Positions 1 through 34,976 of a DNA stretch of 34,976 nucleotides are shown piece after piece. The notes beneath the pieces are model-generated. The model did not search any database. It had not been told where the DNA came from and saw only the letters and a list, made by a program, of their open reading frames with translations. This DNA is from Treponematales bacterium (lineage in GTDB: Bacteria; Spirochaetota; Spirochaetia; Treponematales; JBGSOB01), in contig JBGSOB010000111.1 of assembly GCA_041739325.1 (NCBI GenBank), positions 1 through 34,976 of the forward strand. Direction: 5' to 3'. Numbering within the stretch: position 1 is the first letter of the stretch; every line of letters starts with the position of its first letter. The translations under genes and the position numbers were made by a program.

Positions 1-204
1 GGCCACGCCCGCGTCCAACAGATCCAGATCTACCGAGGGGAGCATGCCCCCGGTCATAACCAAGGCCATACCGCCTAGGTCTATGATCATCCCGGCCGTG
101 ATAGAGCCAGACCAGGGCCCGGCTTCAGCCTTGGAAAAAAAATCCGCCCAAGCGGAACCGAGGACCGTGAAGAAAACGAGGGCAACAATGAGTAAACGTT
201 TCAT
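1..204 (-). CDS. Secreted/exported protein, N-terminal part only; the gene runs off the window's 5' edge
   Basis: Reverse-strand ATG at 204 opens MKRLLIVALVFFTVLGSAWADFF..., a typical signal peptide. The frame stays open to position 1. The ORF is under 60 aa inside the window, so it is absent from the ORF track. Confidence 0.4.
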   Translation of the reverse strand, partial: MKRLLIVALVFFTVLGSAWADFFSKAEAGPWSGSITAGMIIDLGGMALVMTGGMLPSVDLDLLDAGVA

Positions 205-334
205 AGAGTGATTCTCCTTTGCCCTAGGTATAGCCCGGAATTAAAAAAAGACATTGTACGAAGGTACAATCGGGCGTAGTATGTGCCTTAGTTTTCCTAA
301 ACGCGCGGCCTTCAGGCCCTGCCGGGGGGTAATT

Positions 335-1276
335 ATGAAAGTACGCAAGCGTAAAATTAGATCAGGCCCTGCCTGGCTTGTCAGGGGCAGCCGTCTGGCA
401 GCCGGCCTCGCCCTTGTCTTCTGCCTGAGCGGCTGCGAGCCGCCCTATGACAAAGCCCTTGATTATCCAAGCTTTGGGGGAGAGGTCGAGCTGAGCATTT
501 CAGGCTATGGGCAGGACGCCATGGAGCCCTTTGTGAGCGCCGACGGGAGCCTTCTCTTTTTCAATAGCCTCAACGACGGAACGACGACGAGCCTGCACTG
601 GGCCGAGCGGAGCGCCGAGGGGGTCTACGACTACAAAGGAGAAATAGGCGGGGTAAACGGCAGCGGCGAGCACCTAGACGCGGTTGCCTCCATGGACGAC
701 GCAGGCGCTTTTTTTTGGGTAAGCACCCGCGACTGGCCGGCCGTGCTTGAAAACCTGCGCTGGGGTTCTTTCCATGGGGGGCAGGTTTCCGACGGGGCGG
801 CCGTCCAGGGGAATTTTTACCTTGCCGAACCCGGCTGGCTGGTCATGGACGCAGAGATAAGCCGTGACGGGGGAAGCCTCTTCTACGTCAATTCCCGCTT
901 TGATTCAGGCGGCCTCAAGGAAGCTAAGCTGGGCTTGGCCCTCAAGACGGCCGCAGGAAATTTTGCCGTCCACGGGCAGGCACAGAGCATCCTGTCGAAT
1001 CTACGCTACCCCGAGCACCTTGCCTACGCCCCCGCTACGAGCGCCGACGGCCTAGAGCTGTATTTTACCCGGGTGCGCAAGGGCAGCTTGGACACGAAAA
1101 TCTGCCTAGCCCTGCGCGGGAGCGCGGATGAAGCCTTTTCCCTTGCCAAGGTAATCGAGATTCCAGGCAAGCTCGTCGAAGCCCCCTGCATCAGCCCGGA
1201 CGGGTCGGTTCTGTATTACCATAAAAAGGCCGCCGACGGCCGCTACCATATCTACAGCATGAGGAGGTTGCCATGA
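335..1276 (+). CDS. TolB-like periplasmic beta-propeller lipoprotein with PD40/WD40-like repeats
   Basis: The internal ATG at 335 is preceded by a GGGGGG RBS. Signal peptide plus lipobox LSGC. PD40-like repeats recur: SADGSLLFFNS, SRDGGSLFYVNS, SADGLELYFT, SPDGSVLYY. The first 27 codons of the ORF track entry are upstream read-through. Confidence 0.65.
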   Translation: MKVRKRKIRSGPAWLVRGSRLAAGLALVFCLSGCEPPYDKALDYPSFGGEVELSISGYGQDAMEPFVSADGSLLFFNSLNDGTTTSLHWAERSAEGVYDYKGEIGGVNGSGEHLDAVASMDDAGAFFWVSTRDWPAVLENLRWGSFHGGQVSDGAAVQGNFYLAEPGWLVMDAEISRDGGSLFYVNSRFDSGGLKEAKLGLALKTAAGNFAVHGQAQSILSNLRYPEHLAYAPATSADGLELYFTRVRKGSLDTKICLALRGSADEAFSLAKVIEIPGKLVEAPCISPDGSVLYYHKKAADGRYHIYSMRRLP

Positions 1277-1968
1277 GCTGTCCCCTGATTCCCTCCGGTC
1301 ACCCCGAAGACCCGCAAACGATAAGCTTTAAGACTATGCGCAAGGCGGTAGGCATCTTGGGCCTAGCCCTGCCCCCAGTCTTAATTCTTGGGGCCCTTAT
1401 CAGCGGGCCTTGCCGCGTCTTCTTGGATTCCCTCTCCGCCTACTATCACGGGGTTATGCGCGACTTCTTTGTGGGCATCCTCTGCGCGGTAGCCCTCTTT
1501 TTGTTTAGCTACAAGGGCTACGACTGGAAGGACTTTTGGGCAAACAAGATCGCTTTTATAGGTGCCCTGGGCATAGCCCTTTTCCCCACAACCTTTCTTG
1601 ACCCGCCGCCTGCTTGCCTGCGCCTGCCCCTGGAAACCAACGAGCTCAAGGGCATCCTGCACTTGGTTTTCGCTTTTGTTTTCTTCCTCGATATCGGACT
1701 CATGAGCCTCTGCCTCTTTGTGCAAACCGACCCTAAGAAGCGCAAAAAAGTGACAAAGCAAAAACACTGGCGCAATAAGTTTTACCGCGGTTGCGGCATC
1801 ACCATTTTAACCTCGCTGGGCTTACTTGTTGCCTACGGGGCCGTCGCGCGCTTTACGAGCTTCCGCCTGTGGTGGTTCGTTCCCGCGCTTGAGAGCATAG
1901 CCCTCTGGGCCTTCGGCATCTCCTGGCTTGTAAAGGGAGACGCGGTCAAGGTCCTGCGCGACAGCTAG
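1273..1968 (+). CDS. Multi-pass integral membrane protein of unknown function
   Basis: Its start overlaps the upstream stop (ATGA), and a GAGGAGG RBS lies 5 nt upstream, suggesting translational coupling. Several hydrophobic helices. No recognisable catalytic motif. Confidence 0.5.
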   Translation: MSCPLIPSGHPEDPQTISFKTMRKAVGILGLALPPVLILGALISGPCRVFLDSLSAYYHGVMRDFFVGILCAVALFLFSYKGYDWKDFWANKIAFIGALGIALFPTTFLDPPPACLRLPLETNELKGILHLVFAFVFFLDIGLMSLCLFVQTDPKKRKKVTKQKHWRNKFYRGCGITILTSLGLLVAYGAVARFTSFRLWWFVPALESIALWAFGISWLVKGDAVKVLRDS

Positions 1969-1986
1969 AAAAGAAGATGAAGAGCA

Positions 1987-2030
1987 TGCGGGAGAAAAAC
2001 CTTCTTAAGAAGAAGGTTTCTCCCCCGCGC
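1987..2030. terminator. GC-rich hairpin between convergent genes, lacking a U-tract (terminator-like)
   Basis: GCGGGAGAAAAACCTTCTT-AAG-AAGAAGGTTTCTCCCCCGCGC forms a long inverted repeat. A related hairpin motif recurs at 8977-9007. Confidence 0.3.
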
Positions 2031-2337
2031 CCGGCGCTCAGCCAATAACCCTTGTACTCTAAGATCTTGCTAGGGCTGAGCGCACTTCCAAGAAAGATAA
2101 AGCGTAATTTCCATTAAAAAGATAAGCTAGCTAGGGCTCCCAGCGATCAACCACGCGGCTTAAGGCGGTAATCTCAAAGGCTTCGGCAAAGGCGCGGAAG
2201 AGATCGTGCTTTTCCTTTTGGAAGTTTTCCAAACCTAGACGTGAAAAGCGCCGCGCTTCTTCAATAAAGAGCGCTTCCTGACTTTCCCTCGCTATGTCCC
2301 AGGCTTTCAGAACCCGCTCTTTACAAGCATAGAGGAG

Positions 2338-3864
2338 TTAGCGCGTAGGGAGCTTTGCCAGCTTTTTACCGTTTACCGACTCGTCCGAAGGAAGCAAATT
2401 CCAGAGGTCGTTGTTGTGCCAGAGGGCGTAGGGGAGGGCATGGTCGATCTCCAGCGACTTTATCTTCATGCCAGTCCACACACAGCCCAGGCCCTGGCTC
2501 AAGTAGGGCCGATACATGTCGCTTGCCAGCACGGTGCTGCGTTCGGGAAAGAGTTCTTGATCTAAGAGATTGATCATCCCTCCCTTTTCTATGCCCGGGC
2601 TTTGTTTAGGCAACTCCGCCGTATAGCCCGCCCAGTTTAGGATGAGGGAGTCCCGTATCCAGGGGCCTAAGAGGCAAAACTCTTTCCAGAGTTTTGAGCC
2701 CATGCAGAGGAGGCTGCCCTTCATGGAAAAAAGGGGGCCGCCAAGACGGGCGTTCGATTTTCCCGAGTAGACAACCGGGCCGTTTATGATGGCGCTACGG
2801 ATTTTTTCAAAGACGAGCGCCGCTGTCTTTAATTTTTCCCCACTCATACTGCCTGAACGCAAAGCGGAAAAAAAGGGAGAGCGGCCCATCGCGCCGCCCC
2901 ATTCGTCGATAAGGGTTTTTAGCTGGTTGCGGAAGATGATGTCCTGCCGGTTTTCTTGCTTGGGCCCTTGGAGTATGCCGCGGGCATCGGCGACAAGGGG
3001 CCAGTAGTATTCAAGCCATTTTTCTACGATGAGTTTTATGTCTATGCCTACCCTGTCGTCCGGCAACCAGACGGCGTTGCGGTAGCTTGTCATGGCTATC
3101 TCCGCCAAGGCGCGCAGGAGGGCAAACTTGTAGCTGGTGGTTTTAACGTCATTTCGAATAATCGACTCTATCTTTTCCAGCGGCCGCAGCTCCTGCCCAC
3201 CCGCCTCCTTCCTAAAGACAAGGGATTCCCAGCTTATGCCGGGACGGCTAAAGCCGTCGGAGTGCTTTGCGCTGTCGATAAGGCGGTAGCCTAGGCGGGA
3301 GAGGTGGAAATCGTAGGCGGAGCCGGGCCGCAGGCAAAAAAGGCGGCCGTCGGGGTCGCGGGGCAGGCCGTCGGGGCCGGGGGAGAGCCCTGCGTAGCTA
3401 CAAGGATGGACGATGATAATGGTGCCGCCCTCCGCCACAAGGCGGTGGAGGGAAAAAAGGCTGTCAAAGAGTTCGTTTTCTTGAATGTGTTGAACGACGG
3501 CGGAAAGGAGGATTGCCGCAAAGCCGCCCTCCTTGAGAAAGGGGGCCTTAGCGAGGTCTAGCTCAGGCAGACAGCCCTCCGCGAGGCGCTCCGGGCCGAG
3601 GGAAAAGCGGGCGGCGGCTTGGGCGCGCATAGCCGCGGCGGGTTCTATCCCATAGGAGTCGTAGCCTCCCTCAATGAGGGCGGCTATGTCCCGGCCGCTA
3701 CCGGCGCCAATGTCGAGGATACGGGTTTTAGGCTTTTCCGGGCCTACAGCCGCGCCGGGTAGAAACCGCTGGATTAGTTCGACTGCCGCAGAGGGTCTGA
3801 CCCCATAGAGTGCGGCTTTTTCCGCGGCATGGCTTTCGTAGACTGACGAAGTGAGGGCATCCAT
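2338..3864 (-). CDS. Three-part fusion protein: N-terminal class-I SAM methyltransferase, central domain of unknown function, C-terminal HNH/DUF1524-type nuclease
   Basis: ILDIGAGSGRDIAAL is a Rossmann SAM-binding motif I. No DPPY/NPPF or PCQ DNA-methyltransferase motifs are present. The C-terminus EIDHALPYALWHNNDLWNLLPSDESVNGKK fits the HNH/DUF1524 pattern (DH..P ... N..LLP ... N..K). The RBS is weak. Confidence 0.65.
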   Translation of the reverse strand: MDALTSSVYESHAAEKAALYGVRPSAAVELIQRFLPGAAVGPEKPKTRILDIGAGSGRDIAALIEGGYDSYGIEPAAAMRAQAAARFSLGPERLAEGCLPELDLAKAPFLKEGGFAAILLSAVVQHIQENELFDSLFSLHRLVAEGGTIIIVHPCSYAGLSPGPDGLPRDPDGRLFCLRPGSAYDFHLSRLGYRLIDSAKHSDGFSRPGISWESLVFRKEAGGQELRPLEKIESIIRNDVKTTSYKFALLRALAEIAMTSYRNAVWLPDDRVGIDIKLIVEKWLEYYWPLVADARGILQGPKQENRQDIIFRNQLKTLIDEWGGAMGRSPFFSALRSGSMSGEKLKTAALVFEKIRSAIINGPVVYSGKSNARLGGPLFSMKGSLLCMGSKLWKEFCLLGPWIRDSLILNWAGYTAELPKQSPGIEKGGMINLLDQELFPERSTVLASDMYRPYLSQGLGCVWTGMKIKSLEIDHALPYALWHNNDLWNLLPSDESVNGKKLAKLPTR

Positions 3865-3964
3865 GGGGAGAGTATTGCGGAATTCGCCCCCGGGCGCTAG
3901 AGCTTTTTTTCTCCACCCCTATTCCAGCGTCTCATTCAGCGCTACCTTAGGGACGGAGGCTTCT

Positions 3965-4309
3965 ATGAAGAAAACCATTGCTCTTGCCCTTATCGCCCTC
4001 TTCGTTCTTTCCTTTGCCCTAGCGTCCTGCGCCCCAGGGCCCAACCCCTTAAAGGGTAGCGCCGTGGAACTTACGGACGACTCTCCCTCGCCAACGAAGC
4101 CCGCCGGTTTTTGGCAGGGACTCTGGCATGGTATGATAGCTCCCATTACCTTCGTCGTTTCCCTCTTTAACAAGGCCGTCAACGTCTACGAAGTGCGCAA
4201 CTCAGGCAATTGGTATAACTTCGGCTTTATCATCGGCGTGTCGATAGCCTTCGGCGGAAGCGCCGGCGGAGCGGCTGGGGCTCGCAGACGGAGAATGCGC
4301 GGGGAATAA
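3965..4309 (+). CDS. Small lipoprotein with a Gly/Ala-rich, Arg-rich C-terminus
   Basis: Internal ATG at 3965 with a GGAGG RBS. MKKTIALALIALFVLSFALASC carries a signal peptide and lipobox LASC. The upstream part of the ORF track entry is read-through. Confidence 0.55.
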   Translation: MKKTIALALIALFVLSFALASCAPGPNPLKGSAVELTDDSPSPTKPAGFWQGLWHGMIAPITFVVSLFNKAVNVYEVRNSGNWYNFGFIIGVSIAFGGSAGGAAGARRRRMRGE

Positions 4310-4428
4310 CAGCCCGCCATGACGCTACCGGGTGGGCGCGGGAGGGCGGGAGCCCTCACGCTTAAAAGCTTAAATGAATGAAGAGTGACCCTAGAGCGGG
4401 AGAGCCCTCCCGCTTGGGAGACTCTCGT

Positions 4429-5385
4429 TTAGCCCTTGCGCGAGAACCAGGGTATGATGGCCGAAACCCTTTTTTGATAGGCCTTGTAATGCGGGTACTT
4501 AGATGCCGTTATACCCTCGGTAAAGATGGTAGAGCCCGCAAAAAGGGCACTCAGCACGAGGGGGCCGGAAAGGCTCCAATCGAGGAAGCCCCCTGAAAGA
4601 CCAGAAACACCAAGGTAGAGGGCCCACCAGGTTAAGAGTTCCCCAAAGTAGTTGGGATGGCGGCTGGCGGCAAAGAGGCCAGAGCTGCGGAAGCCGCGTT
4701 GGATATCCTCTTCATAGCCGGTAGGAACCGGTTTGCCCTCTTTAAAAAGCCGCTTTGCCTCTTGGAAGTCCCACTGTTGGCGGTCAGCTATGCTTTCATA
4801 GAGGATGGCCGCCACCATGAGCCCTAAGCCCAGAATGTAGAGGCTGAGGTTTAGGCTTTTTGGCGCGGCTTGCTCGAGCGCAGCCAGGCGCGCGAGGGGC
4901 ATGGTAAAGAGGACGAATAAGCCCACTTGAAAGAGGGATATGAAACCCAGATTGAAGGCCTGCCAGGCAAGCTGATTTTTTATGCGGCTCCGCAGGATGG
5001 ACCAGCGGTAGTCTTCCGTTCCGCTATAGCCGCCCTTCATGGCGAAATTCCACGTGAGGCGTAGGCCCCAGAGGCTCACCAAGGATGAAGCCGCTATCAG
5101 GGCCGGGCTCCACGCGCCCCGCCAGGCGTAGAACCAGGCAAAGCCGATGGGCAGGGTGGACCAGAGCCTGTCTACCCAGGAATAATCCCCGGAGATGAGG
5201 CCGGCGAGGAAGCTTGTCAGGGCAAAGCCTAGAGCCCAGAGTGCGACCACCGCCAAGGGATTGGCAGATTGAAGAAGTGAGACTGCCGCGCTCGGCATGA
5301 CGCTCAAGGCGGCTCCAGACGCAAGGCAGAGGATGATGAAGCTGGCCGCAAAGGCGGCGCAAACAAAAAGAAGGAACTTCCACAT
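4429..5385 (-). CDS. DUF1295 / isoprenylcysteine-carboxyl-methyltransferase-like (steroid 5-alpha-reductase fold) integral membrane protein
   Basis: Multi-pass membrane protein. The C-terminal motif SRHPNYFGELLTWWALYL (HPNYFGE) is characteristic of the DUF1295/ICMT/PEMT family. Confidence 0.6.
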   Translation of the reverse strand: MWKFLLFVCAAFAASFIILCLASGAALSVMPSAAVSLLQSANPLAVVALWALGFALTSFLAGLISGDYSWVDRLWSTLPIGFAWFYAWRGAWSPALIAASSLVSLWGLRLTWNFAMKGGYSGTEDYRWSILRSRIKNQLAWQAFNLGFISLFQVGLFVLFTMPLARLAALEQAAPKSLNLSLYILGLGLMVAAILYESIADRQQWDFQEAKRLFKEGKPVPTGYEEDIQRGFRSSGLFAASRHPNYFGELLTWWALYLGVSGLSGGFLDWSLSGPLVLSALFAGSTIFTEGITASKYPHYKAYQKRVSAIIPWFSRKG

Positions 5386-5545
5386 GGCAGTACTGTAGAT
5401 CGGAAAATAAAAATTGCCAAGAAAAAAGAGAGCAATGGAAAAAGAGAGTCGGTAGATGAATAATCCCTCATGAAAAGTGTGGCGAGAATCATTTAGCTAT
5501 GCGGATGATCAGACCTGGGTTAGAATTAGCCTATTGGGGGTTATA

Positions 5546-6064
5546 ATGATGAATCTAGAAACCATACGGCTTCTAGCAGCCTATAACGGCAAGGCCAATG
5601 AGGGTATGAACGAAATCATTTCTGGTTTGTCGTTGGGGGAGTGGAATAGGGTTTTTCATGGTTATTTCCCCTCAATCCATAGTCTTTGTTCCCATATTTT
5701 TATAGGCGACATACTCTGGCTCCATCGTATTGAGAGCCTGCGCTCCTTTTCTTTTTCTAAAGATGCGCTTTTAGCAAAAGCCTATTCCTTTAGCGACGAT
5801 CCCTTTCCCTCGCTGGAATTATATCTTGAGATGAGGCCGGCCTTGGATGATGTTTTTCTACGTCTTTCGCGAGAGCTGAGCGCGGCTGAGCTAAAGCAAA
5901 ATCTTTTCTATACCAATATTAGGGGCGAGACTCAAAGCCGCAACCTGGGTGGCCTTCTTGTTCACGTTTTCAATCACCAGACCCACCATCGTGGCATGAT
6001 ATCCCTCTACCTCGAATTTCTGGGACGGGAAAATGATTTTAGCAATCTTTATACCATGGTGTAG
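5546..6064 (+). CDS. DinB-family (DinB_2-like) four-helix-bundle metal-binding protein
   Basis: NHQTHHRGMISLY matches the H...HRGQ-type His motif of the DinB superfamily. Likely start MMNLETIRLL at 5546. Confidence 0.55.
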   Translation: MMNLETIRLLAAYNGKANEGMNEIISGLSLGEWNRVFHGYFPSIHSLCSHIFIGDILWLHRIESLRSFSFSKDALLAKAYSFSDDPFPSLELYLEMRPALDDVFLRLSRELSAAELKQNLFYTNIRGETQSRNLGGLLVHVFNHQTHHRGMISLYLEFLGRENDFSNLYTMV

Positions 6065-6150
6065 ATTTTGAGAAGGCGCATCTTGAGGGATAGCGTATTT
6101 TTGGGCTTCGAGAGAAAATTGAAGGAGAAAGAATTTTTTCTTTGAAAATT

Positions 6151-6179
6151 TTGACAACTAGAATATTCCGCGATATCAT
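6151..6179 (+). promoter_or_regulatory. Sigma70-type promoter upstream of the inactivated lectin gene
   Basis: TTGACA (6151-6156), a 17-nt spacer, then TATCAT (6174-6179). A GGAGGG RBS sits at 6207-6212 before the ATG at 6216. Confidence 0.4.
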
Positions 6180-6215
6180 CCCGGTTGAATCTATCCAGAA
6201 ACGTCGGAGGGTCCC

Positions 6216-7422
6216 ATGCCTACGCCTAAGAAAACCTTGGGTATAATCGGTATTATTGCCATTACAAGCGTATTATTTCTTGCCTGCCCCGTATCTCCAG
6301 GGGAGTTTGTCCAGCCTACCCCCGAGCCGACCCCAGTTCCTACGCCCGTGCCGCAACCAACGCCCACGCCTCTTGTGCTCGTATTCCAGGTTGAGAAGGA
6401 ATCTGTTATAGACACAAGCTTGGCAGGGCAGGCCACTGCCCAGGCAGGAATTCCGCTTGCTATCGAGGCTGCTGAGCTTACGGGGCATGTCTTTGCTCGC
6501 TGGACGGTAGTCAGCGGTTCGAACGTCACTATCGCCAATGTTTTTTCCGCAAAAAACCATGGCTACTTTGGGCGCAGACGCCACCCTTAAGGCTGTCTAC
6601 CGAACGGCTTATCTCAACCCCTTTAATGGGCATTCTTACAAGCTTATAGCGACAACGCGGACCTGGGCGGAAGCGCGGGCGGACTGCGAAGCCATGGGTG
6701 GCTACCTTGTGACAGTCACCTCCCTTGAAGAAAAAAACTTTGTAACGATGGTGCTTTCAACTCAAGCAACTCCAAGCTTTTGGTATGGGGCTTTCCAGCC
6801 CCAGCCAGAAGTGGCTCCTTCCGCAAATTGGCAGTGGGTGACAGGAGAGCCGTGGAGCTATACTAACTGGAATAGTGGTGAACCGACTAACAGTGCAGGC
6901 AATGAACACTTTCTTGCTACAGTGAGCACAGGCGGTGTATGGAACGATTATCCTGGCACTACGCTCTTGGGTTATATTTGTGAATGGGGCTGGGAGGACA
7001 GCTATCTACCTAAGTCGAGTTATGAAGGCCATCGCTATAGCTTTATAGACCTCAGTATGACTTGGGAACAAGCCGATGATTACGCAAAACAGCTTGGGGC
7101 TAAACTCGCTTCAGTCAACTCCGCAGCTGAATCTGAATTTATCCTTTCCATGATAGCTGGCGGAACACGGAGCTAGTATTGGCTTGGAGGCTATCAAAAT
7201 GGTAGCCCGGCAAATCCGGCCTTGGATTGGTACTGGGACGATAATAATGATGAAGTCGTGGATGTGCCCATAAACAGCGCTGGCTATCAGAATTGGGTTT
7301 CCGGCCAGCCGAATGATCTTCCCTCTGGGGCGAACCGTCTTGTACTGAGAAAGTCCGATGGTCAGTGGCTTGATGAGGTGAACAGCCCCAGCGTGCCCAC
7401 GGGCATCATACTCGAGTGGTAA
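6216..7422 (+). pseudogene. Inactivated paralog of the tandem C-type-lectin-domain lipoprotein (one frameshift plus one in-frame TAG)
   Basis: Three ORF-track pieces (6216-6590, 6538-7176, 7222-7422) align collinearly with the intact paralog at 7482-8678. The frame shifts in the A6 run near 6553-6558. At 7174-7176 an in-frame TAG sits where the paralog has Tyr (TRS*YWLGG vs TRNYYWLGA). The N-terminus carries lipobox FLAC. Confidence 0.6.
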
Positions 7423-7481
7423 AACGCGAAGGATAGATAGCAGTCGTCATATTATATGTGAAGGTTCTTTGGAGGAATAGC

Positions 7482-8678
7482 ATGAGTATCGCCCGTGAAA
7501 AAATGATAGTTCTTGGACTTGGTTTTATTATTTCTTTAGTTTTGACGGCCTGTCCCCCGGTTGATGAGCTTGATTTGGAGCCAACGCCAAGCCCGACGCC
7601 GACTCTGGAACCAAGCCCCAGCCCCAGCCCAGTGCCTTACCAGCTGAGCATTCAGGTGAAGATTGAGGGAGTAGTAGACGCAGGTCGCGCTAGCCAAGTG
7701 GCTGTCCCCGTGGGCCAAGAAGCGCAAATCCGGGCATTAGCCATTAGTGGGAACATCTTTTGCCGTTGGGAAATTCTCAGCGGGGCAGGTGCCTCTATCA
7801 TGGATCCCTTTGCCGCTCAAACAAGCCTCAGTATTCAGGCGGACACAGTGCTTACGGCTGTCTATGTCAATGCCTACTATAACGCCTTTAATGGCCACTC
7901 TTACAAGTTGGTAAATGGAGCTCAAACCTGGGTCCAAGCCCAGGCGGCTTGCGCGGCTATGGGCGGGCACCTTGTAGCCATAGCCAACGCCGAAGAGCAG
8001 AGTTTTGTAAACCTTCTTTTGAACCGGCCAGAGGCGAGCGGGACCCAGTATTGGTATGGGGGCTTTCAGCCCCTGACGAGTAATGAACCTCTTGGAAATT
8101 GGCAGTGGGTGAGCGGTGAGCCTTTGACCTGGGGGAATTGGTCCGCAAGTCAGCCTGACAACGTGGGCGGTGAGCACTATATGCACTCAGCAGATAAGAC
8201 TGGTACCTGGAACGATAATACGGCTGTAGCGACGTTGGGCGGCTATATCTGCGAATGGGGCAATGAAACGAGCTATATTCAAAAGGTAAAATTCGGCGGC
8301 CATCGCTATGCCTATTCTGACCTTCAGATGACTTGGGATCAGGCAAAAGACTATGCGGAAAAGCTGGGTGGGCGGCTTGCGATAATCAGCTCGCAAGCGG
8401 AAAACGATTTTGTTTACTCTCTTATCGGGCCGAGTGTAGGCACGCGAAATTATTATTGGCTAGGTGCGCGGCAGATAGGGGTTTTGGAAAATACCGAGGG
8501 TTGGGAGTGGCTCAACGGTAATTCTCTTTCCAGTACCCTGGTTTTCCGAAATTGGGGGACTGCCCAACCCGACGGGGCTAATACCGGAACAAATAAATTG
8601 ATGATTTCCCGTTCCGAGGGTACGTGGTTTGATGAAGTAGGTAGCAATCTTAATGGCATTCTCATTGAATGGGAATGA
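7482..8678 (+). CDS. Lipoprotein with a Pro/Thr/Ser linker, a beta-rich domain and two tandem canonical C-type lectin domains (CTLDs)
   Basis: ATG at 7482 with a GGAGGA RBS, lipobox LTAC. Each CTLD shows the full W..A...C...GG.LA.I....E..F....W.G....W.WV.GEP...NW...QPD....EH.....G.WND....GYICEW pattern. QPD and WND Ca/sugar-binding motifs are present. Confidence 0.75.
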   Translation: MSIAREKMIVLGLGFIISLVLTACPPVDELDLEPTPSPTPTLEPSPSPSPVPYQLSIQVKIEGVVDAGRASQVAVPVGQEAQIRALAISGNIFCRWEILSGAGASIMDPFAAQTSLSIQADTVLTAVYVNAYYNAFNGHSYKLVNGAQTWVQAQAACAAMGGHLVAIANAEEQSFVNLLLNRPEASGTQYWYGGFQPLTSNEPLGNWQWVSGEPLTWGNWSASQPDNVGGEHYMHSADKTGTWNDNTAVATLGGYICEWGNETSYIQKVKFGGHRYAYSDLQMTWDQAKDYAEKLGGRLAIISSQAENDFVYSLIGPSVGTRNYYWLGARQIGVLENTEGWEWLNGNSLSSTLVFRNWGTAQPDGANTGTNKLMISRSEGTWFDEVGSNLNGILIEWE

Positions 8679-8700
8679 AGTCCTACTATCCGGATGAACG

Positions 8701-8731
8701 AAGGTCTCCCTAGCTGGGAGGCCTTTTTTTT
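8701..8731 (+). terminator. Rho-independent terminator after the lectin gene
   Basis: AGGTCTCCC-tagct-GGGAGGCCT stem-loop followed by T8. Confidence 0.6.
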
Positions 8732-8976
8732 AAGTGTGGTAGGGAGTGGAATAGTGCTATGAACTGTAAGTGCACGAAGAGTCTGAAAGGTGATTCATAA
8801 GCGATCGGCTAGGGTGTGCATCTAGAAGTGGAATATGATGAAAGCCTTAGAAAAACGCTGGCTCCACGAACGGGAAGCCATAAAAGAAATAGAGGCGTCG
8901 AACAAGATGGCAAAATTACCTAAAAGCCAATACCCGCAGGGACAGCGCAAGAGGCCCTCTTGAAGGGATGAGGGGG

Positions 8977-9007
8977 CGCGGGGGAGAAACCGTAGGTTTT
9001 TCTCCCG
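8977..9007. repeat. GGGAGAAA...TTTCTCCC hairpin, a second copy of the motif seen at 1987-2030
   Basis: GCGGGGGAGAAACC-gtagg-TTTTTCTCCCGC. It lies just downstream of the minus-strand gene ending at 9033. Confidence 0.3.
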
Positions 9008-9032
9008 CATATTCCTAGGAGGGGATGCTTGC

Positions 9033-9980
9033 TTAGCCGGTGGCGAGGGCGTTTAGGGTTTCTGAGCCTTGGCTTTCTTTGATGATCTCTCCTACCTTGC
9101 AGGGGCAGGAGGCCTTTTCTCCGCGATATTTACGGATAAAGCCAGAGGGGCGGTAGGTCATCTTTGCCTGGCGCAGGCCTTCATCGCCTAAGTCCTGCTC
9201 GCGGTTGATGTGCTTAAAGTGGCTTGGCAGGGTTTGGGCAAAGGCCTGGTTGATGAATTGGTAGATGCCCTTGTAGTCGTCCACCGCCTTTTCAAAATGG
9301 ATGGCGAACATCTTGCCCTTGGCAAGGGCCTCTCCCAGGCAGAAGGCGGCGGGCTTCCCGTTTACGTAGTAGACGGCCCCGCGCAGGGAGAGGGTTTCGT
9401 GGAGCTTAAGGCCTTCGCGGGCCGCCTTTGCGTCTCCGGCTATGCCGCGTTTTTCGCACCAGGCGTCAACTACGGAAAGGGCGTCTGAGAGGGTGGTGCG
9501 GTCCAGCGGTTTTTGCTCGTAGCTGTAGGATGAAAGGAAGGCGTTCACCAGGTTGCGCTTCTTGTGATAGCTCTTGCCGGAAAGCTCGGCCAGGTCTTTG
9601 CGGTCGTAGAGATAATCAAACTGATCTCGGTCTTCCTGCACGACAAGGCCGTTGCACTCCAGCACCACTTGGTGTTTGCTTACCTGCTCTTCGGTGAGGT
9701 GGCGGTAATAGTCGTGATCTTTAAGCAGTTGGTTGATATGACCGCAGTCGGGCACGCAGCAGGGGGTGTAGAAGAAGCTTTGGCCGTTCTTCTTGCCTGA
9801 AATGACGAAGGTTTTTCCCGGTATCCGGCTGATGCGGTAGTCGTAGCTTTCTCGGAAAAGGTAGAGGCCGGAAAAGGTGAATTCCGATATCCCGGCGGTG
9901 ATCATATTCAAGGATGGGTAGAGCTCATTGCGCATTCCCAGCTCAATGGGGGCAAACTCGGGGTAATTGGGTACTGACAT
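9033..9980 (-). CDS. Conserved hypothetical protein, possibly DUF2156 / lysyl-PG-synthase C-terminal-like fold
   Basis: Start placed at MSVPNYPEF (9980) with an AAGGGA RBS. The longer ORF-track N-terminus overlaps the divergent transporter gene. The family assignment is from memory only. Confidence 0.4.
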   Translation of the reverse strand: MSVPNYPEFAPIELGMRNELYPSLNMITAGISEFTFSGLYLFRESYDYRISRIPGKTFVISGKKNGQSFFYTPCCVPDCGHINQLLKDHDYYRHLTEEQVSKHQVVLECNGLVVQEDRDQFDYLYDRKDLAELSGKSYHKKRNLVNAFLSSYSYEQKPLDRTTLSDALSVVDAWCEKRGIAGDAKAAREGLKLHETLSLRGAVYYVNGKPAAFCLGEALAKGKMFAIHFEKAVDDYKGIYQFINQAFAQTLPSHFKHINREQDLGDEGLRQAKMTYRPSGFIRKYRGEKASCPCKVGEIIKESQGSETLNALATG

Positions 9981-10102
9981 TCCCTTAAGATAGACGTGCG
10001 CCCTGGCGCGGTCAAGCGCATTTACCCTGCGGTTACCGAACTTTTGCCTAATAATGAAAAGACGGCTTGCGCAGGCGGCGCCGGATGGGGCACTCTGCGG
10101 GC

Positions 10103-11014
10103 ATGACGAACAGCTTTGCTTACCTAGGAGAAGCGGCCGCCCTGGGAACCGCCGCCTGTTGGACGGCTTCTTCAGCCAGTTTTGAGGCCGCCACCAAGCG
10201 CATTTCATCTCGCTCGGTAAATATCATCCGCTTGGCCATGGCCTTCGGCTTCCTCTGCATCTTCAATCTTTTTTACCGCGGCATGGTTCTGCCCACGGAC
10301 GCCGGTCCGCGGCAGTGGCTCTGGCTGAGCGTTTCCGGCCTTATCGGCTATACCCTGGGCGACCTCTTCCTTTTTGCGGCCTTTGCCAGCGTGGGCGCCC
10401 GCGTTTCCATGCTCATCATGGCCCTTGCCCCAGCCCTCACCGCCCTCTTGGGCTTTATCTTCTTAGGTGAAAGCCTTTCCGCCAAGGCCCTCTTGGGCAT
10501 GGGACTGACGATGCTCGGCATTGCCATTGTGGTGCTCAAGCCCGGCCAAGGCAAGCTCAAGCTCTCCCATCCGCTGCGGGGCATTCTTTTGGCGGGCGGG
10601 GGAGCGATGGGTCAGGCGATAGGGCTTATCTTTTCAAAGCTTGGCATGGATATGGGCGAGGGCATGCTCTACCCTGCCACCGCCGCTGGGCAGATTAGGG
10701 TGCTCTCCGGCTTTGTGGGCTTTGCCGTCTTGTACAGCTTTATGCGCATCTGGCCCCAGGTTTTTTCCGCGCTCAAGAACCGTCAGGGCATGCTCTTTTC
10801 CCTCTCCGGCTCCTTCTTCGGGCCCTTCGTGGGGGTGAGCCTTTCCCTGATCGCGGTGGCAAACGCCGAGGCTGGGGTGGCTTCCAGCCTCATGTCCATC
10901 ACCCCCATCCTCATCATTCCCATTTCGGTTTTTATCCTACGGGAAAAGATCCGCGTCTTGGAGATTCTGGGCGCCGCCCTAGCCGTTTCCGGCGTTGTCT
11001 GTATGTTCCTTTAG
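10103..11014 (+). CDS. EamA-family (DMT superfamily) transporter
   Basis: About ten TM helices in two EamA-like halves (AALGTAACWTASSASFEAATKRISSRSVNIIRLAMA ...). The start could instead be the ATG at 10085. Confidence 0.65.
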   Translation: MTNSFAYLGEAAALGTAACWTASSASFEAATKRISSRSVNIIRLAMAFGFLCIFNLFYRGMVLPTDAGPRQWLWLSVSGLIGYTLGDLFLFAAFASVGARVSMLIMALAPALTALLGFIFLGESLSAKALLGMGLTMLGIAIVVLKPGQGKLKLSHPLRGILLAGGGAMGQAIGLIFSKLGMDMGEGMLYPATAAGQIRVLSGFVGFAVLYSFMRIWPQVFSALKNRQGMLFSLSGSFFGPFVGVSLSLIAVANAEAGVASSLMSITPILIIPISVFILREKIRVLEILGAALAVSGVVCMFL

Positions 11015-11053
11015 GGCGATGTCGGCACTTGCGCTTGCGCTGGCGCAAGCGGC

Positions 11054-12775
11054 TTATTTTACGGCGTGGCGCTTAACCTTGCGCGTCGTCGTCATTTCAA
11101 GGGGCTTGTCCAGCACCGTACTGCGCGAAATGCGCGAGTAGGGCAGAAGGCGGCTGTTGACTTCTGCCACGATAGCCTCGATGCGCGCCTTGATCTGAGC
11201 TTCCTTCAAGGCGTTGCCCGCCGCGGCCCTTGCCTCAAAGAAATCCTTTGCCGGGTAGATGAATACCTCAATGCCCTCGGTGCGCGCAGCCTTGTCCGCC
11301 ACATAGCCGCGGATCAACACCTGCTCTACCTCGCCAAAGAGTTGGAATTCGTTTTCGATCTCCTCCGGGTAGACGTTCTTGCCGCCCTCGGTAACGATCA
11401 TGTTCTTGGCCCTGCCTGTCAGGTAGACGTAGGACTCGGCGTCCAGCCGCCCCACGTCTCCTGTTTTAAACCAGCCGTCTTCGGTAAAGACAGCCTGGGT
11501 AGCCGCCTCGTTCTTGTAGTAGCCTTGCATCACCATCGGCCCCTTGATGGCCAATTCCCCATTGCCGTTTGCGTCTGGGCTCAAGACCTTCATTTGGGCG
11601 CCGGGGACAAGGCGGCCCACCGATGTCGGTTTGTAGTGCTCTATGGGGTTGAGGGTGACGATGGGCGACGTCTCGGTGAGGCCGTAGCCCTGAACGAAGT
11701 CTAGGCCCAGGCGGTTATAATCCGCGAAGACGGAGGGCGCCAGGGGGCCACCGCCGGATATGCAAATGCGCAGGGTTGAGAGGCTGGCCTGCTCTAAAAT
11801 GGAGTGGAATATCTTTTTGCCGGGATTGATGCCGGTGGCCTTTTTAATGGCGCCGGAGACAAGCATGAGGGCGCGGATGATACCGTAGACGAAGGCGCCC
11901 TTGGCCTTGATCTTGGCCATAATGCCGTTGATGAGCTTGTTAAAGAGCATGGGAACCCCAAGGAACATCGTCACCTTGGCTTCCTTGAAGTCGCGCAGTA
12001 CCTGGGCAATGGCCATGCGTTTTGCGAAGACGATCTCGGCGCCTACCGACATGGCTTCAATAAAGACCGCCAGCATGGTGTAGGAGTGGTGTATGGGGAG
12101 GAGGGCGTAAAAGACGTCTGTGGGGAAGATGAGAAGATTTCCTTGGGAAAGGAAGCAGTCTGCCGTCAGGTTGGCGTGGCTGAGCATGACGCCCTTGGGG
12201 TCGCCCATGGTGCCGGACGTAAAGAGGATGGCCGCTAGGTCAGCCTCTTTGGGCTTGCGCTCCGCATTTAAAGTTGCCTTGGCCTCGAGGTCGTAGAGGT
12301 AGGGTTTGCGTTCCGCGCTGATGGAGTAGAGGCCTTTAATATCCAGTTTCTTGGCGGCAAAGAGGTCGAATTTTTCCTCGTCGCAAAAGACCATCCCCGC
12401 CCCCGAGGCGCGGATGAGGGCCTCGGCTTCTTCCATGCGTAGCTGATGATCTAGGGGAACGACGACGCAACCGGCGTAGAGGACGGCTAGGTAGGCAACG
12501 GCCCATTCCGGGGCGTTTTTACCAGTTACCACTACCCTATCCCCAGGCTGGAGGCCCGAGGCGGCGATATAGCCGGCGAGTTTCAAAACCCTCTCGCGGG
12601 CCTGGGCGTAGCTTAGGCTCTGGCGGCCGTTTTCGTAGATGGTAAAACAGGGCCTCTCGGGGAAGCGATGGGCGGAGATATCGAAAAGCTCGGGAAGGCT
12701 TGGCCATTCCCCGGTAAAGAAGCTCCCCCTGAACTGATCCAGGACCTTCCATGGTTCACGCGGCGTGTACGGCAT
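11054..12775 (-). CDS. Long-chain fatty-acid--CoA ligase (AMP-binding family, FadD-like)
   Basis: Motifs include ILFTSGTMGDPKGVMLSHANL (AMP-binding), YGLTETS and WFKTGDVGRLDAESYVYLTGRAKNMI. Confidence 0.85.
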   Translation of the reverse strand: MPYTPREPWKVLDQFRGSFFTGEWPSLPELFDISAHRFPERPCFTIYENGRQSLSYAQARERVLKLAGYIAASGLQPGDRVVVTGKNAPEWAVAYLAVLYAGCVVVPLDHQLRMEEAEALIRASGAGMVFCDEEKFDLFAAKKLDIKGLYSISAERKPYLYDLEAKATLNAERKPKEADLAAILFTSGTMGDPKGVMLSHANLTADCFLSQGNLLIFPTDVFYALLPIHHSYTMLAVFIEAMSVGAEIVFAKRMAIAQVLRDFKEAKVTMFLGVPMLFNKLINGIMAKIKAKGAFVYGIIRALMLVSGAIKKATGINPGKKIFHSILEQASLSTLRICISGGGPLAPSVFADYNRLGLDFVQGYGLTETSPIVTLNPIEHYKPTSVGRLVPGAQMKVLSPDANGNGELAIKGPMVMQGYYKNEAATQAVFTEDGWFKTGDVGRLDAESYVYLTGRAKNMIVTEGGKNVYPEEIENEFQLFGEVEQVLIRGYVADKAARTEGIEVFIYPAKDFFEARAAAGNALKEAQIKARIEAIVAEVNSRLLPYSRISRSTVLDKPLEMTTTRKVKRHAVK

Positions 12776-12973
12776 ATAAACCCCCCTTAGCGGAAAAAAG
12801 CCGGTTGAAAAACCGACAAGCGAATAAGGGTAGCACGACTTTTTGTCCTAGGCAAGGCTTTTTGTCGGTCGCTCGGCCGACAGGCCGAGGGGGGCTGATG
12901 AGGGAGGCTACGAGGATCTCAATTTATCCTGTTGCAGTGTTATGAGTGGGAGGCTACAATAGGCCAAAGCATC

Positions 12974-13537
12974 ATGGCATCCACAAAACCCGGATTAGAC
13001 GTCCGCGAACAGATCCTTCAGGCCGCCGAGCGTCTCATAGCTCGCCGCGGGACGGATAACACCAGCCTTTTGGACATTGCCACAAAGACAAAACTCTCCC
13101 GCGGAACCCTTTACTACTACTTTCCCACCAAGCAGTCCCTGCTTTTAGCGGTGACGGACCGCCATATGGACGCCGTCACGAGCAAATTCTTTAAGCTCAT
13201 CAATGACCAAAGCCTCACAGACTCGGAGTCCATCCTAACCGCCCTCTTTGACATCGTTCTCTCGGATAGGATGCGCGGCGGCATCCATGCCCACCTCTTG
13301 CAGGAGGCGGCCCATGGCAACCGCATGGTGAGGCGGCGCATCGCCCTCCGCTATCGGGCTTGGAACCACCTCATTGTCCGCGAGTTCCACCGTCTGGGTA
13401 TAAACCGCAAGCGCAAGCAGAAGGCCGCCTTTATCCTAGCGGTTATCGACGGACTGGTAGTGCGCCAACTTCTTTTCGGCTCAAATGCGCGCAAGGGGCC
13501 CTATCCGGGGCTTATAGCCAAGGGCTTGCGCGATTAA
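12974..13537 (+). CDS. TetR-family transcriptional regulator, divergent from the acyl-CoA ligase gene
   Basis: N-terminal HTH LLDIATKTKLSRGTLYYYFPTKQSLL. The intergenic region carries inverted repeats (CCGACAA...TTGTCGG, TGTCGG-n8-CCGACA) that are plausible operators. Confidence 0.75.
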   Translation: MASTKPGLDVREQILQAAERLIARRGTDNTSLLDIATKTKLSRGTLYYYFPTKQSLLLAVTDRHMDAVTSKFFKLINDQSLTDSESILTALFDIVLSDRMRGGIHAHLLQEAAHGNRMVRRRIALRYRAWNHLIVREFHRLGINRKRKQKAAFILAVIDGLVVRQLLFGSNARKGPYPGLIAKGLRD

Positions 13538-13549
13538 GGGGCGGTAGCT

Positions 13550-14134
13550 CTAGGAGCTCGCGCTTTCAGGGCGGCAGTTTTCAAGGTAGTCAGGCATATA
13601 AGCGTGGAAGTCCGTGCGGAAGCCCTCGTAGTCCGCCAGGAGGGGCTCAAGGCCATCTTGGAGATTGTTTGGGGCCCTGAGCCTTTGGGCGAGGCCTTGG
13701 AAGGACCGGGCTAGATGGCTTGTTTCCCGGTATGAGCTCAGCCAATCGTATTTGACAAGCCAGGGATAGACCTCTTCAAGATCCTTCGTCCACCAGGCCT
13801 TCCACTCAAGTATTTCCCGGTAGAATTCAGAGGCGCTGGAAGGCAAGTCTCTGCCCGTCCAGGCCTCCCATTCGAGGGCTAGGAAGTGGTCGTAATACAT
13901 GTCCACCAGGATGCCGGCAAAGCGCCTGAGGGGACTGGCGATGCGCGCCATGGACGCGCGAACCTGTGGGTGCCTGTCCATGTAGATATCGATCTTCCTA
14001 TGGTAGAGGACGCCCGCTTTGATCTCCGGGTGAAGTTCTTCCGGCAGGCGCTTATAGAAATCTCCCAAGACATTGCCTATCCGCATGCCGGGGGAAAGAT
14101 TGCGAGATTGAACCAGATGGCCCAGGTAGTTCAT
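13550..14134 (-). CDS. acpH: Acyl carrier protein phosphodiesterase
   Basis: MNYLGHLVQSRNL... aligns collinearly with the AcpH N-terminus (MNFLAHLHLA...), and the length matches at ~194 aa. Confidence 0.7.
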   Translation of the reverse strand: MNYLGHLVQSRNLSPGMRIGNVLGDFYKRLPEELHPEIKAGVLYHRKIDIYMDRHPQVRASMARIASPLRRFAGILVDMYYDHFLALEWEAWTGRDLPSSASEFYREILEWKAWWTKDLEEVYPWLVKYDWLSSYRETSHLARSFQGLAQRLRAPNNLQDGLEPLLADYEGFRTDFHAYMPDYLENCRPESASS

Positions 14135-14143
14135 AGGAACACT

Positions 14144-14323
14144 CTACACCTTTTCACGGGGTCTGCAAGGATAGGCTGTGAACTTGCTAAATTTTATGAC
14201 GTCTGAGGGCGTGGTGGGGTTCCCTGCCGAAGCTTGAGGTTTTTCCTTTGCAGAGGAAGACCTGCAGGCAGTTAAGCTGAAAATAAGACAGGCGGTGAAT
14301 ACTAAAAGAAAAGAACGCTTCAT
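14144..14323 (-). CDS. Candidate 59-aa small lipoprotein, missing from the ORF track
   Basis: MKRSFLLVFTACLIFSLTACRSSS... has a signal peptide and lipobox LTAC. It ends 9 nt before the acpH start. Its ATG overlaps the alternative starts of the adenylate-cyclase gene on the other strand. Confidence 0.3.
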   Translation of the reverse strand: MKRSFLLVFTACLIFSLTACRSSSAKEKPQASAGNPTTPSDVIKFSKFTAYPCRPREKV

Positions 14324-15863
14324 GAAAACCTCACGTTATTCGCTACGAGCGGAATCAATTCAGGGAATAGCTATCCAAAAAATACAAACCATGGCTTATA
14401 CTAAGGCAATGAGAAAAGCTTTTGGACTCCGCTATTATCTGTATATCCTCATGCCCTTGGCTTTTATTTCCTTCACGGACTGGAGTTACATTTTTATTAG
14501 CAAGCGCTGGGAAATCATACCCTACACGCTCCTGCCGGAGATTGTTTTCTATCTAGTCCCCTTGCTTTTTTTAATGGTCTTTTTCCGGGTAAAGCTGGGC
14601 GCCTTATTGAAGAGCGCCAATCCCAAGCGATCTTCCCAGAAGCTCCTCGTGAGGATGCCGATCATAATCACGGCAGTGATTTTTTTCACGGGGATGGCCA
14701 ACAATATCTACAATTTCTACATCGTTACGGTGGTAGATCCCTCCCCCCTGCCAACATATCCCTGGCATATTTTTCTCTCCTCTACCTGCGGCTATGTCAT
14801 ACTTCCCAGCTTTCTGGCATGGACCTTTTCAGATTTCTGGGCCACTTCCTTTAAAATCCAGCTGCAGAAAGAGCGGGACTTCATTCTCCCTCCAGGCAAA
14901 GCGTGGATATGGGTTCAGATTGTGCTTGTTAACCTCTTTGTGATAGTCGTTCCCTTTATCAATTTTGTGGTTGACGTGAGCGCCTGGATGCGAAAACCCG
15001 CCTTGTTCCAAAGTATCTTCTATACGGACATTCTCGCGCTGAGCCTTGCGATTGTCCTCGCTATCGTTATTTTTACCAAAAAGATAACCCAGCCCATTAC
15101 ATTCCTGGAAAAGGCCATGAACAAGGTAGTTAGGGATGGAGATTTGAATCTTTCAGTCCCTGTATTGGATAACGCGGAAACAGGGCGGCTCACGGTTCGC
15201 TTCAATAGGATGATTGAAGGCCTCAGGGAGCGCGAACTCCTGCAAAACACCTTCGGTAGGTACCTCACCCCGGAATTGGCCAAGGAAGTTCTTTCCCGAG
15301 GGGGGATCATCAAACCCGAGAACCGCGTAGTCACGATATTGTTTACCGACATCGAGAACTATACCGCCCTCTCCGAAAAGATGCCGCCCTCTGAGGTGGT
15401 GGCTATCCTCAATGCCTATTTTTCCGGAATTATCGCCATCATAAACCAGCACAAGGGCGTGGTGAATAAGTTTATCGGCGACGCGGTTATGGCCATTTTC
15501 AACGCGCCCGTTGAGGACGGCGACCATGGCTACAATGCGGTCCTAGCCGGTTTGGCGATTGATCGCTTTTCCCGGGAGAGCGAATTCAATGGCAAAAGGC
15601 TACATACCCGGATAGGGATCAACACCGGGAATGTGATAGCTGGAAACATTGGGTCTGAGGATAGGGTCGAGTATACCGTCATTGGCGATTCTGTGAATGT
15701 AGCCCAGCGGCTCGAAGCCCACAATAAAGCCCTGGGGACTTCTCTTCTTGTAGGGGAACTGACAAAAGAGCTTTGCACGAACAGGATCAGCTTCATCTCC
15801 CAAGGGGAGATTTCGGTAAAAGGCCGCGTTGAGTTATTGAAAGTCTTTACCCCAGTGAGCTAA
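14295..15863 (+). CDS. Membrane-anchored HAMP-domain class III adenylate/guanylate cyclase
   Basis: N-terminal TM helices plus a HAMP-like segment. The cyclase domain includes FTDIENYTALSEKMPPSEVVAILNAYF, KFIGDAVMAIFNAP and RIGINTGNVIAGNIG. The start is ambiguous among 14295, 14322 and 14391. Confidence 0.75.
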   Translation: MNTKRKERFMKTSRYSLRAESIQGIAIQKIQTMAYTKAMRKAFGLRYYLYILMPLAFISFTDWSYIFISKRWEIIPYTLLPEIVFYLVPLLFLMVFFRVKLGALLKSANPKRSSQKLLVRMPIIITAVIFFTGMANNIYNFYIVTVVDPSPLPTYPWHIFLSSTCGYVILPSFLAWTFSDFWATSFKIQLQKERDFILPPGKAWIWVQIVLVNLFVIVVPFINFVVDVSAWMRKPALFQSIFYTDILALSLAIVLAIVIFTKKITQPITFLEKAMNKVVRDGDLNLSVPVLDNAETGRLTVRFNRMIEGLRERELLQNTFGRYLTPELAKEVLSRGGIIKPENRVVTILFTDIENYTALSEKMPPSEVVAILNAYFSGIIAIINQHKGVVNKFIGDAVMAIFNAPVEDGDHGYNAVLAGLAIDRFSRESEFNGKRLHTRIGINTGNVIAGNIGSEDRVEYTVIGDSVNVAQRLEAHNKALGTSLLVGELTKELCTNRISFISQGEISVKGRVELLKVFTPVS

Positions 15864-15975
15864 TTGCCAACGCTTGAACAGCTCCCTGCTTGCGCGCATT
15901 CGCGGGGCCGAGCATAATCCTAAGCCGTAACGCATACCTGAAACCCCACGGGGAGAGAGCCGAAGGGAGCTTTGA

Positions 15976-16512
15976 ATGGCGCTGAAAGCCGAAATATACA
16001 AGACCGAGCTCGAGGTAGTGGACATGGATAGGAACCACTACGAAACCTATAAGCTTACCATTGCCTGCCATCCCTCGGAGACCTTGGACCGGATGATGCT
16101 GAGGCTCCTGGCCTATGCCTTAGACGCCTGCGAGGGCCTGGTCTTCGGAAAGGGCGTGTCGGATTCCGAGGAGCCTGACCTCTGGCTCAAGGACTACGAG
16201 GGCCGCATCCGCCTCTGGGTGGAGCTGGGCCACCCCGAAGAGAAGATTCTGGCCAAGGCCCTCAAGCAGGCAGACCTCGTGAAGGTCTACACCTTTAGCA
16301 CGCGGCCTGCCCTGTGGTGGGAGCCCCTGGCGCCTCGCTTTGCCCAGGAGAAAAAACTCCAGGTGATTCACGTGGACGCCGCTGCCGTAAAGGACCTCGG
16401 CGCCCTTGCGGAAAAGGGCATGTCCATCCAGGTGAGCGTTCAGGATGGGGCTGTCACTGTCCGCAACGCTAAGGGCGCTCAGCTAGAAGTGGGAATGGAG
16501 AGGCTGGGGTAG
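15976..16512 (+). CDS. yaeQ: YaeQ-family protein
   Basis: MALKAEIYKTELEVVDMDRNHYETYKLTIACHPSETLDRMMLRLLAYAL closely matches the YaeQ N-terminus. AAGGGAG RBS. Confidence 0.75.
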   Translation: MALKAEIYKTELEVVDMDRNHYETYKLTIACHPSETLDRMMLRLLAYALDACEGLVFGKGVSDSEEPDLWLKDYEGRIRLWVELGHPEEKILAKALKQADLVKVYTFSTRPALWWEPLAPRFAQEKKLQVIHVDAAAVKDLGALAEKGMSIQVSVQDGAVTVRNAKGAQLEVGMERLG

Positions 16513-16568
16513 GCGGCATACTCGCTTCCTCTGGGAGAGATCAATCGATACAATAGCCCTTGTTTCCA

Positions 16569-17768
16569 ATGGAGGTTACCGCTTTGCTCACGTATACCAA
16601 CACTAAGAATGGCGATGTCCTTTCACGCCTGGGCTTTGGCTGCATGCGCTTCCCGCAGAAGGGCGGGGGGATAGACGAACAGCGCTCCATCGATATGATT
16701 CGGGATGCCGTGGGCCGGGGCGTCAACTACTTCGATACCGCCTATGTCTACCACGGCGGCAAGAGCGAAGCTCTCCTGGGCAAGGCGCTGGAAGGCGGCT
16801 TGCGCGACAGGGTCAAGATAGCGACCAAGCTACCGCCCTACATGGTGCGGAAGATCGAGGGCGCGCACAAGATATTCGCTACCCAGCTCGAGCGCCTCAG
16901 GACGGACCGCGTAGACTACTACCTTCTCCACATGCTATCGGACAAGGCCGGTTTTCAGCGCATGCTGGATTTGGGAGTCATGACATGGCTCGAGGGGCTC
17001 AAGAAGGAGGGAAAGATTGGCAATATCGGTTTTTCTTTCCATGGAACGCAAAAGCATTTTACCGAGCTTGTTCGTGCCTATCCCTGGGACTTTTGCCAGA
17101 TCCAGTACAACTACATGGATGAAAAAAATCAGGCAGGCACCGAAGGCCTCAAGCTTGCCGCAAGCCTGGGAATACCGGTCATCGTGATGGAGCCTTTGCG
17201 CGGAGGGAATCTGGTAAAGGGTTTGCCCAAGGAAGTGGAAGCCCTCTTTGCCGCTACGGGGAAGAGCCCCGCCGAGTGGGCCCTGCGTTGGGTCTGGAAC
17301 CACGGCGAAGTGGGGCTCCTCCTTTCCGGCATGAACGAGGAAGCCCAGATCGACGAGAATATCCGTATTGCCGGCGATGCGGCTCCGGGTTCCCTCTCTC
17401 CTGAGGATCTTGAGGTTTTCGAGCGGGTGAAGGCCATTCTGGCGGCGAGGACAAAAGTGCCCTGCACCGCCTGCGCCTACTGCATGCCCTGTCCCTCCGG
17501 CGTCGATATCCCCGCCTGCTTTAGCGTCTACAATGAAAAGTATCTCATGGGGAAGGGCTCAGCCATTAAGAGCTACTTTATGGGCACGGGGACTCTGGCG
17601 GCACGGGGCTCCTATGCCTCTCTTTGCACGGAATGCGGCAAGTGCGTGAGCCACTGTCCCCAGGCCATAGCCATACCCCAGGAATTGAAGAAGGTGAGGG
17701 CGGAACTCGAGGGTTGGTACTTCAAGCCTATGATCGCCCTTGCCCGGTTTGTCATGCGCATTAAGTAG
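16569..17768 (+). CDS. Aldo/keto reductase fused to a C-terminal 4Fe-4S ferredoxin-like domain
   Basis: AKR core (LGFGCMRF, NYFDTAYVYHGGKSE, IGFSFHG). Cys clusters CTACAYCMPCPSG and CTECGKCVSHCP. Confidence 0.75.
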   Translation: MEVTALLTYTNTKNGDVLSRLGFGCMRFPQKGGGIDEQRSIDMIRDAVGRGVNYFDTAYVYHGGKSEALLGKALEGGLRDRVKIATKLPPYMVRKIEGAHKIFATQLERLRTDRVDYYLLHMLSDKAGFQRMLDLGVMTWLEGLKKEGKIGNIGFSFHGTQKHFTELVRAYPWDFCQIQYNYMDEKNQAGTEGLKLAASLGIPVIVMEPLRGGNLVKGLPKEVEALFAATGKSPAEWALRWVWNHGEVGLLLSGMNEEAQIDENIRIAGDAAPGSLSPEDLEVFERVKAILAARTKVPCTACAYCMPCPSGVDIPACFSVYNEKYLMGKGSAIKSYFMGTGTLAARGSYASLCTECGKCVSHCPQAIAIPQELKKVRAELEGWYFKPMIALARFVMRIK

Positions 17769-17835
17769 CTGGGAGCCTCAAATAATCCCTTCATTTCGGG
17801 TTGCGCCCGCATTCGCCATGGATTATCATTGAGGT

Positions 17836-18162
17836 ATGAAGGCCATAAAGAAGACGGAGCGCCTCAAGGTAAGCCCCTCTACGCAGCTGGGCATTGATCG
17901 TTTGGTTATCCATCCCAACGACGGCTTTGACCTGGGCATGATGACCCGCGAGTATCAGGTATCCCTGTGCACCGAGCTCCCCTTGGACAAGTTTTTAGGC
18001 GGTTCGGACGGAAAGGTTGAGGCGGCGCGGGTAGAGTTACGCAACGAGTGCCCCTCCCAGACTATTCAGGTGAATCCCCAAGTGTGGGAGCGAATAGGCA
18101 TGCCCAGTGCCGCCATCATTCTCTACGACGGCTCCCGGCTCTATCTCCATACCCTGGTCTAG
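17836..18162 (+). CDS. Hypothetical protein (108 aa)
   Basis: GAGG RBS. No recognisable motif. Confidence 0.4.
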   Translation: MKAIKKTERLKVSPSTQLGIDRLVIHPNDGFDLGMMTREYQVSLCTELPLDKFLGGSDGKVEAARVELRNECPSQTIQVNPQVWERIGMPSAAIILYDGSRLYLHTLV

Positions 18163-18194
18163 CGGCTAAAACCCAGGGTACATACCCTTCTTGC

Positions 18195-18962
18195 CTAGGT
18201 CTTTTTCCGACTCAGGTAATCGTAGGCCTTCTTGATGAGGATAAAGCGTTCTCCCTCCGCCTCGTCCCTCGCCTCAGTCTTTTCCTCTGTCTGGCTTCTG
18301 TCTGGGTGACATTCCATGGAAAGCCGGCGGAATTGGCTTTTGAGCTCAGCTTTGCCTGGGGGCCTGGGCTTGGCCGGATCTGGCAGGCACTCTAAGAGCA
18401 TACATGCCATGAGGGCCCCGCGTTCGGGGATGTCGATGCGGCGATAGCCTTTTGCCAGGATATCCACGTGTTTGCTAAAAAGCCTTATCCACGCGGCCCT
18501 CTTGAGGGCGCCCAGTTCGCGGGCTCGCTTTAGGCTGTTTGGAAAGAGGGCCTTTTTCCAGAGGGGCATGGAAGGATTGCGGGTTTTTTCAAGGGTTCCT
18601 AGGTAGAGGATCATGGCTACGATGTCCCGTGGATAGGTCTTGATTATGACACTGATGCGGGCGGTTTTTTTGCCTCTAGCCTCTGCCCTACGGTCTCTAT
18701 CCTCCCACTTGAGTTTGAGGAAGAGGGCAAAAAAAGGGCTGGGTGGAAGTTTGTAGGTGGAGAGAAAATTCCGTAGATGCTGGGGCTTGAGCCTGGGCTG
18801 GTTTAGGAGGCTGTAGGCGATGGGGCTCAGGCTCAGGCCGCGGAGCTTGGATGATGCAGTGAGCAGAGCCTGGAGGCGAGCAAAATCCGGGGCCCTGCGC
18901 ATAGGCCCCCTTTGTTTTTCGAGAAGCTCTTGCAGTGTCCGTCCGAGCGCCCTGCCCCGCAT
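18195..18962 (-). CDS. Hypothetical protein with a C-terminal J (DnaJ) domain
   Basis: C-terminus ...FRRLSMECHPDRSQTEE...ERFILIKKAYDYLSRK carries the HPD motif. The N-terminal ~190 aa are basic and have no obvious motif. Confidence 0.5.
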   Translation of the reverse strand: MRGRALGRTLQELLEKQRGPMRRAPDFARLQALLTASSKLRGLSLSPIAYSLLNQPRLKPQHLRNFLSTYKLPPSPFFALFLKLKWEDRDRRAEARGKKTARISVIIKTYPRDIVAMILYLGTLEKTRNPSMPLWKKALFPNSLKRARELGALKRAAWIRLFSKHVDILAKGYRRIDIPERGALMACMLLECLPDPAKPRPPGKAELKSQFRRLSMECHPDRSQTEEKTEARDEAEGERFILIKKAYDYLSRKKT

Positions 18963-18969
18963 GGGCTTA

Positions 18970-19764
18970 TCATAGCACGGTCTCTGGGCCTTCGAGGAGG
19001 GAATGCAAAAGGATGTCGGGGCCGAAGAGTTCCTTCTTTGATTTTTTCTTGAGCTTGTGGAGGTAGATGTCGTGGTGAATGTGTTCTGCCGTCACGCGGG
19101 CAAGGAGGGGGTTGGTGGAAAAGGTTCCGCAGAGTTCCCCGTCTGGCGCGGCGGCGGCGATGAGGGCGGCCTTCATATCGCAGACGAGCATGAGGCGCTT
19201 TTCATCGCCGGGCGCCGCGGCTTGACCTACCGCGAAGAGCTCGATGGGCAAGCCGCTTATGCTAAAGGAGCCGAAGCTGAAAACGATGATGCGTACCCCG
19301 CGCTCTGCGGCCGCCCGCAATCCCTCTCCTAAGAGCGCGGGGTCGATGCATGTGTTGATATAGATTTCGCGTTGGGCGGCATCTATAAGTTGGCCCGCCT
19401 TTTCCAGCACCAGCTGGGTTCCCTGCACGTTGACGAAGGCTTGGCTGGGGCCCTCCCTTCGTAGGGTGGAAAGGGCCGCCACAACCCGGTGTGCCGAATC
19501 GCGTAAGCGTTTTTCAAGCTTTGAAAAGAGAGCCTCGGGCTCTTCCGCGCGATAATTCTGGGTTTCCCCCGGCACGGCGTAGACGGCGCCCCGCGCTTGC
19601 AGGGCGTCCAGCGCCGCGTAAACCGAGGAGCGCGATTGGCCGATGCGTTTTGCTATTTGCGAGCCGTTGAGCTCTCCAGTACCTGCCAGGTCCAGGTAGA
19701 CCCTGGCTTCCATAGCGGAAAAACCGGCCTTTTCCAAATCGCTCAAGATTGCGTCTAGCTTCAT
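18970..19764 (-). CDS. TrmB-family transcriptional regulator
   Basis: True start MKLDAILSDLEKAGFSAMEARVYLDL (TrmB HTH) at 19764 with a GGAGG RBS. The upstream 125 codons of the ORF-track entry run across the repeat array and are not coding. Confidence 0.7.
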   Translation of the reverse strand: MKLDAILSDLEKAGFSAMEARVYLDLAGTGELNGSQIAKRIGQSRSSVYAALDALQARGAVYAVPGETQNYRAEEPEALFSKLEKRLRDSAHRVVAALSTLRREGPSQAFVNVQGTQLVLEKAGQLIDAAQREIYINTCIDPALLGEGLRAAAERGVRIIVFSFGSFSISGLPIELFAVGQAAAPGDEKRLMLVCDMKAALIAAAAPDGELCGTFSTNPLLARVTAEHIHHDIYLHKLKKKSKKELFGPDILLHSLLEGPETVL

Positions 19765-19817
19765 CCTTCCTCCGCGCTTTGCCGAGCCCCAAAGCCTCAG
19801 GCATCGGGTGGGTAGAA

Positions 19818-19990
19818 GGGAGGGTCCGGCCCTCCCTTCTAGGGCTCTTGGGTGATAAAAACTTAAGCGGGGGAGGGCCCTCCCTTCTCTGCTTTTAGGG
19901 TCATACAAGGGTTGCGAGGGAGGGTTGCCCCTCCCTTCTAAGATTCTAGGGACATAAAAACCTACCGAGGGAGGGCCCGCCCTTCTTGCT
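19818..19990. repeat. Four ~50-bp tandem units, each with a GGGAGGG-n(0-5)-CCCTCCC hairpin followed by TTCT...TAGGG
   Basis: GGGAGGG occurs at 19818, 19871, 19918 and 19969, each followed by CCCTCCC (CCCGCCC in unit 4) then TTCT. The array lies in the divergent intergenic region between the trmB-like gene and the AAC(3)-family gene. Confidence 0.5.
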
Positions 19991-20006
19991 TTTCCCTCTT
20001 GGTAGT

Positions 20007-20023
20007 TGTACAATATGTACAAC
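20007..20023. promoter_or_regulatory. Perfect palindrome TTGTACA-ATA-TGTACAA just upstream of the AAC(3)-family gene RBS; candidate operator
   Basis: A 7-bp inverted repeat with a 3-bp spacer sits 12 nt before the ATG at 20035 and overlaps the AAGGAG RBS region. Confidence 0.35.
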
Positions 20024-20034
20024 AAGGAGTCAAT

Positions 20035-20844
20035 ATGGACAAGAAGAAGCTCGACCCCGAGTTTCCCCTGCTGAGGTCCGACATTGCCGACGCCCTCCGC
20101 CGCTCGGGTTTGGCCAGGGGGGAAAACCTCATCGCCCACGTGTCACTCTCCAGCTTGGGCTGGGTTGTAGGCGGGGCGGAGACGATATTGCGTGCCATCT
20201 TTGAATTGATCGGTCCTGAGGGCAGCCTGATGATGCCTGCCCAAACTTGGAAGAACCTAGACCCCTCTACGGGGGTGCACTGGGAAGTCTCAGAAAGCCT
20301 TTGGCCCTTGATCCGGCGTGAGTGGCCGGCCTTTGACCCCCTGGTTACTCCCGCCATAGGCATGGGCGCCGTGCCGGAGATGCTGCGCACCTGGCCAGGT
20401 TCCGTGCGCAGTTGCCACCCGGCCCGATCCTTTTGCGCTAATGGCCCCAAGGCGGCTCAACTTATGGCAGACCATGACCTGAGCAATATCTTTGGGGAGG
20501 GCTCGCCCCTGGCTAAGCTCTACGATCTGGATGGCTCGATTCTTCTTTTGGGCGTTGGCCACGACAAGAATACCTCTCTGCACTTAGCCGAGAGCCGCGC
20601 CGCTTTTGTCGGCAAGAAAACCACCGTGGAGCACAGCGCCGTCATGAAGGATGGGGCACGCGAATGGCTTGCCTATGAAACCCTCGCTGTGGACGATTCT
20701 GACTTCATTCCCCTAGGCTCTGTCTGGGAAGCCGCAATTGGCTTTAAGGCGCAGTGCCTGGGAAAGGGAGAGGCGCGGCTGATTAAGATGCGGCCCTTCG
20801 TGGATTGGGCGGTAGGGTGGATGGAGAAGAATCGCGGGGCTTAG
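20035..20844 (+). CDS. AAC(3)-family (Antibiotic_NAT) aminoglycoside N3-acetyltransferase-like protein
   Basis: VSLSSLGWVVGGAETILRAIFELIGPEGSLMMP, WPAFDP, RSCHPARSF, GEGSPLAKL and LLLGVGHDKNTSLHLAE align with conserved AAC(3) blocks. AAGGAG RBS. Confidence 0.8.
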   Translation: MDKKKLDPEFPLLRSDIADALRRSGLARGENLIAHVSLSSLGWVVGGAETILRAIFELIGPEGSLMMPAQTWKNLDPSTGVHWEVSESLWPLIRREWPAFDPLVTPAIGMGAVPEMLRTWPGSVRSCHPARSFCANGPKAAQLMADHDLSNIFGEGSPLAKLYDLDGSILLLGVGHDKNTSLHLAESRAAFVGKKTTVEHSAVMKDGAREWLAYETLAVDDSDFIPLGSVWEAAIGFKAQCLGKGEARLIKMRPFVDWAVGWMEKNRGA

Positions 20845-20895
20845 GAACCGCGTGGAAATACATTGTACTTTGGGCGCACTATGACGCGGAGCGCT

Positions 20896-21774
20896 TTATA
20901 ATGCGGCCCGCGTTATGACGCGGCGCGCAAAGTAGCCCATGAGTGCTGAGGCTTCTTTTTTTTGCCCGAAGTCCCAGGCCTTCAAGGCTTGATAGACAGA
21001 TTCGGGGATAAAGCCTCCGCTGACTTCCTTATCCGCGATGCGCGACACTATCTCTTGAAAGCGCGGGTCAGCACGCAGTTCCGGATAAACGGCGGCGGGA
21101 ATGGAAGAGAGAACGTCTGCGAGGTGGAGGATGTCGTACCAGACAAAGGGGAGCTTGAGTTTGCGGAAATCCGTTCCCATATAAAAGATATAGGGATGAC
21201 GCTGGCGACTGTTTTGCCAGAGCTCTAGCAGGCAGGCAGCTCCGGCCTTGATAAGGGGGGCGTAGGCTGGCTTACCGGCACTTACCAGGAGCTTTATCAT
21301 GATGAGGGTGGCGTAGGGACAGGGGTCCGACTTCTTGCCCGGCCCGCGCCAGGAGAGGGTTTTTGAAACCTCGCAGCCCCAATGCCGCAGCTCCTTGTTA
21401 AACCGGGCTGCCAGGGCGTCTACAGCGCCCATAAGCTCTTTTTGAGGATAGCCTAGGCGCAGGAGTGCAGAGAGGGTAGTTGGGGCGTCGCAGAGGGCCC
21501 AGGCCCAGGTCTCTTCTCCATTCCCGCCGTGGGCGGCGCTTATCTTCATGGGCAGGAGGGGTATTCCCTCTTCATCCCGCTTGCTCAGTGCCTTGGCGGC
21601 TATTTCCGCGATGCCTTTATCCTTCATGCCCAAGCCGAGGTCCGCAAGGAAGGAGAGTTTATGGAAGGCTTGATTGGCGCTCTTATGGCTGGCAAGAACC
21701 TCTCCCGGCCAGGCCCCTAGCTCCTTGATGATTTCCTGTACGCGCGGGTCCTTTGACCAGTCTTGAGCTTCCAT
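20896..21774 (-). CDS. Hypothetical protein, possibly an alpha-helical repeat (alpha/alpha-toroid-like) fold
   Basis: GGAGG RBS 4 nt upstream. It lies 13 nt downstream of the preceding gene, so an operon is likely. No definitive motif. The toroid suggestion is weak. Confidence 0.45.
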   Translation of the reverse strand: MEAQDWSKDPRVQEIIKELGAWPGEVLASHKSANQAFHKLSFLADLGLGMKDKGIAEIAAKALSKRDEEGIPLLPMKISAAHGGNGEETWAWALCDAPTTLSALLRLGYPQKELMGAVDALAARFNKELRHWGCEVSKTLSWRGPGKKSDPCPYATLIMIKLLVSAGKPAYAPLIKAGAACLLELWQNSRQRHPYIFYMGTDFRKLKLPFVWYDILHLADVLSSIPAAVYPELRADPRFQEIVSRIADKEVSGGFIPESVYQALKAWDFGQKKEASALMGYFARRVITRAAL

Positions 21775-21790
21775 AGCCCCTCCGCTTTTT

Positions 21791-22267
21791 TTAGCGTCTG
21801 TCCCTATCCAGGCTCGATATCACCGATTCTATATGTTCTCCAAGGCTGCGCTCGGGGTGGGCCATTTTTTCCCGGGCTATAAGGCGGCTTGCCGCGGCCC
21901 TGTCATGGCCGATGAGCCTCAGGAGCTGTTTATAGCGCTGACGGGGAAGGCGGGCGACGGCTTTTGAGAGAAGTATGGCCGCCACGATGAGAGCGGGGCC
22001 TCCGAGCATGAGGAGGATGGACCAAGGGCCTATCTGCGACCACAGGAAGGCAAGGATGAGGAGGAAGGCGGCGAGGATGCTTACTCCCCGCCAAGCCTTT
22101 TTCCTGAGCTCAGCCTTCGTCTGTGCCAGATCCGAGTCCTGGGGCTCGGCAAGATTGCGGGCAATGCCCGCATCCTTTACTTTGCAGAAGTGACTGCCAA
22201 GGAGGGCTTTTTTACCGCAGATGGGGCAGGTGTAGGACTCCCTGTTTCCGCCTTTTAAAAGCGCCAT
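21791..22267 (-). CDS. Zinc-ribbon (CPIC...HFC) membrane protein
   Basis: N-terminal YTCPICGKKALLGSHFC zinc ribbon, then a charged linker, two hydrophobic helices and a C-terminal soluble segment. Confidence 0.45.
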   Translation of the reverse strand: MALLKGGNRESYTCPICGKKALLGSHFCKVKDAGIARNLAEPQDSDLAQTKAELRKKAWRGVSILAAFLLILAFLWSQIGPWSILLMLGGPALIVAAILLSKAVARLPRQRYKQLLRLIGHDRAAASRLIAREKMAHPERSLGEHIESVISSLDRDRR

Positions 22268-22291
22268 GCGACAAGGCCCTCCTTGCTCGGC

Positions 22292-23395
22292 TTACTCAGA
22301 AAGCCCGTCCCAGCCTGCCATGCGGGCAAGGATCCACCACATGGCGTAGGCTTTGCGGTTCGCTGTGATATGTTGGGTATTGTGCTGTGGCAGTTCTATA
22401 TCTCCGCCGGGAGAGTTTTTATTGTAATACCAATGACTGCCCAAACTGTGTGAATCCTGCCAATCGCTGTAGTAAGATGTTTCGCTATCCGGGTCGTAGC
22501 CATCGTCGTTCGCGGCTTGGTAATAGTTACCTGCTATATCGTGACTGTCGATTCCGAAATAGTCAAGGCAAAAAAAGCCGTTGCTCTGACAGTGGGCAAG
22601 GATGAGGTCGGCTTGGTTTTTGGGCAGCCCCGTTCCGATGTTATTATCCCACTCCGTGTGACCGGTCATAAAGATAAAGTGAACGGGCACTGGGTGGGTC
22701 TTACCCGTTCCTGTGCCAATCTTTGAGCCGCTTACACCGTACTCCGACATAAGGGTCGTCATGCCGGATAGATAATTGGCAATGTTATGGCCGCTTATGC
22801 TACACCAGGACCACATGACGACGTTGATGTCCGCATTGGCGCTATTGTCTAAATAGTCGCGGGTCCACACGACAAAGCGTGGAACGCCCTCCTCAAGGGT
22901 ATCCACGCCCCCGTTTTGGCTCAAGTCGGGTGGGTCAGACTCGTAATAGAAATCATGAAGATCCAGCTTGCCGGAGACGGCCGTAGTTGCGTCATGGGTT
23001 ATGGCAAAGAGGCTTGAGTCTCCAGCTTTATAGTCGGGTAGTCCGAATAAGCCGTAGGAAACATGGGTGCCGTGCGATGTATGCACATAGAGAACGTGGA
23101 AATCGTTTCTTGCCGTATTGATGTACTCTGTAGGTATGGAGCGCAGCACCGACTCATGGGCAATGTTATGGTCGGCGATAACCGCGCCCTCTACCCCTGG
23201 AGGGGGGCTGGTATCGGCAGTGGGGGATGGTTGGGGGCTGGCTGTCGGGCTTGCCGTAGGGACTGTACTCGGTTGTGGGCTAGCCGTTGGATTGGCCGTG
23301 GGGCTTGCCTCGGGGAAAAAGCCATCGCCGCAGGAAACCAGGACCACACTAAGGATTCCGATGATGAGGGCCCAAAGAATGAATCGTTTAAACAT
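22292..23395 (-). CDS. Lipoprotein with a Pro/Thr/Ser/Ala-rich linker and a C-terminal domain of unknown function
   Basis: AAGGAG RBS, lipobox LVSC, repetitive linker ASPTANPTASPQPSTVPTASPTASPQPSPT, then a ~270-aa His/Asp/Trp-rich domain. Confidence 0.55.
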   Translation of the reverse strand: MFKRFILWALIIGILSVVLVSCGDGFFPEASPTANPTASPQPSTVPTASPTASPQPSPTADTSPPPGVEGAVIADHNIAHESVLRSIPTEYINTARNDFHVLYVHTSHGTHVSYGLFGLPDYKAGDSSLFAITHDATTAVSGKLDLHDFYYESDPPDLSQNGGVDTLEEGVPRFVVWTRDYLDNSANADINVVMWSWCSISGHNIANYLSGMTTLMSEYGVSGSKIGTGTGKTHPVPVHFIFMTGHTEWDNNIGTGLPKNQADLILAHCQSNGFFCLDYFGIDSHDIAGNYYQAANDDGYDPDSETSYYSDWQDSHSLGSHWYYNKNSPGGDIELPQHNTQHITANRKAYAMWWILARMAGWDGLSE

Positions 23396-23483
23396 AGCTA
23401 CTCCTTAAAAACATTTTCATACCCTTGGAGTATAGCACGCCCTTGCCCCTTCCTCAATTCGGGAAGAGGTTTGCAGGGCGGAA

Positions 23484-24083
23484 TCAGCTATGTGGCAGGA
23501 GGGAGGGGATGATGGAGAGAACGAGGAGGGCCGCCATAGACCAATTAAAGACCTTGAGGCGGCCTGGGCTGGAGAGCCAGCGCTTTACCACCGTGCCAAA
23601 GAGGGTCCAGGAGGAGACGGCGCAAAAGGCAATGACGATGTTTATGACCCCGTCGAGAATGAGGGAGGGCCAAAAGGCCGAGGGTTCGGTGAAGTTGGTA
23701 ACCACGGTAATGGCAGCTACCCATGCCTTGGGGTTGATCCACTGGAAGGCGGCCGAGCCCAAGAATGTCATTGGTTTTTCTTGCTTGGCGCCCTCGTGGA
23801 AGCCCTTGGAAGTGCCTATCTTCCAGGCAAGGAAAAGAAGATAAGCCAGGGCGGCGTACTTGAGAATGACAAAGGCCAGGGGGTAGGCTTGGAGGAGGGC
23901 TCCCAGGCCTGCGCCCATCAAAGCCAGCATAATCCCAAAGCCCAAGCAGACCCCAAGGATGTGGGGCAGGGTCTTGCGGTAGCCGTGGTTTGCCCCGGTA
24001 GCGAGGGCTATGAGATTGTTCGGCCCGGGCGTAAAGGCGGAAACGATGCTAAAAACAAAGAGGCCGGCAAGAAGACTGAAATT
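23484..24083 (-). CDS. LysE/RhtB-family amino-acid exporter
   Basis: MNFSLLAGLFVFSIVSAFTPGPNNLIALATGANHGY... is the typical LysE N-terminus. Six TM helices. GGGAG RBS. Confidence 0.75.
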   Translation of the reverse strand, partial: NFSLLAGLFVFSIVSAFTPGPNNLIALATGANHGYRKTLPHILGVCLGFGIMLALMGAGLGALLQAYPLAFVILKYAALAYLLFLAWKIGTSKGFHEGAKQEKPMTFLGSAAFQWINPKAWVAAITVVTNFTEPSAFWPSLILDGVINIVIAFCAVSSWTLFGTVVKRWLSSPGRLKVFNWSMAALLVLSIIPSLLPHS

Positions 24084-24101
24084 CATAGAGTTAACTCCCA
24101 A

Positions 24102-24336
24102 GCGATCCCCAATTCCTTGGCTATGCTTAAGAGCCTTTTGTCATGGGTGTAGATGCGGCAGGGTAGGGCAAGACAGGTAGAGAGGAGCTGGGCGTCTACC
24201 CAGCCGATTCCCTTGCTTGACCAACCCAGTTCCAAGATATTCTTCAAGGCTTGATCATCTTATAACGCTTTACCAATGAAAATTGGCTGAGCCTAAAATG
24301 TTCTATCCAGACGCTCGAATCCACAAGGATGTTCAT
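24102..24336 (-). pseudogene. Degenerate PIN-domain VapC-like toxin (frameshifted and shortened)
   Basis: The N-terminus MNILVDSSVWIEHFR is a PIN/VapC start, then a premature stop follows. A second frame continues ...GWVDAQLLSTCLALPCRIYTHDKRLLSIAKELGIAWELTL, a VapC-like C-terminus. Total length is far below ~130 aa. Confidence 0.4.
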
Positions 24337-24338
24337 GT

Positions 24339-24503
24339 TCAGGGTGCGGTAAAGGTAGGCCGACGCTCGGCTGCCAAAGCCTGGGGGTCTGAACCTCCAT
24401 AGGCCCTAAGGCCTGCCTTGAGGATGTCTGTAATGCGTTCTAGGCCTGAGGCTTCACGAGCGCGGGTAACGATGTCGTCAGGTAGCATGACTGTATATTT
24501 CAT
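24339..24503 (-). CDS. Ribbon-helix-helix (CopG/VapB-like) antitoxin-like small protein (54 aa)
   Basis: MKYTVMLPDDIVTRAREASGLERITDILKAGLRAYGG... has an RHH beta-strand-helix-helix pattern. Its stop lies 2 nt before the vapC-like ATG. Under 60 aa, so absent from the ORF track. Confidence 0.4.
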   Translation of the reverse strand: MKYTVMLPDDIVTRAREASGLERITDILKAGLRAYGGSDPQALAAERRPTFTAP

Positions 24504-24576
24504 GGGTAAAAGCATGTATGTAATTATACATAAGAGTCAAGAAGGAGAATCAGGGCCATAAACCGCTCTGGGTTGT

Positions 24577-24780
24577 GGGGGAGCGGACCGTTGAGCCTTC
24601 GTTCCCGGCGTAAAAATACCCATCGGGCATAGGTCCTGAATGAAAAAAAACACGGCTCACTTGTCCTCGCTTCGCTGCGGGAACCGTTCGCCGCGTTTTT
24701 TTTCATTCACCCATGCCCAGTGCGTTCATCGCGCCGGGAATGAAGGCGCAAGGGCCTGCATTCCTGGCTGTCGGTGGGGA
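24577..24780. repeat. Nested-hairpin repeat element, copy 1 (MITE-like / structured-RNA-like)
   Basis: A 64-nt 5' block and a ~70-nt 3' block are shared with copy 2. Outer inverted arms are TTCCCGGCG...GGGCATGG and CCATGCCC...CGCCGGGAA. The inner stem is perfect: GAATGAAAAAAAAC (24638-24651) with GTTTTTTTTCATTC (24695-24708). Confidence 0.55.
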
Positions 24781-25118
24781 AAACGCGGCTCCCCCTACGC
24801 TCCAGCCTCCTCGGCGCTCTAGCTTTTGCCTGAGGCCGGTCTCAAAGAGCCCGGCCCTTTGTGGTTTAAAGCGCCTGCGGGGTCTTCCGCTGCCCCCACT
24901 GTGGGGCACGAACTGATATCGGCGTAATCGCCAAACAAACCCCGCCCCCGAAAAACGCTAGATGAGTTCAGGGGGAAGCGAGAAGGAATAGCCTTAATGC
25001 ACGGCCATCCCAAAACTCTAGATGACCTTATCAAAGCGAACACTTAAGAGCATAATCGTGGTAGGAATGAAGGAGGCGCCTATGGATGTAGTTTTGAAAC
25101 AGCCTCAATACATCACCG

Positions 25119-25229
25119 ATGGGCTCTTATAGCATCGAGTGGAAGTCTTCGGCCGCGAAGGAATTCCGCAAACTCCCCAAACAAATATTCACCGGGGAGC
25201 GGACCCTTGAGCCTTCGTTCCCGGCGTAA
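25119..25229 (+). pseudogene. RelE/ParE-like toxin N-terminal remnant cut by repeat copy 2. A 21-aa remnant ORF with a strong RBS lies just upstream (25067-25132)
   Basis: MGSYSIEWKSSAAKEFRKLPKQIF matches the RelE/ParE N-terminal pattern ([IL]x[FW]xxxAxKE[FW]RKL). The reading frame then runs straight into the repeat at ~25191 and stops. Upstream, GAAGGAGG precedes MKEAPMDVVLKQPQYITDGLL*. Confidence 0.35.
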
Positions 25230-25421
25230 AAATACCCATCGGGCATGGGGCCTGGGCAGGGGAAAACCGCCGCTCACTTGGTCCTCCTTTAGGGGTAGAA
25301 TTCCTAGGGCTAAACGTGCGGAAACGTTCTCGGCGGTTTTCCCCTGCCCACCCATGCCCAGTGCGTTCATCGCGCCGGGCATGAAGGCGCAAGGGCCTGT
25401 GTCCCTGGCTGTCGGTGGGGA
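25194..25421. repeat. Nested-hairpin repeat element, copy 2
   Basis: Same 5' and 3' blocks as copy 1. The inner stem differs in sequence but is again perfect: GGGCAGGGGAAAACCGCCG (25254-25272) with CGGCGGTTTTCCCCTGCCC (25331-25349). The loop shares GCTCACTTG(G)TCCTC with copy 1. Confidence 0.55.
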
Positions 25422-25555
25422 CTCTATCGGGGGCTCCTCGCGTTTTCGGCTTGGGCTTAAAGCGGCGCCACGTTTGGCGCCTAGGCTCAGGCTGGATGCC
25501 TCCGGGCTCAGTAAATATTTCCTGTGATTTTGGGCAGAACCAATTAAGGTTTTTT

Positions 25556-26161
25556 CTACAATGTCCTTTTAAAGCCTTTGATCAATAACCAAAGGGGCAA
25601 AAATAATTCAAATATGCCACCTGGGGCAATAAAAATTATACCATAACCAGTATAGATTTTAATTATTCCCATAAAATCAAAAATAGAACCAATAACTAAT
25701 AATGCATAACCAACTAAACCTAATATTGAAAGAATCCTAGGAAGGAGTTTAGATTTATACAACAAGTATGAAAATATAAGACCACTACTACCAGTGAATA
25801 GGCAGAGTAAAGAATCAAATTTAGGAAATATTTCCAATTGGAAGAGCGCATATACTCCCGCTCCGAGAATAACCGCTAATTCAATGATTCTAATAATTGC
25901 ATAACTCAGACTCAGCATTCTATTGATATTTTTTAAAACAGAAAAAACTAATATTCCGATGAGAGCAACGGCTAGGCCATCGAGCACCTGAAGTAAAACT
26001 CCGCAAATCAATCTCATAATGCCTAAATCAGTATTAATAAAATATGAATCTATAAGCCTACTGCCGGCCATAAATACAACTGTCGCCAGTAAGAATAAAA
26101 TGCCAATGACTCTTGCCTTTACATTAGCCCTTTGGGTTATTGTGCTTGTTTCATTTTCCAT
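25556..26161 (-). CDS. Multi-pass membrane protein (possibly DUF4386-like), encoded in low-GC DNA
   Basis: 201 aa with about six hydrophobic helices. Local GC is well below the ~60% of the flanks. AAAGGTG RBS. Confidence 0.5.
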   Translation of the reverse strand: MENETSTITQRANVKARVIGILFLLATVVFMAGSRLIDSYFINTDLGIMRLICGVLLQVLDGLAVALIGILVFSVLKNINRMLSLSYAIIRIIELAVILGAGVYALFQLEIFPKFDSLLCLFTGSSGLIFSYLLYKSKLLPRILSILGLVGYALLVIGSIFDFMGIIKIYTGYGIIFIAPGGIFELFLPLWLLIKGFKRTL

Positions 26162-26356
26162 CGTCGTACACCTTTATTGGTTCGGTAAATATCGTACAAC
26201 AATATCGACGTGCCAAATGATATTTTCGTATACTAAAAAATAAAAAAAAGAATATTGGCTTCGCATATTCACAAAATGAATGTGTATACCATGGCCAGAA
26301 CCAGATATCGCCACTTACCCCCGGCTGTTAAGCCACGTTTTCGATCATTTAGGGCT

Positions 26357-34976: not shown

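Follow-up and report, generated by a model that had tools for sequence, protein, structure and literature searches.

The window analyzed here, a DNA stretch of 34,976 nt, carries on its minus strand an ORF of 508 aa (2338..3864; ATG start, TAA at 2338-2340), past which the same frame stays open for 68 codons (2134-2337) up to a TAG at 2131-2133, raising the question of whether these codons belong to the gene, what interrupted it, and what the complete product might do. Both the ORF and the open frame were recovered as initially annotated, with an identical translation, and the joined sequence amounts to 577 aa. An open frame of this size is by itself unremarkable, since 7.6% of the window's stop-to-stop segments reach 68 codons or more. 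Independent expression of the 68-aa tail was ruled out, as its codons include neither ATG nor GTG and only a single TTG, late in the tail. Overall, the locus is probably one copy, interrupted by a stop, of a gene family that is widespread yet uncharacterised, the four-part product of which (~560 aa) would act as a stand-alone DNA-targeting defence nuclease.

A homolog search with the joined 577-aa query returned 589 hits, with the best homologs being ~555-565 aa long at 100% coverage, and the alignments revealed a series of family-invariant or nearly invariant residues within the extension (W522, F533, F556, E564, A567, R574, and W575). Beyond the HNH motif of the nuclease domain (described below), the frame extended over 84 residues or more in 74/74 metagenome homologs traceable to a stop, the tail measuring 84-103 aa in 67 of them, and genome-derived homologs displayed the same pattern; the window protein has 19 aa after this motif, or 88 when the extension is included, and its profile match is confined to positions 1-489 of 558. 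The alignment with the Cas9 HNH domain passes through the stop position, the identity of the extension relative to the family norm (0.80) is in line with that of the other protein regions (0.78-0.87), and its GC pattern is coding-like (GC1 > GC2 < GC3). Homology over the full joined length, together with the invariant residues, shows the 68 codons to be real coding sequence and, as judged from the alignments, the conserved C-terminus of a protein family. The initial annotation had proposed, as one of two options, a C-terminal segment cut off by the stop, and this is what emerged, as every intact homolog carries the segment fused. The structure of the nearest full-length homolog (P0002) and of its aa 215-561 was predicted to stand in for the window protein, and in the P0002 model the counterpart of the extension consists of four confident helices (488-553, pLDDT above 90). 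The segment 2134..2337 (minus strand) would be a helical subdomain that continues the HNH domain, and the truncated product as written is, according to the model, one that keeps the catalytic DH...N...N core and loses four nuclease-domain helices. The TAG at 2131..2133 (minus strand) is where the gene ancestrally terminated, the family ending ...RW(E/x)P aligning with ...DRWEP just before it.

The column homologous to the in-frame TAA (2338..2340, minus strand), which truncates the protein, is variable in the family (E 17, R 14, A 8, D 7, N 6, S 6, Q 5, K 2, others), and one substitution is sufficient to convert GAA, CAA or AAA into TAA. In the first 40 aa that follow the HNH motif, 0/74 homologs had a stop, and none was found at this site among the intact genome loci; across these aligned copies the TAA is shown to be peculiar to the window copy and not a feature of the family. 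Reassignment or recoding of TAA was rejected, as it is the commonest stop in the window and closes 9 of its 18 largest ORFs. The codons downstream of it show no extra decay and no second lesion. Given that the extension is conserved in the family and that TAA is an ordinary stop in this window, the interruption is due to a nonsense mutation of very recent date or to a single-base assembly error, and we slightly favour the former. No close relatives were detected in any collection searched (best identity 42-45%): an exact-pattern scan of metagenome contigs for such relatives returned nothing, a protein-based scan of the contigs gave nothing above 38% identity, and the exact protein of the window was absent from the contig index. 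With the best relatives only 42-45% identical, comparison can neither separate mutation from assembly error nor support dN/dS estimates.

If the TAA stemmed from faulty base calling or assembly, or from a minority allele that became fixed in the consensus, the gene of the organism would be intact and encode a 577-aa protein. This is possible, albeit on the unlikely side: the extension carries neither extra divergence nor a second lesion, the stop is one substitution away from the commonest codons expected at the column (GAA, CAA or AAA), the protein collection has the sequence a single time, from a contig of 34,976 bases, and metagenome-assembled genomes make up the nearest relatives, but further family copies in public assemblies are disrupted too (L010 by an IS insertion, L040 split in the same frame, and L043 a fragment), so genuine inactivation is common. 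The second option of the initial annotation, programmed or leaky read-through yielding some full-length protein from the TAA allele, found no support and is highly improbable: although the downstream frame is open and conserved, a C directly follows the stop (the weaker UAA context in E. coli), and the 96 nt from the stop fold somewhat better than shuffles (z = -2.3, 4/200 shuffles folding as well; a weak, single test), all 74 homologs and every intact genome locus lack a stop here or close by, so that read-through does not characterise the family. Moreover, ordinary genes of the window end in TAA more often than in any other stop, bacteria terminate most efficiently at UAA, and no programmed UAA read-through of this kind is known in bacteria. 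The open frame after the TAA consequently needs no exotic explanation, and the annotation should be corrected: what reads as a 508-aa "protein" comes from a 577-aa gene whose copy here is truncated or mis-sequenced.

The N-terminal part (aa ~1-215; 3220..3864, minus strand) is a class I SAM-dependent methyltransferase domain, with Pfam families of this class matching aa ~26-157, a Rossmann-like fold, a GxGxG motif I (ILDIGAGSGRD), and an acidic residue ending beta2; D51, G53, G57, R58, D59, H126, and G147 are invariant in the family. The sequence following beta4 is SAVVQH (family consensus SAVLMH, the position being generally SAV(V/L)(Q/M)H), while the DNA-methyltransferase motifs (D/N/S)PP(Y/F/W) and C5 PC, as well as a target-recognition domain, are absent, and none of the 76 members examined had N6_Mtase, N6_N4_Mtase or DNA_methylase Pfam matches at E <= 0.1. 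All structural neighbours of the domain are small-molecule, RNA or protein methyltransferases, and it resembles small-molecule enzymes, not DNA methyltransferases. The best PADLOC match of its core was mad2 (E 1e-9 to 6e-15; profile positions ~272-430 of 492), a match that spans the generic Rossmann core only. The non-DNA type of methyltransferase proposed in the initial annotation is therefore upheld by the class I Pfam match and the missing DNA-type catalytic motifs, and other parts of its description needed revision.

The central region (aa ~226-440; 2545..3189, minus strand), initially described as lacking any recognisable motif, is indeed unannotated, with no sequence-level link to any solved structure or Pfam family, but it is not featureless, as fold comparison indicates a winged helix followed by a helical bundle. 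The predicted winged helix carries the invariant motifs K..TYKFALLRAL and EKWLxYYWP, and its nearest solved folds include the sulfur-binding domain (SBD) of ScoMcrA, for which the similarity is modest, and ORC/Cdc6 winged helices. The sulfur pocket of SBDs is formed by H-R/K and Y-P residues (PMC6224610, PMC7461809); in the family, Y245-K246 is invariant and W288-P289 (Y-P in Bacteroidota) nearly so, the two being similarly spaced and, as compared by sequence, putative counterparts of the pocket residues; no sequence-profile link was found.

The C-terminal part of the ORF (aa ~441-508; 2341..2544, minus strand) holds the nuclease core, with Pfam HNH_4 matching aa 469-506 (26.2 bits vs. a cut-off of 22). 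Its core residues are C461, W463, D474-H475 (nt 2440-2445), N489, N498, and K501, among which D474-H475, N489, and N498 are invariant in the family. It aligns with the Cas9 HNH domain, and its fold matches isolated Cas9 HNH domains; the predicted nuclease is thus of the Cas9 type (HNH_4; beta-beta-alpha-metal), with the Asp-His pair and two Asn in place. The initial reading as an HNH/DUF1524-like motif was right in placing a His-Me/HNH nuclease at the C-terminus and wrong in its affiliation, since an identity with DUF1524 or the GmrSD C-terminal nuclease was rejected for want of a profile match (no Pfam match to DUF1524 at E <= 1 for the window protein, nor at E <= 0.1 for the 76 members).

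Several known systems share parts of this architecture. The Cas9 HNH domain is the best match of the family nuclease in both sequence and fold, including the segment past the beta-beta-alpha core, and its catalytic Asp-His and two Asn align with those of the family; however, the family lacks RuvC, REC, a PAM-interacting domain, and a CRISPR context, and has C-terminal helices of its own. Phosphorothioate-dependent type IV enzymes of the SBD-HNH and SBD-SRA-HNH kind (ScoMcrA, SprMcrA, EcoWI) are among the closest known systems. The family gene, which stands alone and encodes a winged helix predicted to be reader-like, may conceivably act in a modification-dependent, type IV manner. [quoted passage not shown] Type IIG and other fused restriction-modification enzymes, as well as MADS mad2, resemble the family in pairing a methyltransferase with a nuclease, whereas the family has no DNA-methyltransferase motifs or target-recognition domain and aligns to mad2 only in the Rossmann core. 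No full-length match to a system protein of PADLOC-DB v2.0.0 was obtained, which bears out the initial impression that no described defence family corresponds to it; PADLOC matches were domain-level only (mad2 for the methyltransferase core, the Cas9 HNH domain, and ThsC for the HIT partner described below), no specific PADLOC model covers the family, its RefSeq names are generic, and literature searches for a methyltransferase-wH-HNH or methyltransferase-HIT + HNH system recovered nothing describing it.

The family comprises ~960 clusters at 50% identity, patchily distributed across many phyla, and it occurs on 28 plasmid records and in 0 of 50,697 phage genomes. Variants fused to S24 also exist. 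The gene is stand-alone, as no universal conserved neighbour was found among 80 genome loci, where what looked like neighbour "clusters" were for the most part shadow ORFs antisense to the family gene itself. Defence genes surround it in most homolog loci examined, the neighbours including McrBC, type IIG R-M, HicAB, NERD helicases, WYL-WCX regulators, PLD-helicase-DUF3427, AbiEi, and Wadjet. The window copy has no defence island around it, being flanked by genes for a PD40 protein, membrane proteins, DUF1295, DinB, and C-type lectins. In eight Bacteroidota loci plus two others (L175, L176), a nuclease-only gene is followed by an overlapping methyltransferase-HIT gene, the methyltransferase of which matches that of the family with 97% probability (hhalign); at some loci its place is taken by HIT alone or by an NTP pyrophosphohydrolase. 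The nuclease-only subfamily of Bacteroidota has a fixed length of 369 aa and is 76-84% identical across genera, which is unusually high for a defence gene. The flanks differ even around near-identical cassettes. Since methyltransferase and nuclease are linked both when fused and as an overlapping pair, their coupling would be genuine and not accidental.

The family is plausibly a new defence candidate, for which we infer the following mechanism. The intact family would function as a single-polypeptide, stand-alone DNA-targeting defence nuclease in which DNA binding would fall to the winged helix, which may read a modification of the backbone or of a base in the manner of the similar-looking winged helices that bind sulfur or recognise 6mA, the HNH domain would cut, and the methyltransferase would bind SAM and either modify a non-canonical substrate or gate the nuclease. 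The modification-dependent or modification-generating nuclease module suggested in the initial annotation would be consistent with the homolog neighbourhoods and with the gene fission in Bacteroidota. The family unites a Cas9-type HNH, a putatively reader-like winged helix, and a non-DNA-like methyltransferase; the link between methyltransferase and nuclease outlasts gene fission, and the split form gains a HIT hydrolase. It is a candidate, open to testing, for a restriction-like system whose self/non-self or activation logic would be unusual, and intact copies are carried by several cultured strains, among them Idiomarina zobellii KMM 231, Sphingomonas yabuuchiae DSM 14562, Aquabacterium humicola RJY3, and Aliidiomarina maris CF12-14.

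A fused restriction-modification enzyme, the methyltransferase of which marks host DNA while the winged helix reads it and the HNH domain cuts what is unmarked, is an unlikely alternative to such a stand-alone defence nuclease. It would explain the obligatory link between methyltransferase and nuclease, fused or as an overlapping gene pair, and the best PADLOC match of the methyltransferase core, mad2, belongs to a system (MADS) in which deletion of this gene abolishes host DNA methylation (preprint 10.1101/2023.03.30.534895). The similarity to mad2, however, is limited to the generic Rossmann core, and neither the motifs, Pfam matches, and target-recognition domain nor the structural neighbours are those of a DNA methyltransferase; the HIT nucleotide-hydrolase domain of the split-form partner, together with the HIT-alone or NTP pyrophosphohydrolase loci, points to nucleotides rather than DNA. 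A role outside defence, as a housekeeping or repair nuclease or as a selfish homing-type HNH element, seems still less likely: the ordinary genes around the window copy and the uniformity of the Bacteroidota subfamily would fit it, but the gene is patchy among species, its flanks vary around near-identical cassettes, defence genes recurrently adjoin it, it is found on plasmids and absent from phages, and IS elements or stops have interrupted it more than once. Beyond the stand-alone defence nuclease that we prefer, the intact and split forms might together represent a new anti-invader system, a conjecture to which we attach little probability, in which a small-molecule-type methyltransferase, instead of marking DNA bases, would act on or sense a nucleotide or backbone substrate and thereby license the Cas9-type HNH (it might gauge how much SAM is available, methylate a nucleotide, or target a phosphorothioate-like group of the backbone that the SBD-like winged helix holds), with the S24-fused variants adding a DNA-damage trigger via RecA-stimulated self-cleavage.

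Downstream of the gene, a repeat finder detected an inverted repeat at 1988..2028 (19-nt arms, 89% complementary, 3-nt loop), the hairpin of which was not called by a consensus terminator scan. Located 103 nt beyond the TAG at 2131-2133 and between convergent gene ends, it is probably a bidirectional transcription terminator for the full-length gene.

The 68-codon open frame beyond the TAA stop (2338-2340, minus strand) of the methyltransferase-HNH ORF (2338-3864, minus strand, 508 aa) was confirmed, with a translation identical to that of the initial annotation; it occupies positions 2134-2337 of the same strand, in the frame of the ORF, and ends at a TAG (2131-2133, minus strand), the first in-frame stop after the TAA. 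Stop-to-stop segments of at least 68 codons make up 7.6% of all such segments in the window (55% G+C), so an open frame of this length is not rare there and the case for the extension rests on homology, not on length. A protein search with the joined sequence of 577 aa (508-aa product plus extension, whose numbering is used for residues) matched 589 proteins; the window's own product covers 88% of this query, and the best intact homologs, of ~555-565 aa, cover 100%. Alignments of 16 and of 76 sequences place the extension on the C-terminus of the family as far as ...RW(E)P, and within it W522, F533, F556, E564, T566, A567, R570, R574, and W575 are invariant or nearly so. Homologs with the extension fused and no stop were thus found, and the suggestion of a C-terminal part cut off by a nonsense codon was right, as the intact homologs carry it together with its invariant residues. 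Tail lengths were surveyed in 80 further metagenome homologs, 4 of which ran off their contig and 2 of which lacked the HNH 'WN' motif: the frame continued beyond this motif for 84-103 residues in 67 and for 266-308 residues in 7 (C-terminal peptidase fusions), with no tail shorter than 40 residues, and genome-derived homologs followed the same pattern. The tail of the window protein measures 19 residues, or 88 with the extension, and, among the 1.84 billion representatives searched with the family profile, the protein matched positions 1-489 of 558. By homology, the 68 codons represent the normal C-terminus of the protein family, of which the window carries an interrupted copy.

The alignment column at the TAA is variable (E 17, R 14, A 8, D 7, N 6, S 6, Q 5, K 2, and others), and one base change in GAA, CAA or AAA would be enough to produce TAA. 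Reassignment of the codon was ruled out, since TAA is the commonest terminator of the 18 largest ORFs in the window (9/18). The ratio of window-to-family to within-family identity is 0.80 for the extension, compared with 0.78 for the methyltransferase, 0.82 for the central domain and 0.87 for the HNH domain, which puts the extension on a par with the remaining protein in similarity to the family; together with its coding-like positional G+C pattern, this argues that the interruption is either very recent or not real. The other proposal of the initial annotation, that the stop is read through, is very improbable: RNA from the TAA onward (2250-2345, minus strand) has a folding energy of -34.8 kcal/mol (z = -2.3 relative to shuffled sequences, of which 4 in 200 fold equally well), a weak sign in its favor, but no homolog of the metagenome or genome-derived sets has a stop at the equivalent position, hence read-through is not a family trait, and TAA is the terminator that the window uses most. 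The TAA is an ordinary stop that marks a pseudogene or an error. The nearest relative anywhere is 42-45% identical, and neither of two metagenome scans contained relatives closer than 38% identity. An inverted repeat (1988-2028; 19-nt arms, 89% complementary, 3-nt loop) sits where the 1273-1968 gene and the methyltransferase-HNH gene converge, 103 nt downstream of the TAG at 2131-2133; it was not called by a consensus terminator scan and is likely the bidirectional terminator of the full-length transcription unit. Inactivation of the family gene is recurrent, as broken copies were also seen in three homolog loci (coordinates within the locus): an IS21/rve insertion in L010 (1545-7176), a same-frame split into ORFs of 199 and 305 aa in L040 (9896-11563), and a short surviving fragment in L043 (5605-6102).

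The nuclease had been described as DUF1524-like; DUF1524 was not matched, which rules out membership in DUF1524/GmrSD, and the domain is of the Cas9 HNH type instead. Foldseek matched it to Cas9 HNH domains only (isolated domains of ~110-140 residues reaching a probability of 1.0), the family profile aligned with Cas9 HNH at an E value of 3.7e-6, and NCBIfam and PADLOC Cas9 models matched window residues ~448-554. The Cas9 HNH alignment spans '...LPSrellkkrk...' and so crosses the stop position of the window; the nuclease domain includes the extension. The segment lost by truncation forms four helices in the model of the nearest full-length homolog (P0002, residues 488-553), all with pLDDT > 90. 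The predicted catalytic residues D474-H475, N489 and N498, equivalent to D839-H840, N854 and N863 of SpCas9, are kept in the 508-aa product, whose nuclease domain is nevertheless incomplete.

The N-terminal domain was recognized as a class I methyltransferase, and the absence of DNA-methyltransferase motifs excluded it from the DNA methyltransferases, both as initially annotated. Within the central domain, Y245-K246 is invariant in the family (inside K..TYKFALLRAL) and W288-P289 is nearly so (inside EKWLxYYWP), the latter position being Y-P in Bacteroidota and Y-x-P in a distant alphaproteobacterial branch. In the sulfur-binding domain (SBD) of phosphorothioate-dependent restriction enzymes the pocket is defined by H116-R/K117 and Y164-P165 (PMC6224610, PMC7461809), 48 residues apart, whereas the sequence spacing of the family motifs is 43.

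Bacteroidota encode the nuclease as a protein of its own, without methyltransferase; members of this subfamily (P0337-P0456) are exactly 369 aa long and share 76-84% identity among many genera (Mariniflexile, Aequorivita, Alkalitalea, and others), an unusual degree of conservation for a presumed defence gene. In 8 genome-scan loci and two independently annotated genomes the nuclease gene is followed, with an overlap of a few bases, by one whose 288-aa product fuses a methyltransferase of class I (Methyltransf_23, E 1e-12) to a HIT (histidine triad) domain (E 7e-23); this second gene lies downstream of the nuclease match in L053, L055, L056, L062, L077, L081, L084 and L088, and at 8092-8958 in L175 and 8098-8964 in L176. 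Its methyltransferase matched the N-terminal domain of the family with 97% hhalign probability, and since the flanks of the pair vary among genomes, it looks like a conserved two-gene cassette. A HIT protein alone follows a nuclease-only gene in two loci (L060 11077-11469, L069 11119-11529), and on the Hymenobacter plasmid NZ_CP095057 (L174 6150-6467) the gene after the nuclease is annotated as NTP pyrophosphohydrolase, so the core nuclease is repeatedly paired with nucleotide-handling enzymes. The fusion/fission pattern is good evidence for joint action of methyltransferase and nuclease, and gives a hint of an accessory chemistry directed at nucleotides. A Peptidase_S24 (LexA/UmuD-like) domain, its GRSMEP serine motif intact, is present at the C-terminus of ~5-10% of family members (P0038, P0056, P0059, P0071, P0074, P0090; L007 8001-10292), a hint that activation could be tied to RecA and DNA damage through SOS-linked self-cleavage.

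The best-supported reading of the family is a single-polypeptide restriction-like nuclease, in which the winged helix would place the enzyme on DNA, possibly reading its modification state, the Cas9-type HNH domain would cut, and the SAM-binding methyltransferase would either modify a non-canonical substrate or gate the nuclease. We classify it as a reader-HNH nuclease with a non-DNA-type methyltransferase attached, resembling in its reader-HNH architecture the SBD-HNH and winged helix-HNH type IV enzymes. Classical restriction-modification (R-M), with DNA methylation marking self, is possible but disfavored, because DNA-methyltransferase motifs are missing and the partners are HIT and NTP-pyrophosphohydrolase proteins. 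A non-defence role is disfavored by the distribution and gene context of the family.

The profile search returned ~960 clusters at 50% identity (E ≤ 1e-30), and species-representative genomes contained at least 444 loci, the best matches to the window protein being from Spirochaetota. Hosts include Spirochaetota, Verrucomicrobiota, Lentisphaerota, Burkholderiales, Sphingomonadales, Idiomarinaceae, Planctomycetota, Bacteroidota, a CPR bacterium and one Crenarchaeota MAG; a member was present in 28 plasmid records and in none of 50,697 phage genomes. Members are named 'class I SAM-dependent methyltransferase' or 'HNH endonuclease domain-containing protein' in RefSeq. PADLOC v2.0.0 matches were at domain level only, which rules out membership in any PADLOC v2 system, and literature searches found no published description; the earlier failure to match a described defence family therefore holds, and the family stands as a defence candidate that has no name yet and can be tested.

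Clustering of all neighbor ORFs of 80 loci gave no universal partner, and the gene is stand-alone; its neighborhoods are rich in defence genes. These comprise McrB-McrC immediately downstream, a type IIG R-M system and HicAB (L001), DUF559, two HNH_2 proteins and a patatin (L003), SymE (L005), NERD-UvrD helicases and WYL regulators (L010, L011), PLD-helicase-DUF3427 and WYL-WCX (5 loci each), AbiEi (4 loci), NERD-kinase (3 loci), DUF262 and HNH genes on a Nostoc plasmid, and Wadjet jetABCD directly downstream (L176). In one clade (L001 8001-12723, L002 527-5249) McrB-like (AAA_5) and McrC genes are co-oriented 19 bp downstream of the family gene, and may form with it an operon with a McrBC-type motor. 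In a single case, the Flavobacterium MAG locus L048, a Cas9 gene (6314-9724, minus strand; 1136 aa) adjoins a nuclease-only gene (9986-11095, plus strand), of note given the Cas9-type HNH domain of the nuclease.

The richness in defence genes seen around homologs does not extend to the window copy, whose flanks look ordinary (PD40, membrane proteins, DUF1295, DinB, C-type lectins). C-type lectin-domain proteins are uncommon in bacteria; here they are encoded by tandem genes at 6216-8678 (plus strand; Pfam Lectin_C, E 3e-21 for 6538-7176), with Pro/Thr-rich, lipoprotein-like N-termini preceding the lectin domains. The GTG start listed for a divergent small membrane/lipoprotein ORF (3851-4309, plus strand) shares bases with the opening codons of the methyltransferase-HNH gene (2338-3864, minus strand); the ORF probably begins instead at an internal ATG (MKKTIALALIAL...), with room for a short promoter region between the divergent genes.

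What the first reader, a model, noticed from the sequence alone, without database searches (positions are those of the whole stretch)
24577..25421. Two copies of a ~200-230 bp nested-hairpin element whose inner stems differ but stay perfectly complementary
Copies at 24577-24780 and 25194-25421 share a 64-nt 5' block, GGAGCGGACC(G/C)TTGAGCCTTCGTTCCCGGCGTAAAAATACCCATCGGGCAT... They also share a ~70-nt 3' block, CCCATGCCCAGTGCGTTCATCGCGCCGGG(A/C)ATGAAGGCGCAAGGGCCTG...TCCTGGCTGTCGGTGGGGA. The 5' and 3' blocks are themselves imperfect inverted repeats (TTCCCGGCG...GGGCATGG / CCATGCCC...CGCCGGGAA), forming an outer stem. The central core is entirely different in sequence between copies. In each copy it still forms a perfect inner stem: 14 bp GAATGAAAAAAAAC/GTTTTTTTTCATTC in copy 1, 19 bp GGGCAGGGGAAAACCGCCG/CGGCGGTTTTCCCCTGCCC in copy 2. 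The loop segment GCTCACTTG(G)TCCTC is conserved. Structure-preserving replacement of a whole stem is the signature of a selected fold. This points to a MITE-like mobile element or a structured small RNA rather than random duplication. I cannot assign it to a known family from sequence alone.
Basis: seen in the sequence. Interest (0 to 1): 0.75.

Follow-up and report, generated by a model that had tools for sequence, protein, structure and literature searches.

The report
Two-copy palindromic hairpin repeat, MITE/REPIN-like
Two copies of a roughly 200-base non-coding DNA element that folds into one long hairpin sit in a stretch of decayed toxin-antitoxin genes; it looks like a new, lineage-restricted member of the ordinary class of small palindromic repeats (MITE/REPIN-like), and no other copy could be found.

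Summary
Two direct copies (24578-24780, 203 nt; 25194-25421, 228 nt) share a 61-nt 5' block and a 73-nt 3' block at 95% identity. Their flanks are unrelated, and each copy folds into one long hairpin (z -5 to -9).

The inner stems are not "entirely different". They are homologous: 8 contiguous base pairs differ, every difference is a transition, and each is matched on the other arm. The apex also carries a 24-nt indel. All covariation lies in this one patch, and the 43 pairs of the outer helices show none.

Neither strand folds better than the other. Rfam has no match, no ORF is conserved between copies, and the window holds no transposase, integrase or reverse transcriptase.

GGGGA is the only flank repeat shared by both copies. 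Copy 2 cuts a relE-like reading frame after 24 codons.

No other copy turned up in the window, GTDB genomes, JGI metagenomes, IMG/VR, plasmids, phages or a 5.8-billion-protein set. The source is one contig of a poorly sampled, possibly Treponema-like MAG.

Best reading (0.5): a non-autonomous palindromic repeat of the MITE/REPIN/bcr1 kind. Rivals are tandem structured sRNA paralogues and an inert local duplication. Modest interest.

The parts
24578..24780 (.). Copy 1 of the hairpin element (203 nt)
   Evidence: Direct-repeat families D1 and D2. nhmmer E 5.5e-66. RNA MFE -108 kcal/mol. DNA MFE -53.6, z -5.4.
25194..25421 (.). Copy 2 of the hairpin element (228 nt)
   Evidence: nhmmer E 2e-76. 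RNA MFE -134.9. DNA MFE -68.4, z -7.3.
24583..24610 (.). Copy 1, outer stem (helix 1), 5' arm. It pairs with 24732-24759.
   Evidence: Inverted repeat I2: 28 nt, 82% complementary. Arm alignment.
24732..24759 (.). Copy 1, outer stem, 3' arm
   Evidence: I2.
24637..24656 (.). Copy 1, inner stem (helix 3), 5' arm: TGAATGAAAAAAAACACGGC. It pairs with 24690-24709.
   Evidence: Inverted repeat I4: 20 nt, 95% complementary.
24690..24709 (.). Copy 1, inner stem, 3' arm: GCCGCGTTTTTTTTCATTCA. The T8 run after the apical hairpin reads as a weak terminator-like site.
   Evidence: I4. Terminator-like site at 24677-24691 plus a T run.
24657..24689 (.). Copy 1, apical region (33 nt) with the conserved segments TCACTTGTCCTC and CTGCGGGAACCGTTC
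   Evidence: Alignment A2.
25199..25226 (.). Copy 2, outer stem, 5' arm. It pairs with 25373-25400.
   Evidence: Pattern hits on both arms. Arm alignment.
25373..25400 (.). Copy 2, outer stem, 3' arm
25253..25272 (.). Copy 2, inner stem, 5' arm: TGGGCAGGGGAAAACCGCCG. It pairs with 25331-25350.
   Evidence: Inverted repeat I3: 20 nt, 100% complementary.
25331..25350 (.). Copy 2, inner stem, 3' arm
   Evidence: I3.
25273..25330 (.). Copy 2, apical region (58 nt). It includes a copy-2-specific 24-nt insertion at 25290-25313, inside the unique segment TTTAGGGGTAGAATTCCTAGGGCTAAAC (25288-25315).
   Evidence: Alignment A2. That segment is unique in the window.
24760..24780 (.). Copy 1, 3' end. ATTCC pairs with the 5' GGGGA. 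A conserved unpaired 15-nt tail, GGCTGTCGGTGGGGA, follows and ends in GGGGA.
25401..25421 (.). Copy 2, 3' end with the same 15-nt tail ending in GGGGA
25123..25193 (+). Context: a relE/parE-like N-terminal fragment (MGSYSIEWKSSAAKEFRKLPKQIF, 24 codons) that runs straight into copy 2. No C-terminal remainder lies downstream.
   Evidence: Six-frame translation. No Pfam, NCBIfam or PDB match.
24104..24515 (-). Context: a vapB-like small ORF (24339-24515) followed by a frameshifted, internally deleted vapC (PIN) pseudogene (24104-24338). It lies just left of copy 1.
   Evidence: Pfam PIN, E 1.2e-4, profile positions 64-119. NCBIfam VapC N-terminus, E 7.6e-4. Frames.

Best explanation
The two copies belong to a lineage-restricted, non-coding, non-autonomous palindromic repeat of the MITE/REPIN/bcr1 kind.

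Each unit has three parts:
- a 5' GGGGA;
- a hairpin of about 180-200 nt, made of a sequence-conserved imperfect outer stem, an internal bubble, and an inner stem in which only pairing is conserved;
- a conserved unpaired 15-nt tail ending in GGGGA.

Inferred mechanism. The unit is, or was, copied by an enzyme encoded elsewhere in the genome. That enzyme recognises the conserved outer arms and bubble. The element must also fold back on itself, probably as single-stranded DNA, so the inner stem is free to change as long as both arms change together.

Three features fit strand-specific, site-specific 'peel-and-paste' transposition of the IS200/IS605-RAYT type somewhat better than cut-and-paste by a DDE transposase. 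They are the identical GGGGA at the left edge and right end of both copies, the asymmetric single-stranded tail, and the shared orientation.

What is shown: the anatomy, the discreteness of the unit, the compensated changes, the lack of coding capacity, and the position abutting a truncated gene.

What is inferred: mobility, the enzyme, and the single-stranded intermediate.
For: - The repeat unit is discrete, with identical ends and unrelated flanks on both sides in both copies.
- The arms are imperfect inverted repeats and the whole unit is a long hairpin well below shuffles, equally good on either strand and as DNA.
- It is small (203 and 228 nt), and no ORF is conserved between the copies.
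- The ends are conserved and the centre varies while staying complementary. Nine pairs changed on both sides, all in or beyond helix 3; helices 1 and 2 (43 pairs) have none. [quoted passage not shown] It is also reported for bcr1 (PMC3184786).
- The conserved blocks differ by about 5% (7 of 134 nt), yet all 16 nt of the patch differ. This is easier to explain if the two copies descend from different subfamilies of a larger family.
- The only flank repeat shared by both copies is GGGGA. This recalls the constant TTTAT motif associated with bcr elements (PMC6542083).
- Copy 2 begins 24 codons into a relE-like frame whose remainder is missing. The setting is a 1.45-kb gene-poor stretch of decayed toxin-antitoxin genes, a typical resting place for such repeats.
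- No Rfam family matches.
Against: - Only two copies are known, and they lie 616 nt apart. No third copy was found in the 35-kb window or in any public collection that could be scanned.
- The window holds no transposase, RAYT or integrase.
- No variable target-site duplication is present. GGGGA may simply be part of the element.
- No empty site in a relative could be found, because the nearest relatives are only 50-70% identical at protein level and are not syntenic.
- The missing 3' part of the relE-like gene means a simple insertion cannot be shown.
Confidence: 0.5

Rival explanations
1. The copies are tandem paralogues of a structured small RNA, or of a cis-acting RNA hairpin. They would be transcribed from the + strand. 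The conserved arms and bubble would bind a protein, and the inner stem would be kept by selection on RNA folding, as in adjacent sRNA pairs that share ends but differ in the middle.
For: - Both copies have the same orientation, and their 5' and 3' blocks are conserved while the centre diverges.
- All 8 patch differences are transitions on both arms. This is the path expected through G.U intermediates.
- Every cell of the consensus structure forms a standard pair.
- The RNA folds are very stable.
- A weak promoter-like site on the + strand lies upstream of copy 2 at 25028-25056.
- The architecture (closing stem, bubble of about 13 x 12 nt, long apical stem) loosely recalls 6S RNA.
Against: - No Rfam match appears even at E <= 10, apart from generic hairpin hits to miRNA models. 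There is no 6S hit.
- Neither strand is favoured. The hairpin proper folds to -99.6 (+) and -103.4 (-) in copy 1, and to -126.3 (+) and -120.5 (-) in copy 2. G.U-type and A.C-type arm mismatches are balanced.
- The 39 inner-stem pairs contain no G.U pair.
- The unit has no terminator at its 3' end, and the promoter scan is no better than shuffles.
- Copy 2 starts inside a truncated ORF.
- No homologue was found in any other genome.
Confidence: 0.2
2. The pair is an inert local duplication of a long quasi-palindrome. One hairpin-prone sequence was copied once nearby by replication slippage or ectopic repair. Its arms are kept complementary by a DNA-level process, namely intrastrand template switching or quasi-palindrome correction. 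There would be no mobility and no function.
For: - Only two copies exist, and they are 616 nt apart in a decaying region.
- The inner stems are perfect Watson-Crick with no wobble pairs.
- The covariation is one contiguous patch, which a single templated event can copy from arm to arm.
- The two strands are equivalent.
- No other copy was found anywhere.
Against: - The duplicated segment ends sharply at the same bases on both sides, and no flank was co-duplicated.
- The outer arms are 5% diverged between copies yet remain only 82% self-complementary. Templated homogenisation has therefore not acted there.
- Eight of eight adjacent pairs changed, against about 5% divergence elsewhere. That needs a special cause.
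Confidence: 0.2
3. The copies are integron attC-type recombination sites bounding a toxin-antitoxin gene cassette.
For: - The layout resembles attC: a hairpin with conserved outer boxes, an unpaired spacer and a variable terminal structure.
- The cassette-sized spacing (616-641 nt) encloses toxin-antitoxin remnants.
- From my own knowledge, Treponema species carry chromosomal integrons. The nearest LysE homologues here are labelled Treponema or Treponemataceae.
Against: - The core sites are missing. GTTGAGC occurs only in copy 1 (copy 2 has CTTGAGC), and it lies on the 5' arm. The partner on the 3' arm is GCGCAAG. The polarity is therefore opposite to 5'-RYYYAAC...GTTRRRY-3' on either strand (sequence).
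- The units are 203 and 228 nt, against about 57-141 nt for known attC (my knowledge).
- The window has no intI and no array.
- The relE-like frame is cut after 24 codons rather than ending in the site.
Confidence: 0.03
4. The copies are bidirectional transcription terminators or insulators, either derived from a repeat or evolved in place.
For: In copy 1 an apical GC-rich hairpin is flanked by A8 and T8. The scan reports a terminator-like site on the + strand at 24677-24691, and the arrangement is symmetric on the - strand.
Against: - Copy 2 has only A4/T4.
- The number of terminator-like sites in the region is no greater than in shuffles: 3 found against a mean of 3.1.
- The apical loops (33 and 58 nt) are far larger than in intrinsic terminators.
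- About 130 nt of conserved outer sequence is unnecessary for termination.
Confidence: 0.07

Closest known systems
REPINs (REP doublets forming hairpins, mobilised by RAYT transposases; Bertels and Rainey 2011, PMC3116915)
   Same: - Symmetric palindromic unit with two highly conserved end regions.
- A less conserved spacer whose key property is the ability to form a hairpin, with compensatory changes on both sides.
- Non-coding and extragenic.
- An asymmetric single-stranded tail was proposed for the REPIN intermediate.
- REPINs can occur in local clusters.
   Different: - About twice as long (203-228 nt against roughly 70-110 nt).
- The conserved arms are 60-70 nt, not a 20-25-nt REP.
- No RAYT gene is known for this genome.
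- Two copies are seen instead of tens to hundreds.
bcr1 and related Bacillus cereus-group repeats
   Same: - Palindromic non-autonomous repeat of about 155 nt.
- Flanked by 5-bp direct repeats.
- Compensatory base-pair changes keep a double-stranded structure (PMC3184786).
- Mobility is linked to a constant pentanucleotide motif, TTTAT (PMC6542083). GGGGA plays the parallel role here.
   Different: - No sequence similarity, and a different phylum.
- bcr1 is shown to be transcribed and multi-copy with a non-conserved genomic distribution. None of this could be tested here.
Classical bacterial MITEs (Correia/NEMIS, ERIC/RU-1, RUP, TIMEs)
   Same: - Size of 100-400 bp.
- Terminal inverted repeats.
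- No transposase gene.
- Fold into long stem-loops as RNA (PMC3184786).
- Sit in intergenic or decayed regions.
   Different: - No variable target-site duplication.
- The palindrome runs through the whole element rather than only the termini.
- The right end carries a 15-nt non-palindromic tail.
- No parent insertion sequence is known.
IS200/IS605-derived palindrome-associated elements (PATEs)
   Same: From my own knowledge of the family: insertion next to a fixed tetra- or pentanucleotide without duplication, strand-specific hairpins recognised on single-stranded DNA, and asymmetric ends.
   Different: Those elements have two separate short subterminal hairpins rather than one hairpin of about 90 bp. 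No TnpA or TnpB is present in the window.

Membership tests
MITE | Terminal inverted repeats | tested here: met
   Arms of 28 nt, 82% complementary within copy 1 and similar in copy 2. However, the inverted repeat starts 5 nt in from the left end and 21 nt in from the right end.
MITE | Small size and no transposase or other conserved ORF | tested here: met
   The units are 203 and 228 nt. Six-frame translations show no ORF shared by both copies. A peptide search of 5.8 billion proteins returned nothing.
MITE | Target-site duplication flanking each copy | tested here: inconclusive
   The only direct repeat consistent in both copies is GGGGA. It is identical in the two copies and may be part of the element.
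MITE | Multiple dispersed copies in the genome | tested here: inconclusive
   Two copies lie 616 nt apart. There are no others in the 35-kb contig or in the searchable collections.
MITE | A cognate transposase with matching ends elsewhere in the genome | not testable with these tools
   Only this contig of the MAG is available, and it holds no transposase.
REPIN | Two inverted conserved ends plus a spacer forming a hairpin, with compensated changes in the spacer | tested here: met
   Helices 1 and 2 are invariant. Helix 3 has 8 of 15 pairs changed on both sides.
REPIN | A short REP sequence (about 20-25 nt) as the conserved module, and high copy number | tested here: not met
   The conserved modules are 61 and 73 nt, and only two copies were seen.
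REPIN | An associated RAYT gene flanked by the repeats | not testable with these tools
   None is in the window. The rest of the genome is unavailable.
Integron attC site | R''/R' core sites 5'-RYYYAAC ... GTTRRRY-3' at the base of the hairpin | tested here: not met
   GTTGAGC occurs in copy 1 only and on the 5' arm, opposite GCGCAAG. The polarity is wrong on both strands (sequence).
Integron attC site | An adjacent intI gene and a cassette array | tested here: not met
   No integrase domain is present in any ORF of 120 aa or more that was scanned. Only two units are present.
Known RNA families (Rfam 15, including 6S, SRP and group II intron) | Covariance-model score at or near the gathering threshold | tested here: not met
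   There were 0 hits at gathering thresholds on the whole window. At E <= 10 only generic hairpin hits to miRNA models appeared, plus Chloroflexi-1 at 15 bits against a threshold of 80.
IS200/IS605-type (PATE) element | A fixed pentanucleotide at the left flank and right end, with no duplication | tested here: inconclusive
   GGGGA is at both ends of both copies. With n = 2 this cannot be told apart from element sequence.
IS200/IS605-type (PATE) element | Separate subterminal hairpins at the left and right ends, and a Y1 TnpA in the genome | not tested
   Local alternative hairpins in each arm were seen by eye only, for example GGAATG...CATTCC in the copy 1 3' arm. TnpA cannot be searched for.

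The most novel reading that the evidence does not exclude
The 8-bp inner-stem patch may be a deliberately variable specificity module in an otherwise fixed hairpin scaffold. One possibility is a new type of hairpin-borne mobile element whose inner stem sets partner or target choice. Another is a pair of structured RNAs with distinct 'addresses'. Either would make this the first glimpse of a new class rather than a MITE or REPIN variant.

The observation behind this reading: 8 of 8 adjacent pairs are switched, while the rest of the element differs by about 5%. Uniform drift does not explain that.
Probability: 0.06. Interest if true: 0.6.

Novelty: new member of a known kind. Interest (0 to 1): 0.27.

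Why it matters
If the rest of the genome holds more copies, this would be a new family of unusually long hairpin repeats in an under-sampled, possibly spirochaete lineage. Its inner stem would give a clean natural example of pairing-only constraint. That example could help separate RNA-level selection from DNA-level palindrome maintenance.

Practical points:
- The element breaks short-read assemblies. A Logan unitig ends exactly at the first 31-mer shared by the two copies.
- It marks a decaying toxin-antitoxin locus.

As it stands, it does not bear on any open question.

Tried and rejected
1. Rfam, at gathering thresholds on the whole window and at E <= 10 on 24300-25700. Nothing meaningful. 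No tRNA or tmRNA.

2. Exact-pattern scans.
   - ATGCCCAGTGCGTTCATCGC in GTDB genomes gave 8 hits. None extends to the longer block, so they are chance matches.
   - GTAAAAATACCCATCGGGCAT in JGI metagenomes gave 0 hits.
   - The consensus of both arms, TTGMGCCTTCRTKCCCGGCG, in JGI gave 55 loci, each with a single arm. None extends by blastn or nhmmer. The three best were inspected and appeared to lie in or beside coding sequence, with no matching hairpin.
   - Four IMG/VR scans gave nothing, apart from one chance match in what reads as ordinary coding-type sequence.

3. blastn against PLSDB plasmids and INPHARED phages. No match.

4. A concatenated six-frame translation of both copies searched against 5.8 billion proteins, to catch spurious ORF calls over other copies. 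No hit at E <= 10.

5. Search for empty sites or synteny through neighbouring genes. The DUF4386 neighbour has no relative above 51% identity. LysE relatives reach 70% at most, and their loci are not syntenic and lack the element. Several window proteins are not on record under my ORF starts.

6. Strand assignment from wobble pairs. My first impression, that the + strand has many more G.U pairs, did not survive a direct arm-against-arm alignment or a fold of the hairpin proper.

7. Extension of the repeat into the flanks. Alignment scores are at shuffle level.

8. attC, 6S RNA, retron (no reverse transcriptase nearby) and a small-protein gene were all rejected. The ATG in copy 1's inner stem is absent from copy 2.

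9. Literature search for the sequencing run accession. Nothing.
Full report
**What is in the sequence**

The window holds two direct copies of one element, at 24578-24780 (203 nt) and 25194-25421 (228 nt).
- They share a 61-nt 5' block and a 73-nt 3' block, each 95% identical.
- Sub-blocks of 38 and 29 nt are identical between the copies and occur nowhere else in the window. Shuffles expect 0 matches.
- A whole-window repeat search and an nhmmer profile search run without filters find no third or partial copy.
- Sequence to the left and right of the two copies is unrelated. Local alignment scores equal those of shuffled sequence.

The repeat is therefore a discrete unit with the same first and last bases in both copies, GGGGAGCGG ... 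CGGTGGGGA.

**Anatomy**

Each copy folds into one long hairpin.
- As RNA the z-scores are -7.3 and -9.4.
- As single-stranded DNA they are -5.4 and -7.3.
- The complementary strand folds equally well.

From the outside inward:
- GGGGA pairs with (T/C)TCCT near the 3' end.
- Helix 1 is a 28-nt imperfect outer stem, 82% complementary in copy 1.
- An internal bubble follows: about 13 x 12 nt as DNA, smaller as RNA.
- Helix 2 is GGGCAT(A/G)GG paired with CCCATGCCC.
- Helix 3 is a 20-nt inner stem. It is perfect in copy 2. In copy 1 it has 15 pairs, an A.C mismatch, then 4 pairs.
- The apical region is 33 nt in copy 1 and 58 nt in copy 2, and it contains conserved segments.
- A 15-nt tail, GGCTGTCGGTGGGGA, lies outside the hairpin and is identical in both copies.

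**How the copies differ**

They are not.
- In the first 15 nt of the inner stem, each arm has 7 identities, 8 transitions and no transversion. Chance replacement would give no transversions in 15 positions with probability of about 3e-5.
- The 8 changes are contiguous: AATGAAAA in copy 1 against GGCAGGGG in copy 2. Each is matched on the other arm.
- The consensus structure has 9 pairs changed on both sides. Eight form this one patch, and one lies in a small apical helix.
- The 43 pairs of helices 1 and 2 show no double change, and only two vary on one side.
- Copy 2 also has a 24-nt apical insertion, itself a small imperfect palindrome and unique in the window.
- Outside the centre the copies differ at 7 of 134 positions, so the fully switched patch is not what uniform divergence predicts.

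**What the covariation does and does not show**

Pairing in helix 3 has been preserved through change, so some constraint or process favours the fold-back. Three cautions apply.
- There are only two sequences, and one contiguous patch can arise in one or two events.
- The 39 inner-stem pairs include no G.U pair, and the arm-against-arm mismatches are balanced between G.U-type and A.C-type: 4 against 6 in copy 1, and 5 against 4 in copy 2.
- For the hairpin proper, neither strand folds better.

My early impression of a + strand bias came from the choice of flanks and did not hold up. The data therefore cannot separate selection on an RNA, selection on a single-stranded DNA intermediate, and DNA-level homogenisation of a quasi-palindrome by template switching.

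**Context**

The element lies in a 1.45-kb stretch (24102-25555) with no intact sizeable gene. A LysE-family gene (23484-24101, - strand) is on one side and a DUF4386 gene (25556-26161, - strand) on the other.
- Left of copy 1 is a small vapB-like ORF, followed by a frameshifted and internally deleted vapC. The evidence is a Pfam PIN match at E 1.2e-4 and an NCBIfam VapC N-terminus match at E 7.6e-4.
- Immediately left of copy 2, a frame reading MGSYSIEWKSSAAKEFRKLPKQIF runs into the element after 24 codons. It aligns with residues 2-18 of E. coli RelE at E 0.004.
- No C-terminal remainder of that frame follows copy 2.
- The ORFs of 120 aa or more that I scanned show no transposase, integrase or reverse-transcriptase domain.
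- Promoter-like and terminator-like sites in the region are no more frequent than in shuffles. The A8/T8 pair flanking the apical hairpin of copy 1 does read as a weak bidirectional terminator. Copy 2 has only A4/T4.

**Search for relatives**

- The window is an entire 34,976-nt NCBI contig.
- Its DUF4386 protein recurs only in short Logan contigs from SRR28170473 and SRR28170474.
- One of those contigs ends exactly at 25350. That is where the first 31-mer shared by copies 1 and 2 begins, so the assembly break is explained by the two known copies alone.
- The nearest LysE homologues are 65-70% identical, and some are labelled Treponema or Treponemataceae. This is only a weak hint at taxonomy.
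- Loci around three of those homologues are not syntenic and lack the element.
- Exact-pattern scans of GTDB genomes, JGI metagenomes and IMG/VR found only chance matches or nothing. So did blastn against plasmids and phages and a six-frame peptide search of 5.8 billion proteins.

Absence from these collections says little, because the lineage is barely sampled. The rest of the source genome could not be searched.

**Interpretation**

The anatomy matches the known class of small non-autonomous palindromic repeats: a discrete unit, imperfect inverted arms, no coding capacity, conserved ends, a centre that varies but stays complementary, and a location in decayed DNA abutting a truncated gene.
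[quoted passage not shown] Compensatory changes are common in them (PMC3116915).
- bcr1 of the Bacillus cereus group shows compensatory changes and 5-bp direct repeats (PMC3184786). Its relatives are tied to a constant TTTAT motif (PMC6542083). GGGGA at both ends of both copies here is a parallel.
- A fixed pentanucleotide, the asymmetric single-stranded tail and the shared orientation lean towards a single-strand, HUH-type mechanism. This step is inference only.

I give this reading 0.5. It is not a demonstrated member of the REPIN family: the conserved modules are 61-73 nt, not a short REP; only two copies were seen; and no RAYT can be looked for.

**Rivals**

- Tandem structured sRNA paralogues (0.2). 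Transition-only compensated changes and same-strand tandem copies fit. The lack of strand asymmetry, of a terminal terminator, of any Rfam match and of any homologue counts against.
- An inert local duplication of a quasi-palindrome kept complementary at the DNA level (0.2). Two nearby copies, perfect Watson-Crick stems and a single patch fit. The sharp shared boundaries and the un-homogenised outer arms count against.
- A terminator or insulator role (0.07).
- Integron attC sites (0.03). The core sites are absent or in the wrong polarity, the units are too long, and no intI is present.

**Verdict**

The finding is real and was well spotted, but its central claim is overstated. On present evidence it is a new, lineage-restricted member of a known kind of element, seen in two copies. 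Interest is modest. The one oddity worth keeping in mind is the fully switched 8-bp patch inside an otherwise 95% conserved scaffold.

Noticed in passing
window 19814-19990: Four short GC-rich hairpins of the form GA(A/G)GGAGGG-N2-5-CCCTCCCTTCT lie about 48-51 nt apart. They sit in the intergenic region between a TrmB-like regulator, whose real start appears to be the ATG at 19763 on the - strand, and an aminoglycoside 3-N-acetyltransferase-family gene (+ strand). They look like a local REP/BIME-like or operator array. Perfect copies of the motif occur only here in the window.
   Followed up: partly
window 24104-24515 (- strand): A vapB-like small ORF is followed by a vapC (PIN) pseudogene. 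The N-terminal 30 codons and the C-terminal 52 codons are in different frames, and the middle of the domain is missing.
   Followed up: partly
window 25022-25193 (+ strand): This looks like the remnant of a second toxin-antitoxin operon. A 36-codon ORF overlaps the start of a relE/parE-like frame that is cut off after 24 codons by copy 2.
   Followed up: partly
window about 25000-27000: G+C drops to 44-45%, against 54-62% around it. The segment carries the DUF4386 gene, whose nearest relative is 51% identical, and much of a 483-aa ORF (26357-27808) with no family match. It may be a small acquired island, with the hairpin copies at its left edge.
   Followed up: no
L010 1053-1124, equivalent to window 25350-25421: A Logan contig from SRR28170473 matches the window over the tail compared (window about 25350-25575). 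It stops exactly where the first 31-mer shared by copies 1 and 2 begins, so the element breaks short-read assembly graphs.
   Followed up: yes
window 20880-20928: A 17-nt unit, TATAACGCGGCGCGCGT, is repeated about 2.9 times at 75% match. It lies between the 3' ends of convergent genes and may act as a terminator or as a small repeat.
   Followed up: no
window 6538-7176 and 7458-8678: Two neighbouring C-type lectin domain genes share DNA segments offset by 1271 nt (6780-6859 and 8051-8130). They look like local paralogues.
   Followed up: no
window 2338-3864 (- strand): A single 508-aa ORF combines an N-terminal SAM-dependent methyltransferase domain with a C-terminal HNH endonuclease domain.
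   Followed up: no
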